Shown here: positions 1-64,000 of the stretch, piece after piece | Layout: every line of letters begins with the position of its first letter | How positions within the stretch are numbered: the first letter of the stretch is position 1 | Assembly: GCA_963765765.1 (NCBI GenBank) | Contig: CAVXYC010000027.1 | Coordinates: forward strand, 96,001 to 160,000 | Origin: an uncultured Chloroflexia bacterium | GTDB lineage: Bacteria > Chloroflexota > UBA6077 > JACCZL01 | Direction: 5' to 3' | DNA length: 64,000 nt | Program-made: the position numbers and the translations under genes | The notes under the pieces: model-generated | The model's database searches: none | What the model saw: the letters and a program-made list of their open reading frames with translations, nothing else | What the model was told of the DNA's origin: nothing

Positions 1-194
1 TAATGGAAACCAAACGAGCTTCGCACCGGATCTCGCGCGGATTACCGCTAGCCCGGCTTCGCAGACCGCGGCTCGAAGGCCCAGTGCTTTACGTGCTCTT
101 CGGTTTTACAAGCGCCGCCCGGTAGGGCGCCCAACCGGGGCTGAGCTGGGTGATGTCGGAGTACGCGGTGGTTCCACCGCCGCAGTGACGATGG

Positions 195-503
195 TCAACG
201 GTGCAATCCGTGCTCAATTGCCCACACTGCAATCTGTACGCGGGTGAAAAGTTCCAACGCCCGGAACACGTGCGTAATCTCGTTGGATACGGCTTCGGGC
301 GCTAACGCGAGTCGCGCGGCAATCTCGCGGTTCGAGAGGCCTTGAGCCACGAGTGCGGCGATGTCCTCCTGGAGTGGAGTAAGCACTCCTGGTCCATCAT
401 CGCCGGAATTCGAGGTCGGATCGGGGTCGCTCCCCATTGCGCCACTCCTCGTCACAGGCCGACTGATTTTGTCATCGGCGGGCCAGAACGGACTTCCATG
501 CAC
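195..503 (-). CDS. small LuxR/NarL-type HTH transcriptional regulator
   Basis: C-terminal LTPLQEDIAALVAQGLSNREIAARL...F-TRVQIAVWA matches the LuxR HTH pattern; true start may be downstream. Confidence 0.7.
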   Translation of the reverse strand: MHGSPFWPADDKISRPVTRSGAMGSDPDPTSNSGDDGPGVLTPLQEDIAALVAQGLSNREIAARLALAPEAVSNEITHVFRALELFTRVQIAVWAIEHGLHR

Positions 504-1013
504 GATGGCCCGGTGGCAGGCTTGACACCAGCAACGCTGCCGAATCCGAGGATCTCAAAAGCAGGTTTCATGCCTGCGAGAAATTACCGAAATTGGGCTG
601 CGCAGGGTCGCGCTTGTTTCGGACCGTTGGAGGAGCTGCCCGGGCATGCGTTGCAACCGCTTGCAGTCGCCTGCTCGCCAGTCTGATCCGTCAGGTGCGT
701 ACGGTCCCACTCGTGGAGATACTCGATATTGGCCAGGACAATCCGCACCATGACCCGGTCTTTCAGGTGCGGGCGGACCCCGTCCGAGCGCTGTGTAGCA
801 CGGTGGGCTGGAACGAATCTGTCAACTCGTTGCCAGTTCTCTTGTCGAGTTCATCCGTTCTGGATCCTTTGCGAACCGATACCAGTCGAAACGGGATTGC
901 ATGGAAGCGAGCAGATTCGCTGCCGTCCCGAGCTTGCGGATCTGGGAACGAATACCGACAGGACCGGTAATTTCCATTTGGAGCGAAGGGTGCTGCTCGC
1001 GACCGCCATCACA

Positions 1014-1700
1014 TCACGGACGGTCCAGACAGCGAACGAAATCCCCGTCGACCGGACTTCGCATCCGCTCCGTTGAGCGTGGCTTGGTCTTTACCAACGC
1101 CCGCTGTACCGCGGCGCTGAATTCCGCTTCACTTGCCGAGCCTGCCTCCAGTCCGCGCTGCTCCAGCTCGTCGGCCGTCGCACGTACCGCCGAGACCGGT
1201 GGGGCGGTGAGCTGAGTAATGGCGACGTTCCGCCGCCATACGGTCGGGCCATGTCCCAGAAACAGTGGCGGACCAACATTGGTGTCCACCGGGACCACTG
1301 GTGGTCCGCTGGCTACCCCATGCTCAGATGCAAACCGCTCTGCTTGATCGGTGACCCGCGTCAGCCGAGCCCCTTCCTGAAATGTGTGCTCGGCCTCCGC
1401 TATCGTTGGGAACACGAGGGTCGTCAGCGATCGACCATCGTCGCGCGCTGTTTCGCCGGCGTCACGCACCACGAAGAGCGTCACCGTATCGGGCCGCTCG
1501 ATCGGCGTGAAGCGAGGGAGCAAGGTCGCGGGATAGTTGCTCACCTGCCCCGACGGGATGACTTCGTATCCACACGCTTTGAACTGTTGTTCAGCAGCAT
1601 CAGGGCTAAGACTCCCCCCTCCCTGAGACGCTTCGGCGAACCGAGTTGTAGAGATTGTTGCCACGAGCGTGGCTGTTACGGCGAGTCGGTGAGCGTTCAT
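1014..1700 (-). CDS. hypothetical secreted protein
   Basis: ORF 1014..1772; internal ATG at 1700 has GAGG upstream and begins a signal-peptide-like MNAHRLAVTATLVATIS. Confidence 0.5.
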   Translation of the reverse strand: MNAHRLAVTATLVATISTTRFAEASQGGGSLSPDAAEQQFKACGYEVIPSGQVSNYPATLLPRFTPIERPDTVTLFVVRDAGETARDDGRSLTTLVFPTIAEAEHTFQEGARLTRVTDQAERFASEHGVASGPPVVPVDTNVGPPLFLGHGPTVWRRNVAITQLTAPPVSAVRATADELEQRGLEAGSASEAEFSAAVQRALVKTKPRSTERMRSPVDGDFVRCLDRP

Positions 1701-1879
1701 GGCTGACGTCCTCGGGCTGAATTTGGATGGATGCCGCTCGTCCTCCTTCCCCGAAAGGCCTGCAGAATTCATTCCGTGGTGGCGCGTCAGTGGAGGATTT
1801 CCCTCGATTTGCCATTCTCCAGGGGGAGTGGCTCCCTGGTCTCGGCTGACGACGCCATTCGGTTAATTTCCGGAGCCCC

Positions 1880-2201
1880 GTGCGCCGCGGAGGAAGCTCT
1901 CCGGAAGGCCGGGCGAGAATTGGAAGGCGTATCAGGGCTCTGCGCGCTTCCGTGGCCGAATTGGAAGCCCGAGCGCTGCCGGGCCTGACAGATGCCGACG
2001 TAGACGCTATCGAGCGATTCGCTGCCGGCGTTCGGGAACGCATGGACGTCGCTGAGCCGGATGACCGGGCATCGAATTTACGAACTGCTCCACTTGCGCG
2101 GCACGGTCCACCATGATCCCGACGGCGGCTTGCAGTTCGGGAAGAAGCGATTCAGTATTGAATGGACGGCGCTAGTCTCACTACGCATCCAAGAGCGATA
2201 G
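1880..2201 (+). pseudogene. possible C-terminal remnant of a large serine recombinase (two frameshifts)
   Basis: Joined frames read AAEEALRKAGRELE/RRIRALRASVAELEA...DVDAIERFAAGVRERMDVAEPDD/RIYELLHLRGTV..., a coiled coil plus a tail resembling LSR C-termini; no catalytic domain seen. Confidence 0.3.
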
Positions 2202-2269
2202 ATTGCAGCGCCTCTCCATCGCCATGGAAGCCCTGTCAGACTGAACAAAGCTAGACGAGGAGTCCCACA

Positions 2270-2959
2270 ATGTCGCTGTTCTGGACGAAGAACGCAGTCA
2301 AGGAAGTCGTGCGGCGGCATTGGTCGGGCCGGGCCGAGACGTTTGACCAAGGAATCACTCACGCCCCACAGTCAGCCGAGCAGCTCGAGGCATGGCAGGC
2401 GCGTATGAAAACCTGGGCTGGCGATGCGCCCATTGATGTGCTGGATATGGGCTGCGGAACAGGCTTTCTGGCTCTGGAGCTTGCCGCGCTCAGCCACCAC
2501 GTCACGGGGGCTGATTTCTCTGAGCAGATGATCGAGCGGGCTCGAGCGAAGGCGGCTGAGCGGGCGCTCGATGTGCGATTCGACGTCGCCGACGCGGAGA
2601 ATTTGCCCTATCCTGACGCCTCATTCGATCTCCTTATCGAGCGTCACGTTGTCTGGACGTTACCGGACCCGACCGGAGGACTCATCGAGTGGCATCGCGT
2701 GCTCCGACCAGGCGGGCGGCTCATCCTCATCGAAGGACAGTGGTCCAGTCCTGATGCGCCGAGCTCCCCGATGCATGCGGACTATCAGGAGATCCGCGAG
2801 ACGCTCCCGTTCTATGGCGGCGCCGCGGCAGCCGACTTGAGCCTCGCCGTGAAGATCGCGAAGTTCTCTTCGACCGCCGTCGAGCCACTCATGGATGCGG
2901 TGCTGTGGGGTGGACCAGTGGATCGCGAACGGTACGCACTCCACGCAACCAGGGGCTGA
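2270..2959 (+). CDS. class I SAM-dependent methyltransferase
   Basis: VLDMGCGTG motif I, DAENLPYPDASFD, RVLRPGGRL; GAGGAG RBS upstream. Confidence 0.9.
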   Translation: MSLFWTKNAVKEVVRRHWSGRAETFDQGITHAPQSAEQLEAWQARMKTWAGDAPIDVLDMGCGTGFLALELAALSHHVTGADFSEQMIERARAKAAERALDVRFDVADAENLPYPDASFDLLIERHVVWTLPDPTGGLIEWHRVLRPGGRLILIEGQWSSPDAPSSPMHADYQEIRETLPFYGGAAAADLSLAVKIAKFSSTAVEPLMDAVLWGGPVDRERYALHATRG

Positions 2960-2967
2960 GCCGCCAC

Positions 2968-4077
2968 TTAGTCGCGTTCTCCTGATCCTCTCCAGAGCAT
3001 TTCAAGCTGAAATGGCTGCCCTACCTCTGCAAAGCGACTGACGCGAAGGCCCAGCAGGCGAAGGGCACGATCCCGATCCCAGGCGCGCCGCATCAGGGAC
3101 GCCGCGGCGTTGGCAATAACATCCGCGTTCGCCGAAGGCGACGGGAGTCGAGTCTGGCGAACAGCATCTTCCCAATCCGCGTAGCGCAGTTTCACGGCCA
3201 CTTCCGTCGCGACCAGACCTCGCCGTTCGAGTCGTTCGGCAAGGCTTGCGGACTGATGCTGCATCGTTCGCCAGAGCTCCGCCCGATCTGATACGTCCCC
3301 AGGGAAGGTCCGCTCGGTAGAGAAGCTTTTCGGCGCTCGCACTGGCGCCAACTGCGATTCATCGAGTCCCCGGCTGTGGTCCGCGAGAATCCTGCCGTGG
3401 CGTGGGCCAAAGGAATCCTGCAGCCGATCAATGGACGCAGCCGCGATTGCGCCAACGGTCTCCAGGCCAAGGGACCGTAAGCGGTTTGCCGTTTTTGGGC
3501 CAACGCCCCAGAGTGACTCAACGGGCAGCGGCTCCAGAAAGGCCTGGACGCCATCCGGAGTCACAACGAGCACGCGGTCGGACGTGGCCTTCGCGGCTTC
3601 CGTGGCCATCTTGGCTAACAGCTTGGTGGGAGCCACGCCCACGGACACGGAGAGGCCAGTGGCGTCGCGTACGTGCGCTCGAAGACTCATAGCGGATATT
3701 GAATCGAAACCGTAAGCCTGCCAGTTCAACCATGCCTCGTCGACGGAAAGCTGCTCGAGACTATCTGTCTCTGATCTCAGCGCGGCCATCAATCGTCGTG
3801 AGTATTCACGGTAGATCTCCATGCGTGGGGGCACGAACATCGCATTTGGAGCGCGGTTGAGGGCGACCCGGCATGAGAGCCCGCTATCGATGCCGAGCGC
3901 GCGGGCGGCATCGTTCGCCGTGGTGACAACCGCCCGTGGAGACTGGCGCGGATCATGCCCGATGATTACGGGACGATCGAGACGCGCCAGCTCAGGGCGC
4001 TCGACTGCCTCCACCGCGAAGTAGAACCTGTCCGCATCGGCATGCAAAATACAACGTTGCTCTGGACCACTTGACAC
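2968..4077 (-). CDS. dinB: DNA polymerase IV (Y family)
   Basis: ILHADADRFYFAVE, SVDEAWL, SVGVAPTKLLAKMA, LWGVGPKTA, LRLLGLRVS. Confidence 0.92.
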   Translation of the reverse strand: MSSGPEQRCILHADADRFYFAVEAVERPELARLDRPVIIGHDPRQSPRAVVTTANDAARALGIDSGLSCRVALNRAPNAMFVPPRMEIYREYSRRLMAALRSETDSLEQLSVDEAWLNWQAYGFDSISAMSLRAHVRDATGLSVSVGVAPTKLLAKMATEAAKATSDRVLVVTPDGVQAFLEPLPVESLWGVGPKTANRLRSLGLETVGAIAAASIDRLQDSFGPRHGRILADHSRGLDESQLAPVRAPKSFSTERTFPGDVSDRAELWRTMQHQSASLAERLERRGLVATEVAVKLRYADWEDAVRQTRLPSPSANADVIANAAASLMRRAWDRDRALRLLGLRVSRFAEVGQPFQLEMLWRGSGERD

Positions 4078-4246
4078 GCGCGAAGTGTAGCGCCCTCAGG
4101 CGCGGAACGGCGGCGTCCGGTCGATTTCCAGACTCACGAGAATCACAACAAGTGGGTCGGTAAGAAGATTTCAGAAACACAACTGGTCAATCAGTGATCC
4201 TCTTGTGGGATGGCGAGTTTCTAACGACTTCGCCTATGCTCGCGAT

Positions 4247-4771
4247 GTGACCCATGTACTGTTACGCACCGCGCTATTGGTTGCGGTCCCTGAAGCTGAG
4301 CCCGTGGTCGGTCGGTGGCGCTCACTCTTCGATCCGAGTGCCTTGCACGGTGTCCCACCGCACGTGACTCTGATTTTCCCGTACCTCTCGTCCGATCGAT
4401 GCGATGCAAGAGCGTTGGCGGAGCTCCGCGACATTTTTCGCCGGACGGCTCCGTTTGACTTCCAGCTCACCGGGGTGGGCGAGTTTCCTGGAATCCTTTA
4501 CCTCACACCGGCTCCGCATGAGCCGTTCAGAGATTTGATTCAGACGTTAGTTGATCAATTCCCTGATGCCCCGCCCTACGGCGGGATGCATCCGACCATC
4601 ATTCCGCACCTGACGGTCGCCCACTCAAGCGACGATGCCACACGAGCTCTAATGATTGAGTCCGTGAGCGCGTCGCTGCCCATTCAATGTCTCGCGCATG
4701 AAGTCCAGCTCATGCGCGAGAACATCAATGGTGAGTGGCAGCTCAATGAGCGCTTTCCACTGGGCGGCTAG
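4247..4771 (+). CDS. 2H phosphoesterase (2'-5' RNA ligase family) protein
   Basis: Two HxT motifs (PHVTL, PHLTV); GTG at 4247 follows a TATGCT -10 box by 6 nt. Confidence 0.85.
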   Translation: MTHVLLRTALLVAVPEAEPVVGRWRSLFDPSALHGVPPHVTLIFPYLSSDRCDARALAELRDIFRRTAPFDFQLTGVGEFPGILYLTPAPHEPFRDLIQTLVDQFPDAPPYGGMHPTIIPHLTVAHSSDDATRALMIESVSASLPIQCLAHEVQLMRENINGEWQLNERFPLGG

Positions 4772-4825
4772 CGTATCGGCAGCTCGAGATACGGCCTGCC
4801 GCGATACTCGAGCTGCCGATACGCT
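4770..4825. terminator. 19-bp perfect inverted repeat between convergent genes
   Basis: AGCGTATCGGCAGCTCGAG (4770-4788) pairs with CTCGAGCTGCCGATACGCT (4807-4825); no U tract. Confidence 0.6.
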
Positions 4826-4834
4826 TGCCTGTGC

Positions 4835-5875
4835 CTACTCCAGGTAGCCTACCAGTGAATCCACATCAGGCTCCTGGCGCAAACGGAAGATTGCCTGCCG
4901 CTCGAGCTGGCGAACCCGCTCACGAGTGAGCCCCAGACTGCGACCGATGTGCGCCAACGTGTGCTCGTGGCCATCAGCCAGCCCGTATCGCAGCTCCAGG
5001 ATACGCCGCTCGCGGAGAGGTAGTCGATCTAGTAGATGCACCACGTCATCCCGCATGAGATCCTCGATGGCTTCGTCGACGGGCCCCGGATCGCCATCTT
5101 CCAGAGAGGCGCCCAACTCCTCACCGTCGTCTTCATGGCGGACCATTTCGAGACGCGCGGGCTCGCGATCGGATGCGCGTAATGCGCGCAGCGAGTCAAC
5201 AGAAATGTTGAGCTCCTTGGCGAGCTCCGCTTCAAGCGGCTCTCGCCCGAGCCGACGGTTCATGTCCTCTTCCAGCCAGGCGAGCCGCTGCTTCGCCACG
5301 TGGAGGTGGACTGGCAAGCGAATAATTCTGGAATGATCCGCTAGAGCCCTACCCACCGCCTGCATGATCCACCAACAGGCGTAAGTTGAGAACTTGAAAC
5401 CGCGGCGCTCGTCAAAGCGCTCCACGGCGCGCATGAGTCCGAAGTTGCCTTCACTCACCAGGTCCTCGAGCGAGAGTCCACGCCCCTGGTACCGCGAGGC
5501 AATTCGAACGACAAGTCGCAGGTTCGATTCGATCAAACGCTGCCGAGCCGCTTCCCCACGCGCAATGACACCCTCGAGCTCCTCGATCTTCTCGAGAGTC
5601 AGACCGGGGCCATCAAGCTGTTCCGTGGCCTGAACGCCAGCACGAATCGCCTCGGCAAGCTCCACTTCGTCGGCCTGCGTGAGAAGATTGACCTTCCCAA
5701 CTTCACGCAGATAGCTTCCGAGGCTATCCCGCATCGTGCCACGCGCTGGTGACACGGCGCCTCTTGCGCCGTCATCAGTCCAACGGCCTAATGGTCGAGC
5801 AGCCGGTTCAGACGACTCTCCGGCCAGTGAGCGCGTAACAATCTGTCGCTGTCGGGTTCGCGGATTTACAACCAT
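4835..5875 (-). CDS. sigma-70 family RNA polymerase sigma factor (RpoD/RpoS-like, lacking region 1.1)
   Basis: DSLGSYLREVGKVNLLT (1.2), LIESNLRLVV (2.1), RGFKFSTYACWWI (2.3-2.4), LGLTRERVRQLE (4.2); start uncertain. Confidence 0.9.
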   Translation of the reverse strand: MVVNPRTRQRQIVTRSLAGESSEPAARPLGRWTDDGARGAVSPARGTMRDSLGSYLREVGKVNLLTQADEVELAEAIRAGVQATEQLDGPGLTLEKIEELEGVIARGEAARQRLIESNLRLVVRIASRYQGRGLSLEDLVSEGNFGLMRAVERFDERRGFKFSTYACWWIMQAVGRALADHSRIIRLPVHLHVAKQRLAWLEEDMNRRLGREPLEAELAKELNISVDSLRALRASDREPARLEMVRHEDDGEELGASLEDGDPGPVDEAIEDLMRDDVVHLLDRLPLRERRILELRYGLADGHEHTLAHIGRSLGLTRERVRQLERQAIFRLRQEPDVDSLVGYLE

Positions 5876-5959
5876 GATTCCGTGTGACCGCCGGCTTTTG
5901 TATCGGGCGCGGTGCCTTGCGTTCGCAAGATTGTGACCGTTGAGCCAGTGAAGTCGGTA

Positions 5960-6029
5960 GAGGGGAAAACCCTGAATTCCGAACTGCCGCGTCAGGAAAA
6001 ACCTGACAGGGTTGTAGGGCACACCTGGC
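5960..6029. promoter_or_regulatory. cluster of AGG-N5-CCTG palindromic boxes upstream of the sigma factor gene
   Basis: GTCAGGAAAAACCTGAC (5991-6007, perfect 6-bp arms), TGTAGGGCACACCTGGC (6013-6029), GGGAAAACCCTGA (5963-5975). Confidence 0.45.
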
Positions 6030-6195
6030 CCGATCCTGCTGGTGAGCGCCCAATGCTCGTAGCAAGTGCATCAGCGCTATTTCGGCGATCAACACTAGCG
6101 GAGCGAGGCGGCGGGAATATGCGACAAGAGCCCACTACGAACGGATGAGCCTTGAGCTCTCGTAGCGCGCGTCGCTTCGCTGCTGGCTCACCGCG

Positions 6196-6218
6196 AAAAG
6201 CGCTTCACTGAAGCGCTC
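6196..6218 (-). terminator. putative intrinsic terminator after the response regulator
   Basis: Minus strand GAGCGCTTCAGTGAAGCGCTTTT: hairpin followed by a short U run. Confidence 0.5.
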
Positions 6219-6237
6219 ACTACATGCCCTGTGCAGC

Positions 6238-6900
6238 CTAGATGAGGCCTTGTTCCATCGCGTAGCGCACTAGAGCAGCGCGACCGCGGACGCCGAGCTT
6301 CTCCATCACTCGTGCCTTGTACGTCTCCACGGTCTTGACGCTCAGAGCCAGTTGATCGGCGATCTGCTGATTGGTGTGTCCGAGCGCAACGAGCTGCAAG
6401 ACCTCACGCTCGCGATCACTCAAGGCTGGCACCTTCACCGAAACCGCGTTGTCGTCCCCTCGCCTGAAGAGATTATTCACCACCAGACGCGTCAGCATGG
6501 GCTCGAGATAGACCTCTCCACGCGACACCGCTCGAATTGCGGAAAGCAGCTCGACGTCGGCGGCTCTCTTCAGTACGTATCCTGATGCGCCGGCTTCGAG
6601 AGCTCGGCGAAGATAGCTCTCGTCATCGTACTGACTCAAAATGAGCGCCCGTGTAGACGAGCCGTCTCGCTTGATGAGCCGAAGAGCGTCCAGGCCGCTG
6701 GTGCCAGGCATGGCGAGATCGAGCAGCACGACATCCGGCTGGAGCTCGCCAACGAGACGCACCGCCTCGGCACCGTCCGAAGCCTCGCCAACGACGTCCA
6801 TGTCCTGCTGCGCTCCGAGGAGCATGCGCAGGCCAGACCGTAAAATGGCGTGGTCATCCACGATGAGCACGCGAATCACGCGAGGAGGGCTGATACTCAT
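6238..6900 (-). CDS. NarL/NreC-like response regulator (REC + LuxR HTH)
   Basis: VDDHAILRSGL, LLDLAMPG, GYVLK, LSDREREVL...SVKTVETYKARVMEKLG. Confidence 0.93.
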   Translation of the reverse strand: MSISPPRVIRVLIVDDHAILRSGLRMLLGAQQDMDVVGEASDGAEAVRLVGELQPDVVLLDLAMPGTSGLDALRLIKRDGSSTRALILSQYDDESYLRRALEAGASGYVLKRAADVELLSAIRAVSRGEVYLEPMLTRLVVNNLFRRGDDNAVSVKVPALSDREREVLQLVALGHTNQQIADQLALSVKTVETYKARVMEKLGVRGRAALVRYAMEQGLI

Positions 6901-8558
6901 TAGACGGCCTTGGCGCGGGATTCGATCGGCGTCTCGACAAACACCGAGGCACCGCTGCCGGGCGTGGACTCGATGGTCAGCTTTGCCCCTACCAATGTCG
7001 CTCGCTCGTGCATCCCGTATAGACCTAGGGAGCGATCGCGCATGGAGGAATCGAGCATCTGATCCACGTTGAAGCCTTTACCGTTGTCCTCCACGATCGC
7101 GATGATGGAGTCGGCGCGGCGCTCCAGCACGACGCTGGCCTCTGTCGCCTCGGAATGCCGGACGACATTGGTGAGTGCCTCCTGGATGATGCGGTACATG
7201 GCCGTCTCACGCTCCGGAGCCAACCGCGTATCCTCCATCCCGGCAACGTGAAAGTCAACGTCCAGGCCGCGCTGGGAGAGCGAGCGACAATAGCGTCCGA
7301 CCGCGGCTACCAGGCCGAGATCGTCAAGGACGCTCGGTCGCAGCTCAAATGCGAGCGTGTGGACGGCGCGAATCGTACTGGCGGCCAGCTCGCGCAGCTC
7401 GGCGGCATGCGCCCGCATGCGATCCTGATCGGGCGTTCCCTCGAGCAGCTTCAGGCCAACGGCGAGCGATGTGAGCATTTGACTGGTCTCATCGTGAAGC
7501 TCGCGGGCGATGCGCTTGCGCTCCTCTTCCTGTGCGCTGATGACCTTTTGCAGAAGCCCCGCGCGAACTTGCTCCTTCTCCTGGAGCTGCTCCCAGAGCT
7601 GCGCCTTCTCAATGGCCATCCCGATTTGATTACCCACAGCCTGGAGCAGCCGCTGATCTTCCGCCGAGGGCGCGTTCTCTCTCTGCCCTGCCAGGGCCAT
7701 GACGCCCAGAGTCCGCTCACTCGCCACGAGCGGAACTGTCAGCAGAACTCGGAGAGCAATCTCCCGCATCCCGAATTGGCCGGATTTGAGCGTTTCCGAG
7801 GCGCGCTCACCCAGCTCCCAGGCCTCGGTATCCTCCACTGACGTTGACAGCGGCGAGCGACGCGCGGTTGCGCTCACCAATCGATCAACACCATCGCCGA
7901 TGTAAACCCGTCCATGATCCAGGTTCATCACCGAAAGCACGGCACGCAACGCTTCATCCAGGGCGTCGCGCAGGTACGGGGATCGATTCACGATCAGAGC
8001 AATGGCGTTGAGCGTTGAGAGCTCCTGGTTACGGCGGACGACCTCCGCGTGTGAGCGCTGAAGCTCGACCTGAGACCGCTGAAGCGACTCGATCATGCCG
8101 TTGAACGCTCCAGAGAGGCGGCCAATCTCATCGCGAGTACGAATCCGTGCGCGCAAAGACAGGTTGCCTCGCCCTGCTGCGTCTACAACGTCAACCAGCT
8201 CTTTGATTGGCTGTGTCAGGAGATAAGTGAGCACCGTGGCCGCCGCTATTCCGATCAGCCCAGTGCCAATCGTTGCGACCACTACGCCTCGCGATACGAG
8301 CTCTGTCACTTGTGCCGCTTGAGCTTCAGGAAGCGTTTCCAGCTCGGATACCAGGGACGAGCGCATGCTCATGAGCATGCTCAATCCGAGGAGCAACACG
8401 ATTGCCAGCACCATGCCCATAATCTTGAGCCGGACGGGGACCGCTCCGGCCACGCCGAGAAAGATCTCGAGCGGCTCAGGAAGTGAGACGTTAGCCGACG
8501 TAGCGGGCTTGGTCGCGAGCTCTTCTGATGCCCCCTCGCGCAGGACCTGCACGCCCAT
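6900..8558 (-). CDS. sensor histidine kinase (2 TM, HAMP, GAF, HisKA_3, HATPase)
   Basis: ERKRIARELHDETSQ H-box, QEALTNVVRHS, DNGKGF, LGLYGMHER; start uncertain (ORF extends to 8666). Confidence 0.92.
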   Translation of the reverse strand: MGVQVLREGASEELATKPATSANVSLPEPLEIFLGVAGAVPVRLKIMGMVLAIVLLLGLSMLMSMRSSLVSELETLPEAQAAQVTELVSRGVVVATIGTGLIGIAAATVLTYLLTQPIKELVDVVDAAGRGNLSLRARIRTRDEIGRLSGAFNGMIESLQRSQVELQRSHAEVVRRNQELSTLNAIALIVNRSPYLRDALDEALRAVLSVMNLDHGRVYIGDGVDRLVSATARRSPLSTSVEDTEAWELGERASETLKSGQFGMREIALRVLLTVPLVASERTLGVMALAGQRENAPSAEDQRLLQAVGNQIGMAIEKAQLWEQLQEKEQVRAGLLQKVISAQEEERKRIARELHDETSQMLTSLAVGLKLLEGTPDQDRMRAHAAELRELAASTIRAVHTLAFELRPSVLDDLGLVAAVGRYCRSLSQRGLDVDFHVAGMEDTRLAPERETAMYRIIQEALTNVVRHSEATEASVVLERRADSIIAIVEDNGKGFNVDQMLDSSMRDRSLGLYGMHERATLVGAKLTIESTPGSGASVFVETPIESRAKAV

Positions 8559-8677
8559 ATGGATCAAAAAAGTGTACCACGCAAGTGCGAGGGACCGTGT
8601 TTTCACGCCGTCGTAATCGCGGTGGGTGTGGATCTGCACACGCGCAGCCGAAAGGATTTGGTGCACTGGGGGACGAG

Positions 8678-9190
8678 ATGATTGACTCGGGCCTGTTGGT
8701 GCTACGGCTTGGGCTGGGCGGCTCGTTGATGGCTCACGGAGGTCAGAAGCTCTTTGGCTGGTTCAATGGGCCGGGACCAGAAGGAGCTGGACACTGGCTC
8801 GAATCGCTCGGACTTAGACCAGGGCGCCCCTGGGCCATCCTGGCTGGCTTATCGGAATTCGCCGGCGGTGGAATGACTGCGCTGGGACTCTTACATCCGC
8901 TGGGGTCACTGGCAATCCTCCGCTCAATGATCATGTCTTCAGTAAGGGCGCACGCTGGCCGACCGATATGGGTGACGGAGGGTGGCGCTGAGCTTCCCTT
9001 GACGAATTCGATCATAGCCGCCTCACTGCTCCTTACGGGCCCTGGCCGGTTATCAGTCGATCGCGCCCTGGGGCTTCGGATGTCACCAATTTCGGAGGGG
9101 CTATTAGTTCTCCTCGGGGCCGGCGCTCTGGTCTTCGGTTTCCAGCCGTCCACGGCACTCACGACTACCAACGCTAGTAAGTCCCATTGA
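8678..9190 (+). CDS. DoxX family membrane protein
   Basis: LLVLRLGLGGSLMAHGGQKLFGWF, SEFAGG, GGAELPL, GPGRLSVD. Confidence 0.9.
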   Translation: MIDSGLLVLRLGLGGSLMAHGGQKLFGWFNGPGPEGAGHWLESLGLRPGRPWAILAGLSEFAGGGMTALGLLHPLGSLAILRSMIMSSVRAHAGRPIWVTEGGAELPLTNSIIAASLLLTGPGRLSVDRALGLRMSPISEGLLVLLGAGALVFGFQPSTALTTTNASKSH

Positions 9191-9278
9191 TAGCTCAGTC
9201 GACGTGAAACGGCTCTGATCTGTAGTACGCGCCAGCCGTACAATCTCCGCAGCGGCCCGCTGATGGAGGTCCTTACAC

Positions 9279-9641
9279 TTGGCGCTCATTCTTTATGTAA
9301 GTACGTTCGGGTCTGATGATCCAACTCGGGCAACTCTGGCATTTGGCGACGCCCTCGGAGCGATTGAGGCGGGTCACCAGGCGATGATCGCCTTGGCCGG
9401 CGAAGCGACCTACCTTATGAAGGACAGCGTCGCGGCGGCCGTACAGGGCGTGGGTTGGCCAACCGTGCGTGAGCTGCTCGAGAAGGTCATCGAGCACAAG
9501 ATCCCCATCTATGTTTGAGGCACCTGCAGTGGCGCCCGTGGGGTGTCTGAGACGGACCTGACCGGTAAGAACGCGCAGTTCATGAACCCAAAGCTTTTCG
9601 CCAATCTGGTTGTTCAGGCGGATCGGGTGGTTAGCCTGTAA
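9279..9641 (+). CDS. DsrE/DsrF-like selenoprotein (UxxC; in-frame TGA at 9516-9518 read as Sec)
   Basis: GGAGG RBS then TTG; DsrE-like sequence continues past TGA: IPIYV-U-GTCSGARGV...NLVVQADRVVSL-TAA (120 aa); hairpin 12 nt after the TGA. Confidence 0.85.
9531..9547 (+). promoter_or_regulatory. candidate bacterial SECIS hairpin
   Basis: GGCGCCC-GUG-GGGUGUC, 7-bp stem with two G-U pairs, GU in the apical loop, loop starts 19 nt after the UGA. Confidence 0.65.
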
Positions 9642-9643
9642 CG

Positions 9644-9898
9644 ATGCTCTGGATTTCAATAGGGGCGTATTTCATGGGGCTCGTTGCCGGAGTCTTCGCG
9701 AGCCAGGTACTGGACGTCCAGCTCCGCCGACCGGGAGTTAAGCTCTCGATCGTACTGGCGATGCTCGGCACACTCCTTACGATCTTCCTGATCAACACCA
9801 ATACCACGATGCCAGACTGGCTGCTCATGATCCTGTGGGTAGGCATCGGTCTGCTTGCTGGACTGGGAAGCCGGGACCCGCGCTCGGTAAGCATTTAG
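9644..9898 (+). CDS. small three-TM membrane protein
   Basis: Three hydrophobic segments; ATG starts 2 nt after the DsrE TAA. Confidence 0.7.
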   Translation: MLWISIGAYFMGLVAGVFASQVLDVQLRRPGVKLSIVLAMLGTLLTIFLINTNTTMPDWLLMILWVGIGLLAGLGSRDPRSVSI

Positions 9899-9949
9899 CA
9901 CGTTACTGGGGACGCAGATGATGGCAAAGCCTCGGACCTCTGCCCGGTA

Positions 9950-11215
9950 TCAACCGTTTACTGCCACTTGGTGATTTGTTGATCGGCCCGCGAGCCACAC
10001 CAGTATCGCGGCGAGAATCATGGCTATTCCGGCTCCGGAATAGAGCCAGTGGAGTCCATACCCAACCATGAGGCCTGAGATGTAGGGACTCGCAGCCCAG
10101 CCCAGCATGCCGATGCTGGTGGCAACACCAACCGCCGTAGACCGTTGAGATGCCGGAGCCTGATGGGCCGCGGCGCTGAATGCCAGCGTGGGAACGGCCC
10201 CAGCAACGAGCGCGATGAGAATCCGGACCGCGACGAACTGCCACCACAGGGTCACGAATAGAAGTCCGAAGACCAGCACAGCCGCGATGGCCAGCGCGGG
10301 CGCGATGAAGGTAAACGCCGGGATGCGACCATCGAGTCGTCCGGCGAGATTTGCTGCAACCACCACAGCTAGCCCAGCGAAAGAAACGCCTGCGCCAGCG
10401 ATGAGCGTGAGCGACTCCTCAGGAGCGCCCAGCGGCCCGATGACCACGGGCAGCAGCGACATGAAGCTGCCGTCCACAAAGTTCGCGATGAAGAGCGCCG
10501 CCAATGGCGCCCAGAATCGCAACGTGCGAGGCCTGGCGCCTGAGGGTTCTCCGGCCCGTGGAGGCGACGCCTCCACGGGAGGCGGATTGCGATACATCAT
10601 TCCAGTGACGATGCAAGCCATTCCAAACAACCCCGCGGCCACGACGAAGCTCGCACGAAAGCCAAATACCGTCGCCAGCGCGCCACCCAGAAGCGGCCCG
10701 AGCGTCGGCCCGAATTGTTGCGCTGACTGAAGCATTGCGATCGCTCGCCCCAGCTCATGACGTCGGGATGACGCCGTGATCGCTGCCATCGATGCGACAG
10801 GTATCCCGCCGAACAGGCCGATAATGATTCGATCAAGGACCAGGTGAATGGGATGCGTCGCAAAGGCCATAAGCGCCGTGGCAAAACCAATGAATGCGAC
10901 CGAACGCATAAGCATGGCCTTCTGGCCTACCCGCTGACCGATCCAGACCCAGAGCGGCCCGGTAGAGGCAGAGAGAAGCGGCGAGACACCAATTGCGAGC
11001 CCAGACCAGGCCGCCGCCTCGGCAAGATCACCATCAATGAGTGTGTGGATATAGAGGGGAAAAATCGGCATTACAAAGAGAAAGCCGATCGATGCAATGG
11101 CCGAAGCGAGGCATGTGACCAGGACGTTCCGCCGCCGAGCGCTCGCCGGAAAACCGGCATCATCGCCCTGTTCGACGATTGTCGACTTCAGATTGGCGGT
11201 GGACTCTTCAATCAT
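9950..11215 (-). CDS. MFS transporter (DHA1/MdtG-like)
   Basis: About 12 TM segments; QFGPTLGPLLGG motif C region. Confidence 0.88.
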   Translation of the reverse strand: MIEESTANLKSTIVEQGDDAGFPASARRRNVLVTCLASAIASIGFLFVMPIFPLYIHTLIDGDLAEAAAWSGLAIGVSPLLSASTGPLWVWIGQRVGQKAMLMRSVAFIGFATALMAFATHPIHLVLDRIIIGLFGGIPVASMAAITASSRRHELGRAIAMLQSAQQFGPTLGPLLGGALATVFGFRASFVVAAGLFGMACIVTGMMYRNPPPVEASPPRAGEPSGARPRTLRFWAPLAALFIANFVDGSFMSLLPVVIGPLGAPEESLTLIAGAGVSFAGLAVVVAANLAGRLDGRIPAFTFIAPALAIAAVLVFGLLFVTLWWQFVAVRILIALVAGAVPTLAFSAAAHQAPASQRSTAVGVATSIGMLGWAASPYISGLMVGYGLHWLYSGAGIAMILAAILVWLAGRSTNHQVAVNG

Positions 11216-11287
11216 GATGAGACGCTCTGATCGCTAAGTCGGCGAAGACTCATGGCGTCAGGTATGAAGGACATGCGAATACAGAAC

Positions 11288-11325
11288 ATACGGTAAGGGG
11301 GAGTTTAAGCTCCCTCTTACCGTAT
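11288..11325. other. strong hairpin between the FecR-domain gene and the MFS gene
   Basis: ATACGGTAAGGGGGAG-TTTAAG-CTCCCTCTTACCGTAT. Confidence 0.6.
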
Positions 11326-11429
11326 CACGACCATGCGCGTGCTGGCCTTTCCAGTTGCGGGACCGCCGATATCCGCTCGACTCGGCCGGACTCGGGCCAG
11401 CGACATTCCCTTCGGGAGGCACCGCGGAC

Positions 11430-12131
11430 CTAATTCTTGCCGCGCTCCCGCTCCGTTTCTTCCCGGTCACTCTCGTCTTCCTGGCCCTCGCTCCCACCAC
11501 TCGAAACGTCCTCGGCCACCGCGTTGAACAGGGAGGAGCCAAGAGGGAACTTTCCATTCTGCACGGCGCCCCTGGGCGTAACCCACCGGCGCTCTCCCGG
11601 GCCAAGCTGCTGGCCCGGGCCGGGAAAGTCCACCGTGCCATCAGCAACGGCAACAGATACGTCTCCGGCCGGGTCTCTCCGATGTCCAAATTCCGTCCCC
11701 CGGACGGCCGCCACCGTATTGGGCGTCTCGATGAGGTAATAGGACACAGGATCGGTGAACTGGATGACGCGGTGCACGGATGAGCCAACGATACTTTCGA
11801 TCCGGAAGCTCAGTGACGTGCCCTGGCGGGACATCTCGCGGATGATGATCGCCGCGTCCGAGCCCAGCTCAATCTCAGAGCCATCGAAGAACGTGACCAG
11901 GGCGCCGGAGCCCGCGAGGGTCGCGACTTGATCATTGACGCCCAGCATCAGACCACTGGGCGCTGGCGATAGTGGCGAACCGTCGGCCTTGAGCACGGCC
12001 GCGGAGCCGCGCAGCACCGTCAGGCTCGCACCGGTGTTGCGCTGAGCATGACTCGTCAACGGAGCGAACATGGTCACCATCGCGATGCATATTCCCAGCG
12101 CCGTGATTCCAAAGAGCCTGAATGCGCTCAT
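11430..12131 (-). CDS. secreted FecR-domain protein
   Basis: Signal peptide ending SHA-Q; ALVTFFDGSEIELGSDA, IETPNTVAAVRGTEF; GGAGG RBS. Confidence 0.8.
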   Translation of the reverse strand: MSAFRLFGITALGICIAMVTMFAPLTSHAQRNTGASLTVLRGSAAVLKADGSPLSPAPSGLMLGVNDQVATLAGSGALVTFFDGSEIELGSDAAIIIREMSRQGTSLSFRIESIVGSSVHRVIQFTDPVSYYLIETPNTVAAVRGTEFGHRRDPAGDVSVAVADGTVDFPGPGQQLGPGERRWVTPRGAVQNGKFPLGSSLFNAVAEDVSSGGSEGQEDESDREETERERGKN

Positions 12132-12215
12132 GCCCTGCCACCTCCACACCACCCGAGCGGCGTCGCCGAATCCTACACATTCAATTGAAGGGCGGCATCC
12201 CAAGAGCCGCGGCTT

Positions 12216-13415
12216 CTAGCTGGTAAGAGCTTGTCGCAGATCGCCCGACGAAGTTGTTATGACGTCAATTAACCTTCGGTCGAAGACGGATGGATCCTTG
12301 AGCCCGTGACCGGTGAGGATAAGTGTGACCCGCTCCGACGGCCCTACAAGGCCTCGGCGAAGCGCGCTGGTGAGACCGGCGAGGCTGGCGGCTGCATCCG
12401 GCTGAACAAACATGCCTTCCTCTTCGGCCAGGAGCGCCTGAGCGGCCTCAATCTCACGATCAGACACGGCAATCACCATCCCGCGTTCACCGACCCTCAG
12501 CTCACGCAGCAAGCGCGCGCCACTGGGCGGGTTTGGGTTGCTGATGGCGTGCGCAATCGTATGGGGCTGGCCCACACTCGCCGGGATCAGTTGAGATTCG
12601 TCGTATGCCGTTGCAATGGGTGCGCATCCTGTGGATTGGACGCAGAGCAATCTCGGTAAGGACTCGCAGAGTCCCGCCTGCGCCCACTCTCGAAAACCTT
12701 TCAGGAGTGCCGACGCATTTCCTCCTGAGCTTACGGGCACCACAACGACGTCCGGCGGCTCCTGAGCACATTGCTGAAGAAGCTCCAGCGCGAGTGTCTT
12801 TTGACCTTCGACCCGAAACGGATCGTCCGAGTTGATGAAGTAAGTACCGGTTGTCTGTCGAAGTCGGATCGACGTGTCATAAGCGTCACCGTAGCCATCG
12901 GTAAGGCGGAGCAGAACAGGTCGGTGGATGCCAATTGGACCGAGCTTCTGAGAAGGAATGTCCGGACTCGTGATGACCGTGCAGGGCAGGCCAGCTCGCG
13001 CCGCGAATGCCGCGACCGAGCCTCCCATGTTGCCCGTGGAGACGGTGCCAATGCGCCGAATCCCGCGAGCCATACTCCAGGCCACACCGGCCACGGTGCC
13101 ACGATCCTTGAACGAGCCGGTTGGGTTCTGCCCTTCCACTTTCAGGCTGAGCGAGCCGATTCTCAGAATCGCACCAATCTGCCTGGCACGTATCAGAGGC
13201 GTATTTCCCTCTCCGAGGCTCAGATGAGGGTCGATGTCGGAGAACGGCAGGAACTCCTGAAATCGTTCAAGGAGGGTTCCATTTGTGTGCAGCCGTGCAT
13301 CGCGCACGTCTCCTCGGACTTCGACCGGTTCATTGCAGACCTGGCAGCGCTGAGTCAGGCTGTCAATCGCATAGTTAGCGCCACAAGCGGTGCAGACGAG
13401 GGAGGCGTTTCGCAT
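12216..13415 (-). CDS. thrC: threonine synthase (PLP fold II)
   Basis: LGEGNTPL, NPTGSFKDRG, STGNMG, LTGHGLKDP. Confidence 0.88.
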   Translation of the reverse strand: MRNASLVCTACGANYAIDSLTQRCQVCNEPVEVRGDVRDARLHTNGTLLERFQEFLPFSDIDPHLSLGEGNTPLIRARQIGAILRIGSLSLKVEGQNPTGSFKDRGTVAGVAWSMARGIRRIGTVSTGNMGGSVAAFAARAGLPCTVITSPDIPSQKLGPIGIHRPVLLRLTDGYGDAYDTSIRLRQTTGTYFINSDDPFRVEGQKTLALELLQQCAQEPPDVVVVPVSSGGNASALLKGFREWAQAGLCESLPRLLCVQSTGCAPIATAYDESQLIPASVGQPHTIAHAISNPNPPSGARLLRELRVGERGMVIAVSDREIEAAQALLAEEEGMFVQPDAAASLAGLTSALRRGLVGPSERVTLILTGHGLKDPSVFDRRLIDVITTSSGDLRQALTS

Positions 13416-13458
13416 GACGCGATTGTATAGAAGGGCCTCAGACAGCCCGGGCGACTGT

Positions 13459-15603
13459 CTATGGGTTCGCGTTAGGAGCGGATGCGATCATCCCCGCATC
13501 CGCTTCGGCGTCTGGTGGAACCATCGGTAACCGGACGATGAAGGTAGCTCCACCACCTGGTGTCGGCTCGTAGCGAATCGTACCGCCATGCGCATCCACG
13601 ATTTGACGCGTGATGTACAACCCGAGTCCAGTTCCCTCGATGGGACTCTCACGAGCCGTCACGGTCCTACTGAACGGACGAAAGAGCATGTCCCGCTCGT
13701 CCTCGGTGATGCCCATGCCATGGTCTGCAACACGGAGCTCAGCCCAGTCGCCCGCTCGGTCAAGGACGATGTCAACATCACCACCATCCGGACTGTACTT
13801 GACCGCGTTTGAAAGCAGATTCGTCAAAACCTGGTCGAGCCGGGACTCATCTCCCTGAAACAGCAGCGCGCCAGTCGCGAGACGTAGATGGATCTGATGC
13901 CCTGAGTCCTCTGGTAAAGCGTCGGTCGTTCTTTCAACAGCGGCCGAGACGAGCTCATTCAAATTCACCGTTTGCCGGCGAATAGTTGGGCCGCTCCTCT
14001 GCAAGCGCGACACTTCCAGAAGATCGTTGATGAGGTCACCGGCGCGGTCAACCTGTCGAATCATCCCTCGAACGCTCCGCTGTAATCGCTCAGTGTCCTC
14101 GCCGCCTTCTCGGCGGCTGAGAACACGGTCAATCATCTGCGCGGCTAACGCCAACGCAGTCAGTGGCGTCTTTAGCTCGTGGCTGGCGGTTGATAGGAAC
14201 TCGTCCTTCTCGCGTTCCATACGCAGGCGAGTGTGCACCGCGTCGGTTGTCTCCACCGCGATGACCAGTACCCCATCGGGATGCCCGTGGACGTCATCGT
14301 ATGGGGCATAAACAATCGTAAAATAGCGCTCTTCGTTCGTGGAGCTCGGCGTTGCGAACATACGCGCCTGGTCGATCGCCGTGAATTCACGCCCTGTCGG
14401 TGAATGCCTCATTGAGACGATCGACCAGGCCTTGCTTGATGACTTCAGGAAAAATCTCCGCCATCGTTTTCCCCACCATGTCTGTGCCGGGCTTCAACAT
14501 CTGGTAGCTTGGGTTGACGGATAGCACTCGATGATCGGGCCCCTGGGTAATCGCAATCGGGATAGGCGCTGAGACGATCAAGCGTTCGAGAAATCGGCGT
14601 CGCTGCTCATTCTCGCTGGTCACCACTTCCAGCTCGGCCGCGTAGCGCTCACTGGCCGTTCGGGCCGTTCGCTCCCGCTCGTACGATTCAGAAAGGCGGG
14701 TGCCCAGGTAAGCTCCGATCGTGATAGCGATGCACGCGGCAGTGGCTAGGAGGCCCGCTCCAGTGGCGAGGTCCCGCCAAGCGGCGTCCAGTGCCAGCGC
14801 GGTGGGCTGCTGAATGAGCAGCGCCCACTGCGTACCCGGAACAGGCGCATAGGCGCTGAGAATCTGCTGGCCATCCATATCTCGATCGACAACGCTTCCC
14901 GCCGCCCCACCAAGCGCCGCATCGACGTCATGTCGACCCCGAAGAGACGGCATCCGCTGCACGACCGAAGGGTCCGGGTGCAAGATGACCTGGCCGGCGG
15001 CATCGACGATGAGAATCGACACACCTCGTTCCGCGAGGTGCGCCTGGAGGTCCTCGCTGAGCCGCTGCATCGACACGCTTCCAACCAGCACAGCCGGCGG
15101 ACCTTCTGTGAAGTCCTCACGCGTGGCCAGTATCAGCGTTGGCTGCTGGGAGATCCGTCCCTGTAAAGCAACTCGGCTGACGGCGGTTCGCTGTGCTAGC
15201 GCGTCTCGGAAATATTCTCGGTCGCCTATTTGAACAGTGCGTGACGGAAGCCCGGATCGCTTGCGGCAATGTTCCCACCGGAGTAGTCAAAAAGTATGAG
15301 CTGGCTGATATTGGACTCAGCATCCACCAAGTCCCGTAGCTCTTGTCCTTCCACGTCAGCGCCCTGTCTGAACTGCGCGGAAATGGCCTGGCCAGCAAGG
15401 CGCAAGCTCCTGAGATCGGCGTTGATTGATTGGCCGGCGGTCAATGCCGCGGCGCGTGCTAGCGCGACACGCTCCGTGCTAACTCGGTCCTGCGCTTCGC
15501 CAACGCTCTGCCAGAGGTTGACAGCGGCCAGCAATAGCAGCGGCAAGCTCACCAGAGCGATGATTCCGAATACTCGCGTGCGCTCCGACACGCCAAATGT
15601 CAT
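13459..15603 (-). CDS. sensor histidine kinase (TM-Cache-TM-PAS-HisKA-HATPase), split by two frameshifts near 15240 and 14400
   Basis: Three frames join: N-terminal TM, then DREYF Cache segment and PAS, then ASHELKTPLT, NLLSNAVKYS, GTGLGLYI. Confidence 0.82.
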
Positions 15604-15672
15604 GGAAATCTCAAGTCAAGAGCTGCTGGCCGGACATTCGCCGCGCACACGTGGCTCGTGTCAACTCGCCAG

Positions 15673-15886
15673 TCAGGGATTTCGTATCGTAATGACCACA
15701 GACCGGCCGTTCGGTGTGGAGGAGGCAGACCATAGGATTGTGCCAATGACCACCAGCAGCACAAGCGCGGCCGCGATCATGGCTATGAGACTCTGGCTCT
15801 CTTTTGGCCTCTGTGTTTACCTTCGAAGGGCTCGCATCGATCACCGCCCCCTCTGCCGCTGTTTCGGAAATAGTCTCAGCACTCAA
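15673..15886 (-). CDS. possible small single-TM protein (one frameshift)
   Basis: ATG overlaps the upstream stop; an alternative frame gives LIAMIAAALVLLVVIGTILW then TGA at 15673. Confidence 0.35.
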
Positions 15887-17447
15887 TGAGAGTCGCTCCC
15901 CCCAGGAGTCAATCGAAACGCCCCATACCGTCGGCCGCTACCTGATGCCGAAAGCTCTATGGCCCCGGTTGCGGTGATATTCGCCAATCGATCCACCTGT
16001 TGCCGTTTTCGAACATCCATGATTACGACTGCGCTTTGCCCGTAGCGCGGCGTATTCCCGGATACCATCGGCATTGAGCTTCGCCACTTCATACCGCAGG
16101 CCACGCGCCTCGAGCAGCATACGTAACGCCTTCAGGTCGTTCCCTCCGCCGGTGAGCGGCTCTTGCTCCAGAACCTCATCGAGAAATACGAGATCGCCCG
16201 ATTGGAAGAGAGCCCTGGCGCTATCTGCGAGCGAGTAAAGCGGAGCATTTGTCCGATCATCCGCCAGTACTTCCTGGTAGTACCAGTGAAGGTGAATGAG
16301 CGGGAAGCATACAGCGAGCACGCCGAGACTGGCTCGCACGGTCCGCGCCGACGGAAGTCTCTGTGCAATCCAATCGATTGCTACACCGATAGCAATGAAG
16401 CAGAACGGCAGCAGCGGTATAAGGTATCGCCCGCTCAAAATGGGTCCGTAACGCGGGATTGAAATAGGGGAGAACCAGGACGGCTGACGCGCAAAACAGG
16501 AGCGGCAGCCACATATTGCGGGCTGCCAGTAGCCCGAGACCGAGAGCAGCCGCGAGACTGTAAATGAAGCGCGATGGACTGTTGGCGATATCGATGGTGC
16601 CGCTGAGCAGCCGTGCAAGCGACTGTAGCAACGCTTGCATATTCGTGAGATAGAAGGTCAGATCCGCTCGCTTGCCTTCGGTGTAGCCCTCCTGCAAATG
16701 CTGAGCATGGACGAACGAATAGAAGTTATTTTGAACGTTGTAGAGAATCATGTTGCTGTAGCCGATAAGCACCCCGGCTATCGCACCCAGAATCCATGGG
16801 CTGACGAGAAGTTTCGGCCGACCAATCAACAGCGCCAAGCCTAGACCGGGTGCAAAGGCAATGACGGAAATGTGTGATTGCATCGCCAGGGCAAAAAGAA
16901 ATCCCGCGGCGACGAGATACCGGCCGTTGTCGCGCTGAATCGCCCGTAAGAGCACCCAGACCACGAGCATGAGCAGCAACGGGGTCGTTCCATTGGAACG
17001 CGCCGTATGACTGGTGATGATGATGTGGCCACCAGATGTGAGCATGAGGGCAGCGCCCACGAATCCGGCCCATCGCCCCGCGATCTCCCGGCCGATCAGG
17101 TAGGTGAGCCCGACCGTGGCCGCTGCGAGAATCGTGGCGACCAGTCGTGGGGCCCAGTCGGAGATCCCCACGACTTTAAACACAGCGGCGAGCAGGTAGC
17201 TCCACAACGGACCGTAATACGAATCCACCGCGGTGAGCGGAAGAATCTCACCGCGCGTGATCGAAAGAGCCCAGAGGATTTCCTGAAGCTCATCCGTCAG
17301 CCTCGGTATGTCCCAGAGGTACGGAAGCCGCAGAATGAATGCGAAGAGAGCGAGACCGCCTGCGATGAGGGCATCGCGGGCGCCCTCCGACGCGATCATA
17401 GGACCAGCCCTGGGACGAGCAGCGCTTTGCGCTAGGACACCAGCCAC
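15883..17447 (-). CDS. GT-C (ArnT/PMT-like) membrane glycosyltransferase, two frameshifts near 16455 and 16050
   Basis: PRLTDE acidic loop, many TM segments; joined frames align with the intact paralog at 24049-25740 (GRYLIPLLP vs GRYVSPLLP). Confidence 0.8.
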
Positions 17448-17489
17448 GAGGTTAGTCTAACGATACAGGCCCCGCCGCGGCCTCAACAG

Positions 17490-17543
17490 TCCATCACGCC
17501 GTAGAGCGGGCGGACAGGGACGCCCGCTCTACGGCGTGATGGA
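17490..17543. repeat. 23-bp perfect inverted repeat with GTAG/CTAC (REP-like or terminator)
   Basis: TCCATCACGCCGTAGAGCGGGCG-gacaggga-CGCCCGCTCTACGGCGTGATGGA just downstream of fgd. Confidence 0.65.
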
Positions 17544-17551
17544 GGATTTCG

Positions 17552-18547
17552 CTATTTCGACCGCAGCTTGGGCAGTACCTGCTCGGAGAACTGCTTGATG
17601 AAGCGCGTCTGGTCATCTCCTGGATGATGGAACACCAGGTGGGTGAAGCCGAGGTCGAGATACGGCTGAATGGCCGCCACCACCTCGTCAGGCTCACTGG
17701 CGACAATCCAGCGCTTATGAGCATACGGCTCCGCGAGCCGGGCTTTTTCTTCCATATCTCTGGGATTGTCGATACCCACCTTGTCTTCCGGCGCCAGCGC
17801 CAGAGCAGCCCAGATCTTGGTGTCCTCCATGGCCTGATTCTTATCAGAGTCATAGGAGACTTTAATCTCGATCAATCGCTCCACCGTACCTTCAGGTCGA
17901 TTGGCTTGAGCCTCGCCCTCTCTGACCGCTGGAATAAGCGTCTCGCGATACAGCTCCCAGTTTTTTCCGCTGGTGCAAATAAATCCCTCAGCCTCGCGCC
18001 CAGCGAGTTTGGCCGCCGCGGGGCCGGCCGCCGCGACGTACACCGGCACTGGCTTCTCCGGTCGATCGTAGATCGTGGCCTTGTACGTCTTATAGAACTG
18101 ACCTTCGAAGGTGACCAGATCATCCGTCCAGAGCTTTTTCATCAGCGCGATGGCCTCTTTGAGACGCGCAAATCGCTCCGAAGTGGCTGGCCACTCAACG
18201 CCGGTGGCGGTCACCTCGTTCATCCCCTCGCCCGTGCCAACGCCTAGGAGAACTCGATCGGGGAACATAGCGCCCAGTGTGCCCATGGCCTGCGCTACGA
18301 TCGACGGGTGGTAGCGAAACGTGGGTGTCACCACGCTGGTTCCGATGGCAATGGACTTCGTAGCCTGCCCTGCCGCGCCCATCCATGAGAACGAGTACGG
18401 GGAATGGCCGTCTGTATGCCGCCACGGCGAGAAGTGATCGCTTACCCAGACGCTGTCAAACCCATGCTCCTCGGCGAGCACGCTGAAATCGATGAGCTCC
18501 CGCGGCCCGAACTGTTCGGCCGAGGCTTTGTATCCAAGCTTGAGCAT
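17552..18547 (-). CDS. fgd: F420-dependent glucose-6-phosphate (sugar-6-phosphate) dehydrogenase, LLM family
   Basis: LKLGYKASAEQFGPREL, SDHFSPWRH, GVGTGEGMNE, FICTSGK, LVFHHPGDDQ. Confidence 0.88.
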   Translation of the reverse strand: MLKLGYKASAEQFGPRELIDFSVLAEEHGFDSVWVSDHFSPWRHTDGHSPYSFSWMGAAGQATKSIAIGTSVVTPTFRYHPSIVAQAMGTLGAMFPDRVLLGVGTGEGMNEVTATGVEWPATSERFARLKEAIALMKKLWTDDLVTFEGQFYKTYKATIYDRPEKPVPVYVAAAGPAAAKLAGREAEGFICTSGKNWELYRETLIPAVREGEAQANRPEGTVERLIEIKVSYDSDKNQAMEDTKIWAALALAPEDKVGIDNPRDMEEKARLAEPYAHKRWIVASEPDEVVAAIQPYLDLGFTHLVFHHPGDDQTRFIKQFSEQVLPKLRSK

Positions 18548-18642
18548 GTGTTAGTTCCTTTTATCGACTGCCCCGACTCTCACGACAACCAATTCGGACT
18601 GTAGCACCCACCCCCAGCACCTTCAAGTCACGTGCCAGCGCA

Positions 18643-18824
18643 GGGTGTGCCCAGAACTTGTGCAACCCGTCCGGGCAGGGCAGTGACTTGTGATAGGACT
18701 CGCGGCAGGGGTGGGACAGGCACCTCACCTAACCGGTCTCCGCTTTCGCCAGGCAGAACGGACAGGCCAGGCGCCTCTCTCACGAGTACGAGCCGAAGAA
18801 ATGTCACAAGTTTTGGGCGCACCC
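18643..18824. mobile_element. 182-bp MITE with 20-bp TIRs and a 9-bp target-site duplication
   Basis: TIRs GGGTGTGCCCAGAACTTGTG (18643-18662) and CACAAGTTTTGGGCGCACCC (18805-18824), 18/20 match; GCCAGCGCA at 18634-18642 and 18825-18833. Confidence 0.85.
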
Positions 18825-18852
18825 GCCAGCGCATCCGGTCGGCCAGAAGCCA

Positions 18853-19380
18853 TCAATCTTTGAGCCCAATCTCCGTGATGAGCTCATAGCCGCAGAGATC
18901 GGTACGGCGCCCCAACCCCAACTGGTCGAGCTCCGACCGTTGGGACAATCGCCAGAGCGACATCAGAGAGACGGTTCCAGACGTCTGGGCCATGTCGCGA
19001 AATTGCGCCTGCGGAGGAGTTGGGAATCCCGGCGATGAAGAATCAGTCATTGCGCGCGCCAAGAACTGCCCCGTTCCAAAGCTCTGAACCGCGACCGTTG
19101 ATAACCATTCCTGGACGGCAGTGTTTTCCCACAGCGGTGTCGGGGGGCGATTCGCAGCGAACGCCTTCGCCGCGTCCGAGGCGCGGTAACGAGCGTGAGC
19201 TTCGGCATCCCGCCATGCACGGGTGACCATGTACTTCGAGAGATCGCTCACATCCGCCCACATCTGAGCACTCAAAAAACCATCAGCCTTCGACATCAGA
19301 CAGTGAAGGCGACTGAGACGTTCAACTGCCTGGTTACGCAGATTTGGAGACACAGTCTTCAACTCGAGATGGACGTACAT
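18853..19380 (-). CDS. antibiotic biosynthesis monooxygenase (ABM) domain protein
   Basis: KADGFLSAQMW...YMVTRAWRDAEAHARYRAS; GGAG RBS before ATG 19380. Confidence 0.7.
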   Translation of the reverse strand: MYVHLELKTVSPNLRNQAVERLSRLHCLMSKADGFLSAQMWADVSDLSKYMVTRAWRDAEAHARYRASDAAKAFAANRPPTPLWENTAVQEWLSTVAVQSFGTGQFLARAMTDSSSPGFPTPPQAQFRDMAQTSGTVSLMSLWRLSQRSELDQLGLGRRTDLCGYELITEIGLKD

Positions 19381-19463
19381 CAAATTTCTCCCTGGCAGTG
19401 TCACTAGGCGCGAAATTTTCGAACCGCCTGAGCGGCGAGCCGCGTCGTCCGGCGGCCCTTTGA

Positions 19464-21579
<2,116 letters not shown>

Positions 21580-21603
21580 GAACTCCGTTACACTGGCCGG
21601 GAC

Positions 21604-22119
21604 ATGGCTTCACCGGCACCCATCCCAGCTCCGGGCGACATCCTCACCGTCCGGAAACTGCTCCATGGTGGAGACCCTAGCTATGTCTGGGATGGAACCG
21701 TCATCCACTCCACGGACGAACTGCTTGTCATCGAGGCGAGGTTCACGCGCGGACCGCGCGATCTCGGTTACGTCGTGCTCGAGCCCAACGATCTATTCGT
21801 CGAGTTCTATTACTACGACCACTGGTTCAACATCTTCCAGATCTTTTCTGATGGCGGCGTACTGAAAGGCTGGTACTGCAACATCGGGAGACCACCCACG
21901 CTTCATCCCGGCGAGCTTCACTACATTGATCTGGCACTTGATCTCTTCGTGTATCCCGACGGTCGTGAGGTCGTCCTGGACGAGGACGAATTTCAGGAGC
22001 TGAGTCGGGAAGCGTACGCGCAAGCCGATATTGACGGCGCAATTCAGGGTCTGGCAGAGCTGCAGAACTGGACACGCGATCGCAAGCTGCCGGATCGCAG
22101 CTTGCTTCCCACGTGGTGA
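21604..22119 (+). CDS. DUF402 domain protein
   Basis: WFNIFQIF...GWYCNIGRPP...YIDLALDLFV...VLDEDEF. Confidence 0.85.
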   Translation: MASPAPIPAPGDILTVRKLLHGGDPSYVWDGTVIHSTDELLVIEARFTRGPRDLGYVVLEPNDLFVEFYYYDHWFNIFQIFSDGGVLKGWYCNIGRPPTLHPGELHYIDLALDLFVYPDGREVVLDEDEFQELSREAYAQADIDGAIQGLAELQNWTRDRKLPDRSLLPTW

Positions 22120-22985
22120 CGCGGGAAGTCAGGTCATTTCTACCTAATCTGGTACTTGTCGCTGCCGTCCTGGGCGTTTCCACGTCGGGACTGTTCATCC
22201 GACTCGCGGAATCACCATCGCTTGTCATCGCGACATACCGCATGGTGTTCGTTACGGCGCTCCTCATACTGCCGCTCATGCTTACCGGACGAGAGGATCT
22301 TGCGCGCGTCAAAGCGCGTGACGCCGTGCAACTCGTCGCCTCGGGTCTATTTCTCGCCGCCCACTTCGGCCTCTGGACGGCGTCACTGCAGTTCACGTCG
22401 GTCGCAAGCTCCGTGGTACTTGTCAGCACGCACCCCGCGTTTGTCGCGCTTGCGGAGGCATCCTGGCTGGGGCGGGTGGTCCCCACGCTCGGCATTCTCG
22501 GCATTGTTCTTACGATGCTGGGAAGCATCGTCATTGGGATCGATGAGCTTTCCAGAGGTGGCGCCAATGCGCTCGGCTGCGTACTGGCCCTCGGAGGCGC
22601 GGTGAGTATGGTGGGCTATCTCATCATCGGGAGGACGCTTCGCGCCCATCTCGGGCTCATGAGCTATACCACCGTGGTCTACGGCGTGTGCGCCGTGGCT
22701 TTAGGCGCGGCCTCGGTCATCAGCGGAGCATCCCTGGTACCTCCCGCCAAGGATATTCCGCTATTCCTTGCACTGGCCGTGGTACCTACGATCTGCGGCC
22801 ACACCTTATTCAACTGGACACTGCGTCACTTACCCGCCTCCATCGTGTCAACCGCGTTTCTCGGCGAACCGGTGGGGGCATCGCTACTTGCCTGGGCATT
22901 TCTCGCTGAGGTTCCGGCACCGGCCACAATGCTCGGGGGCAGCATCATCCTTATTGGGCTCTTTTTGACGCTCAGAAGCGCATGA
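22113..22985 (+). CDS. DMT/EamA family transporter
   Basis: About 10 TM; FLAAHFGLWTASLQFTSVASSVVLV, GHTLFNW, LGEPVGA. Confidence 0.9.
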   Translation: MVTREVRSFLPNLVLVAAVLGVSTSGLFIRLAESPSLVIATYRMVFVTALLILPLMLTGREDLARVKARDAVQLVASGLFLAAHFGLWTASLQFTSVASSVVLVSTHPAFVALAEASWLGRVVPTLGILGIVLTMLGSIVIGIDELSRGGANALGCVLALGGAVSMVGYLIIGRTLRAHLGLMSYTTVVYGVCAVALGAASVISGASLVPPAKDIPLFLALAVVPTICGHTLFNWTLRHLPASIVSTAFLGEPVGASLLAWAFLAEVPAPATMLGGSIILIGLFLTLRSA

Positions 22986-23744
22986 ACAAGCGGCTACTGA
23001 GGATTCTCGGTGGGCTTGGACTAGCCGGGAGCGTGGCGAGTTTGGCGGAGCGGCGAGGCAGCCTTTCACCATCTGGCGGTGTGGCAGCGACCCTGGTCGG
23101 CGCCCTGGCCTTCAGCAACGGATGGCCCGCCGCTCGGGAATTGATGGTGTTTTTCACTACATCGACCGCGCTCTCCCACCTTCCGCGCGAAGGGAAGCGA
23201 CACGCGCCGGCTCGAACCGCGACTCAAGTGCTGGCAAACGGAGGCGTTGCCAGCATCGCCTGGGGCGGGCGTCTGCTCGGAGCTCCAGCCTATTGGAGCT
23301 CTCTTGCGTCAGCCGCGCTCGCAGTGGCCGCGGCGGATACCTGGGCTACCGAGATAGGGCTACGTTGGGGAGGCACGCCGCGGCTCATCACATCGCGACG
23401 AGCCGGTCGAGGCTGGGGAATCTGGCGGAGTGACGAGCATCGGGACACTTGGCGCGATTGGCGGTGCATTCATCGTCGCCATGTCGATAGGCGATAAACG
23501 GGAGATATCCCCCATCGTATTCGCCGGAGTGCTGGGGGCAATTGTCGATTCGCTGCTGGGAGCATTAGCCCAAGCTCGGTATTGCTGCTCCGCATGCAGC
23601 GCGCGCATCGAGAATCCCGTTCACTGTGGCAAACCGGCCGAGCTCATGAGTGGCTATGCCTGGATGACTAACGACGCCGTGAACTTCGCGGCCACGCTGG
23701 TAGGCGGATTTGCGGGATTGGGATTGCGGCAACTTCGACGCTAA
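22982..23744 (+). CDS. DUF92 (TMEM19-like) membrane protein, one frameshift near 23400
   Basis: RTATQVLANGG, ADTWATEIG, then GESGGVT, DSLLGALAQ, MTNDAVNF in the next frame. Confidence 0.82.
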
Positions 23745-23761
23745 GGTGAAACTGGGCGGAA

Positions 23762-23970
23762 CCCCGGCAGCTCAGGATTGTCGTAGCGGACGCCCGGCGT
23801 AGTACACCCTCTTACGGCGCACCTGGAAATCAGACAGACGATCGCGGTGAATAACCATGTGGCACCCGGAAAGGGCCGCATATATCGCCGCAATCGACGG
23901 TTGCACTACGCCTCTTTCTTCAGCGCAAAGAATTCCGAGTTGGCCCCGGTAGACCCGAACTGCTGTCGGG
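23762..23970. ncRNA. candidate rod-like structured RNA in an intergenic gap
   Basis: Nested helices 23767-23776/23954-23963, 23796-23809/23899-23912, 23839-23850/23885-23896, 23857-23863/23875-23881. Confidence 0.35.
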
Positions 23971-24048
23971 CGGTGATGGCGCCTTCACGCGGCTGCATTT
24001 GAATGGATAGCTAGGCATATGGCACAAGGCTCCGTGCTATGAGGCGCT

Positions 24049-25740
24049 CTACTCCGCGGCTGTAGCTGCGCCCTCTTCAGGCGGTGTCTGCGCGGCAGAG
24101 CCAGGGCTTTCTACCAAATAAATCTCATACAGCGGCCGATTGCTTGACGCCGGATCCATCGGTAGGGGCGCATCGGAAGAGCGAACCGCCGTCACTCGAC
24201 CGGCTTGAAGCTCTGAGCGATAACCCGGCGGCACGATGACGAATAGACGGTCACGACGCCGCAATCGCTCCTCCACCGCACCACGCGAGACCTGCGTGGT
24301 GATGATGCGGATTTTTTCAAACGGTAACAGATACGAGAAACCGTCGTAAGCGGCACGCGTCTCTCGCAGGCTGGCGATGTTCCTCGCGCCGAGATTCAGT
24401 CTATTGTCCAGAAGTACAACATCGTCATCGCTGGCGCGCGAGTCGATGAGCGCCACCGATCGAGCGATGTCCTGGTTGGTTGGAGACTCCAATGAGATGC
24501 GCCAGACGTACCTCAGCATCGGACCGACTGGCTGAATCAGGAACACGACGGCCAGAAGTGCTACGGCCCCTGAGAAAAGCCAACGTCTTCCCGAGATCGA
24601 GAGAATCATTGCCGCGATGGCTGCGTAGCACAGCGGCAGAAGTGGGCTCACGTACCGGCCATCGGTGATCGTCGAGTAACGGCCGGGGTTCGCTACGGGA
24701 AGAATAAGCAGCGTGCCAAGCAGCGCGAGCAACGGAAGCGGCTGTCCTAGCTTCGCGGCCCAGAGAAGGGCCGCCACAGCTGTACCAAGTCCGAAACCCA
24801 CCAGCGCGATGTCGACCGGCAAAGGCCAATCGTCAACCGTGCTCATTGACGTCACGAGCGTCTCACCGAGCATTCCGAGGGATCGTCCGACATTCCGCAC
24901 AATAGCCATGAAGTCCGACTCAGGCAGTGGGCCATCCGCCAGGTAATTTTTCCGGGTACGAATGTATTGCGCGTGAGTGAGCGTATCGCCCAGGTACATC
25001 AGGTTGTGAACGAGGACACTTGCGTACGCGAGCATGAAAAGCCCGATGCCAACGTAGGTCCATCGGCTGCGCAGCAGCCACGGCGCCTTCACGATGACGA
25101 AAAGGATGATCGCGGGAATGAACATCCCTGCAAGTAGGTGAGTCTGAAGTGCAAGGCCGAACGAGAGGCCCGCAATGACCATTGGCCAGGCGGCCCGAGT
25201 TCGCACGACGCGCATAACCAGCCAGAGACCCAGCGTGGTGAAGAATGGCGTCATCGAATTCGACCAGGCGATGTGACTGTTCACGATGACGTGGACGCCG
25301 GCCATAGCCAGCATCATGGAGCTCAACGCTCCAACCAGGCGCGTCCGCGTTAATCCGACCGAGCGAGCGATCTCCATACCTAGCGGGTATGTCAAGCCGA
25401 CTGTAAGTCCGCCCAGGAACCACGAGATAAGCCGAGGCGACCAGGGATTCTGGCCGCTGACCAAGAAGACGAGCGCAACGGCATAGTTCTGGATTGCACC
25501 GATGTAGGAATCGACACTGGTGAGCGGGAGAAGCCGCCCCTGGGAGATCAACAGGCCCCGTAGGACTTCTTGAATCTCGTCCGTGAAGCGCGGGGCGGTC
25601 GATAGGTACGGCCACCGGACCACGAGAGCAAGGGTGACGACCGCCAAGAACGCAATGACGTCGATTGTCCGTTCGCCAAGCAACATTGCGCTCGATCTGG
25701 GCCGAGCGACGGACCGAGCTGTGGAGAGAACCGCGGCCAT
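24049..25740 (-). CDS. GT-C (ArnT/PMT-like) membrane glycosyltransferase
   Basis: PRFTDEIQEVL, SHIAWSNS, GLALQTH; paralog of 15883-17447. Confidence 0.85.
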   Translation of the reverse strand: MAAVLSTARSVARPRSSAMLLGERTIDVIAFLAVVTLALVVRWPYLSTAPRFTDEIQEVLRGLLISQGRLLPLTSVDSYIGAIQNYAVALVFLVSGQNPWSPRLISWFLGGLTVGLTYPLGMEIARSVGLTRTRLVGALSSMMLAMAGVHVIVNSHIAWSNSMTPFFTTLGLWLVMRVVRTRAAWPMVIAGLSFGLALQTHLLAGMFIPAIILFVIVKAPWLLRSRWTYVGIGLFMLAYASVLVHNLMYLGDTLTHAQYIRTRKNYLADGPLPESDFMAIVRNVGRSLGMLGETLVTSMSTVDDWPLPVDIALVGFGLGTAVAALLWAAKLGQPLPLLALLGTLLILPVANPGRYSTITDGRYVSPLLPLCYAAIAAMILSISGRRWLFSGAVALLAVVFLIQPVGPMLRYVWRISLESPTNQDIARSVALIDSRASDDDVVLLDNRLNLGARNIASLRETRAAYDGFSYLLPFEKIRIITTQVSRGAVEERLRRRDRLFVIVPPGYRSELQAGRVTAVRSSDAPLPMDPASSNRPLYEIYLVESPGSAAQTPPEEGAATAAE

Positions 25741-25911
25741 AATAGAGGAAGAGCCTATGTTACGCGACGGAGCAGGTATGGAACGAGGCGCCTATTTGCG
25801 CTGCCTGCACGATTCGCAATGCAAAGTGGCATTATGTCAATAGATCCTGTGTGCGATTGGAGCGAGCATGGGCCTTTTGTCAAGCGTTTCGGCGTCACAG
25901 AAGCGTAACAC

Positions 25912-25941
25912 TTGACATCGGGTGGGACGGTCACCTTTAAT
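25912..25941 (+). promoter_or_regulatory. sigma-70-type promoter of the cupin/TTT/EutA operon
   Basis: TTGACA-N18-TTTAAT, about 145 nt upstream of the first ATG. Confidence 0.6.
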
Positions 25942-25970
25942 CAGGCGTCGCGAAGTAGGAATCCGACTGG

Positions 25971-26050
25971 AGAGACGGGGTAGTATCCGAGCGGGAATTT
26001 GAAGCCGGGAGCTGCTCGGCGCGCATTCCCCCGGATGTCCCGTCTTTTTT
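25971..26050 (+). promoter_or_regulatory. structured 5' leader ending in a U6 tract (possible attenuator)
   Basis: AGACGGG/CCCGTCT, TATCCG/CGGATG, GGGAAT/ATTCCC nested helices followed by TTTTTT. Confidence 0.45.
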
Positions 26051-26085
26051 GATGTGCGACGGGCACACCACCCAGGGAGACAGCA

Positions 26086-27216
26086 ATGGCCATTGCAAAC
26101 GCACTTGGAACGACCTATCAAGTCGATTCCTATCTGAATTTCGTCAAGAGTGAGAACATTCCCATCTACGACGTCTACGCTGTCGACACGCTTACCGTGG
26201 ATCTCGAGCCCTGGGAGCGGGTGGGAGGTCTTGGGGCCTATGTGCACCTGGCTGGACGCAGTGACTATCTGAGCTGCTACGTGTCGGAAATCGCTGCGGG
26301 TGGTCATCTGAAATCGGAGCGCCACGCGTTCGACAAGCTGATCTACGTCGTCAAGGGTCGCGGCGCTACCACGATCGAGCTTGGGAACGGCAAGAAACAT
26401 ACGTTCGAGTGGGGCCCGGGGAGCCTGTTCGGCATCCCGATGAACGCCCAGCATCAGCACTTCAATGGCTCAGGAACTGAGACGGCACGGTTTGCTGCCG
26501 TCACCAACCTGGCCATCATCATGAACATCTACCACAACACCGACTTCATCTTCGACAACCCATTCGTCTTCAACGACCGAGCGGGCGAGGATCGGTTCTT
26601 CCAGGGTGAGGGCGAGTACCACCCGGTGAAAGCCGGCCGCAATCACTGGGAGACAAACTTCGTGCCCGACCTGGTCAATTTCGAGCTGCCAGAATGGCAT
26701 GCACGGGGGGCGGGAGGCAACAACATCCAGTTCCTTCTCGCGAACTCGACGATGCACGCGCACATTTCCGAGTTTGGTCAGGGCACGTACAAGAAAGCCC
26801 ATGCGCACGACGCGGGCGCACACATCTTTTGTGTGACCGGACAGGGATACTCACTGCTATGGCATGACGGTGAGAATCCGATTGATACCGTGCGCGTGGA
26901 CTGGAAGCCCGGAACGCTTTACGCGCCACCAGACGGGCCCACAATCCACCAGCATTTCAACACCGCAACCGCAACTTCACGGTATCTCGCTCTCGACTTT
27001 GGCGGCATTCGTTATAAGGTGACCGAGAAGAAGAGCAAGAACTACGAGGGTATGGACGTGTCCATGAAGGACGGCGGCATTCAGATTGAGTATGAGGATG
27101 AGGACCCGCGCATTCTCGAGCTCTTCGAGAGGGAGTGTGCCGGGGCTGGGGGCCAATCGAAAATGCGAGAGTGGATTTCGGACTACGTGGCCAATAGGCA
27201 GGTGGCCAGGACATGA
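26086..27216 (+). CDS. bicupin protein, paralog 1
   Basis: Two cupin repeats: RHAFDKLIYVVKGRG...AQHQHFN and KKAHAHDAGAH...IHQHFN. Confidence 0.88.
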   Translation: MAIANALGTTYQVDSYLNFVKSENIPIYDVYAVDTLTVDLEPWERVGGLGAYVHLAGRSDYLSCYVSEIAAGGHLKSERHAFDKLIYVVKGRGATTIELGNGKKHTFEWGPGSLFGIPMNAQHQHFNGSGTETARFAAVTNLAIIMNIYHNTDFIFDNPFVFNDRAGEDRFFQGEGEYHPVKAGRNHWETNFVPDLVNFELPEWHARGAGGNNIQFLLANSTMHAHISEFGQGTYKKAHAHDAGAHIFCVTGQGYSLLWHDGENPIDTVRVDWKPGTLYAPPDGPTIHQHFNTATATSRYLALDFGGIRYKVTEKKSKNYEGMDVSMKDGGIQIEYEDEDPRILELFERECAGAGGQSKMREWISDYVANRQVART

Positions 27217-27255
27217 ACATGAATGTGGCACACGAACTAAAGGAGCACAGCATCG

Positions 27256-28794
27256 ATGCCACCTGAAGCGGTACAGGTCGACGTCTGGCACGCGTTTTAC
27301 AGTAGCCTTTTCCAGATTCTGGAATGGCCGACCATCGGGTACATGTTTATCGGAATGTTTATCGGATTCTGGGTCGGCATCTTGCCCGGAATTGGCGGCG
27401 CGGCAACAATGGCGCTCATGCTGCCTTTCGTCTTCAGCATGACGCCCGTTGCCGCAATTGCATTTCTGCTGGGGATGTACTCGGTCACCGCGACAACAGG
27501 TGACATCACCTCAGTTCTTTTTGGTGTCCCTGGTGAAGGAAGCTCAGCCGCGGTCATTTTTGACGGCTTCCCGATGGCCAAACGGGGTGAAGCCGGGCGG
27601 GCTCTCGGCATCGTGCTCTTCACGTCGCTCGTTGGCGCGATCATCGGCGCGATAGGACTGGCGCTGGTGATCCCATTCGTGCGCCCCATTGTGCTGAGCT
27701 TCGGACCACCCGAATTCTTCATGATGGCGGTGCTCGGACTGAGTTTCGTCGCAGCGTTGAGTGGTGGGTCGATTACCAAGGGGCTTTTGATGGCTGGCTT
27801 CGGTCTCATTCTGGCGACAGTTGGCCAGGACCCAGGCACCGCGCGGCTTCGCTACACCTTTGGTGAGCCGTATCTCTTCCAGGGCGTGCCGCTTATCCCG
27901 GTTGCGGTCGGCTTATTCGCCGTACCATCCATCGTAGAGATGATGTGGCAGAAGACCTCCATTGCTCGAGTAAAGCCTACGGAAATCCATGGCGCCATGC
28001 AGGGAGTGAAGGACACGTTCACCTATTGGTGGCTGACCGTCCGGGCAAGCCTCATTGGCCTTGTCCTGGCTATGATCCCGGGGGTAGGCGGCGGCACGTC
28101 GCAGTTCGTAGCCTACGCGCACGCTTACCAGACATCGAAGAACAAAGAAGCGTTTGGCAAAGGCTCCATCGAGGGTTTAGTCGCGGCCGGTGCGGTGAAC
28201 AACTCTCGCGAAGGCGGCCATCTCATTCCAACGGTAGCTTTCGGTATTCCCGCGGGCGCAGCCATGGCCCTGCTTCTGGGAGCGCTACTCATCGTTGGGA
28301 TCACCCCAGGCCCCGCCATGTTGACTACAAACCTGGACGTGACGTTCAGCATGGTCTGGACGATGGTCGTGACCAACATCATCACGGTGATATTCTGCTT
28401 AATTTTTGTAAAGCAACTCGCCTGGATCACGTTTGCCAAAGGCTCTGTCTTGGTGCCGTTTCTGATCTTCCTGGTTGCCATTGGCGCATTCACCGCGAAC
28501 AATGCCTGGCTGGATATCGTAGTGATGCTCTTCTTCGGCGTAATGGGCATGCTTATGACGATCTGGCGCTGGCCTATCCCACCGTTGTTGCTTGGTCTTG
28601 TCTTGGGAGATCTCGCGGAGCGGAATTACTTCCTCTCGCAATCCCTGTGGCCTGGTGGCGAATGGGTCACGCGACCTCTGGTCATCGTGCTTGGCATCAT
28701 CTCGATCTTGGGTCTCGCTGGCCCGCTGATTTCGGACTTTCTCAAGAAACGAACGATGCGCGCGTTGAAGGTAAAGGAGGTGGACGTTGTCTAG
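27256..28794 (+). CDS. tctA: tripartite tricarboxylate transporter large permease (TctA)
   Basis: GILPGIGG, VPGEGSSAAVIFDGFPMAKRGEAGRAL, GHLIPTVAFGIPAG. Confidence 0.92.
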   Translation: MPPEAVQVDVWHAFYSSLFQILEWPTIGYMFIGMFIGFWVGILPGIGGAATMALMLPFVFSMTPVAAIAFLLGMYSVTATTGDITSVLFGVPGEGSSAAVIFDGFPMAKRGEAGRALGIVLFTSLVGAIIGAIGLALVIPFVRPIVLSFGPPEFFMMAVLGLSFVAALSGGSITKGLLMAGFGLILATVGQDPGTARLRYTFGEPYLFQGVPLIPVAVGLFAVPSIVEMMWQKTSIARVKPTEIHGAMQGVKDTFTYWWLTVRASLIGLVLAMIPGVGGGTSQFVAYAHAYQTSKNKEAFGKGSIEGLVAAGAVNNSREGGHLIPTVAFGIPAGAAMALLLGALLIVGITPGPAMLTTNLDVTFSMVWTMVVTNIITVIFCLIFVKQLAWITFAKGSVLVPFLIFLVAIGAFTANNAWLDIVVMLFFGVMGMLMTIWRWPIPPLLLGLVLGDLAERNYFLSQSLWPGGEWVTRPLVIVLGIISILGLAGPLISDFLKKRTMRALKVKEVDVV

Positions 28795-29407
28795 GGCTGA
28801 CTTCTGGATCGCGAGACTACCTGCCATAATGAGCCTCTTCGTGCTGCTTGTATTCATCATCGCCGTTGTACAAATCCAGAGCTTTCCGGCCAGAGCAAAG
28901 GCCTTCCCATTAGTCGTTGCCTGGCCCATGCTTGCGCTGGCAATCGTGCAGCTAGGCATGGATCTCTTCAAACCAAGGGCACGGGGTGGGCCCGCTACGT
29001 CTATGGCAATGGGGATGTCAACGGGCGCAGTTCCCGACGATGTCCGCCAGGCTTCCGTAAAACCGGCCACCACGGTCAGCGAGGCCGATCGGCTGGCCCA
29101 GCTCAGGGTCGAGCTTGACGAGCTTGCAGCACTCGAAGATGCTGAGGTCGTCCCGCACACGCGCAAAGACATTGTTATTGCGCTTACGTGGTTCTTCGCG
29201 TTCTTCGTGGTCATCTGGCTCATCGGCATGCGCATCGGGATTCCGCTCTATACCGCGATCTACCTCTTCGTCGTTTCGAAGGAAAAGTGGTGGGGGGCTC
29301 TATTGGGCGCTGCCGGCGCGTACGCTTTCATCTTTTTCATCTTTGACCAGATCGGGCACCTGCCCTTCTTCCCAGGCGAGCTCATCAAGATGTTGGGTCT
29401 CGACTAG
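28787..29407 (+). CDS. tctB: TTT small permease (TctB family)
   Basis: 4-5 TM, AKAFPLVV, overlaps the end of tctA. Confidence 0.8.
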   Translation: MSRADFWIARLPAIMSLFVLLVFIIAVVQIQSFPARAKAFPLVVAWPMLALAIVQLGMDLFKPRARGGPATSMAMGMSTGAVPDDVRQASVKPATTVSEADRLAQLRVELDELAALEDAEVVPHTRKDIVIALTWFFAFFVVIWLIGMRIGIPLYTAIYLFVVSKEKWWGALLGAAGAYAFIFFIFDQIGHLPFFPGELIKMLGLD

Positions 29408-29545
29408 GCTGCGATCCGGTCCGGTAACATAGCAGCGCGGAGCCACAACCACGCTGCCCGATCTACAGGTACGCGGCGCGCCGAGCTCGGCGCGCCGCGT
29501 ACGTTTGTGTGGATAGTTGATGTCCCAATCCCAGGAGGTTTCAAG

Positions 29546-30778
29546 TTGATCCAGTCCCGTCGGCCGCGCGGCGTAGCGCTCTCCGTTCTAGGTTCCATGG
29601 CGGGCGCCTTACTTGCAGCATGCTCACCGAGCGCGCCGGCGAGTCCCACTACTGCACCCAAGCCCACCGCGGCAGCCGAGAAACCAGCCGCATCTCCGGG
29701 AGCCGTCCCCGCTGGCTCCCCATTCGCATCACCGGTCGCATCTCCCGCCGCGGGCGCACCTGCCGCCGCGGCCAAGACATCCACGTCCACAGTAGATCCA
29801 TCGCTCGCATCGACCTGGCAGGGCAAGACCCTCACCATCGTGGTAGCCGAAGCTCCTGGCGGTGGGTATGACAACTGGGGACGCCTTGTTGGTCGACATC
29901 TCGGAAAACAGCTTCCCGGCAATCCGACCGTCATAGTGGAGAACATGCCCGGCGGATCGCACCGGATCGGCACCAATCATGTCTATCAGTCCAGAGCTGA
30001 CGGTCTGACTATTGGCCTGGTGGACCGTTTTATCCCGGGCTACCAGCTACGCGGCGAGGGCCCCGAAGAAGGCGTTCGCTACGATGCCAACAAACTCAAC
30101 TGGCTTGGTAGCACCGCGACCGAGACACAGGCATTGACCATGACAAGCAAACCAGAGGTGACCAGTTGGAAAGACCTGGCCACCAAAGAGGTCAAGATCG
30201 GACACACGGGTCCTGGAAGTTCGCCGCACACCTACCAGTTGCTGCTGAACAAGGCCCTGAACCTCAAGACTCAGCCGATCTTTGGCTACAATGGCACGGC
30301 CTCCATTCTTCTGGGCATGGATCGTGGCGAGGTCGATGGCATCGTCATCTCGTACTCGTCGCTCGCCATTCAGAAGGCGGATGACCTCAAGGCAAAGAAC
30401 CTCATTCCGCTTGTGCAGTTTGGCGATGCCCGCATCAAGGACCCGTTGTCCGGAATGCCACCGGCCGCGGAAGATCTTTTCAAAGAGGCCTCACCTGAAT
30501 ATCAGCAGCTCCTCGCTCTCGCACAGCGGCCATTCACCTGGTCTCGAGCCTTCGTCCTGCCGCCCAATATGGATGCCAAGGTGCTGAGCACGATGCGCGC
30601 TGCATTCATGAACACTATGTCTGACGCCGACTTCCTCTCTGATGCTCGTCAACTCAAATTCGATGTGGACGCGGTGTCAGGCGAACAAGTGCAGTCGCTC
30701 ATCGAGGAGTACATGAAAACCCCGCGGCCCATCGTGGACCGATTGACTGAGCTAATCGAGGCAGACACCCCACACTGA
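29546..30778 (+). CDS. tctC: TTT substrate-binding lipoprotein (TctC/Bug family)
   Basis: AGGAGG RBS then TTG; lipobox LLAAC; Pro/Ala linker; APGGGYD, VENMPGG, ADGLTI. Confidence 0.88.
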   Translation: MIQSRRPRGVALSVLGSMAGALLAACSPSAPASPTTAPKPTAAAEKPAASPGAVPAGSPFASPVASPAAGAPAAAAKTSTSTVDPSLASTWQGKTLTIVVAEAPGGGYDNWGRLVGRHLGKQLPGNPTVIVENMPGGSHRIGTNHVYQSRADGLTIGLVDRFIPGYQLRGEGPEEGVRYDANKLNWLGSTATETQALTMTSKPEVTSWKDLATKEVKIGHTGPGSSPHTYQLLLNKALNLKTQPIFGYNGTASILLGMDRGEVDGIVISYSSLAIQKADDLKAKNLIPLVQFGDARIKDPLSGMPPAAEDLFKEASPEYQQLLALAQRPFTWSRAFVLPPNMDAKVLSTMRAAFMNTMSDADFLSDARQLKFDVDAVSGEQVQSLIEEYMKTPRPIVDRLTELIEADTPH

Positions 30779-30827
30779 GCACAAATCGGCGGTAGGATAC
30801 GCACCTATAGGAGGAAAGAGGACACAG

Positions 30828-32429
30828 ATGTTTGACGAGCTACGCGAACGGTTTCAGCATGACTGGGACTTCGACCACGACCACGAGGATTTCGAGGACG
30901 AGGACTGGTCGCCGCCCACATCAAAGAACGATTTTTACTATGCCGACAATATCGAGCTGACCACGGTCGGAATTGATATTGGCTCGTCGACATCGCACCT
31001 GATGTTTTCACGGCTCCATCTACAGCGCCTGGGGCAGTTTCTTTCCAGCCGCTATGTGGTCGTGAATCGCGAGGCCCTCTATCGATCTGAAATCCTACTC
31101 ACACCTTACCGATCTGACAATACGATCGATGCTGAGAGCCTGGGCAACTTCATTGCCACGGCCTACCAGGAGTCCGGGCTCTCACCCGACGACATCGACT
31201 CCGGCGCCATCATCCTCACAGGTGAGGCCATCAAGCGAAGTAACGCACGTGCAATTGCGGACCTCTTCGCCACTCAGGCTGGAAAGTTCGTCTGCGCATC
31301 GGCCGGTCACAACCTCGAGGCTATCCTGGCGGCCAACGGCTCTGGTGGCGTGGCGCTTTCCCGCGACCCTGCCCAAACGGTGCTCAACATCGACGTTGGC
31401 GGTGGCACCAGCAAATTCGCGCTCATCACCAACGGCAAGGTTCTCGAAACGGCCGCTATCAACGTCGGTGGACGTCTTGTGGCCGTTGACGAAAATCGCA
31501 AGGTGACTCGAGTTGAGCACGCCGCCCACATCGTTGCCGATTCGATCGGAGTGCATCTCAAGATCGACGAGACTCTGTCAAAGGAAGATGAAGAGAAGCT
31601 TGGCGACCGCCTGGCCGAGTGCATCTTCGAGCTTGCCAATCGGCAAAAGCTCAGCCCTCTGGCTCAAGAGCTCATGCTTACACCAGAGCTCACGATAGAC
31701 TTACCCGTGGATTTGGTCACCTTCTCAGGTGGTGTCTCCGAATACATCTACGAGCGTGAGAACACCGACTACGGCGACCTTGCCCTCTCTCTTGCGGCCT
31801 CAGTGCGCAAGCGCATCGCGGACGGCCGCTTACCCGCCGCTATGAAATCTACGGACGAGCGTATTCGCGCAACGGTGATCGGCGCCTCGCAGTTCACCGT
31901 TCAGGTCAGCGGCAACACGATCTCCATCAGTGATGAGTCCGTTCTCCCCTTCCACAATCTTCAGGTCATCTACCCGCACTTGCCCGAGCGTGAAGACGTC
32001 ACGCCAGACGAGGTGCTGGAAAGTATCCAGCGAGCATTCCAGCGATTCGACATCGTGGAAGGTGATGTCCTTGTTGCGTTGGCCATCGACTGGGCCGGCA
32101 CTCCGCGTTATCCGCTCCTGCGGAACATCGCAGAGGGCATTGCCAAGGGTCTCGCGAACACGATCGCCACGAAACAGCCTCTAGTGCTGGTCTTTGCCAA
32201 TGACTTTGGCAAGCTCATCGGCGACATCATGCGCGAAGAATTCGGGGTCCAGGGGCAGATCATCTCCATCGATAGCATCGTGCTCCAGGAGTTCGACTAC
32301 ATCGACGTCGGTGAAGTCATCCGCCCGGCGTTCGTGGTTCCAGTCGTTGTCAAGTCACTCGTGTTCCCGGAGATCGTCACAGCCGACGCGGCGGAAGTCG
32401 CTGAAGCGTACTCGGGGGCGAAGCAGTAG
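30828..32429 (+). CDS. eutA: EutA-like ASKHA ATPase (ethanolamine ammonia-lyase reactivase homolog)
   Basis: VGIDIGSSTSHL, GAIILTGEA, NIDVGGGTS, TFSGGV, IRATVIGA, DYIDVG...VPVVVKSLVF; homolog name only, function probably different. Confidence 0.85.
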   Translation: MFDELRERFQHDWDFDHDHEDFEDEDWSPPTSKNDFYYADNIELTTVGIDIGSSTSHLMFSRLHLQRLGQFLSSRYVVVNREALYRSEILLTPYRSDNTIDAESLGNFIATAYQESGLSPDDIDSGAIILTGEAIKRSNARAIADLFATQAGKFVCASAGHNLEAILAANGSGGVALSRDPAQTVLNIDVGGGTSKFALITNGKVLETAAINVGGRLVAVDENRKVTRVEHAAHIVADSIGVHLKIDETLSKEDEEKLGDRLAECIFELANRQKLSPLAQELMLTPELTIDLPVDLVTFSGGVSEYIYERENTDYGDLALSLAASVRKRIADGRLPAAMKSTDERIRATVIGASQFTVQVSGNTISISDESVLPFHNLQVIYPHLPEREDVTPDEVLESIQRAFQRFDIVEGDVLVALAIDWAGTPRYPLLRNIAEGIAKGLANTIATKQPLVLVFANDFGKLIGDIMREEFGVQGQIISIDSIVLQEFDYIDVGEVIRPAFVVPVVVKSLVFPEIVTADAAEVAEAYSGAKQ

Positions 32430-32535
32430 TTCACGCTCTGGTAGAGAGGCATGGCCCGACGCTGCCTCTCTACCAACATCAATCAGTTTCTGCCCGCTAT
32501 CGATTAACGCCACGCTCATCAGCACGGGAGGAGAC

Positions 32536-33579
32536 ATGGCTGATACAGAGGTCCGATTGCGCGTTGACGCGTACGGTGAATGGGCTGCCGCTCAAGGCGT
32601 ACCCATTCTTACGGGCCACTATGTGGAAGATCTCAACACCGTTGAGTTAGCCCCCTGGGAGATGATCGAGGGCCGCGGCGCCATCATCAATCTAACGGGC
32701 TCTGAGCAAACGTCCGGCGCTTATGTTGCAGAGATCCCTCCGGGACAGAGCCTCAAGCCACAGCGGCATCTCTACGAGGAGATTATCCACATCCTCAGCG
32801 GCCGAGGCGCCACGACCGTGTGGCAATCCGAAGACGGGGCGAAGCACTCCTTCGAGTGGGGTCCCGGCAGTCTGTTTGCCGTTCCGCTCAACGCGGCGTA
32901 TCAGATGCACAACGGCCAGGCCGGTGACCCAGTCAGGTTCGTGGCGGTTCACACCGCGCCGCTGTTGATGAACTATTTCCACAATCCCGACTTCATCTTC
33001 GCGAATCCATTCCGATTTAATGATCGCTTCGACGGTCGCGGTGACTTCTTCAGTGGAGACGGCCGGCACCTCGAGACCCGCAGCCTGGAGATCAACTTCC
33101 TCTCCGATGTCCGATCACTTGGACTCGAGACGTGGGTCGAGCGCGGCGGCGGCGGCACCTCGATGGGCTTTGAGCTCTCGAGCAACACGTTCGGCTCGCA
33201 CGTCTCCGAATTTCAACCGGGCAACTACAAGAAGGGTCATCGTCACGGCGGCGGCGCCCACATTCTGATCCTGCACGGAGAGGGCTACAGCTTGATGTGG
33301 CCGGACGACGAGGACTGGATCAAAGTGGACTGGAAACCCGGAGCATTCTTCTCTCCCCCGGACGTCTGGTGGCATCAGCACTTCAACGTCAGTGACGGCC
33401 AGGCTCGTTATCTGGCTTTTCGGTGGGGCAGCCGGAAATTCAGCATGCCGCGGCTCTTTCAGCCTGACAAACGCGTGGGCTCTGGCAAGAGTCAAATCGA
33501 ATACGAGGAAGAGGATCCGCGCGTCCGACAAATCTTTGATGAAGAGTGTGCGAAATGGAAGACCCGCGCGGGAAAGTAG
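32536..33579 (+). CDS. bicupin protein, paralog 2
   Basis: GGAGGAG RBS before ATG 32536; QRHLYEEIIHILSGRG and KKGHRHGGGAH...WHQHFN. Confidence 0.88.
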   Translation: MADTEVRLRVDAYGEWAAAQGVPILTGHYVEDLNTVELAPWEMIEGRGAIINLTGSEQTSGAYVAEIPPGQSLKPQRHLYEEIIHILSGRGATTVWQSEDGAKHSFEWGPGSLFAVPLNAAYQMHNGQAGDPVRFVAVHTAPLLMNYFHNPDFIFANPFRFNDRFDGRGDFFSGDGRHLETRSLEINFLSDVRSLGLETWVERGGGGTSMGFELSSNTFGSHVSEFQPGNYKKGHRHGGGAHILILHGEGYSLMWPDDEDWIKVDWKPGAFFSPPDVWWHQHFNVSDGQARYLAFRWGSRKFSMPRLFQPDKRVGSGKSQIEYEEEDPRVRQIFDEECAKWKTRAGK

Positions 33580-33659
33580 TGCCGTTTTCAATTTTGGCCG
33601 CGGCCTGCTAGAGTTGGATTCGGCAATGCGGGCCAATTGCTGCACCAAAGGAGTTCATT

Positions 33660-34736
33660 GTGACTGCAACCCCAATGCTTGGCCGTAGAAGTACCTACGC
33701 CAAATTTGTCCAGAGCGAAGGCATCCCCTTGATCGAGGGATCGTACATCGAAGACCTCAAGACTGTGGAAGTGCAGCCGTGGGCTCGTCGCGATGTACGC
33801 GGCGCCTACATCAACCACGACGCCAGTGATATCTCCAACGACTGTTACGTGATGGAGATTCCGCCAGGAAAAGAGAGCGCACCGCAGCACCAGATGTTTG
33901 AGGAGATGATCTACGTTCTCCAGGGACGTGGTGCTACCACCGTCTGGACGGACGGCGGCAAGAAGCATCACTTCGAATGGGGACCCGGCGCGCTCTTTGG
34001 GATTCCACTGAACGCGTGGCATCAGCACTTCAATGCGTCGGGCAGTGAGAATGTCCGATACCTCGGTGTCACCAGCGCTCCGGTATCGATCAACACCTTC
34101 GCAAGCACGGACTTCGTCTTCAACTGCGACTACAAGTTCACGGATCGTTTCACCGGTGAGGAGGATTACTTCAGCGGCAAGGGTACTCAGACCGGCATGG
34201 TCTGGGAGACCAACTTCGTCGCGAACGTTCCTGACTACGCGCTTCTGGACTACAAGGCGCGCGGCGCGGGCGGGCGGAACATCAAGTTCACGCTCTGCAA
34301 GAACCAGATGGGCGCCCACGTCTCCGAGTTCCCGGTGGGCACGTACAAGAAGGGCCACCGACACGGGCCAGGAGCGCACGTCGTCGTCATCGGCGGCGAG
34401 GGATACTCACTCATGTGGAAGCAGGGTGAGGAGATCAAGAAGTACGACTGGCACGTCGGCAGCCTGGTCATTCCCCCGGATCGAACGTTCCACCAGCACT
34501 TCAATGTTGGCGCATCACCCGCTCGCTATCTGGCCCTGCGCTTCAGTGGCAACACCGAGATGCTCACCTACGACCCCAACAATCTGCCCATGGGTCAGCG
34601 CAGCGTCAGCATTGGCGGGGACCAGTTCGAGTACGACGAGCAGGATCCGTACATTCACGATACCTTCGTGAAAGAGTGTGCCAAGCACGGCGTCGAAGTG
34701 AAGATGAAAGAGTTCCTGCCCGTCGGTAAAGCGTAG
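33660..34736 (+). CDS. bicupin protein, paralog 3
   Basis: AAGGAG RBS; QHQMFEEMIYVLQGRG...WHQHFN and KKGHRHGPGAH...FHQHFN. Confidence 0.88.
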   Translation: MTATPMLGRRSTYAKFVQSEGIPLIEGSYIEDLKTVEVQPWARRDVRGAYINHDASDISNDCYVMEIPPGKESAPQHQMFEEMIYVLQGRGATTVWTDGGKKHHFEWGPGALFGIPLNAWHQHFNASGSENVRYLGVTSAPVSINTFASTDFVFNCDYKFTDRFTGEEDYFSGKGTQTGMVWETNFVANVPDYALLDYKARGAGGRNIKFTLCKNQMGAHVSEFPVGTYKKGHRHGPGAHVVVIGGEGYSLMWKQGEEIKKYDWHVGSLVIPPDRTFHQHFNVGASPARYLALRFSGNTEMLTYDPNNLPMGQRSVSIGGDQFEYDEQDPYIHDTFVKECAKHGVEVKMKEFLPVGKA

Positions 34737-34762
34737 CCAGCACCTTTGCTTGAGAGTGCAAT

Positions 34763-34807
34763 ATGGGGCCAGTGGAGGGCTATATGCCTGCCACTGGCCC
34801 CATTTTT
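34763..34807 (+). terminator. intrinsic terminator closing the cupin operon
   Basis: ATGGGGCCAGTGG/CCACTGGCCCCAT 13-bp stem followed by TTTT. Confidence 0.8.
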
Positions 34808-35705
34808 ATTTCGCCCTGCGCGCCTCTAACTCATCAAGTGTCTTCGGCCAATCGCCCTTGAGTAATCGGGACAGGCCTCGATCCGCGAGGAGCTTTCCGC
34901 CGGTCTGGCACCGGGCGCAGTAGTTACACTCATTCTCTGCGTAGACGATTCGCTGCACGGGCGCGCCGCAGTCCGGGCAGGGCTTACCGTATCGGCCGTG
35001 GACCGCCATCTCCGCCCGAAATGCCGTCACCTTCTCAGGGAGACCATCCCCAGCTTCAGCGCGCAGCCGCTCCAGCCAGAGCTGAAGCGTCACCAGGGTA
35101 GCATCGAACAGCCTCTCGATCTCCTCATCCGTCAACTGACGCGTAAGACGAATTGGGGAAAGGCGTGCACGATGAAGAATCTCATCCGAATACGCGTTCC
35201 CGATCCCGCTGAAGAGATCAGGATCGGTGAGCGACCGCTTGACTGTGTGGCTCTCTGAGCGCAGCACTTCGGCAAACTCAGCGAGGCTTGACTCGAGTAC
35301 CTCCAGACCGCCCCGATCGAGCTCTGCCAGGCCACTGGCGCCTCGCACGACGTGAATGGCCGCGCGTTTTTTACTGCTGGCCTCGGTCAGCGTCATGGTA
35401 CCCGAAGCGAAATCGAATGCTGCGAGTCCGATCTTTCCAGGGACCTTAGCTCCCGGCTCCTTCCAGTGGAGTCGACCGGCGATCATCAAATGGATCGAAA
35501 GATACAGATCGTTGTCGAAGCCGAGCACGATCTGCTTGCCAAGCCGCTGCACGTTGACGAGCGTGGCGCCCTCAACCGCGTGGATGGGCGGATCGAAGGT
35601 CCGAACGAGGAACGGACTGGCAATGCGTACTTTGTTGAGCACCTGCCCGCCAGCCAGTGACTGGATGCGCTCAACGTAAACGGCGACGTCCGGCAGCTCA
35701 GGCAT
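34806..35705 (-). CDS. mutM: Fpg/Nei family DNA glycosylase
   Basis: N-terminal PELPDV, HLMIAG, GIGNAYSDE, CPDC...CARCQ zinc finger. Confidence 0.88.
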   Translation of the reverse strand: MPELPDVAVYVERIQSLAGGQVLNKVRIASPFLVRTFDPPIHAVEGATLVNVQRLGKQIVLGFDNDLYLSIHLMIAGRLHWKEPGAKVPGKIGLAAFDFASGTMTLTEASSKKRAAIHVVRGASGLAELDRGGLEVLESSLAEFAEVLRSESHTVKRSLTDPDLFSGIGNAYSDEILHRARLSPIRLTRQLTDEEIERLFDATLVTLQLWLERLRAEAGDGLPEKVTAFRAEMAVHGRYGKPCPDCGAPVQRIVYAENECNYCARCQTGGKLLADRGLSRLLKGDWPKTLDELEARRAK

Positions 35706-36042
35706 CTGTCACTTTCACGTTGCTGGGCAGCCACTCATAGACGCTCAAATCGCACCGACCTCGTGGGTCGAACAGGACTCCCTCCACTTCCAGCATCGAC
35801 CGACGATGGGCGCCCTCGGTAGTGCTCGCATCGCCACTGACGGCGCCGAATCGATTGATCACTCGATGCGCCGGCACGTCTTCCGGACACACGGCCATTG
35901 CCCACCCAACTTCTCGCGCTTTTCGCGGATCGCCCAGCAGGCGTGCAATTGAGCCATAGGTAATGACTCGGCCTTCCGGAACGCGCCTGACGAGGCGGTA
36001 AACCTGTTCGTTAAATGACGGCCTCGTCGCTGGTGTGTTCAG
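35698..36042 (-). CDS. alkyltransferase-like (ATL, MGMT family) protein
   Basis: Frame open upstream of the tracked ATG: FNEQVYRLVRRVPEGRVITYGSIA...AREVGWAM...VPAHRVIN; start non-canonical or frameshifted. Confidence 0.8.
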   Translation of the reverse strand: MNTPATRPSFNEQVYRLVRRVPEGRVITYGSIARLLGDPRKAREVGWAMAVCPEDVPAHRVINRFGAVSGDASTTEGAHRRSMLEVEGVLFDPRGRCDLSVYEWLPSNVKVTDA

Positions 36043-36524
36043 TGCAATCGTGCATATGTTGCCACTTCCACATTCGAGGGAAACCCAACCCCTGCAGCAG
36101 CCCTTCGCGTTATAGCAGTTGATAACGATGCGTACTGCGCCGCGGAATGGAAAAGTGGCGACTCCCGGGAAGACGGGCTGCCGAGACGCTCATCACAGTG
36201 TTCGTCCTCACGAGGAGCGACCGTTGGTTGGTCAGGCATTCGCCATTGCGCTCAAGGATGGCCAGGGCATCGTAAGCGCCCCGCAACACGTGACTCCAGA
36301 GCGAGCACGTGGCCTTCGTTCGCGCAAGCCGAACCGATGTCTTACTGGTTTAGTTCAACCTCGCGCTAGCCTTTGCATGCGAGCGGTATGAAGCCAGCGT
36401 CGCCCTTGAATGATTTGGTCGAGCCCCGCTACGCTAGGTCGAGTTAGGAGGAAACTTGGCGTGCCAGCAGTTGGTCAATATTGAGTTAGGGTTAAGCCGG
36501 GCAATGAATTACTGATGACTGCGC

Positions 36525-36567
36525 AAAAAGAAAAAGCCACGCGCGAGCGACTTTCGCCGCGTGGCTT
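36525..36567 (-). terminator. intrinsic terminator
   Basis: AAGCCACGCG/CGCGTGGCTT stem, then TTTTTCTTTTT on the minus strand. Confidence 0.75.
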
Positions 36568-36589
36568 CCGTATGGAGACTCGTTTGCTG

Positions 36590-37392
36590 TTCACGATACG
36601 CTGAGAAACATGGTATGCCCACAGCACCTCGGCGATCTTCTGCGTCAAATCTCCTCGCTGCCTGCGTTTGTCGCGTCCGTAAAGGTACAGGACTGAAACC
36701 GACGTTATTATTTTGCTGCACGATGCGGTGATGGAGCATGAGCTGATCCTTTCCATCACAGTCGTTGCAGGCGCTGAGCGCCGAAGTCTGCTCGACCATA
36801 TTCTGGATATCGAATTTGAATGAGCCCTTCCGCTCATCACGAGCCGCTTGCTCGGGAAAGCGCTCATTTTTCGACGTCTCATCCTTAAAGAGCTGCTTGG
36901 CCTGATCGGCAGTCTTCGTCACGTAGACGGTGTGATCGATAACTCTCGGTCCCAGCGTGTCCGCTGAGCCGGTATCGTCTCGGCGCTCATATCGACCGCG
37001 TGCCCAGGTGCCCTTATCGTCAGCACCGTCTTCAAATCGGTACTGAGTTGCTTCCTTACCAGCATCCGCAAGTTTGAAGACGAGATCCGTAGCTGGGCCC
37101 GTGTAAAGGCCAGAGCCCGTCTGACGGGGCGCAGGCGACGATGGAGCTGACTCAGACTGCGCTGCGGGGCAGACTCCTGGGTGACAACGGGCGGATTTAC
37201 GGGCCGACACTCGGGAAGTGCAGCGTTATCCTTGTCTTCGCAGTCGACCTCGTTACTTGTTTCGACCTTCTTCTTTTCGTCGCCGTCATCGGCCCAGACC
37301 GGTCCAATGAGCGACAAGCCCAGAAGCACTGCGAAGAATAATGATGTACGTCTACCAAGGAAGTTTTTTCTCAAGCGATTAGGACCTCTCAT
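36590..37392 (-). CDS. hypothetical secreted protein, at least two frameshifts
   Basis: Signal peptide (LFFAVLLGLSLIGPVWA-DD) continues through frames 36509..37210 and 36475..36882; 3' end approximate. Confidence 0.55.
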
Positions 37393-37680
37393 ATCAGGGT
37401 TGCATTCAGGGAGGCGTACCAGGCGGAGATACGAGCCCGCTAGTTTCCCCGAGCAGTTCAACGACTCACAACGATAACGGTTGCGTCGCATGATGGCCTG
37501 GAACTTAACTCGTCGAGATTCCTGAGGATGAGTCCTGAAGAGGGGAACCCCTTCATCAAGCGAGCTAGTAAGAGGTGGGGTCTCGTCAAACTCAGTGCGG
37601 AATGCCTAATCCCAATGACTGCGCGATGTCCGCGGCGAGGACCAACAGCGAGGCCCGCGCCAGAATATTTCGACGGGACG

Positions 37681-38223
37681 TCAACCCTCGGGCGGGGTGA
37701 GAGCCGCCACGAGGCGCGGAATCGTATCCACGGCGGGGGCCGGCGCTCCTGGTCTATCCAGGTCATGGAGCAAACGCTCCAGTCTCGCCCGCACGAACGT
37801 CTGCTCTTCGAGTGAATAGAGCGGCGATGAGATCTCCGATTCCAGGGAGCGGAGGCGCCAGGCCATCCGTTGCCCCGGATCATCTCCGAGAGTCGCGAAC
37901 GCTCCATCAATGTCGCGAATGACCGCTCGAACCGCGCCGTTGACCGCTCCGAGCTGCACGTTTACGTCTCGACGGGAACGACCGTCTGCATCGGGGGCGC
38001 TATGCTGGAGCATCACTACCCCCCAGTCCTTGAGTGCGTCAACCGCCGAGTGATTTAAATTCTCCGCAAGTGAGTCATCCGACCGAAGCCGTTGCGAGAG
38101 CAGATCGATTTCCGCATTCACATCAGCGTCTGTGGCGGTCTCTTCGTCTCCCGGTCTTGAACGACCGAGCAGAGAGTCGATGAATCTCCAGGGGAATACC
38201 GGGCATGGACTATCCAGCCTCAA
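37681..38223 (-). CDS. hypothetical protein
   Basis: 180-aa ORF overlapping the ABC transporter stop. Confidence 0.55.
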   Translation of the reverse strand: MRLDSPCPVFPWRFIDSLLGRSRPGDEETATDADVNAEIDLLSQRLRSDDSLAENLNHSAVDALKDWGVVMLQHSAPDADGRSRRDVNVQLGAVNGAVRAVIRDIDGAFATLGDDPGQRMAWRLRSLESEISSPLYSLEEQTFVRARLERLLHDLDRPGAPAPAVDTIPRLVAALTPPEG

Positions 38224-40162
38224 CAGTTTCGAGCGCCGCTCGAAACTGAGTCTCGTAGAGCCGCGAATACAAGCCCCCCTGGAGTATCAGCTCCGCATGC
38301 GATCCACGTTCCACGATCCGTCCATGGTCCAGCACGAGGATGGTGTCGGCTGCCAGCACAGTGCTCAACCGGTGGGCAATCACGAGGCTGGTCCGGCCGA
38401 TCATCACCCGGCTAAGCGCATCACGGACCAGCGCTTCCGATTCAGAATCGAGATGAGCAGTTGCTTCATCAAGTACCAGGATGCGTGGATCCTTGAGAAT
38501 GACGCGCGCTATCGCCAGTCGTTGTTTCTCACCACCGGAAAGACGATAGCCTCGTTCGCCGACGATGGTCTCAAATCCTTCTGGAAGACCGGCGATGAAA
38601 TCGTAGATGTTGGCAGAGCGGCACGCCTCCTCTAACTGCGCGTCTGTCGCCACGGCGGAGGCGTAGAGCAGGTTGGAGCGGATCGAGTCATGGAAGAGAT
38701 AGGTCTCTTGCGTCACCATGCCGACCTGATTCACCAGTGATTCGAGCGAAACATCACGCAGATCATGCCCGTCTAGGAGGATCCGTCCGCGAGTTGGGTC
38801 GTAGAGTCGTGGAAGGAGGTAGGTCATGGTGGTCTTACCCGCTCCGCTCGGCCCCACGAGCGCAACGAGCTGCCCGGGCAGCATGTCAAAACTCACGTCC
38901 TGAAGTGCCCAACGGGTTTCACCCGGCTCCGTGGTCGCGATCTCCTTCTTCGGGCGTGGGCCACTCAAAGGCACATCCTCGACATGCCCACGTCGGCCTC
39001 GATTTGGTGCCGTTGAAAGCACGGCAAGCCGTGCCGATGCTGGAGGCTCAGAGTAGCTAAACCAGACGTGCTCTAGCTGGACTCGACCCTCCGCTTGCGT
39101 CAGCTCTATGGCATCGGCGCGCTCCTTTATCTCAGTTGGCAGATCGAGCACCTCAAAAACACGCTCGAAGCTCACGAGCGACGTCGCAAACTCAACACGC
39201 GCATTCGTCAGTGCGGCAAGCGGTCCATAGAGCTGTCCAAGATATGCGCCAAAGGCCACGACGGTACCTATGGTTAACGCATCCGTCAGAACGAAGTAGC
39301 CCCCAATCCAGAAGACGACCGCCATCCCCACTGCACTCACCAGACTGAGACCAAGGAAAAACCAACGGCCAATGAGAGCGGAACGGATGCCGATGTCTCG
39401 AACTCGCTCAGCGCGCTCAGCAAATCGTTCGGTCTCGGCGCGCTCTCTCCCGAATAGCTTGACGAGTAGCGCACCGCTCACGTTCAGAGTCTCATTCATG
39501 AGCGCGTTCATCTGAGCGTTGAGACCCATGCCTTCACGGGTCACCCTGCGTAGCACCTGTCCCACACGCCGAGCCGGAAGCACGAAGAGTGGCAGCAGTA
39601 GAACGCCTGCAAGCGTGAGGCGCCACTCCAGCGTAATCATGATGGCGAGTGCGGAGACCACCGCGATCAAGTTCGAGGCAATGTTGACAAGCGTGCTTGT
39701 GACAGCCTGCTGCGCGCCAACTACGTCGCTATTGAGACGAGCCATGAGCTCACCAGTCTTGCTCTCGGTAAAGAAGCGCAGCGACATCCGCTGCATATGG
39801 CCGTAGACGGCCTTACGCAAGTCAAAGATGATCCCCTCACCGATGCAAGAGCCCAGGTAACGCTGCCACACTCCCAACAGCCCAGAAATGACCGGTACGA
39901 GAACCATGCCTAGTGCCAGTAGGTTCAATTGGCGGAAGTCTCCCGAAGGAAGAGCGTGATCGATGAGCTGGCGAATCAGGAGAGGAGGAACGAGCGAAAG
40001 CAGCGTGATGGCCACGATAGTGGCAAGCATCACAGCAACGCGGACACCGTACGGTCGTGCATAGGCTGCCACTCGGCGAAGGACAGCGCGATTGACTACA
40101 GGTTGATCGCGCTGGTCATCGTAGCCGAGGAATGACCACCAGCCGCGATCTAAGGACATCAT
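38210..40162 (-). CDS. fused ABC exporter (permease + ATP-binding)
   Basis: GPSGAGKT, LSGGEKQR, LVLDEAT, IAHRLST; N-terminal TM domain. Confidence 0.93.
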   Translation of the reverse strand: MMSLDRGWWSFLGYDDQRDQPVVNRAVLRRVAAYARPYGVRVAVMLATIVAITLLSLVPPLLIRQLIDHALPSGDFRQLNLLALGMVLVPVISGLLGVWQRYLGSCIGEGIIFDLRKAVYGHMQRMSLRFFTESKTGELMARLNSDVVGAQQAVTSTLVNIASNLIAVVSALAIMITLEWRLTLAGVLLLPLFVLPARRVGQVLRRVTREGMGLNAQMNALMNETLNVSGALLVKLFGRERAETERFAERAERVRDIGIRSALIGRWFFLGLSLVSAVGMAVVFWIGGYFVLTDALTIGTVVAFGAYLGQLYGPLAALTNARVEFATSLVSFERVFEVLDLPTEIKERADAIELTQAEGRVQLEHVWFSYSEPPASARLAVLSTAPNRGRRGHVEDVPLSGPRPKKEIATTEPGETRWALQDVSFDMLPGQLVALVGPSGAGKTTMTYLLPRLYDPTRGRILLDGHDLRDVSLESLVNQVGMVTQETYLFHDSIRSNLLYASAVATDAQLEEACRSANIYDFIAGLPEGFETIVGERGYRLSGGEKQRLAIARVILKDPRILVLDEATAHLDSESEALVRDALSRVMIGRTSLVIAHRLSTVLAADTILVLDHGRIVERGSHAELILQGGLYSRLYETQFRAALETVEAG

Positions 40163-40267
40163 AGTGCGATTATACGGACGGCGGGCGGTGATCCGACGTG
40201 GGGCGACTGAAGTCTATCCCTGCTGTCAATCGCCTGCTGTCGATTCTCCGTCCCGTCCGTCGTGACG

Positions 40268-41377
40268 CTACTTGAAGAACGCCTTGTCGAAGATTTCGAT
40301 GTACTCGTTGTTGCGAGAGATCTGGTCGGGCGTCCGCCTGCTCGGGTTCACTTCGTTAAACGGCGGTAGGCCGGCAGACGGCGCGACACCTGGCAGCGCG
40401 GGATGCGAGTAGAGGTTATCCGTCATAGAACGCTGCCCGTCAGGCGAGGTCAGCCAGCTCACCCAGAGCTTGGCCGCATCCAGAGACGGGCCGTTTTTCA
40501 CAACGGCAATGGTGCCCGTCAGTACGGTAGAGCCACCGTCTCGTAGGTACTCCACCTTCACCGGGGCAGCCCGTTCCAGGTCGAACCATTCCCGCGTCGT
40601 TCCCAGCGGCAAGAACATGGCGTACTCGCCTCGGGCAATCTGGTGTGGGGCGGCGTCGCGGTCACGAACGAATGTCGGCTCTTGCCCTTTCAGCGCCTCC
40701 AGATAGGACTGCCCCGCTTGCTCGTAGATCATCGTGAAAACGTCAAGTCCTGGTCCGTTGGCGCGCGGATCCTCGAGAAGAATCTTTCCCTTACCCTTCC
40801 AGAACGGATCGAGGAGGTCTTCCTTCTTCATCGGGACCTTATCCGCCGGCACCAACTGCGTGTTGTAGATGTAGCCGAATAGGCTCTCCGTAGTAGCCCA
40901 ACGCACGCCGCCTGAGGTCAACGGAATCTCTGGGAGCTGCGAGGCCGTTGGGGGGCCCTCCCATTGCTCCAACATGCCCTGCTTGTCGACCGTGGTCATT
41001 GTTGTCTGGCCGTGGCTCACAACGTTGGCTATGAGCTTGCCGCTCGCTGCCTCTGCCTGAACACGCTGGATCATTTCGGGACCGCGCAGCAGGACCGTCT
41101 CGATCTCGATCTTGGGATAGTATTTGTGGAAATCTTTGACGATCTCATCGTACTCGGACCCGGTACCGCCATAGTGTGAGACCTTCACTCCACCCGATGC
41201 CTGCGCCTTCGTGTAGAAGTCGTCCAGCTTGGCCTTCACATCCGGGGAGTTGACGCTGGCAGACCCTCCACCGCTGGTGGAGGCGTTTCCTGGGGCAACC
41301 GCCCCACCGGAGCAAGCGGCAAGGACGACGGCCGCGAGTGCGATCCAGGTTAGCGCCGCGACACGATTCACGAGCAT
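40268..41377 (-). CDS. extracellular solute-binding lipoprotein (Fe3+/thiamine-like SBP family)
   Basis: Lipobox VLAAC; YNTQLVP, DLLDPFWKG, AAKLWVSWLTSPDGQ. Confidence 0.85.
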   Translation of the reverse strand: MLVNRVAALTWIALAAVVLAACSGGAVAPGNASTSGGGSASVNSPDVKAKLDDFYTKAQASGGVKVSHYGGTGSEYDEIVKDFHKYYPKIEIETVLLRGPEMIQRVQAEAASGKLIANVVSHGQTTMTTVDKQGMLEQWEGPPTASQLPEIPLTSGGVRWATTESLFGYIYNTQLVPADKVPMKKEDLLDPFWKGKGKILLEDPRANGPGLDVFTMIYEQAGQSYLEALKGQEPTFVRDRDAAPHQIARGEYAMFLPLGTTREWFDLERAAPVKVEYLRDGGSTVLTGTIAVVKNGPSLDAAKLWVSWLTSPDGQRSMTDNLYSHPALPGVAPSAGLPPFNEVNPSRRTPDQISRNNEYIEIFDKAFFK

Positions 41378-41573
41378 CGACTCTCTCCCTGTCCCCTCCG
41401 TCTGGAGGACGACACTCAGTGATGCTAGCAATGACCCGTGTCAAGGTTGAAGTATTTCAATAGCGGGCGCGAAGCGATTTTGGAGTGCGTCACGGAGGGT
41501 GATTGTCATTGGCCGTTTTCGCCACCCGCCCACCCGGTCTTGCTCCAAGTCGCCGTGCAGGCAATGCTCGAGC

Positions 41574-43126
41574 TTAAGCTCGGCCTCGGACGAGACTTAC
41601 CAGGGACCCAAGGTCTTCCGACTTGAGAATCGCCGACACTCCGAAGTAGACGATTGCGCCGAAGGCGCAAATGCCAACCAGGAGCAAGGCCTGCATCTGG
41701 CTCGAGGCTGCTGAAAATCCACCGAACACGAGATTAGGCAGTGCCCAAATAGCCAGAGCCATCATTGCGCTGGCAATGAGAATGCGCGCCAGGCCACCCC
41801 ACAGCGTAGACATCGGCAATCCACCCACCCGCCGAGCCAATAGCCAGAGCAGTAGTGCCGCCTCCGTCAACGCGGCGAGTGAGTGAGCCAACGCCAGCCC
41901 ACGATAATTGAGCTCGGTATTCATCAGGAGCAGGCTGAGTACGATGTTGAGCAAAATCGCGCCAACGGCCACGGTTACAGGCGTGCGGGTGTCATGGTTT
42001 GCATAGAAGACACGATCGACAATCTCAACGGACGCGTGACCGGCGAGTCCGAATTGAATAAAAGACAAGTGCACCCGCGGTCATCGTTGTTGAAAGGGCT
42101 GTAAATTCGCCACGCTCGAAAAACAGCTTGATCACGGGCTCAGCAAGCACCATCAACCCCACACTAGCGGGAATCGTCAGAAAGAGAATCATCCGAAGAG
42201 CGAGGAGAAAGAGATCCCGAACGGATTCAGTGTGCTCCAGAGCGCTCTCCTCGGCCAGCGTTGGAAACACCGCGGTTGACACGGCCATCGCGAGCACCAG
42301 CGGACTCATAAGGAGTGTCCAGGCCACATTCAAATACCCGATGCTGCCCGAGATTAGGATGGACGCAAGCACAACATTCACGAGAAGGTTGATCTGGACC
42401 ACGGCCAGTCCGAGCATGCGAGGCAGCATCAAACGGCCAATCTCGCGGAGCCCCGGATGGTGAATCTGGAACGCCGGGCGCAGACGCATGCCGAGGGAAT
42501 AGAGTCCGGGCACCTGCACCAGAAGATGTAGGAGCGCACCTACCGCGACACCGACCGCCACGCCCTCGATACCAAAGGGGCGAAGCAAGACAGCTCCCAG
42601 AATGATGCTCAGGTTGTAAGCCACGGGAGCAAGGGCAGTGATGGCGAAACGCTGGAACGAGTTGAGCACGCTGGTTGCAAAACCGCTCACGGCGAACAGA
42701 GCCGGTGAGACCAGCATGATACGCATGAGGTCAGCGGTCTCCTGCTTCAACTCAGCGTCAAATCCTGGAACGATGAGATCCGCTAAGCGCACGGGCCACA
42801 ATGGCCATGAGTATCGCCACGGGGATAGTGATGGCCACCGCCACGGTCATCGCCGTTCGAGCCAGCCTAAACCCGTCGTCCAGTCCATCGCGGGCGATAT
42901 AGGTCTTAAAGACAGGAATGAATGCCGAGCCCACGGCACCTCCGGCAAGCACCTGGAAGATGATGTCCGGTACCGTGACCGCCGCGACGTAGGCCTCGAA
43001 TTCTCGTCCGGTGCCGAACTGATTCAGGATGACCATGTTGCGGACGAGACCGAGCAACCTACTGGCCAGGAATCCGGCCATCACCACGAGTGAGGCCACA
43101 GCCAGCTTGTTCATCCCCGACTTCAC
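41574..43126 (-). CDS. murJ: lipid II flippase MurJ, two frameshifts near 42795 and 42065
   Basis: SRLLGLVRN, AFIPVF, LFFERGEF, FYANHDTRTPV, GLALAHSLA across three frames. Confidence 0.88.
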
Positions 43127-43127
43127 G

Positions 43128-43889
43128 CTAGCGAACGCCCGTCCGGACGGTTCCCAGCTTCTTCACTCTGGCCACGACCGATTCATGTGCACGCCGCTCG
43201 AGCGTGTCGTCAAGGGGGTCGAGCTCGGTCAGGGTTGGTTCGCGTCGTTTGAGGGCTTGAAGGATGAGGTGGTCGGCAAACCATGGATTTTTGGGCAAGA
43301 GCGATCCATGCAGGTAACACCCGTAAAGCTGGCGATACACGGCCCCTTCTGTGTGGTCAATGCCGTTGTTCCCATTGCCCTGCACAACTCGCGCCAGTGG
43401 CTGGCACCCCTCGCCCAGAAATGTTTGTCCGCTATGGTTTTCGAATCCCACGAGGGTTCGCCGGTCCTCGCCGACCATCGCTTCCACGACAACATTGCCA
43501 ATGGATCTGCGCGTACCGGCCACCGTCCAGGCATCAAGGATGCCGAGCCCTGGGATCTCTTCTCCCTCGAGTGTGCGAAAGTACTTCCCAAGAAGCTGAT
43601 AGCCGCCACAAACGGCGAGCACCACCACGTTGGACTCCACCGCGGCCCGCAGACCATCGCCCTTGATCGAGAGAAGATCGTTGCCGACGACCGACTGCTC
43701 GCGATCGGCCCCACCACCGAAGAACAAAAGGTCGTACGCTGCCGCTTCCACAGAATCGCCGTCCTTGATTGGCGTGACGGAAACGTTGATTCCTCGCCAT
43801 TCGCAACGACGGACGAGTGTGATGATGTTTCCCCGGTCACCATAGAGTCCCATGGTGTCGGGGTAGAGATGACCAATAGAGAGGTGCAT
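43128..43889 (-). CDS. gatD: lipid II isoglutaminyl synthase glutaminase subunit
   Basis: LYGDRGNI, GGGADREQ, AVCGGYQLLG, GFENHSG, YLHGSLLPKNP. Confidence 0.9.
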   Translation of the reverse strand: MHLSIGHLYPDTMGLYGDRGNIITLVRRCEWRGINVSVTPIKDGDSVEAAAYDLLFFGGGADREQSVVGNDLLSIKGDGLRAAVESNVVVLAVCGGYQLLGKYFRTLEGEEIPGLGILDAWTVAGTRRSIGNVVVEAMVGEDRRTLVGFENHSGQTFLGEGCQPLARVVQGNGNNGIDHTEGAVYRQLYGCYLHGSLLPKNPWFADHLILQALKRREPTLTELDPLDDTLERRAHESVVARVKKLGTVRTGVR

Positions 43890-45277
43890 CAGTCTTCCCA
43901 GAATCCGCGGACGTACCCGGTTTTACGCAGGAGCTTCCGTGTTTCTAGCATTGCCGTGTAGGTGGGCAGCATGTAGACCGTCTCGCCCGGCTCAGTCTTC
44001 GCGAGAGCGAGCTCCAACGCTCGAGTCAGGTCAGGCTCCACCTCGATCCGATGTCGCTCGACATTGGCGTACTTAAGGCGCACCGCCATATCGTCCGCAC
44101 GAAGCCCCGTACAAACAATTGAGATGGGCCGTTCCGCGAGCACCTCAAAGTCCACGTCCCAGAGCCAGGAAATGTCCGTGCCATCAGCAAAGAGGTCGTT
44201 GATTGCCAGAACGAGCTGGAACGTACCATCAACCGGAAGAACCGATCGAAGCACCTCATTAAACCCCACGGGATTCTTCACCAGGGCCAGCAGCAGCTCG
44301 CGCTGCTCGATCAGTACCCGCTCCAGTCTGCCGAACGCGGCCTCGAACCGCTCCACCCCCTGCTGAATGACTCGGGACGGAATATCCAGGGCTGTAGCGC
44401 AGGCTGTAGCGGCCAACGCATTGAAGATGTTGTACAGACCAGGCAGCTTCACATCGAGATCAAACGTCTGCGCCAGTGTCTGTACTGTGACGCGCGATCC
44501 GCGATCGCCGTGAGTCTCCACCTTCGTGATTCGGATATCCGGATCCGGCCTTCTCCAGCCACAGGATGTGCAGCGGTAGTGCCCAAGGTGCCCGTAAAAA
44601 TTGGAGAGATACTCGTACGGGGCTCCGCAAAAGGCGCACAAGCGCGCATCCAGCGCATGCGGCGTCTCCCCAGTGCCCACGTCAGAACTTTCCACACCAA
44701 AATAGATGACATTCTCTCGACCGCGCCCTAACGATGCGACTATTGGGTCATCGGCATTGAGAATGAGCGTGGTAGACGGCGGGAGCGTCTCGATCATCTT
44801 CCGCCAGAGTGACGCGACAAACTCCACTTCACCGTAACGGTCAAGCTGATCTCGAAAGAGATTGGTGAGAACTATGAGTCGAGGAACCACCTCAGCCACA
44901 GCCCCAGGAACGGTGGCTTCATCCACCTCAAACACGCCGATCCCAGCGCGCGGACGTCCGAGAGGACCGGCGTTCTCCACCACGGCCGTTGTCAGACCCG
45001 TGATGAGGTTTGCACCGGCTCGATTGTGTAGGGGGCGCAGCCCACTCAACGTGAGCATACTCGCGAGAAGCCGCGAGGTGGTCGTCTTTCCATTTGTGCC
45101 TGAAACTACCAGGCACCCCGAGGGAAGGCTAGCAGCAATCGTCTGCAGCGCTCTGGGGTCCAGACGCTGCGCAACGTGCCCCGCGATGACCGTGCCACCA
45201 CCGAGACCGAATCGACGACTCAAGGCCGCGGCGGCCTGTCCGGCGGCTACAGCCGCCGAGAGGCGGACACTCACCAA
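43889..45277 (-). CDS. murT: lipid II isoglutaminyl synthase ligase subunit
   Basis: GTNGKTTT, EVDEA, NLFRDQLDRYGE, Cys4 zinc finger, KNPVG, DISWLWDVDFE, TYTAML. Confidence 0.9.
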   Translation of the reverse strand: MVSVRLSAAVAAGQAAAALSRRFGLGGGTVIAGHVAQRLDPRALQTIAASLPSGCLVVSGTNGKTTTSRLLASMLTLSGLRPLHNRAGANLITGLTTAVVENAGPLGRPRAGIGVFEVDEATVPGAVAEVVPRLIVLTNLFRDQLDRYGEVEFVASLWRKMIETLPPSTTLILNADDPIVASLGRGRENVIYFGVESSDVGTGETPHALDARLCAFCGAPYEYLSNFYGHLGHYRCTSCGWRRPDPDIRITKVETHGDRGSRVTVQTLAQTFDLDVKLPGLYNIFNALAATACATALDIPSRVIQQGVERFEAAFGRLERVLIEQRELLLALVKNPVGFNEVLRSVLPVDGTFQLVLAINDLFADGTDISWLWDVDFEVLAERPISIVCTGLRADDMAVRLKYANVERHRIEVEPDLTRALELALAKTEPGETVYMLPTYTAMLETRKLLRKTGYVRGFWED

Positions 45278-45367
45278 TGGTGCTCCTCAGAGCGGTACCC
45301 GGCGTTGGTGCGATCCACGATACCTCGCTGATGATCACGCCTGTGCGCCGCCCTCTTTCGACGAAGG

Positions 45368-46171
45368 TCAGCTCTTGAGTTCGATGCGCTCGATGCGGTA
45401 CCGAACTACGCCGGCCGGCACCTCTACCTCTACGGTATCTCCTACGCCTCGGCGATCCAGGGCGCGGCCCACAGGCGACTGAATGGAGATCTTCCCTTTA
45501 CGGGCATCAATCTCTCCCGGACCGACCAGGGTGTACGTAATCTCCTCGTCCTCCTCGAGATCAGCGACCACAACAGTTGAGCCGATACTCACACGAGTGG
45601 AATTGGTGACTTCTACAACCTGGCCCGCCGCAATTGTCGACTTGATTTCACTCATCTTGCGGTGGATTTCGGCGAGGTGCTGTTTGGCCGCGTCATACGG
45701 CGCGTTCTCGCGGAAGTCCTTGTCCGCGGCGGCAAGCCGCAGCTCTTGCTCGGCTGCCGGCCGCTCTACGTTGTCAAGTCGATCCAGCTGTGTTTGGAGC
45801 TGCTCCAGACCTGCGGGCGTAAGCTGAATCGTTGGCTCGTCGGGCCGGTCGGAGTCGTTCTTGGTAGCGCTGTTGGTGCGCCGCTTGATGCGTAGCGCCG
45901 TGGCAACCGCCTCATCGAGCAGCTTGCGCTTGCGCGCAAATGTGAAGAAGTCCTTGAGTGGCTCGAGGCGTGTGCTGTTTCCAGAACCGTTATCTTCCTG
46001 CTGCGCCTGGTATCGTTCGAGATCAAGACGGGTCACCGTGCGGACCGGTCGATCAGACCCGAACCAACGTCCAAAGCGCTGAAGCTCACGAGCAACAGCG
46101 GGACGATGCTCCGACGCGACGACTGTCACATACTCGGACATCGCCTCGGATAGTGTTACGTCAACAGCCAT
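45368..46171 (-). CDS. greA: transcription elongation factor GreA with an extra ~110-aa N-terminal domain
   Basis: DFRENAPYDAAK, ISIQSPVGRAL in the C-terminal ~155 aa. Confidence 0.88.
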   Translation of the reverse strand: MAVDVTLSEAMSEYVTVVASEHRPAVARELQRFGRWFGSDRPVRTVTRLDLERYQAQQEDNGSGNSTRLEPLKDFFTFARKRKLLDEAVATALRIKRRTNSATKNDSDRPDEPTIQLTPAGLEQLQTQLDRLDNVERPAAEQELRLAAADKDFRENAPYDAAKQHLAEIHRKMSEIKSTIAAGQVVEVTNSTRVSIGSTVVVADLEEDEEITYTLVGPGEIDARKGKISIQSPVGRALDRRGVGDTVEVEVPAGVVRYRIERIELKS

Positions 46172-46191
46172 AGTTCACCAGTGAGCAGAAT

Positions 46192-46968
46192 ATGTCCAGG
46201 GACAAGAACCATTATAAGGATCGCCCCGATGAGCCCTCAAGCATCCCAACCAAATCGTGGGTGGAGGGCGCGGAGACGATCGGCATCCCGCTAGAGAATC
46301 ACACACTCGAAAAGTTCGGTCGCTACCAGAACGAGCTCATCGAGTGGAACGAGCGAGTGAATCTCACGTCCATCACTTCGCCAGGCGAGATACAGCGTCG
46401 ACACTTCCTCGATTCGCTGAGCTGCATCGCCGGGGCGCGAGACCTTCTCTCCCTGCCGGGCTGCAACGTCGTCGATATCGGCAGCGGCGCCGGTTTTCCG
46501 GGCCTTCCTCTCGCCCTGGTGATGACCCATTTGCGTGTCACGCTCGTGGAGACCCGCGGCAAACGAGCGATGTTTCTCCGGCATCTCCTGGATGTGCTGG
46601 AGATTGAAAACGTCAGCGTCATCAGCGAACGAGCTGAGATACTCGGGCATGACATTGCACATCGGGAGCGCTACGACGTGACGGTGGCGAGAGCACTTGG
46701 TCCACTGCCGCTCATCGCGGAGCTGTGCATGCCGCTGGCTCGCATTGGCGGACGCTGCATCGCGCCGCGACGAGAAGACTTCAAAAGTGAAAGCGTGTTA
46801 GCTCAACCAGCCTTCGACCTGGTGGGCGGGTCCGCGCTCCAGTGGATTCCTGTAAACCTTCCCGAACTCGACGATGGACGAGGGCTCGTAATTGCGGAAA
46901 AAGTATCACCAACACCAGATAGATTTCCAAGACGACCAGGCATGCCGGCGAAGCGCCCACTCACGTAA
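46192..46968 (+). CDS. rsmG: 16S rRNA m7G527 methyltransferase
   Basis: WNERVNLTSI, HFLDSL, DIGSGAGFPGLPL, FPRRPGMPAKRPL. Confidence 0.92.
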   Translation: MSRDKNHYKDRPDEPSSIPTKSWVEGAETIGIPLENHTLEKFGRYQNELIEWNERVNLTSITSPGEIQRRHFLDSLSCIAGARDLLSLPGCNVVDIGSGAGFPGLPLALVMTHLRVTLVETRGKRAMFLRHLLDVLEIENVSVISERAEILGHDIAHRERYDVTVARALGPLPLIAELCMPLARIGGRCIAPRREDFKSESVLAQPAFDLVGGSALQWIPVNLPELDDGRGLVIAEKVSPTPDRFPRRPGMPAKRPLT

Positions 46969-46986
46969 TTGCCCATCTTGAGACTT

Positions 46987-47193
46987 CTAGTCTTCGAAAC
47001 GCCAGAGCATCGAGAAGATCACGCCAAGTGTGAAGCCCACAACTAGTCCCGCGGCTGTTGCCAGCGCGACTTCCGATCCAAACTCGAGCCAGAGGAATAC
47101 ACTCAACCCCGCGGCCGTGAGCAATCCGACGATTACTACCGCCAGGCGCCGTCGAATTTGATAGTGCGCTTCAGTGTTGGCGTCTTGACTCAT
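46987..47193 (-). CDS. small two-TM membrane protein
   Basis: Two hydrophobic segments. Confidence 0.55.
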   Translation of the reverse strand: MSQDANTEAHYQIRRRLAVVIVGLLTAAGLSVFLWLEFGSEVALATAAGLVVGFTLGVIFSMLWRFED

Positions 47194-47344
47194 TAGCGCC
47201 CAAAACATCGAGCAATGATGAAGATACTGCCGCATTGTGCCAAACCTGACAGTCTCGACGTCACACCCGGCTGATTCTTCCTGATGCTTGGCGCGGAGAA
47301 GGTGCTTCTCGACTCGAATATCTAAGACTCAAAGATTGAATTCC

Positions 47345-47373
47345 TTGTCAAGTGCAAATACCTGGTGTATATT
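47345..47373 (+). promoter_or_regulatory. sigma-70-type promoter
   Basis: TTGTCA-N17-TATATT upstream of the zinc-ribbon gene. Confidence 0.55.
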
Positions 47374-47505
47374 GGCCGCGGCCTGGCGAGATCGATTACC
47401 CGAGGCGCCGTTTTGGCTCGGCGCAGTACCACCGGCACAACCCGTAACGCCGCGGATCATCGCACTACCAAGCCCGACTAGACGTGGAAAGGAGGTGAGG
47501 GAGAC

Positions 47506-47817
47506 GTGACGTTTACTGACAAAGTGTTGGTGTGTCGAGAGTGCGGTGCCAGCTTTATCTTCACTTCGGGGGAGCAGGAGTTCTTCGCCATGAAGGGCCT
47601 GCAAAATGAGCCTGGCCGCTGTACTGATTGTCGCTCGGTCCGGCGACAACAACGCGACACCGGTGGCGCCATGGGCGATTATCGCCCACGACGTGAGATG
47701 CACGACGCCGTCTGCGCGCAGTGCGGACAAACCACGCAGGTGCCTTTCCTCCCGCGTGGCGACCGACCAGTCTATTGCAGCTCCTGTTTTGAACAGGTCC
47801 GCTCTGTCAGGCGCTGA
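47506..47817 (+). CDS. zinc-ribbon / CxxC-x17-CxxC domain protein
   Basis: DKVLVCRECG...FTSGEQEFF...PGRCTDC; CAQCG...VPFLPRGDRPVYCSSCF; AAGGAGGT upstream. Confidence 0.9.
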   Translation: MTFTDKVLVCRECGASFIFTSGEQEFFAMKGLQNEPGRCTDCRSVRRQQRDTGGAMGDYRPRREMHDAVCAQCGQTTQVPFLPRGDRPVYCSSCFEQVRSVRR

Positions 47818-47843
47818 CAGCACAATTCATTAGTCGCACAGAG

Positions 47844-47881
47844 AAAACGGCCCCTGAAGCAGACGCTTCAGGGGCCGTTTT
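47844..47881. terminator. bidirectional intrinsic terminator
   Basis: AAAACGGCCCCTGAAGC-agac-GCTTCAGGGGCCGTTTT between convergent genes. Confidence 0.88.
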
Positions 47882-47901
47882 ACGTGATGCGTTGGACGAA
47901 T

Positions 47902-49326
47902 CTAAGGGATGATCGATGAGGCCGCCTGGACAGCGAGTGGAATGAACACCCCCGACAAAATCCCCACAATGAGAACACCCGCGGTGGCCGTGAGCAGAGT
48001 GAGGGCAGGTCCAACATCCACGATGACCGGCTTGTCCACAGTCGGCTCCACCAGATACATCTGGCGGACGACACGCGTGTAGTAGTAGAGCGAGATGGCG
48101 GAATTCACGACGCCCAACAAGACCAGCCAGTACATGCCGCTCTGCGCCACTGTCCAGAACAGATACAGTTTGGAGAAGAACCCAACCAGCGGTGGCAGGC
48201 CCGCCAGCGACAGCAACGCCAGCGACATCGCTAGCGCGAGCAGCGGCGCCCGTCGACCAAGACCCGAAAAGTACTCGAGATCCTCGTCCGGGATGTATCG
48301 CGAAAGCATGATGATGACGGTGAATGCCGCAATGTTCGTCAGCATGTAGGACAACAAATAGAAAAGAACAGCCGAATAGCTCTCCTGCGTCGCGACGGCT
48401 GGCCCCATCAACATGTAACCCACGTGGGCAATGCTGGAATAGGCCAGCAAGCGCTTCACATTACTCTGGACGAGCGCGGCAAGATTCCCGATGGTCATGG
48501 TCAATGCCGCCAGCACGGCCATGAGCGCGGTCCAGTCGCCCTGGATAGATGGAAGTGCGACCGCGAGAATCCTCAACAAAACAGAAAAACCGGCGGCCTT
48601 TGATGCAACCGAGAGGAACGCGGTAACTGGCGTTGGCGCCCCCTCGTAAACGTCAGGGGTCCACATCTGAAATGGCACGGCCGAGATCTTGAACCCGAAG
48701 CCAGCGACGATCATCGACAACGCCAGCAGCGCCGCGGCGCTGGTATCACTAGTAAGCGCACCACGAATGCCCGATAGCGTTGTGACGCCGGTCGCGCCGT
48801 AGAGTAGCGCCATTCCGAACAGCAGAATGGCCGTCGACATGGCGCTGAGGACGAAGAACTTCAGACCCGCCTCACTGGAGCGCAGATCACGCTTCGCCCA
48901 GCTTGCCATGAACGCCAATGAAAGACTGGTAAGCTCGAGCGACACAAAGATGGAGATAAGCTCCGTGGAGCTCGCCATCAGCATGAATCCGGTTGTACAG
49001 AAAAGGATCGCCGAATAGAACTCGGCTTCGTACTGTTCCACCAGATCGGTAAATGTCTCCGAGGCCAGCAGGACGAGGCCGGCAGCCAGCAGGAACAAGA
49101 ACTTGAAGAAGATCGAGTAGTTGTCAACCGTGTAGGCGCCAAAGAATGACGTCTCACTGCGTCCAATGAGCGCTCCTGTCGCGCCCATGGCACCAACCAC
49201 GCCCACCAGAGCAAGGTAGAGCAGTGGCCGGCGCGATGCTCCAGCCGGTAGGAACACGCCCACCAGCAGGACCACACAGGCCCACACTGTCAGGACAAGC
49301 TCAGGAGCTAGAAGAGAGAGATTCAA
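47902..49326 (-). CDS. nuoN: NADH-quinone oxidoreductase subunit N
   Basis: EAGLKFF, FKISAVPFQMWTPDVYEGAP, KRLLAYSSIAH. Confidence 0.93.
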   Translation of the reverse strand: MNLSLLAPELVLTVWACVVLLVGVFLPAGASRRPLLYLALVGVVGAMGATGALIGRSETSFFGAYTVDNYSIFFKFLFLLAAGLVLLASETFTDLVEQYEAEFYSAILFCTTGFMLMASSTELISIFVSLELTSLSLAFMASWAKRDLRSSEAGLKFFVLSAMSTAILLFGMALLYGATGVTTLSGIRGALTSDTSAAALLALSMIVAGFGFKISAVPFQMWTPDVYEGAPTPVTAFLSVASKAAGFSVLLRILAVALPSIQGDWTALMAVLAALTMTIGNLAALVQSNVKRLLAYSSIAHVGYMLMGPAVATQESYSAVLFYLLSYMLTNIAAFTVIIMLSRYIPDEDLEYFSGLGRRAPLLALAMSLALLSLAGLPPLVGFFSKLYLFWTVAQSGMYWLVLLGVVNSAISLYYYTRVVRQMYLVEPTVDKPVIVDVGPALTLLTATAGVLIVGILSGVFIPLAVQAASSIIP

Positions 49327-49344
49327 GTCGTCCTCCGTCCGAAC

Positions 49345-50823
49345 CTATCCGAACAACCGCGCGATAGGAGTTACTCCGCCGGCGATCATCTCGGCAATGA
49401 CGTTGGGGAACACACCCACCAGGATGATGACCGCAACCAGCGTGCCGACGGCAAACCCTTCACGGGCGGACATGTCAGTGAGATGTGAGTCGCGCCATTC
49501 TTGACCAAGCGGACCCATGAAGACTCGCTCCAGCATCCACAAGAGATATCCGGCGGTGATGACGATGGCGAACGCTCCGATGACCGTGTACCACTGCCAG
49601 ACGGGGAACGAGCCAATGAACACCAGGAACTCACCGACGAAGCCGCTCATTCCTGGCAAGCCAAGCGAAGCAAGCGCGGCCACAACAAAGAGCGCGCCGG
49701 CCACAGGCATGCGCTGGGCTAATCCAGCCATTCGAGGAATTTCGCGCGTGTGCGTACGGTCGTAGACGACACCCACCATCATGAACAAGAGCCCTGTGAT
49801 CGTTCCGTGTGTAACCATCTGGAACACCGCGCCCTGGAAACCAGTTTGCGTCAGCGCAGACAGACCCAGGATGACGTATCCCATGTGGCTGATGCTGGAG
49901 TTCGCGATCATCTTCTTGAGGTCGGTCTGAGCCAGCGCCACCATGGCCCCATAGATGATATTGACCACCGCAAGTACGGCCAGGAGCCAGGAAAGCTGCT
50001 GAGCGGCCTCAGGGAGCACACTCACGCACAATCGCAGTAGACCGTAGCCGCCCATTTTCAGTAGCACACCTGCGAGTAGCACACTCCCTGGGGTGGGCGC
50101 CTCAACGTGAGCATCCGGAAGCCAGGTATGGAACGGAAAGATCGGCACCTTTACCGCGAAACCGATCGCCAGAAGCAGGAACAATCCAACCTGGACGCTC
50201 GGCGCAAGTGAGCGAGCCGCGGTAGAAAGCTCGACCATGTCGAAGCTACGTCCGCCTGTGAAGAAGAACAGCGCCAGAATGCCCAGCAGCATGAAGGCAC
50301 TGCCGACCACCGTGTACACGATGAATTTCATAGCCGCATACTCGCGGCGAGGTCCGCCCCAGATGCCGATGAGCAGGTACATCGGAATCAGTTCCAGCTC
50401 CCAGAAGAGGAAGAACAGGAAGAAATCAAGCGACGTGAATACGCCCGAGACTGCTGTCTGAAGGATCAACAGGATAGAGAAATAGAGCTGCGGACGATGA
50501 GTCTGATTCCACGAGATGACAACGGCCAGGAATCCCAGCAACGTGTTGAGGACGAGCAGCGGAAGGCTGATCCCATCCACTCCTAGCTTGTAGTAGGACC
50601 TAATCGGCGGAAGCCACATGAATCCGCCGTCGAATTGAAACCCAGCAATCGCGCTGTTAAAGGCCGCGAAGAGCCAGATAGACAATCCAAGTGTCGCGAT
50701 CGTAATGATCGCGGCTATCCGTCGCGGTGCACCTGTACCGCCGCCACCAATGATCCCGATGAGGATCGCCCCGAGCATCGGGAGCCAGACAACGAGCTGA
50801 AGGACGAGGGTCTCAAGCGACAT
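49345..50823 (-). CDS. nuoM: NADH-quinone oxidoreductase subunit M
   Basis: FWELELIPMY, HTWLPDAHVEAPT, LLKMGGYG. Confidence 0.93.
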   Translation of the reverse strand: MSLETLVLQLVVWLPMLGAILIGIIGGGGTGAPRRIAAIITIATLGLSIWLFAAFNSAIAGFQFDGGFMWLPPIRSYYKLGVDGISLPLLVLNTLLGFLAVVISWNQTHRPQLYFSILLILQTAVSGVFTSLDFFLFFLFWELELIPMYLLIGIWGGPRREYAAMKFIVYTVVGSAFMLLGILALFFFTGGRSFDMVELSTAARSLAPSVQVGLFLLLAIGFAVKVPIFPFHTWLPDAHVEAPTPGSVLLAGVLLKMGGYGLLRLCVSVLPEAAQQLSWLLAVLAVVNIIYGAMVALAQTDLKKMIANSSISHMGYVILGLSALTQTGFQGAVFQMVTHGTITGLLFMMVGVVYDRTHTREIPRMAGLAQRMPVAGALFVVAALASLGLPGMSGFVGEFLVFIGSFPVWQWYTVIGAFAIVITAGYLLWMLERVFMGPLGQEWRDSHLTDMSAREGFAVGTLVAVIILVGVFPNVIAEMIAGGVTPIARLFG

Positions 50824-50873
50824 GACGGCTCCAGCTCACGATGACACCTACAGGAGAAGTATTCGCGGTGGCG

Positions 50874-52817
50874 TTAACGGACACGAACCACCACCATAAA
50901 GAACGCGATGATGACGAGTCCGCCAAAAACTGCCAGGGCATACGACTGCACGCGACCCGTCTGCGCCAGGCGCAAAGCGCCGCCAGCGTTCACCGTAACT
51001 CGCGCGATGCCATTGACCGCGCCATCGATAACACGCCGGTCGAAGTTCGCCAGCGTCGCCGCGCCACCAATGAATATGGTGCCAATCAGCGCGTTGTAGA
51101 GTCGATCGAATCCATACTTATTAATGGCGCCCACGTATATCGGCCGGAATACCGCTGTCATTGTGGCCGGCGAAAGTGCCTTTCTGTAGTACATCGCCCA
51201 TGCGAGACCAATGCCCGCGACAGCGAGAAGTACTGAACCGCCCGCAACCATCACATTTGGCTCCACATGCTCCGGATGGCCGTGCTCTAGAAAGTTTCCG
51301 AAGCCGTTCCCAAAGAGTGGCGCGCCCCATAGACCACTCAGTACGCTGGGTACGGCAAGGATGAGCAGGGGAGCCGCCATCAAGGGGTACTTGTCCACCC
51401 ACCCGTGAGGGTGCTCGTGGCCGCGCTGCTCGCCGCTGAATGTCATGAACACCGCTCGGAACATGTAGAACGCCGTGAGGAACACGGTAATCATGGCGAA
51501 GACGAAGAGCACAACGAAGACGGGCTCCCCGTGAGTTGCCCTATCAAACGTTGCCAGCAGGACCTCATCCTTGCTCCAGAACCCACTGAGTGGCGGGATA
51601 CCCGCAAGCGAAAGTGCCGCGATCACCATCGTGATACCGGTGATACGGAGAGGCTTCCAGAGACCGCCCAGAAGGCGCATGTCTTGCGTGCCGGCGGCGT
51701 GAATAATGCTCCCCGCGGTGAGAAATAGGAGCGCTTTAAAAAACGCGTGATTAAACAGGTGGAAAATGCTGGCTGAGTATGCTCCGGCTCCCAGCGCCAG
51801 CATCATGTAGCCAAGCTGACTAATGGTGGAATAGGCCATGACCCGCTTGAGGTCAAATGACACAACACCCATCGTTGCCGCGAAGATGGCCGTGAATCCG
51901 CCGATCACGGCCACCACCATCATCGCGGTAGCCGAGTGCTCGGTGATCGGCAGCATTCTGGCCATCAGGTAGACGCCGGCCGCAACCATGGTGGCCGCGT
52001 GGATCAGTGCGGAAACGGGTGTTGGGCCCTCCATGGCATCCGGCAGCCACACGTGGAGCGGGAATTGAGCGGACTTACCGACCGCCCCAGCGAATACGAG
52101 CAGCGCAGCGATGGTTACATCGGCGCTCGTGAAAGTGCCAGTCGCCGCCGCTTGCTCGATCTCGGTGAATCCGAGGCCCCCGATTCTCCACCAGATATAG
52201 AGAATGCCAAGGAGCAAACCAAAGTCGCCGAGTCGTGTGGTGACGAACGCCTTCTTGGCCGCTTCGAAAGGGGAAGGACGCTTGTCTACTTCATTCTCTA
52301 ACTGCGGCTCAGCGGGCGGACGGTCATACCAGAATCCGATAAGGAGGAATGATCCGAGCCCAACCCCTTCCCAGAACAGATACACGGCCAGCAGGTTATT
52401 GGACAGCACCAGCCCCAACATGGCGCAGGTAAAGAGACACAAAAACGCAAAGAACCGCCCATATCCGGGATCGAGCTCCCAATGTCCATGGTGCTCGTGA
52501 CGCATGTACCCCTGCGAATATAGGTGAACCAATAAACTGACTGAGGTGACGACAACCAGCATGATTACCGCCAGTGGGTCGACTCGCATGCCGAGCACCA
52601 GCGACTCCGTGGCTCCCAGTGAGAGCCACGGGATACTGACGTCCAGCTCATTGCCCGCCATGACCTCTTGAAAGACCAACAACGAGATGACGAACGACAG
52701 AGCGACGGCCGCTGTAGCCAACGCCGCGGCCGCCTCTTTCTGCCGTCGCAGGAACAAAATGATGAACGCGAAGGCGGCAAAGGGTAGGAGCGGGATGAGC
52801 CAGGCTTGATTGATCAC
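50874..52817 (-). CDS. nuoL: NADH-quinone oxidoreductase subunit L
   Basis: GKSAQFPLHVWLPDAMEGPTPVSALIHAATMV, HAFFKALLFL. Confidence 0.95.
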   Translation of the reverse strand: MINQAWLIPLLPFAAFAFIILFLRRQKEAAAALATAAVALSFVISLLVFQEVMAGNELDVSIPWLSLGATESLVLGMRVDPLAVIMLVVVTSVSLLVHLYSQGYMRHEHHGHWELDPGYGRFFAFLCLFTCAMLGLVLSNNLLAVYLFWEGVGLGSFLLIGFWYDRPPAEPQLENEVDKRPSPFEAAKKAFVTTRLGDFGLLLGILYIWWRIGGLGFTEIEQAAATGTFTSADVTIAALLVFAGAVGKSAQFPLHVWLPDAMEGPTPVSALIHAATMVAAGVYLMARMLPITEHSATAMMVVAVIGGFTAIFAATMGVVSFDLKRVMAYSTISQLGYMMLALGAGAYSASIFHLFNHAFFKALLFLTAGSIIHAAGTQDMRLLGGLWKPLRITGITMVIAALSLAGIPPLSGFWSKDEVLLATFDRATHGEPVFVVLFVFAMITVFLTAFYMFRAVFMTFSGEQRGHEHPHGWVDKYPLMAAPLLILAVPSVLSGLWGAPLFGNGFGNFLEHGHPEHVEPNVMVAGGSVLLAVAGIGLAWAMYYRKALSPATMTAVFRPIYVGAINKYGFDRLYNALIGTIFIGGAATLANFDRRVIDGAVNGIARVTVNAGGALRLAQTGRVQSYALAVFGGLVIIAFFMVVVRVR

Positions 52818-52821
52818 GGTC

Positions 52822-53145
52822 TTATCCCTTCAACAAGTCAATCTGGTCGACCCGCACCGTACGGCGGAGTCGATAGACCGCGATCACAATAGCTAATCCA
52901 ACCGCCGCCTCAGCAGCGGCGACCGTAATGATGAAGATGGCGAAGATCTGACCAGCCATCTCCTGCGCAGGCTGGAGATATCGGGCGAAGGCCACCATGA
53001 TGATATTCACGCCGTTGAGCATGAGCTCAATTGAGAGCAGCACCCCGATGGCATTCCGCCGTGAAAGCGCGCCAAACATGCCCAGCGAAAACAGCGCCGC
53101 TCCGAGAACCAGAAAATGCTGGAGTGTGAGCGGGAAAAGTGACAT
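52822..53145 (-). CDS. nuoK: NADH-quinone oxidoreductase subunit K
   Basis: RRNAIGVLLSIELMLN, AAAEAAVGLA. Confidence 0.93.
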   Translation of the reverse strand: MSLFPLTLQHFLVLGAALFSLGMFGALSRRNAIGVLLSIELMLNGVNIIMVAFARYLQPAQEMAGQIFAIFIITVAAAEAAVGLAIVIAVYRLRRTVRVDQIDLLKG

Positions 53146-53148
53146 TGG

Positions 53149-53646
53149 CTAATTCTCCCGCGCGATCACGAGCGCGCCAATGAGTGCGGCGGTCAGCAGC
53201 ACAGACGCAATCTCGAACGGCAGCACGTAGTTGGTTAGCAGAAGCTGACCTATCCTTTCCGTGGTAGGTGCATTGACCACATCAGTCCGGATGCGCCACG
53301 GCGTTATCAACATGACACTTGTGGTGATCACGAAGACCACCGTGGACAAGATACCCGCTGCAAGGGTTTGCCCCTGACTGGCGAGGCCTGGAATCTCAAC
53401 TTGGCCAGGTGTGAGCATGATCGCGAACAACATCAGGATCATGATGGCGCCGACATAGATGAGGATCTGCGCCACCGCTAGAAAGTCGGCGTTGAGCAGT
53501 AGATAGACCACGGCAACGCCGCCAAACGAAAGGACGAGTGCCAGGGCGCTTCGAACCATCTCCTTTGAGCGGAGCATTCCTACGGCACCGCACAGGCAGA
53601 CGACGACTGCGACCCAGAATGTGATCGCTGCGAATACGTCCGTCAT
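53149..53646 (-). CDS. nuoJ: NADH-quinone oxidoreductase subunit J
   Basis: QILIYVGAIMILMLFAIML, LPFEIASVLL. Confidence 0.92.
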   Translation of the reverse strand: MTDVFAAITFWVAVVVCLCGAVGMLRSKEMVRSALALVLSFGGVAVVYLLLNADFLAVAQILIYVGAIMILMLFAIMLTPGQVEIPGLASQGQTLAAGILSTVVFVITTSVMLITPWRIRTDVVNAPTTERIGQLLLTNYVLPFEIASVLLTAALIGALVIAREN

Positions 53647-53648
53647 GC

Positions 53649-54455
53649 CTATGTGCCCCCATCAGTCTTTGGGGCGCCTCGGCCGATCCCAGCCGCCGCG
53701 GCGCGCTCTTTGTAGATTCGGGCGCGATCGGAGGCGCTCAGCCCCTCGAGATCAGCAGTCTTGGAGAGAGGACCTCCAGGGCCCGCTGGCGCAGCCGAAG
53801 GCGCGACAGCAGCGGGCGCCGGTGGCGCTTCAGTCCCTGTTGGCGTGAGCGGAGCTCCGGGCGCAGGTCGCGAACCCGGCGGGGGGGCGTCGGCTGACGT
53901 TTGTGCTGGGCGGGCCGGAGTGGAGGCCGCCGCTCCGGCTGCACGAGCGGCCGGAGCAGGCCTTTGAGCCGCTGAAGCTTCCTGACCAGACCTTCCGCGC
54001 TTCACACCCTGGATGTACTCCATGGCAGCATCAACCTCAGGCGTACCCGGAATTCGGAGCTGGTGCATATTGAACACCAGCGACTGCTGGCGATCGTATG
54101 TCCCAAGCTCGAAATCGGGCGCCATGACAATCGCCCTGAACGGACATGCTTCAACGCACAGAGCGCACTCAATGCAGCCGCCCATATCGAGGTCGAAGCG
54201 ATCGAGCACCTTTTTGCGATCGGGCCCCGCCTGATATTCAATTTTGATGACATCCACGGGGCACGCAATCGCGCATGCGCCACATGAGGTGCAGCGGAGC
54301 TCACCGTTCTCCAATTCGTAAATTAGGCGGGGCCGACCACGAGTCCAGGGCGGCATCTCCATCTTCTCTTCCGGGTATTGAATGGTCACCGGCTTCGAGA
54401 AGAAGAAGTGCCGAAGCGTCGTCGCCATGCCCGCCAGAATTCCGAGTCCCAGCAT
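53649..54455 (-). CDS. nuoI: NADH-quinone oxidoreductase subunit I with a long C-terminal extension
   Basis: VTIQYPEE, CTSCGACAIACP, CIECALCVEACP. Confidence 0.92.
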   Translation of the reverse strand: MLGLGILAGMATTLRHFFFSKPVTIQYPEEKMEMPPWTRGRPRLIYELENGELRCTSCGACAIACPVDVIKIEYQAGPDRKKVLDRFDLDMGGCIECALCVEACPFRAIVMAPDFELGTYDRQQSLVFNMHQLRIPGTPEVDAAMEYIQGVKRGRSGQEASAAQRPAPAARAAGAAASTPARPAQTSADAPPPGSRPAPGAPLTPTGTEAPPAPAAVAPSAAPAGPGGPLSKTADLEGLSASDRARIYKERAAAAGIGRGAPKTDGGT

Positions 54456-54461
54456 CGTCGA

Positions 54462-55523
54462 TTACCTCGGCATCAGGTGCGGCAATACGAACGCGACCGC
54501 GAGCGCCGTCAATGCGACGTTCGCCAATGCGATCGGGAAGAGCCGCTTCCACGCGAAATGCATCAATTGGTCGTAGCGGAGTCTCGGCAACGTTCCGCGG
54601 AACCAGAAGAATACGAAGATCAGGGCACTCACCTTGCCCATGAACCAGATGTACGGCGGCAGAATCGGCCCGTCCCAGCCTCCCAGAAAGAACACCGCGC
54701 CCAGCGCCGAGATGACGAAGACGTTGGCGTACTCCGCCAAGAAGAACAGGGCGAAACGCATACCGCTGTATTCGGTATGAAAACCGGCGATGATCTCTGA
54801 TTCAGCCTCTACCAGGTCAAAGGGCGTCCGATTGCTCTCCGCGGTTCCAGCGATCAAGAAGATTAGGAATGCCAGCGGCCCAATGGGGAAGAAAAAAATG
54901 TACCACAGACCTCCGGACTGCGCCTTAACGATGTCCTGAAGCGACATCGAGCTAGCCAGGAGTACAGGTACAAGGACCGCCAAAATGCCAGGTATCTCGT
55001 AGCTTACGAACTGAGCAGCCGCACGCATGCCTCCCAACAGTGAGTACTTGTTGTCAGAGGCCCAGCCCGCCATGACGAAGCCAATGCTCGGCAAGCCGCT
55101 CATGGCGATAACAAAGAGGACCGCGACGTTGAGATCCGCCACCGCCAGCCCTGGTGCAAACGGAATAACCGCCCAGACCATGAGCGAAGCGCCCAGGACA
55201 ATGATTGGCGAGAGAGCGAACAACAGCCTGTCCGCACCCGCGGGGACAATGTCTTCCTTCGTCAGCAGCTTCACCGCGTCAGCGACCGGCTGCAGGAGTC
55301 CGAACGGCCCTACACGGTTCGGCCCATATCGATCCTGCATACGGGCGATGACCTTGCGCTCGAAATATACCAGCGCCATCACTACAACCGGGATGATCGC
55401 GAAGAGAATGGCGATGCCAAGGAGGCTCAAGATGGCGCTGGCGAGCCAGTCAGGCATGAAACTGACTAACACACCGTAAAGCAGGTCTCGGATAAAGCCG
55501 AATGGGTTGTAGATGAAATCCAC
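54462..55523 (-). CDS. nuoH: NADH-quinone oxidoreductase subunit H
   Basis: ERKVIARMQDRYGPNRVG, NRTPFDLVEAESE, PRLRYDQLM. Confidence 0.95.
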   Translation of the reverse strand: MDFIYNPFGFIRDLLYGVLVSFMPDWLASAILSLLGIAILFAIIPVVVMALVYFERKVIARMQDRYGPNRVGPFGLLQPVADAVKLLTKEDIVPAGADRLLFALSPIIVLGASLMVWAVIPFAPGLAVADLNVAVLFVIAMSGLPSIGFVMAGWASDNKYSLLGGMRAAAQFVSYEIPGILAVLVPVLLASSMSLQDIVKAQSGGLWYIFFFPIGPLAFLIFLIAGTAESNRTPFDLVEAESEIIAGFHTEYSGMRFALFFLAEYANVFVISALGAVFFLGGWDGPILPPYIWFMGKVSALIFVFFWFRGTLPRLRYDQLMHFAWKRLFPIALANVALTALAVAFVLPHLMPR

Positions 55524-56662
55524 TAGCGGTCGACCTCGCCCATAACGATATCGAAGCTTCCCAGGATGACCACTGCATCCGCGACCTTATGTCCAATGAC
55601 GAGTTGAGACAGGACGCCGAGGTTGATGAAGCTGGGAGCACGGACCTTGAATCGATAGGGCGACGTGGTGCCGTCAGAAATCAGGAAGAAGCCGAGCTCC
55701 CCTTTGGGGGCCTCAATTCGGGCGTATGCAGAGCCTTTGGGGGGACGAAGTACTTTGGGTAGCCGCGCACGGAACTCACCCTCGGGAATGTCCGCTAACG
55801 CCTGCTTGAGAATGCGTACTGACTCACGCATCTCCGCGACACGAACCAGGTAGCGATCGTAGCAATCGCCGTTGTATCGAATCGGGACGTCCCAGTCGAA
55901 GCGATCGTAGATTCCGTAGGGCTCCGCACGTCGGACGTCGTAATTGATGCCGCTGGCGCGCGCGATTGGACCGGTGATGCTAAAGGCCTTGGCGAGATCG
56001 GGTGGAAGGTACCCAACGCCGATCGTACGCGCCCTGAAGATCTCGTTGTTCGTGAGAAGTGACTCATACTCATCGATCTTGCCCGGCATCTCGTCAACAA
56101 AAGCGCGGGCCTTCTCGATGAACTCGGGAGTCAGATCACGCGCGACGCCGCCAAAGCGTATGTAACTCGGGTTCATGCGCACGCCCGCGCACAGCCCAAA
56201 AAGATCAAGAATCACCTCGCGCTCACGGAACGCGTACACCAGCGGAGTGAACCACGTGCCCACGTCTGCGCCAAATGTGCCGATTGCCACAAGGTGACTG
56301 GCCAAGCGATTCAGCTCGACCGTAATGACTCGGATGAAGTCACCGCGCTCAGGAATCTCGAGACCGGTAAGCTTTTCTACGGCCAATGCATAGGCAAGGT
56401 TATTGGACATCGGGGCCAGATAATCCATGCGGTCTGTCAGTGTTACCGCCTGGACCCACGTTCGCGCCTCACCGAGCTTCTCGGTAGATCGATGGAGGTA
56501 GCCCATGACGGGTCGCGCGGAAATAACCGTCTCGCCGTCGAGCTGCAGGACCAGTCGAAATACCCCATGCGTGCTGGGGTGCTGTGGTCCCATGTTGAGG
56601 GTCATCTTCCCCTCTTCAGTGGCTTCCGCCACCTCCATGGTCGCGCCCTCAAACATACTCAA
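55523..56662 (-). CDS. nuoD: NADH-quinone oxidoreductase subunit D
   Basis: NMGPQHPSTHGVFRL, DRMDYL, EAPKGELG, DIVMGEVDR; no NiFe CxxC motifs. Confidence 0.95.
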   Translation of the reverse strand: MSMFEGATMEVAEATEEGKMTLNMGPQHPSTHGVFRLVLQLDGETVISARPVMGYLHRSTEKLGEARTWVQAVTLTDRMDYLAPMSNNLAYALAVEKLTGLEIPERGDFIRVITVELNRLASHLVAIGTFGADVGTWFTPLVYAFREREVILDLFGLCAGVRMNPSYIRFGGVARDLTPEFIEKARAFVDEMPGKIDEYESLLTNNEIFRARTIGVGYLPPDLAKAFSITGPIARASGINYDVRRAEPYGIYDRFDWDVPIRYNGDCYDRYLVRVAEMRESVRILKQALADIPEGEFRARLPKVLRPPKGSAYARIEAPKGELGFFLISDGTTSPYRFKVRAPSFINLGVLSQLVIGHKVADAVVILGSFDIVMGEVDR

Positions 56663-56724
56663 ACTCCGATGCCAGTCCTGAGGCTGCCGAGCCGCACCGC
56701 GGAATAACGACCGTCATCGCGCCC

Positions 56725-57552
56725 TCAACCATGGTCATACTCCGACGTTCGTCCCGAGAGCGGCGCTTCGCGCTGTTGCTCAGCTCCATAACGAAGATGG
56801 TGAACCAGGACGTACTGGAAGTCCATCTCGAAGTCCTTACGCAGCGGGTGCCCTGGGAAATCGTCGTCCAGAAGAATGCGTCGAAGCTCGGGGTGTCCGG
56901 CGAACTTAATGCCCATGAGGTCGTAGACTTCGCGCTCCTGGTAATCGGCACCCGGCCATAACGGGGTCAGCGAATCGACCAACGGGTTCGCCTCAGGCTC
57001 CAAAGAAACTCTGAGCACGAGACAACCCGGTTGCTTCGCATAGTCATACCCGTAGAGGTGATAGAGCAGCTCCAGGCGATCTTTCCAGTCAACGGCCGTT
57101 ATGGATGACAGATAGTCGTAGCCAAGCTCATCACGCGCGGCTCGCGCCGCCGCGACAAGATTGTCACGATCTATCGTCACTTCAACGTATCCATGAACAC
57201 GCTCCCACTTGAGATCGGGGGCAATGCCCTTGAGCACAGGGAGCTCGGAGGGATCTGGCTCAGGCTCTTCTACCTTAGGTTCCGGCGCGGGCTTGGCAGC
57301 CGCGGCAGGTGCAGGAGCCGCCGGCTTTGGTGCAGCAGGAGCCGTGGGCGCAGGAGCGGACGGTACAGCGGCGGCTGGCGCGGGCGGAGGTGCCGCTGCC
57401 GGGGCGGGCGCATCAGCGCTTGCCGCTGCCGGCGCACGGCCAATACCCGCTGCGGCGGCGCGCTCCTTGTAAATCCGCGCGCGCTCCGACGGAGTTAAGT
57501 TGGCAATGTCGTCCGTCTTAGCGAGCGGGTTGCCGATTGGTTCATCAGCCAT
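56725..57552 (-). CDS. nuoC: NADH-quinone oxidoreductase subunit C with a long N-terminal extension
   Basis: EREVYDLMGIKFAGHPELRRIL...GHPLRKDF. Confidence 0.92.
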   Translation of the reverse strand: MADEPIGNPLAKTDDIANLTPSERARIYKERAAAAGIGRAPAAASADAPAPAAAPPPAPAAAVPSAPAPTAPAAPKPAAPAPAAAAKPAPEPKVEEPEPDPSELPVLKGIAPDLKWERVHGYVEVTIDRDNLVAAARAARDELGYDYLSSITAVDWKDRLELLYHLYGYDYAKQPGCLVLRVSLEPEANPLVDSLTPLWPGADYQEREVYDLMGIKFAGHPELRRILLDDDFPGHPLRKDFEMDFQYVLVHHLRYGAEQQREAPLSGRTSEYDHG

Positions 57553-57572
57553 ACGTTCTTCTTGTCTCCGCT

Positions 57573-58178
57573 CTAGCTCTTGTTAGCGGTGGCTTCCATA
57601 TTGATCTTGCGCTGAAGCTGGATAACCGCGTGCAGTAGCGCATCTGGCCGGGGCGGACACCCCGCGATGTACACGTCAACCGGGAGGAAATTATCGATCC
57701 CCGGAACGGTGCTATACGAGCCCTGATAAGGGCCGCCGGCGATCACGCAGGTCCCCATGGCAATGACGTACTTCGGGTCCGACATCTGGTCATAGAGTCG
57801 GCGCACCGCGGGCGCCATCTTCGTTGTGACGGTGCCCGAGACGATCATCACGTCTGCCTGCCGCGGTGACGGACGAAACACCTCTGCTCCGAATCGGGCG
57901 ATGTCAAACCGAGCAGTACCTACGGCCATCATCTCGATAGCACAGCAGGCGAGCCCAAATGTCATTGGCCAGAGCGATGAAGTCCGCGCCCAGGCGATGA
58001 GCGAGTCCAGCGAGGTGACCATTGCGTGGCCCTTGAGGTCCCACGGAACGTCAAGTCGAGACTCGAGAATCTGATCTGCCGGGAGGGGCTGGGCGAAATC
58101 GAGCGTCGTCCGGTCGTCGTCAATGTTAATGACCTTCGGATACTCCTGATTGAACTTGTCGTGGTTATTTACTGACAT
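57573..58178 (-). CDS. nuoB: NADH-quinone oxidoreductase subunit B
   Basis: [28 protein letters not shown]. Confidence 0.95.
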
Positions 58179-58202
58179 TGGCCTGGCTCCGTTGGGCGCC
58201 CT

Positions 58203-58559
58203 TTACATCCACTCAAGGTCACCCTTACGCCACGCGTAGGCGTAGCCTACAAGCAAGAACGCGACAAAGATGCCCATCTCAATCAGGGCGAAAAGGCCAA
58301 GCTGGTCGAAAGCCACGGCCCACGGAAAGAGGAAGAGCACCTCCACGTCAAAGATGACGAAGATGAGCGCGTAAAGATAATAACGAGTGCGGAACTGGAT
58401 GTGCGTTGGCCCGATTGTGGTCATGCCGCTCTCATACGGCTGCGATTTCACGGTGTCCGGACGCTTCGGCGCCACGAGCCGCGAAAGCCCCAGTGGCACC
58501 ATCGGAAAGATCAGCGCAACGATGAGAAAGAGCGCAACAGGACCATAAGATTCAAGCAA
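58203..58559 (-). CDS. nuoA: NADH-quinone oxidoreductase subunit A
   Basis: PYESG, YYLYALIFVIFDVEVLFLFPWA. Confidence 0.93.
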   Translation of the reverse strand: MLESYGPVALFLIVALIFPMVPLGLSRLVAPKRPDTVKSQPYESGMTTIGPTHIQFRTRYYLYALIFVIFDVEVLFLFPWAVAFDQLGLFALIEMGIFVAFLLVGYAYAWRKGDLEWM

Positions 58560-58861
58560 AGTTCGCCCACGTCTCCTTGGCAGGGGGTCCGTTGGCCATT
58601 ATATGCAACCGGAGAGTGCGTTGGACGTTGGCCCAGGCTCAACCACTTTGCCCGAAGACTGCCTGGTGCGCCGGTGTCGTGAGTCCGCGTTTTGTCTCGT
58701 CTCAGTCTGCGCAAGGTGCAACTGAGGGCGAGCCACGCACCGCACTCGAAGCCACTTCTTGCAAAGGGCGATTGCGTTGTGCACGGTCTGCCCCTTCACT
58801 TCAGTCCCACGTTCCAAAGGGCGCGTGATAGCATCCGGCAATCTACAGAATCGGAGATTGC

Positions 58862-60292
58862 ATGGCGCCGCGAGACCTTCGCGCATTCATCAAACAACTC
58901 GAGCAGGCTGGTGAGCTTCGACGCATCGCCGCAGAGGTCAGTCCCCATCTAGAGATCACCGAGATTGCCGATCGAGTCATGAAGACGGGTGGCCCCGCCC
59001 TTCTTTTTGAGAACGTCGAAGGCTCAACAATGCCGGTGCTGATCAACGCGCTCGGATCACGGCGTCGGATGAGCATGGCACTGGGAGTCGACGATCTGGA
59101 CGAGCATGCTCAACGCATTCGGAAGCTCGTCACCATGGCACCGCCATCCGACCTTGCGGGCAAGCTCCGCGCGCTTGGAGATTTGAAGGATATCGCCAGC
59201 ATCGGTCCGCGAGGTGTATCGCACGGCCCGTGTCAGGAAGTGATCGTTCCAGAGCCATCGCTGAAGCAGCTTCCGGTTCTCACTTGCTGGCCTGATGATG
59301 GTGGCCCCTACATCACCCTTGGACTAGTGTTTACGCGCGATCCGCGCACCGCCCGCCGTAACGTTGGGCTCTATCGCGTTCAGGTCTACAACGAGCGAGA
59401 GGCGGCAATGCACTGGCAGATCCACAAGGGCGGTGCGGATCATTACCGTGAAGCCGGTAAGCGGCTGGAAGTTGCCGTCGTCATTGGCGCCGATCCAGCC
59501 ACGGTCTACAGCGCATCCGCGCCGTTGCCACCAACAATCGACGAACTGCTCTTCGCCGGCTTCCTCCGCCGAGCCCCCGTCGAGACGGTGAAATGCCGCA
59601 CCGTTGATATCGAAGTGCCCGCGCAGGCTGAGATCGTACTGGAAGGTTACGTGGATCCGGATGATCTACGGGTCGAGGGCCCGTTTGGCGACCACACCGG
59701 CTACTATTCACTTGCCGACAACTACCCCGTCTTTCATCTAACGATGATGACGCACCGACGTAATCCGATCTATCACACGACCATCGTTGGACAGCCGCCC
59801 ATGGAGGACTACTACATGGGTAAGGCCACGGAGCGACTTTTCCTTCCGCTCATGCAGCTCGTTGCCCCGGAGATCGTGGACGTCAATATGCCGGCGGAGG
59901 GCGTGTTCCACAACCTTGTGCTCGTCTCCATCAAGAAGAGATTCCCCGGTCATGCGCACAAGGTCATGTATGCGCTCTGGGGCATGGGGCAGATGATGTT
60001 CGCTCGCAACATCATCGTTCTGGATGACGACGTGGACGTGCAGAACCTTTCCGAGGTTGCCTGGCGGGTGACCGCGAATGTCGATGCACGGCGAGATCTC
60101 GTCATCCTGGATGGCCCTGTTGACGTCCTCGACCACGCCTCGCCCCAGCCGCTCATCGGCGGGAAGCTGGGTATCGACGCCACGCGCAAGACACCCGCGG
60201 ACGGCTACACCCGGGAGTGGCCGCCCGATATCGTGATGTCGCCAGACATCAAAGCGCTGGTGGATCGTCGGTGGAGTGAATACGGGATCTAG
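58862..60292 (+). CDS. UbiD-family decarboxylase (menaquinone biosynthesis, MqnL-like)
   Basis: EITEIADR, WPDDGGPYIT, EGPFGDHTGYYS, GKLGIDATRK. Confidence 0.9.
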   Translation: MAPRDLRAFIKQLEQAGELRRIAAEVSPHLEITEIADRVMKTGGPALLFENVEGSTMPVLINALGSRRRMSMALGVDDLDEHAQRIRKLVTMAPPSDLAGKLRALGDLKDIASIGPRGVSHGPCQEVIVPEPSLKQLPVLTCWPDDGGPYITLGLVFTRDPRTARRNVGLYRVQVYNEREAAMHWQIHKGGADHYREAGKRLEVAVVIGADPATVYSASAPLPPTIDELLFAGFLRRAPVETVKCRTVDIEVPAQAEIVLEGYVDPDDLRVEGPFGDHTGYYSLADNYPVFHLTMMTHRRNPIYHTTIVGQPPMEDYYMGKATERLFLPLMQLVAPEIVDVNMPAEGVFHNLVLVSIKKRFPGHAHKVMYALWGMGQMMFARNIIVLDDDVDVQNLSEVAWRVTANVDARRDLVILDGPVDVLDHASPQPLIGGKLGIDATRKTPADGYTREWPPDIVMSPDIKALVDRRWSEYGI

Positions 60293-60440
60293 TCGTCAGC
60301 ACCCTCTGCAATACGCCGCTGATCCGCTAAGTTCCCATGCTTAGGTCTCGGGTAACCCACCCGGCCAGGACTCCCCGGTGGTGCGCCCTGAAATTTTCCA
60401 TTCGTTACACTTCTTGCGGATCTGATCAAGGAGCCGGCTA

Positions 60441-61283
60441 CTGAAACTCCTTCTCGAAAACGTCAAATTCGAGCACACCATCTTCGCACTGCCGTTTGCC
60501 TACCTGGGGATGGTGCTGGCGGCCGGCGGCTGGCCTACCTGGCACCAGCTGATCTGGGTAACGGTTGCGATGGCCGCGGCGCGAACGATGGCCATGTCGC
60601 TCAATCGCGCCATCGATCGGGAGATTGACGCCAGGAACCCGCGCACCGCGATACGTCCGATTCCTAGCGGCCGACTGAGCGTCAGCAAGGTATGGATCGC
60701 GGCAGGCGTTTCGGCCGGAGTACTCACCTTCGCTGCCTGGCAGCTTAATGAGCTGGCAGTAAAGCTGCTGCCCGTGGCGATGATCATCCTCACTCTGTAC
60801 CACTACACCAAACGGTTCACCTGGCTCTGCCATCTGGGGCTTGGCATTGCCGATGGAGGCGCCCCACTGGGTGGGTGGCTGGCCGTGACAGGCGCCATCG
60901 ACCCACCGGCCTGGCTCCTGTTCATCGCCGTAACAACGTGGGTGGGGGGCTTTGATCTCATTTACGCATGCCAGGACGTCGACTTCGACCGCGCCAACGG
61001 CTTGCATTCCGTCCCGGTGCGCTTCGGCATAGCCAAAAGCCTATGGTCCGCGCGCATTTCGCATCTCATCACGCTGCTCGCGCTGGCCGGCGTCGGTTTC
61101 ATGCTCAATCTTGGGCCGCTGTACTGGGCCGGATGGCTAGCCGCGCTTGGGCTGTTAGCGTACGAGCATAGTCTGGTCTCCCCACGCGATCTGTCGAAAC
61201 TGAATGTCGCGTTCTTCAATATCAATGGCTACATTGGCGTGATCGTTCTCGGATTCACGCTGGCAGCCGTGCTCGCGCGCTGA
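60441..61283 (+). CDS. UbiA-family prenyltransferase (MqnP-like), CTG start
   Basis: KFEHTIFALPFAY, NRAIDREIDARNPRTA, DLIYACQDVDFD; AAGGAG 7 nt before CTG 60441; in-frame TGA at 60423. Confidence 0.88.
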   Translation: MKLLLENVKFEHTIFALPFAYLGMVLAAGGWPTWHQLIWVTVAMAAARTMAMSLNRAIDREIDARNPRTAIRPIPSGRLSVSKVWIAAGVSAGVLTFAAWQLNELAVKLLPVAMIILTLYHYTKRFTWLCHLGLGIADGGAPLGGWLAVTGAIDPPAWLLFIAVTTWVGGFDLIYACQDVDFDRANGLHSVPVRFGIAKSLWSARISHLITLLALAGVGFMLNLGPLYWAGWLAALGLLAYEHSLVSPRDLSKLNVAFFNINGYIGVIVLGFTLAAVLAR

Positions 61284-61308
61284 TGCAGCGTTTATCTGTA
61301 GGCATCCA

Positions 61309-62046
61309 GTGACCCAGTCCCAGCCACATCCTATTCTGCCGAATAGCCAGGATCGCTCCCGCTTCGTCAGCGAGATGTTCGGTCGAATTGCATCGCGTTA
61401 CGATCTGATGAATACCGTCATGACGTTCGGTCAGGATGCATGGTGGCGGCGCCTGGCTGTTGCAGCGGCAGCTCCGCCTACCGATGGCGTGGCGCTGGAC
61501 GTTGGTACCGGCACGGGAAAAGTCGCTTTCGATCTCGCCCGCCGGATGACTGGCGGACGGGTCATCGCGAGCGACTTCTCCGAGGCAATGCTTCGCCAGG
61601 GGCAGCGTTCCCTTGAATCCACGCCCGCGGCGCGCCGGGTCCAGTTTGTTGTCGGAGATGCACTGCACCTGCCCTGCCCGAACGCCAGCATGGATTGCGT
61701 CACATCGGCCTTCACCGTGCGGAATCTCACGAGCGCGGTGGAGGGCTTCCGCGAGATGGCCAGAGTGACTCGCCCGGGCGGGCGTGTTGTCTGCCTTGAG
61801 ATCACACGATTGGATAATCCATTGCAGCGCAAGCTCTTCGGTATCTATTTCAGCGGCCTCGTTCCACTTATCGGCCGGCTCATTAGCGGTGACGACACGG
61901 CGTATCGCTATCTTCCGGCTTCAGTAGACGCATTCCACAATCCTTATGAGCTGGCGGTCCAGATGCGCGAAGCCGGCCTGGTCTTCATCACGCGGAGAAT
62001 GCTGGGCATGGGCACCGTCACAATGCTGACGGGCACCAAGCCCTAG
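61309..62046 (+). CDS. menG: demethylmenaquinone methyltransferase (UbiE/MenG)
   Basis: MFGRIASRYDLMN, LDVGTGTG, RVTRPGG, AYRYLPASV. Confidence 0.9.
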   Translation: MTQSQPHPILPNSQDRSRFVSEMFGRIASRYDLMNTVMTFGQDAWWRRLAVAAAAPPTDGVALDVGTGTGKVAFDLARRMTGGRVIASDFSEAMLRQGQRSLESTPAARRVQFVVGDALHLPCPNASMDCVTSAFTVRNLTSAVEGFREMARVTRPGGRVVCLEITRLDNPLQRKLFGIYFSGLVPLIGRLISGDDTAYRYLPASVDAFHNPYELAVQMREAGLVFITRRMLGMGTVTMLTGTKP

Positions 62047-62071
62047 TTGGATCGTGGACCCTAGGCAATCA

Positions 62072-63076
62072 CTAAACCGGGGTCAGGCTGTCTCGAAACA
62101 CAGTGAAATGCTCTAGCGCCCGACCTGAGCCAATGGCAACGCACGTCAGCGGATCATCCGCCACATAAGCGGGAACTCCCGTAGCGCGCACGAGAAGCTT
62201 CTCGATATTTCTTAGAAGGGCGCCGCCGCCCGTAAGGATCATGCCACGGTCCACCACGTCGGAGGCAAGCTCAGGAGGAGTCTGCTCCAGCACAGTCTTC
62301 ACGCTCGTGACTATAGAAACGAGAGCGTCGCTGATTGCATCGGTCACTTCCTCGGAGCTGATAATTCGTGTTCGCGGGAGCCCCTCAACCTGATGCAGGC
62401 CACGGACCTCCATCTCGAGCGGCGGATCAAGCTGCAGAGCGCTGCCGATCTGGAGTTTGACGTCCTCTGCGGTACGCTCGCCGACGATGAGGTTGTACTT
62501 TTTCCGAATGTAGGTGGCGATCATCTCGTCGATTTTGTTGCCGGCAACTCGGGTTGAATTGCTGACAACGATGTCGTTGAGCGAGATCACGGCCGCCTCG
62601 GTAGTTCCCCCACCGATGTCCACCACCATATTCCCGCTGGCGCTGTGGATGGGCACATTCGCGCCAATCGCCGCTGCCAGAGGCTCCGGAATGAGGTGCG
62701 CTTCCTTAGCGCCAGCCTGAATTGTGGCGTCCAGTACCGCGCGGCTCTCCACATTGGTCACACCCGCCGGTATACAGACCATGACAACGGGGCGGAAGAT
62801 ACTGAAGCGTCCACAGACTTTTCGAATGAAGTATCGCAGCATTGCTTCGGTGATCATGTAGTCGGCGATGACGCCATCGCGCATCGGACGAGATACGGCG
62901 ATGCGACCGGGTGTTCGTCCCAGCATAGAGCGAGCCTCAGTCCCGACTGCCATCACACGATTGTCCGCGGTGGAATAGGCGACAACGGAAGGCTCGTTCA
63001 ACACAATGCCTTGACCGCGAACATAAACAAGTACGTTCGCAGTGCCGAGGTCAATTCCGATGTGCTTACCAAACAT
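62072..63076 (-). CDS. mreB: rod shape-determining protein MreB/Mbl
   Basis: [38 protein letters not shown]. Confidence 0.93.
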
Positions 63077-63204
63077 TTAGCGCGTCGGGCCCGTGAAGCT
63101 AGTGCGTGAAGCGAGTATCACCTGTAGCAAAACGCGTGATGTGTAGGCTCGCTGTGGAAAGCGGCTCAACATAGAAGACTCTGAGTTATGCTGGCCGCCT
63201 GGGC

Positions 63205-64000
63205 TTATGATGACGGCCCGAATTCCGCATCGACCACCGCCCCGAGCCCCGTCAGGTTCTCGAGCAGATCGTCGTAACCGCGGTCCAGATGATGAATGTC
63301 GTGAATGGTGGTCAGGCCGTCGGCCGCCAACGCCGCAAGTACTACCGCGGCGCCTGAGCGGATGTCCAATGCGCGCACGTCCGTGCCGTGTAACGGTGTG
63401 GGGCCTGTGATTCGCGCCGTCTGCCCAGCCACCTCGAATCTGGCGCCCATCTTGGCCAACTCAAGCCCATAACCGAGGCGATTCTCGAAAACACGTTCAT
63501 GCACCAAACTGACGCCCCGAGCCTGAGTGAGAAGTGTGCAAAACGCGGATTGGAGATCCGTGGGAAATCCTGGATAAGAGATCGCCTGAATCTCCACACC
63601 CTCCAGCGATCCTGTAGACGCAGCAGTCACGCTCTCATCACTCTCTTCAACCGCGGCGCGGGCCTCGCGCAGCTTGTACGTCACTGCATCGAGGTGCTCT
63701 GGGATCACCTGCGAGACGGTCACTTCGCCGCCTGAAATAACCCCAGCAATCAGAAACGTACCGGCTTCAAGCCGGTCGGGCATCACTGCGTGGTTTGCTC
63801 CATGCAGTCGCTCCACTCCTTCGACTTCCAGCACGCTAGTGCCGATTCCGGAAATGTTGGCACCCATGGCTACTAGAAAGTTGGCAAGGTCGCTTACTTC
63901 AGGCTCCATAGAGGCGTGCTTAATGATCGTCTTGCCCTCAGCCAGGCACGCGGCCATGAGCAGGTTTTCAGTGCCGGTGTGGCTCGGGTAGTCAAGATAT
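63205..64000 (-). CDS. murA: UDP-N-acetylglucosamine 1-carboxyvinyltransferase (5' end outside the window)
   Basis: GTENLLMAA, MPDRLEAGTF, YPGFPTDLQ, FENR, DIRSGAA, HLDRGY. Confidence 0.92.
   Translation of the reverse strand, partial: YLDYPSHTGTENLLMAACLAEGKTIIKHASMEPEVSDLANFLVAMGANISGIGTSVLEVEGVERLHGANHAVMPDRLEAGTFLIAGVISGGEVTVSQVIPEHLDAVTYKLREARAAVEESDESVTAASTGSLEGVEIQAISYPGFPTDLQSAFCTLLTQARGVSLVHERVFENRLGYGLELAKMGARFEVAGQTARITGPTPLHGTDVRALDIRSGAAVVLAALAADGLTTIHDIHHLDRGYDDLLENLTGLGAVVDAEFGPSS

Follow-up and report, generated by a model that had tools for sequence, protein, structure and literature searches.

EutA is the ATP-dependent reactivase of the vitamin B12 enzyme ethanolamine ammonia-lyase. 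The reactivases of diol and glycerol dehydratase, DdrAB and PduGH, are ATPases of the Hsp70/actin fold that pry open their client enzyme and swap its damaged cofactor. Nickel metallochaperones such as HypA/HypB and UreE/UreG, together with the G3E GTPases of COG0523, contain His-rich stretches and deliver metal to a specific client in an NTP-driven manner; in HypA, the N-terminal Ni-binding motif is MHE (PMC7055735). A dedicated accessory protein encoded in a catabolic operon is also known for catechol 2,3-dioxygenase, a ring-cleaving non-haem iron enzyme that is reactivated by XylT-type ferredoxin. Gentisate and salicylate 1,2-dioxygenases are ring-cleaving Fe(II) bicupins, and the active site of known gentisate dioxygenases lies in the N-terminal barrel. 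To our knowledge, no characterised gentisate or salicylate dioxygenase needs an ATPase.

In this article, we analyse a locus of an uncultured Chloroflexia bacterium (GTDB lineage Bacteria; Chloroflexota; UBA6077; JACCZL01) where a EutA-like ATPase is encoded among three bicupins and a tripartite tricarboxylate-type (TTT) transporter. The window, i.e., the whole stretch of DNA that was analysed, is 64,000 nt long (assembly GCA_963765765.1, contig CAVXYC010000027.1, positions 96,001–160,000 of the forward strand), and its source genome is 91.8% complete with 6.9% contamination. The genomes used for comparison are mostly MAGs, and the ORF starts are a heuristic choice. The original prediction, made from the sequence alone, described seven co-directional ORFs in the order cupin1-tctA-tctB-tctC-eutA-like-cupin2-cupin3, and this held, with the ORFs at the positions claimed (window 26086–34736, + strand). 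The features are as follows.

25912–25941, +: promoter-like TTGACA-N18-TTTAAT, 5' of bicupin 1; sequence match only
26086–27216, +: bicupin 1, 376 aa; Pfam Cupin_2, expanded gentisate-dioxygenase-like bicupin family
27256–28794, +: TctA, large membrane subunit of the TTT transporter; PF01970, 411.7 bits, full length
28787–29407, +: probable TctB, small membrane subunit; PF07331, 17.6 bits, under the 29.1 cut-off, with a fitting position between tctA and tctC
29469–29502, +: GC-rich hairpin of 15 pairs between tctB and tctC; terminator-like scan
29507–30778, +: TctC-like solute-binding lipoprotein, start codon uncertain; PF03401, 33.3 bits, residues 132–285; long Ala/Pro-rich linker
30828–32429, +: EutA-family ASKHA ATPase, 533 aa, non-EAL clade; EutA PF06277, 430.1 bits
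30828–30950, +: His/Asp/Glu-rich N-terminal tail of the EutA-like protein, residues 1–41; alignment with E. coli EutA begins only at residue 43
32533–33579, +: bicupin 2, 348 aa, directly downstream of the EutA-like gene; Cupin_2 twice (Pfam)
33660–34736, +: bicupin 3, 358 aa; Cupin_2 twice (Pfam)
34762–34807, no strand: hairpin and T-run, flanked by the convergent genes for bicupin 3 and an fpg/nei-like protein; possible bidirectional terminator

The EutA-like protein is homologous to EutA over its full length. Its residues 43–513 cover profile positions 2–474 of the 475 in PF06277, and its end-to-end identity with E. coli EutA (b2451) is 34%. None of the four NCBIfam EutA equivalog cut-offs is reached: the best model (NF007992) gives 365.2 bits against a required 598, and the other three give 227–277 bits against 769–952. 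In a FastTree phylogeny of 135 rows, the 131 sequences that are not associated with ethanolamine ammonia-lyase (EAL), drawn from several phyla, form one clade with an SH-like support of 100 that excludes the four canonical EutAs. The canonical side of the tree rests on only these four rows (E. coli, Halalkalicoccus, Listeria and C. difficile), and FastTree alone was used. The window ATPase is a member of this separate clade. For three of the four canonical proteins the gene directly adjoins annotated eutBC. In E. coli K-12, a prophage lies between eutA and eutBC. The non-EAL clade, which spans many bacterial phyla, constitutes a widespread, unstudied sister group of EutA, and its members are likely misnamed in databases as "EutA reactivating factor". 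The ATP motifs of the clade are intact: 50 sequences show no variation at D50, G52, T55, D189, G191–G193, T194, G301 and G302, which belong to the ASKHA phosphate-1, phosphate-2 and adenosine motifs. The AF2 model (pLDDT 87.7) is matched by Foldseek to Ppx/GppA, the HgdC activator, DnaK and MreB.

No EAL client was found for this ATPase. Searches for EutB (PF06751), EutC (PF05985) and microcompartment proteins (BMC, PF00936) gave 0 matches each in the whole 91.8%-complete genome, and the controls were detected in E. coli. None of the 66 class genomes yielded EutB, nor did any of the 5 module-carrying genomes examined from other lineages, and EutB was likewise not found within 8 kb of any of the 82 loci in a cross-phylum sample.

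Both the adjacency of EutA-like genes to bicupins and the co-occurrence of the two families are conserved. A bicupin gene is located within 500 bp on the same strand for 39 of the 63 EutA-like genes of the class and for 43 of the 82 in the cross-phylum sample; 76 of the 131 clade members on the tree adjoin a same-strand bicupin, and in five further genomes 11 of 15 EutA-like genes are adjacent to one by coordinates. The chance of such adjacency in the window genome is ~1.5% per gene by our own estimate, which is based on its 31 bicupin matches in 6.5 Mb. No other family comes close as a same-strand neighbour: bicupins take this place at 77 loci, any other family at 15 at most. In 32 of 65 EutA-like/bicupin pairs the two genes overlap or are separated by no more than 30 nt. 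Both families are present in 24 of the 66 class genomes, the ATPase alone in 1, the bicupin alone in 3, and neither in 38. A tail-less EutA-like subclade (the C18 type with Phyllobacterium and Sinorhizobium) has its bicupin partners in a single distinct clade. The ATPases are few relative to the bicupins, 3 versus ~31 in the window genome and 2–4 versus 3–25 in the five other genomes. No bicupin-EutA fusion was found among the longer proteins searched, which is weak evidence. About 40% of the clade members are not beside a bicupin. A 22-member Binatia/deltaproteobacterial subclade has conserved non-cupin synteny with DUF4175, TPR, MBL-fold and OadA-like genes, and other EutA-like genes are found after gltX or within an hrcA-grpE-dnaJ-prmA-rsmE operon; these contexts suggest that the role of the clade is broader or different.

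The bicupins resemble gentisate and salicylate 1,2-dioxygenases in their best structural matches and in an H-x-H ... H motif. Using VIA-align, the AF2 model of bicupin 2 (pLDDT 91) is matched to 2phd (Z 22.1, rmsd 3.4 Å, 266 aligned), 3bu7 (Z 22.0, rmsd 4.1 Å, 276 aligned) and 2d40 (Z 20.3, rmsd 3.4 Å, 248 aligned), followed by an oxalate decarboxylase at 19.4. The structural test is met, in that the modelled fold is closest to the salicylate and gentisate enzymes. Bicupin 3 has a distant match to the gentisate 1,2-dioxygenase 3bu7 (E 2e-4). In contrast to these dioxygenases, the window bicupins score far too low with the gentisate-dioxygenase equivalogs (18–33 bits overall; 18–22 bits with TIGR02272, cut-off 442; cut-off 650 for NF049978), and their invariant His triad belongs to the C-terminal barrel. 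There, the motif H-x-H ... H-Q-H contributes H233, H235 and H278/H280, which are invariant in 113 sequences; metal binding and activity at this site are inferred. The ligands of the N-terminal barrel are variable (H78 in 81/113, H123 in 59/113), and the completeness of this site does not track adjacency to EutA-like genes, being complete in 38 of 78 adjacent and 14 of 35 non-adjacent bicupins. The EutA-adjacent bicupins do not form a clade of their own in the tree, and the nearest relatives of bicupin 1 are same-genome paralogs that do not adjoin any EutA-like gene.

A complex of the ATPase with bicupin 2 was modelled, and it passes its controls, with scores of 0.71, 0.71 and 0.66 against 0.01 for the best of 3 controls. 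In the benchmark, 58 of 80 solved complexes and 2 of 110 mismatched pairs attain the score mark, although with our own alignments as input these counts apply only roughly. At least 53% of contacts recur between the runs, and the partner pLDDT is at least 82. Memorisation by the predictor is an unlikely cause of the pass, since a sequence search of the PDB found no EutA structure. Binding of the two proteins is nonetheless a prediction of the model only. The predicted interface involves the N-terminal barrel of the bicupin, with its variable ligands, and not the invariant C-terminal site, which counts against our reading. On the ATPase side of the predicted interface, E. coli EutA shares the C-terminal-domain motifs SGNT, NDFGK and R-Y and differs at W422, G424 and P426.

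The original prediction also held that this EutA homolog has a partner other than EAL, probably the cupins, which is supported, with binding by model only. The absence of eutB/eutC and microcompartment genes that it noted in the window was confirmed genome-wide; the check did not cover the cobalamin genes, which it had likewise reported as missing. None of the outcomes that would have refuted it was observed: the protein falls outside the canonical EutAs, no eutBC was found elsewhere in the genome, and the cupin linkage is conserved in the class and across phyla.

The N-terminal tail is a property of the non-EAL clade and is absent from canonical EutA. At least three His residues occur in the 45 positions before the first ASKHA motif in 109 of the 131 clade members and in 0 of the 4 canonical EutAs, and His makes up 9.0% of tails compared to 2.4% of cores. 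Tail residues H11, D12, H17 and H19 are nearly invariant in A1, and the AF2 model suggests disorder, with pLDDT <50 for residues 1–16 and 20–38. The His-rich tail is missing in 22 of the 131 members, including the bicupin-linked C18 paralog. The tail contains MH[DE] in 46 of the 131 members, and this start resembles the MHE site of HypA; the window protein has no such start and begins MFDELRERFQHD. NicO-family Ni/Co transporter genes adjoin the EutA-like gene at five loci (Phyllobacterium zundukense, L035, L088, L089 and L105), the first of which also has NikR, a setting reminiscent of Ni metallochaperones. Such neighbours occur at only 5 of ~137 non-duplicate loci, spread over 3 lineages, and the window genome has no NicO/HoxN match by tblastn. 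Unlike HypA/HypB, UreE/UreG and COG0523, the EutA-like clade has the ASKHA fold rather than a P-loop GTPase or zinc-ribbon fold and is not homologous to them, and metal binding by its tail is inferred.

We propose, with a probability of ~0.55, that the EutA-like ATPase is an ATP-driven maturation or reactivation factor, probably metal-exchanging, for the bicupins. This is an inference not backed by any experiment. The non-EAL clade would have lost, or never had, a B12 enzyme as its client, and the gentisate/salicylate-dioxygenase-like bicupins would be the client. The ATPase would dock through its C-terminal domain at the entrance of the bicupin's N-terminal barrel, and its actin/Hsp70-like core would bind and hydrolyse ATP to open the bicupin, such that a metal ion that is wrongly bound, oxidised or missing could be exchanged. 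The disordered His/Asp/Glu-rich tail may hold the incoming ion, with Fe, Ni and Co as candidates. Each genome, with its one to six ATPases of this kind, would rely on them for anything from three to over 30 bicupin paralogs. The exchange of metal or cofactor, the identity of the metal and the substrate are all inferred, and the mechanism is by analogy, with DdrAB/PduGH serving as the model; those reactivases belong to another Pfam family and have a B12-enzyme client. The likeness to EutA itself consists of full-length homology, the same ASKHA nucleotide motifs and the shared C-terminal interface motifs, and the differences are the separate clade, the lack of EutBC, the additional His/acidic tail and the bicupin neighbour. 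XylT differs in that it reduces Fe(III) without ATP, and the proteins involved and the dioxygenase fold are unrelated to those discussed here. The choice that the original prediction offered, between a metal/cofactor-exchanging reactivase and an ATP-dependent activating subunit, remains a matter of inference. Its statement that no biochemical description of such a module is known fits our finding of none, and no description of the bicupin-linked EutA-like clade was present in the literature searched.

The alternative that survives best, and which remains possible, is that the ATPase and bicupin are the two components of a single ATP-dependent catalyst, where the ASKHA subunit activates the substrate by phosphorylation or another ATP-coupled step and the bicupin cleaves, isomerises or decarboxylates it. 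It is favoured by the tight, often overlapping gene pairs, the complex model that passes controls, the intact ATP motifs, and the presence of kinases and ATP-coupled enzymes in the ASKHA fold, including among the structural matches. Against it, few ATPases are available for many bicupins, the EutA-adjacent bicupins lack a clade of their own, the sole relative known to be characterised is a protein-directed reactivase and not a small-molecule kinase, and neither the disordered, His-rich tail nor the neighbouring Ni/Co transporters are accounted for. A second, unlikely alternative is that the protein lacks a specific bicupin client and acts in regulation, or as an Hsp70-like ATPase in general folding or quality control, in which case the frequent bicupin adjacency would arise because both families are abundant in catabolic islands. 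The housekeeping contexts (the hrcA-grpE-dnaJ-prmA-rsmE operon, the position after gltX, the conserved Binatia synteny), DnaK among the structural matches, and adjacency to Rieske oxygenases in ~6–8 of 63 cases, near chance at ~100 Rieske genes per genome, are in its favour. It is opposed by bicupin adjacency far above chance across phyla, the tight co-occurrence of both families, the pairing of ATPase paralogs with particular bicupin clades, and the specificity of the complex model relative to controls. A true reactivase for an AdoCbl enzyme encoded elsewhere, with the cupins incidental, has in its favour the full-length EutA homology, the methylmalonyl-CoA-mutase-family genes in the genome and NicO transporters that, by family name only, also carry cobalt, but it is very unlikely given that the mutase-family genes are on other contigs (C20, C28), that methylmalonyl-CoA mutase uses a G3E GTPase chaperone, that EutB was not found in the 66 class and 5 other genomes, and that adjacency, overlapping gene pairs and the complex model point to the bicupins.

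A bolder version of the maturation-factor reading, which we consider less likely than not, is that the whole clade is a so far unrecognised class of ATP-driven metallochaperones that dock on cupin dioxygenases to insert or swap their Fe, Ni or Co ion, with the His-rich tail as a shuttle. If so, cofactor-exchange reactivases would not be confined to cobalamin enzymes, and cupin metallation, a classic mis-metallation problem, would be actively assisted in many soil and marine bacteria.

The locus had also been described as one co-directional unit between a promoter and an intrinsic terminator, which held in part. The letters are present: TTGACA at 25912–25917 and TTTAAT at 25936–25941 are separated by an 18-nt spacer, and a hairpin at ~34762–34802 has an 11-bp stem and a 15-nt loop followed by a T-run. 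A consensus scan, whose rules call for A as the second base of the -10 hexamer and for a terminator loop of 3–8, lists neither, and its number of sites is not above that of shuffled sequence; both signals are therefore sequence matches only. Co-direction held, and a single transcription unit is unproven because the strong hairpin at 29469–29502 separates tctB from tctC; it could be an internal terminator, an attenuator or an RNA-stabilising element. Among the transporter genes, TctA is clear, TctC is above its cut-off of 27 bits with part of the profile only and has a lipoprotein-like N-terminus in its translation, and TctB remains below its cut-off. The operon with the TTT transporter is likely to import and cleave an aromatic or other organic acid, the substrate being inferred.

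We consider the ATPase encoded in the window, a 533-aa EutA-like protein, to be best explained as an ATP-driven maturation or reactivation factor for bicupins (double-cupin proteins) that resemble gentisate dioxygenases. No experiment on this point exists, and we assign the reading a probability of only about 0.55. The ATPase would act in the manner of its B12-reactivase cousins, but it would swap a metal ion.

The locus consists of seven ORFs, all in one direction, spanning positions 26086-34736.

Genes of the locus (window coordinates, strand, description)
26086-27216, plus strand, bicupin 1 (Pfam/NCBIfam)
27256-28794, plus strand, TctA (411.7 bits)
28787-29407, plus strand, weak TctB (17.6 bits, under the cut-off)
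29507-30778, plus strand, TctC-like binding protein (33.3 bits, partial match)
30828-32429, plus strand, full-length EutA-family protein, the ATPase (PF06277, 430 bits)
32533-33579, plus strand, bicupin 2 (Pfam/NCBIfam)
33660-34736, plus strand, bicupin 3 (Pfam/NCBIfam)

The EutA-family protein falls under every NCBIfam EutA equivalog cut-off (best score 365 versus 598). The flanking genes, a PMT_2 glycosyltransferase and an Fpg/Nei-like glycosylase, are unrelated and run in the opposite direction. The original prediction described a single transcription unit extending from a TTGACA-N18-TTTAAT promoter to a terminator. Both the promoter sequence and a terminal hairpin with a T-run are present, but neither is listed by a consensus scan of the sequence, in which promoter and terminator sites were no more frequent than in shuffles. 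The scan does list a perfect 15-pair GC-rich palindromic hairpin (29469-29502), followed by GTTTGTGTGG, in the 99-nt gap between tctB and tctC; it may mark a break between two transcription units or serve to stabilise the mRNA. Because of this hairpin and the lack of support from the scan, only the gene order and common direction of the predicted unit are confirmed, and a single transcript is not shown. Neither the leader nor the operon yielded a riboswitch or other known RNA above chance. Four soil metatranscriptome runs from four studies contain short contigs, 90-100% identical to the window, that match bicupin 1, tctA, the ATPase gene, bicupin 2 and bicupin 3 in part; two of these contigs, in X14, show zero differences. 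These contigs are compatible with expression and no more, as they do not show strand, ends or level; DNA may be present in the libraries, and no meaning attaches to the parts without coverage.

The canonical EutA is the reactivase of ethanolamine ammonia-lyase (EAL, EutBC). Searches for EutB, EutC and BMC shell families gave zero matches each in the genome of the window (G000; 6.49 Mb, 33 contigs, 91.8% complete, 6.9% contaminated), with every control detected in E. coli; the absence of eutB, eutC and microcompartment genes claimed for the window therefore holds and extends to the whole genome at that completeness. The same genome contains three EutA-like paralogs, namely C27 (the window gene), C17 and C18. 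EutB was found in none of 66 genomes of the class, among which 25 contain an EutA-like gene and 27 a bicupin: 24 have both families, one has the ATPase only (G044), three have a bicupin only (G040, G041 and G059), and 38 have neither. This table is a pattern rather than a test, since related genomes are not independent.

The window protein aligns with E. coli EutA only from residue 43 on, at 34% identity. Annotated replicons show an identity gap: values relative to the window protein are 43-46% for the Phyllobacterium and Sinorhizobium copies and 30-34% for the EutAs of enterobacteria, Firmicutes, fusobacteria and haloarchaea. Annotated eutBC genes are the immediate neighbours of the canonical eutA in Halalkalicoccus, Listeria and C. 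difficile, and in E. coli K-12 eutA is separated from eutBC by a prophage. In a FastTree phylogeny of 135 rows, which left out rows with cores shorter than 400 aa and identical duplicates, all 131 non-EAL sequences form one clade (SH-like support 100) that excludes the canonical EutAs, although only four canonical rows were included and no other tree method was used. Bicupins adjoin 76 of the 131 clade members. No EutA structure was found in the PDB by sequence, and Foldseek with the ATPase model returned generic ASKHA folds only.

Linkage to bicupins was counted for 63 EutA-like genes of the class (60 of the 64 non-own matches, the window gene and the two paralog loci; four partial matches at contig ends, G060:C42, G058:C285, G033:C194 and G055:C225, were left out) using tblastn with the three window bicupins at E <=1e-10. 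A same-strand bicupin occurs within 500 bp of 39 of these genes, upstream in 31 loci and downstream in 13, some loci having both, and a bicupin occurs within 1500 bp of 42. We estimate chance adjacency in G000, with its ~31 bicupin hits, at ~1.5% per gene. The C18 paralog is itself flanked by bicupins, together with an Amidohydro_2 gene and an alpha/beta hydrolase.

A pattern scan of GTDB, with one genome per prokaryote species, found at least 593 stretches encoding a relative. The best 80 loci (45-64% identity) include, by record title, Dehalococcoidia and SAR202, Rhodospirillaceae, Xanthobacteraceae and other Alphaproteobacteria, Burkholderiales, Acidiferrobacterales, Binatia, Thermodesulfobacteriota and Syntrophales, and one Actinomycetota MAG. 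A same-strand bicupin lies within 500 bp of 43 of the 82 EutA-like genes in this sample, and EutB lies within 8 kb of none of the 82. The class and cross-phylum counts overlap, as at least eight of the 80 loci are class contigs (L070, L081, L086, L087, L103, L110, L114 and L123). In five genomes of the sample EutB is absent, 11 of 15 EutA-like genes adjoin a bicupin by coordinates, and there are 3-25 bicupins versus 2-4 ATPases. Blind clustering of same-strand neighbours placed the bicupin in 77 loci and every other family in 15 or fewer. Among non-duplicate ATPase-bicupin pairs, 32 of 65 overlap or are at most 30 nt apart (ORF starts being heuristic). No bicupin-EutA fusion was found among the long proteins, which included two long forms, one with a methyltransferase domain. 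In P0122, a protein of 1001 aa, methyltransferase domains are fused to the EutA domain. In a Chloroflexota subclade (L035, L039 and L053) a class I methyltransferase adjoins the EutA-like gene.

Modelled from paired 50-row alignments (A2, A3), the ATPase and bicupin 2 together scored 0.71, 0.71 and 0.66, whereas none of three controls exceeded 0.01. Of 80 solved complexes 58 attained the score mark, as did 2 of 110 mismatched pairs, figures that apply only approximately here because the alignments were our own. At least 53% of contacts were common to the runs, and partner pLDDT was at least 82. In the predicted interface, the C-terminal domain of the ATPase (362-364, 424-432, 458-471, 482-483 and 500-502) contacts bicupin 2 at the mouth of its N-terminal barrel (71-73, 91-95, 104-110 and 124-130, including H126). 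As a prediction, the model supports binding without demonstrating it.

The AF2 model of bicupin 2 (pLDDT 91) has its best structural matches, in a wide VIA search, among salicylate and gentisate 1,2-dioxygenases (Z 22.1, 22.0 and 20.3), followed by oxalate decarboxylase (19.4). The sequence link to gentisate dioxygenase is weak (3bu7, E 2e-4; TIGR02272 far under its cut-off); Foldseek, less informative than the wide search, gave only generic bicupins (TM ~0.5), and the protein atlas gave only clusters named "putative cupin domain-containing protein". Across 113 bicupins the C-terminal barrel residues Y229, K231, H233, H235, H278, Q279 and H280 (bicupin 3 numbering) are invariant, whereas the putative ligands of the N-terminal barrel vary (H78 in 81, H123 in 59), and completeness of the N-terminal metal site shows no link to ATPase adjacency. 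EutA-adjacent bicupins are dispersed in the family tree and intermixed with paralogs from the same genome that have no EutA-like neighbour, consistent with one helper serving many clients. The partners of one ATPase subclade that lacks the tail (the C18 type, Phyllobacterium and Sinorhizobium) belong to a single, distinct bicupin clade, consistent with specific co-evolution.

The bicupin family ranges over soil and marine Chloroflexota including SAR202, Binatia and Proteobacteria. For SAR202-VII-2, degradation of terrestrial aromatic matter has been inferred from annotated ring-cleaving dioxygenases, gentisate 1,2-dioxygenases among them (PMC6123686), although it is not established that they belong to the same family as these bicupins; Supplementary Data 2 of that paper may list these genes. 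The family is hugely expanded, with at least 27 copies in G000 and 34 matches in the genome of one relative (105 first-look candidates). Other large families in G000, by tblastn, are Rieske/LigXa-like (~125 hit pieces, or roughly 100 genes), Amidohydro_2 (69), TctC (49), TctA (22) and SBP_bac_5 (15), a repertoire specialised on aromatic and organic acids. What the operon takes as substrate is unidentified; the TTT transporter, the bicupin fold and the large Rieske, Amidohydro_2 and TctC sets point to aromatic or other organic acids. Rieske oxygenases were rejected as a second specific partner: Rieske and LigXa_C genes lie beside ~6-8 of the 63 EutA-like genes, approximately the chance rate given how many such genes G000 contains.

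Hints of a metal come from the N-terminal tail and from neighbouring genes. In canonical EutAs a few residues precede the first ASKHA motif, whereas clade members have an N-terminal extension rich in His, Asp and Glu (residues 1-41 in the window protein) in which the pattern H-[DE]-x-x-[FW]-x-H-x-H recurs. Counted over the 45 residues that precede this first motif, 109 of 131 clade members have at least three His, versus none of four canonical proteins, and His content is 9.0% in tails and 2.4% in cores. MH[DE], the sequence of the HypA N-terminal nickel site (PMC7055735), occurs in the tail region of 46 of the 131. The window protein has the conserved residues H11, D12, H17 and H19, and its residues 1-38 are disordered in the model. 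Nickel/cobalt transporter genes are neighbours in five of ~137 non-duplicate loci, in three lineages. Phyllobacterium zundukense has the order cupin, EutA-like, HoxN/NixA Ni/Co permease, NikR, its ATPase-bicupin pair lying at L148 7681-8919 and 8932-10452; a Chloroflexota contig (L035) has a HoxN homolog 1.5 kb downstream; and three alphaproteobacterial MAGs (L088, L089 and L105) have the order UbiD, EutA-like, NicO, the NicO-family protein carrying a His-rich loop (in L088 a 242-aa membrane protein, 9531-10259, starting ~10 nt past the EutA-like stop). We would expect fewer by chance for so rare a family, but have no matched control. NicO and HoxN gave zero hits in G000. Some bicupins beside tail-less ATPases (L041, L042, L059 and L148) begin with His-containing stretches, such as MHQD...THWHEP in Phyllobacterium, a weak observation at 4 of 9 examples.

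Besides the absence of any experiment, three points stand against the main reading. The predicted docking involves the variable N-terminal barrel rather than the invariant C-terminal site, some bicupin-linked ATPases have no tail, and EutA-like genes also occur in non-cupin contexts. A 22-row Binatia/deltaproteobacterial subclade retains synteny with DUF4175, TPR, MBL-fold, ferredoxin-like and OadA-like genes and no bicupin; UbiD is directly upstream in four alphaproteobacterial loci; and the EutA-like gene follows gltX in two Dehalococcoidia loci.

Among the rivals, a two-component ATP-dependent catalyst formed by the ATPase and the bicupin would share the linkage and predicted complex with the main reading, and we consider it unlikely. 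That the ATPase is a general chaperone also appears improbable. The context to set beside this proposal is that of C17 (G000:C17:104076-105587; L005 8020-9588), which has a His-rich tail and lies in a heat-shock and translation operon (hrcA-grpE-dnaJ-prmA-rsmE-[EutA-like]-MiaB-like radical SAM-sucCD); a congeneric copy (L060, genome G039) is its sister on the tree. This operon has no dnaK in the usual place. Service to a distant B12 client is the least credible rival, the methylmalonyl-CoA-mutase-family genes of G000 lying on contigs other than that of the window.

The maturation or reactivation reading thus remains preferred. The original prediction gave the EutA homolog a different partner, probably the cupins, and proposed a homolog tree, gene neighbourhoods and complex modelling as checks. 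The clade proved distinct from eutBC-linked EutA within the limits of the tree, the cupin linkage is conserved in the class and across phyla but is not universal, and the predicted complex with bicupin 2 exceeds its controls; linkage and model support the partner, and metal exchange stays inferred. Its statement that no biochemical description of the module was known also holds within the literature searched, where we found no paper on the non-EAL clade or the cupin-ATPase pairing (subscription journals and supplements were outside the search); EutA, ASKHA, cupin, Hsp70 and reactivase do not appear in the first half of a 2024 metallostasis review (PMC11672702).

Metal delivery driven by nucleotides is not known outside the P-loop GTPases. 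If the main reading is true, an ASKHA-fold ATPase serving non-haem metal cupins would be a new solution to metal delivery, and the concept of a reactivase would reach beyond B12; if the helper is obligatory, it matters for expressing and assaying these bicupin enzymes. The clade is widespread and probably mis-named in databases: relatives that carry a source name, and the Phyllobacterium copy, are listed as "ethanolamine ammonia-lyase reactivating factor EutA" or "ethanolamine utilization protein EutA", a name that here predicts a pathway that is not there. The module is testable in cultured carriers, namely Phyllobacterium zundukense and three Sinorhizobium species.

Two minor observations concern other parts of the window. 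The adenylation-domain profile of the NAD-dependent DNA ligase ORF (20143-21579) is matched only from position 132, and a 202-aa ORF (19548-20156) overlaps its start, so that a frameshift or a miscalled start in ligA (19548-21579) is possible. Between 48000 and 56000 the AT skew is strongly positive (0.17-0.27) along a long run of minus-strand ORFs.

Follow-up and report, generated by a model that had tools for sequence, protein, structure and literature searches.

The window analysed here, a stretch of 64,000 nucleotides, belongs to a genome that is 92% complete (G000). It contains an operon for complex I in which nuoD adjoins nuoH directly and no nuoEFG genes occur, in agreement with the first-pass annotation of a complex I lacking NuoEFG. 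The sole NuoF match of the genome falls in a second nuo operon, on contig C30. The genes nuoL, nuoM, and nuoN were assigned from their translations and their similarity to one another. NuoC at its N-terminus and NuoI at its C-terminus carry copies of the same short module, located as follows.

47902..58559, minus strand: 11-subunit complex I operon nuoA-B-C-D-H-I-J-K-L-M-N, without nuoEFG (open reading frames; Pfam for A, B, C, D, H, I, J, and K)
53649..54455, minus strand: nuoI, 268 aa, 2x[4Fe-4S] core and C-terminal tail (Fer4 families at aa 54-108; NuoI models)
53679..53774, minus strand: module copy 2, NuoI aa 228-259 (by sequence comparison with copy 1)
53775..53990, minus strand: Pro/Ala/Gly linker of NuoI, about aa 156-227 (by composition)
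56725..57552, minus strand: nuoC, 275 aa, with N-terminal tail (PF00329 at aa 125-244)
57259..57432, minus strand: Pro/Ala linker of NuoC, aa 41-98 (Ala+Pro 78%; predicted disordered, pLDDT <50 over most of aa 39-85)
57436..57531, minus strand: module copy 1, NuoC aa 8-39; a short helix and a 14-residue helix joined by a turn (aa 14-17 and 21-34 helical in AF2)

The core of the module, NuoI aa 244-259 (53679-53726, minus strand) and NuoC aa 24-39 (57436-57483, minus strand), is identical at 16 of 16 residues, and the whole module aligns without gaps with 23 of 32 amino acids and 61 of 96 nucleotides identical. Ten of the 16 core codons differ, every one by a single third-position base. Independent codons drawn from the operon's own codon usage would give 10.0 ± 1.8 differences; synonymous sites between the two cores are therefore saturated. 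When the NuoI and NuoC tails were shuffled 2,000 times, the longest common run never exceeded 9 residues, compared with the 16 seen in the real tails. About 100 aa of tail precede the NuoC core, and the Ala+Pro content of the linkers is 78% in NuoC (aa 41-98) and 57% in NuoI (aa 156-228). These values, together with the presence of the module in orthologues, bear out what had been read from the window itself: an identical 16-residue motif on two Pro/Ala-rich linkers, with 10 synonymously different codons, conserved at the protein level and not recently duplicated as DNA. If the repeat had no function and persisted only through recent duplication or the drift of low-complexity sequence, its position among low-complexity linkers would fit, and some tandem pairs in relatives do appear recent (in G013, the codons of the pair differ at 4 of 20 shared residues). 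Synonymous saturation at full identity effectively refutes that reading, and conservation across three families with a restricted host range also speaks against it; we regard it as extremely improbable.

Across 39 genomes of the order, we counted 46 strong copies, 12 at the N-terminus of NuoC, 16 at the C-terminus of NuoI, and 18 at the N-terminus of a third host, subunit IV of a split Rieske/cytochrome b complex, which is thus the commonest. The count excludes one unpublished genome, and weak matches in G004 (internal stop) and G029 were removed beforehand. The 16-residue identity is the family consensus, carried by subunit IV copies of relatives as well, and not a special match between NuoI and NuoC. 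In relatives, separate genes for a cytochrome b6-like protein and subunit IV adjoin Rieske and cytochrome c genes; subunit IV matches PF00032, and the complex scores above the cut-off of the ExtP model and below that of the ExtQ model. By the topology of cytochrome b6f, the N-terminus of subunit IV presumably faces the cytoplasm, and the Cys of the G000 cytochrome b falls in what we take to be the motif expected for heme ci. Beyond b6f, heme ci at this Cys is confirmed only in Heliobacteria, according to the available sections of PMC3509893.

In G000, both module copies lie in the EFG-less nuo operon, and six-frame tblastn and three HMMs found no third (next-best E 0.27, 1.6, and 1.8). Its EFG-containing nuo operon and its EtfD/FadF-like gene have no module, nor has its subunit IV, the tail of which is short. 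The genome also encodes ferredoxins and two ETF systems, none linked to the EFG-less operon. A search of 5.8 billion proteins returned 14 matches, 12 of which are one of the three host kinds by Pfam or source name, while the remaining two are unlabelled proteins of subunit IV length. No other credible host emerged from the 39 genomes, the profile searches, or this protein search; RnfC was absent from the profile matches. No ferredoxin, FpoF-like protein, or remote NuoEFG protein carrying the module was found, these being the carriers that the first-pass annotation had proposed to search; nor had the module spread over unrelated low-complexity tails. Among longer hosts (483-2000 aa), 0 of 244 candidates matched at E up to 1, which is weak evidence. 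In the phylum, with 19 candidates scored per genome, strong matches occurred in 10 of 401 genomes, every one inside the order. The module range known here is three families of one order, represented by metagenome-assembled genomes, and on complex I it is seen only on operons without NuoEFG.

Several candidates were rejected. Eight of the 41 representative matches were neither the three hosts nor plausible fragments and were not counted as hosts. P0029, P0035, P0037, P0038, P0040, and P0041 are partial matches (E 1e-7 to 3e-4); P0013 and P0019 appear chimeric, and P0023, P0024, and P0026, likewise uncounted, appear to be chimeric fragments. Sixteen weak phylum matches outside the order (E 7e-4 to 0.017) were on inspection judged to be chance helices or non-coding frames. 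Four of these 16 represent the N-terminal end of a small membrane protein of family f27.

Alignment of 34 copies showed an invariant Tyr and two Arg residues present in 33 and 32 copies, the three residues lying at helical-wheel angles of 40, 0, and 340 degrees. The helix cap holds Ser/Thr in 19 of the 34 copies and Pro instead in 11, and the net charge of the module ranges from 0 to +3. AF2 modelled the module alone with a pLDDT of 86 and, in whole NuoC, as an ordered patch attached to a linker without order. The predicted fold is a helix-turn-helix with a conserved Arg-Tyr-Arg face. No family for the module was found in Pfam (27 members scanned, E up to 10), by PDB profile search (best E 0.25), with Foldseek, or with VIA-align (Z at most 3.2); the ESM Atlas gave only unnamed clusters with recognition below threshold; this absence of family matches does not show a new fold. 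A model for how the module may work is offered by 2-oxoacid dehydrogenase E2, in which the peripheral subunit-binding domain, likewise small, helical, and carried on Pro/Ala linkers, binds a partner enzyme. The module shows no Pfam or PDB sequence match to that domain, and the E2 domain is unlisted among the fold matches of the 36-residue module model, the best of which reached the Z given above.

The placement of the module differs by lineage: on NuoC and NuoI, on NuoI and subunit IV, on subunit IV only, or on all three. G000, G001, and 7 genomes of family f3 have it on both NuoC and NuoI. It is missing from NuoC in G002, G003, G004, G005, G007, G008, and G009, of which G002, G007, G008, and G009 have it on NuoI. 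In G005 (97% complete), the module is confined to subunit IV and absent from complex I, which is EFG-less there too; EFG-less operons without the module also occur in G004 and, in another family, in G016 and G020. G000, G001, and G013 have no subunit IV copy. A device specific to complex I, recruiting the donor that replaces NuoEFG or clasping NuoI to NuoC, was the function first suggested. It accords with the genomes in which both tails carry the module and with the restriction of complex I copies to EFG-less operons. With 18 of 46 copies on subunit IV, seven genomes without the module on NuoC, and G005 with it on neither tail, a clasp or a recruiter for complex I only is not the general function; as such, the device is already contradicted, and we consider it very unlikely.

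The module seems to have moved between hosts. The NuoC copy of G037 shares 19 of 23 residues with the subunit IV copy of the same genome and 9 of 23 with its NuoI copy, and the NuoC and NuoI variants of family f3 form a single clade (support 96/99) in a module tree of 37 columns in which the bootstrap had not settled; both comparisons are signs of transfer. Between G000 and G001, the NuoC module keeps 24 of 32 residues and the linker 30 of 58. Divergence from the subunit IV copy is seen for the complex I copies of genus g15 (8-14 of 23 identical), which could mean different partners. G015 instead has another motif, present in two copies each on NuoC and NuoI and absent elsewhere at E <0.1; a diverged relative retains it.

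We give an even chance to the explanation that the module is a portable docking mini-domain tethering both complexes to one shared cytoplasmic partner. The predicted helical mini-domain on its disordered linker would offer the Arg-Tyr-Arg face, which may bind a protein; all three hosts probably face the cytoplasm, and several flexible copies would raise the local concentration of the partner by avidity. In favour of docking stand the confinement of all 46 strong copies to three hosts, the stronger conservation of the module than of its linker, the near-invariant Tyr and Arg residues, the predicted fold, the signs of transfer between hosts, and the second motif of G015; the EtfD and Bacillaceae NuoC tails described below are precedents. 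An EFG-less complex I would have to import a soluble carrier or donor, and a cytochrome b of the heme-ci type could use the same one. A soluble electron carrier or donor of the ferredoxin or ETF type would be the likeliest kind of partner, as a tentative guess. Against docking of an acidic ferredoxin, the net charge is weak for electrostatic capture. In cyanobacterial NDH-1, as described in the available part of PMC6992706, ferredoxin binds NdhI/NdhH directly, so a tail is not required, and the EFG-less operons without the module make it dispensable for that enzyme type. A more specific proposal, which we consider doubtful, is that in this order a single respiratory unit is made up of the split Rieske/cytochrome b complex and the EFG-less complex I, with one soluble carrier captured by a transferable address tag. 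Because the two complexes would operate next to each other, the tag could change hosts between NuoC, NuoI, and subunit IV, duplicate, or give way to a new tag on both tails of complex I simultaneously.

The docking explanation has to be weighed against two others. If the module binds copies of itself, the tails could join adjacent complexes (I-I, III-III, or I-III) in clusters or in a loose supercomplex, and an outside partner would not be needed. Such pairing would suit the presence of at least 2 copies in 20 of 22 genomes with strong matches (unpublished genome excluded; the operon is truncated or unfound in the single-copy genomes G003 and G017), the tandem doubling in G005, G009, and G013, and the joint change of both complex I tails in f3 and G015. 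An I-III bridge of this kind is impossible, however, in G000, G001, and G013, which lack a subunit IV copy, and in G005, which lacks a complex I copy, and the Arg-Tyr-Arg face would match an acidic surface on another protein better than a second copy of the module; we find self-binding unlikely. The distribution data do not separate a foreign partner from self-association. The module may alternatively be a regulatory or address label: it might be modified by a kinase or another enzyme, act as an adaptor for assembly or for a protease, or anchor the tail to anionic lipid. For a label, it would not matter which subunit of the target complex carries it, and the invariant Tyr and the frequent Ser/Thr at the helix cap would serve it. 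The replacement of that Ser/Thr by Pro in 11 copies argues against modification there, and a 32-residue unit with a conserved Leu/Met core probably exceeds the needs of most modification sites, which makes a label improbable.

Analogous respiratory tails are already known. Homology to the NuoC extension of Bacillaceae was not found: NF005832 (430 positions), which we take to be the Bacillus form of NuoC, matches the core only (aa 139-242), and NuoC with a Bacillaceae-type extension is absent among the 41 profile matches. In the accessible part of a survey of the Moparthi and Hagerhall type (PMC3144371), the N-terminal extension of NuoC in the 11-subunit complex I is found only in Bacillaceae and proposed as a contact for partner proteins, and a search for the partner failed. 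The likeness is that in both cases NuoC of a complex I without EFG is extended at length at its N-terminus; the module differs in occurring also on NuoI and cytochrome subunit IV. The Fe-S quinone reductase EtfD of mycobacterial membranes has a disordered cytoplasmic C-terminal tail in which conserved repeats are interspersed; in the sections of PMC13083937 available, AlphaFold3 predicts that these repeats bind the soluble carrier ETF. The resemblance is in conserved repeats in such a tail, whereas here the hosts are others and the module is common to two different complexes. The 40-residue C-terminal repeats of RsxC/RnfC, of unknown function in the available part of PMC10587187, similarly are short Ala/Arg/Lys-rich units with Ala/Pro linkers and variable copy number on a respiratory Fe-S subunit, but their sequence differs and RsxC has tandem arrays of 0-5 versus 1-2 module copies over three hosts. 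For the module, we found neither homology to these tails nor a description in the literature searched.

That complex I and the Rieske/cytochrome b complex both bear the module suggests a connection between them on the cytoplasmic side, for which we found no description. By analogy, the unexplained repeats in respiratory tails of Bacillaceae NuoC, RsxC, and EtfD may be lineage-specific solutions of one kind. Most 11-subunit complexes I have no established electron donor, and a short conserved tag, predicted to be folded, is a direct bait for pull-down or a structure screen; if the two complexes do form a unit with a single carrier, the tag would be a bait for the long-missing donor of the 11-subunit complex I.

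The window is C27:96001-160000 of genome G000. Its nuo operon, which encodes the two tailed complex I subunits, and the other genes noted in it are as follows. Titles of related records refer to Chloroflexota metagenome-assembled genomes.

58559 to 47902, minus strand: nuoA-B-C-D-H-I-J-K-L-M-N, without nuoEFG; nuoD abuts nuoH
58862-62046, plus strand: divergent UbiD-, UbiA- and MenG-like genes adjoining the nuo operon, which from their translations we take to serve menaquinone biosynthesis
45368-46171, minus strand: GreA extended at its N-terminus by a domain of ~110 aa for which Pfam gave no match

As the first-pass annotation stated, residues 24-39 of NuoC and 244-259 of NuoI are identical; over the whole 32-residue module the two copies share 23 of 32 residues. 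The longest run common to shuffled tails did not exceed 9 residues in 2000 trials. The two cores differ, as annotated, in 10 of 16 codons; each of these differs by a single base. Since 10.0 ± 1.8 differing codons are expected under independent codon choice, their synonymous sites are saturated, and this saturation beside identity at all 16 residues bears out the proposed conservation at the protein level. The shared motif is genuine and bears the mark of selection at the protein level.

When 39 genomes of the order were searched with a profile built from 27 module copies, 23 gave a match, a tally that counts the unpublished genome G006. Of 49 matching places, 2 weak ones were dropped and 1 in G006 was set aside. 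The remaining 46 were assigned to three hosts: the N-terminus of NuoC (12), the C-terminus of NuoI (16) and, in a split Rieske/cytochrome b complex, the N-terminus of subunit IV (18), with four contig-end assignments (G001 NuoI, G003 subunit IV, G011 NuoC, G038 NuoC) resting on the neighbouring gene. The operon of this third host runs cytochrome b, subunit IV, Rieske, cytochrome c. Matches to its subunits came from PF00032 and from the ExtP/ExtQ models, that of ExtQ lying under its cut-off; its cytochrome b, subunit IV and Rieske genes were seen in the genome under study (G000). PMC3509893 discusses both the splitting of cytochrome b and the heme ci Cys. The hosts vary among genomes and families.

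G000, G001: module on NuoC and NuoI; subunit IV without
G002, G007, G008, G009: module on NuoI and subunit IV (doubled in G009); NuoC without
G005 (97% complete, 6 contigs): module twice on subunit IV; on neither complex I subunit
G013: module twice on NuoI; subunit IV without; NuoC not found
Family f3, seven genomes: module on all three hosts
G004 (80% complete): tails short; subunit IV not found

No strong match was found in families f2, f4, f6 and f7. At the f4 and f6 loci (L086-L088, L090, L096, L098-L102), nuoC leads directly into nuoH with no nuoD between. Directly ahead of the membrane core, subunit IV tails have a further short Arg/Ala helix (G000 C15:270326-271162 and orthologues), which genomes without the module, having lost it, retain as well.

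A phylum-wide search covering 401 genomes gave strong matches in only 10, all of this order. Of 1.84 billion representative proteins searched, 41 matched with E of 0.001 or less; most were the hosts named above or pieces of them, and 8 were neither. A search of 5.8 billion proteins of 151-482 aa gave 14 matches, 12 carrying the label of one of these hosts and 2 without a label; among longer proteins, 244 candidates of 483-2000 aa gave no match. The module thus occurs on orthologous NuoC and NuoI and not on many unrelated low-complexity tails, and the annotation stands on both counts. Judged from sequence matches, it is lineage-restricted and spans two respiratory complexes.

The module tree is weak (37 columns, bootstrap unsettled), yet two results hold. 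The NuoC and NuoI variants of f3 form a single clade (96/99), which points to copying from one of the two genes to the other. The NuoC copy of G037 agrees with its own subunit IV copy at 19/23 positions versus 9/23 for its own NuoI copy, which argues for replacement from subunit IV. The closest relative of the G000 NuoC copy is a subunit IV copy (21/23), and in this genus the module may have passed to NuoC from subunit IV. Genome G015 groups with module-bearing families in a NuoB+D+H FastTree phylogeny, its exact position being weakly supported. It carries an unrelated Trp/Lys/Gly motif of ~18 residues, in two copies each on the N-tail of NuoC and the C-tail of NuoI (L080:1317-1600 and L080:5120-5372; P0057, P0058), where the module sits elsewhere. 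This motif was found nowhere else at E under 0.1; a diverged NuoC fragment retains both copies of it. That both complex I tails change code together argues for one interaction served by both. NuoC tails without the module (L075, L077, L079, L163) bear another conserved segment of ~50 residues, matched strongly only in G007, G008 and G009 and weakly in G003, and NuoI of other Chloroflexota families (L149-L152, L157) has a different conserved C-terminal extension.

Searching all of G000 returned only the NuoC and NuoI copies of the module. Its second nuo operon holds the sole NuoF match of the genome, and the NuoC and NuoI encoded there are tail-less. The module was not found on the ferredoxins, fused ETF, split ETF or FadF/EtfD-like gene of G000, all of which are present; the odd structures of the ETF and FadF/EtfD-like genes are possibly assembly errors.

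C30:145761-157670: second complex I operon, NuoEFG present, true NuoM match not found
C27:177108-179177: fused EtfB-EtfA gene
C20:143050-144943: second ETF, alpha gene split across frames
C27:217637-219942: FadF/EtfD-like gene in three frames

AF2 applied to 34 copies predicts a short helix followed, after a turn, by one of 14 residues (pLDDT 86, pTM 0.53); in a whole-NuoC model that is poor overall (mean 59), the module scores 59-73 and the linker under 50. A Tyr is invariant, and two Arg (33/34 and 32/34) lie on the same helical face. Between G000 and G001, NuoC identity is 24/32 in the module, 30/58 in the linker and 158/177 in the core. No family matched the module in Pfam, PDB, fold or Atlas searches. 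We likened it to the EtfD tail repeats, predicted by AlphaFold3 to bind ETF (PMC13083937), and to the NuoC extension of Bacillaceae, for which a role in contacting a partner was proposed (PMC3144371), and its layout resembles the RsxC 40-residue repeats (PMC10587187); by sequence it belongs to none of these. A literature search largely outside subscription papers found neither a description of the module nor any motif common to complex I and the Rieske/cytochrome b complex. The module is real and apparently undescribed, and its docking mechanism is putative.

The first-pass annotation had suggested a clasp between NuoI and NuoC or a donor recruiter. A fixed clasp fails in the four genomes with a NuoI copy but no NuoC copy, and a recruiter confined to complex I does not account for the 18 copies on subunit IV, nor for the EFG-less operons without the module (G004, G005, G016, G020). 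A fixed tether between complexes I and III does not work in G000, G001, G013 and G005, with copies on one complex only. We give roughly even odds to a portable docking mini-domain for one putative cytoplasmic partner used by both complexes, whereby the tails of NuoC, NuoI and subunit IV would dock the same partner; the side on which subunit IV presents the module is our assumption. The distribution, conservation and mobility of the module are observed and its fold is predicted; its binding and its partner are conjectural. Against it, the charge of the module is modest (net 0 to +3), in genus g15 the copies on complex I and those on subunit IV have diverged to 8-14/23, and cyanobacterial NDH-1 binds ferredoxin directly on NdhI/NdhH (PMC6992706). 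If docking holds, the partner would most likely be a soluble electron carrier or donor, an identification that is tentative overall. Self-association of module copies seems unlikely, and a regulatory or lipid label slightly more so. The span of the module over two respiratory complexes makes the finding more interesting than it appeared on first reading.
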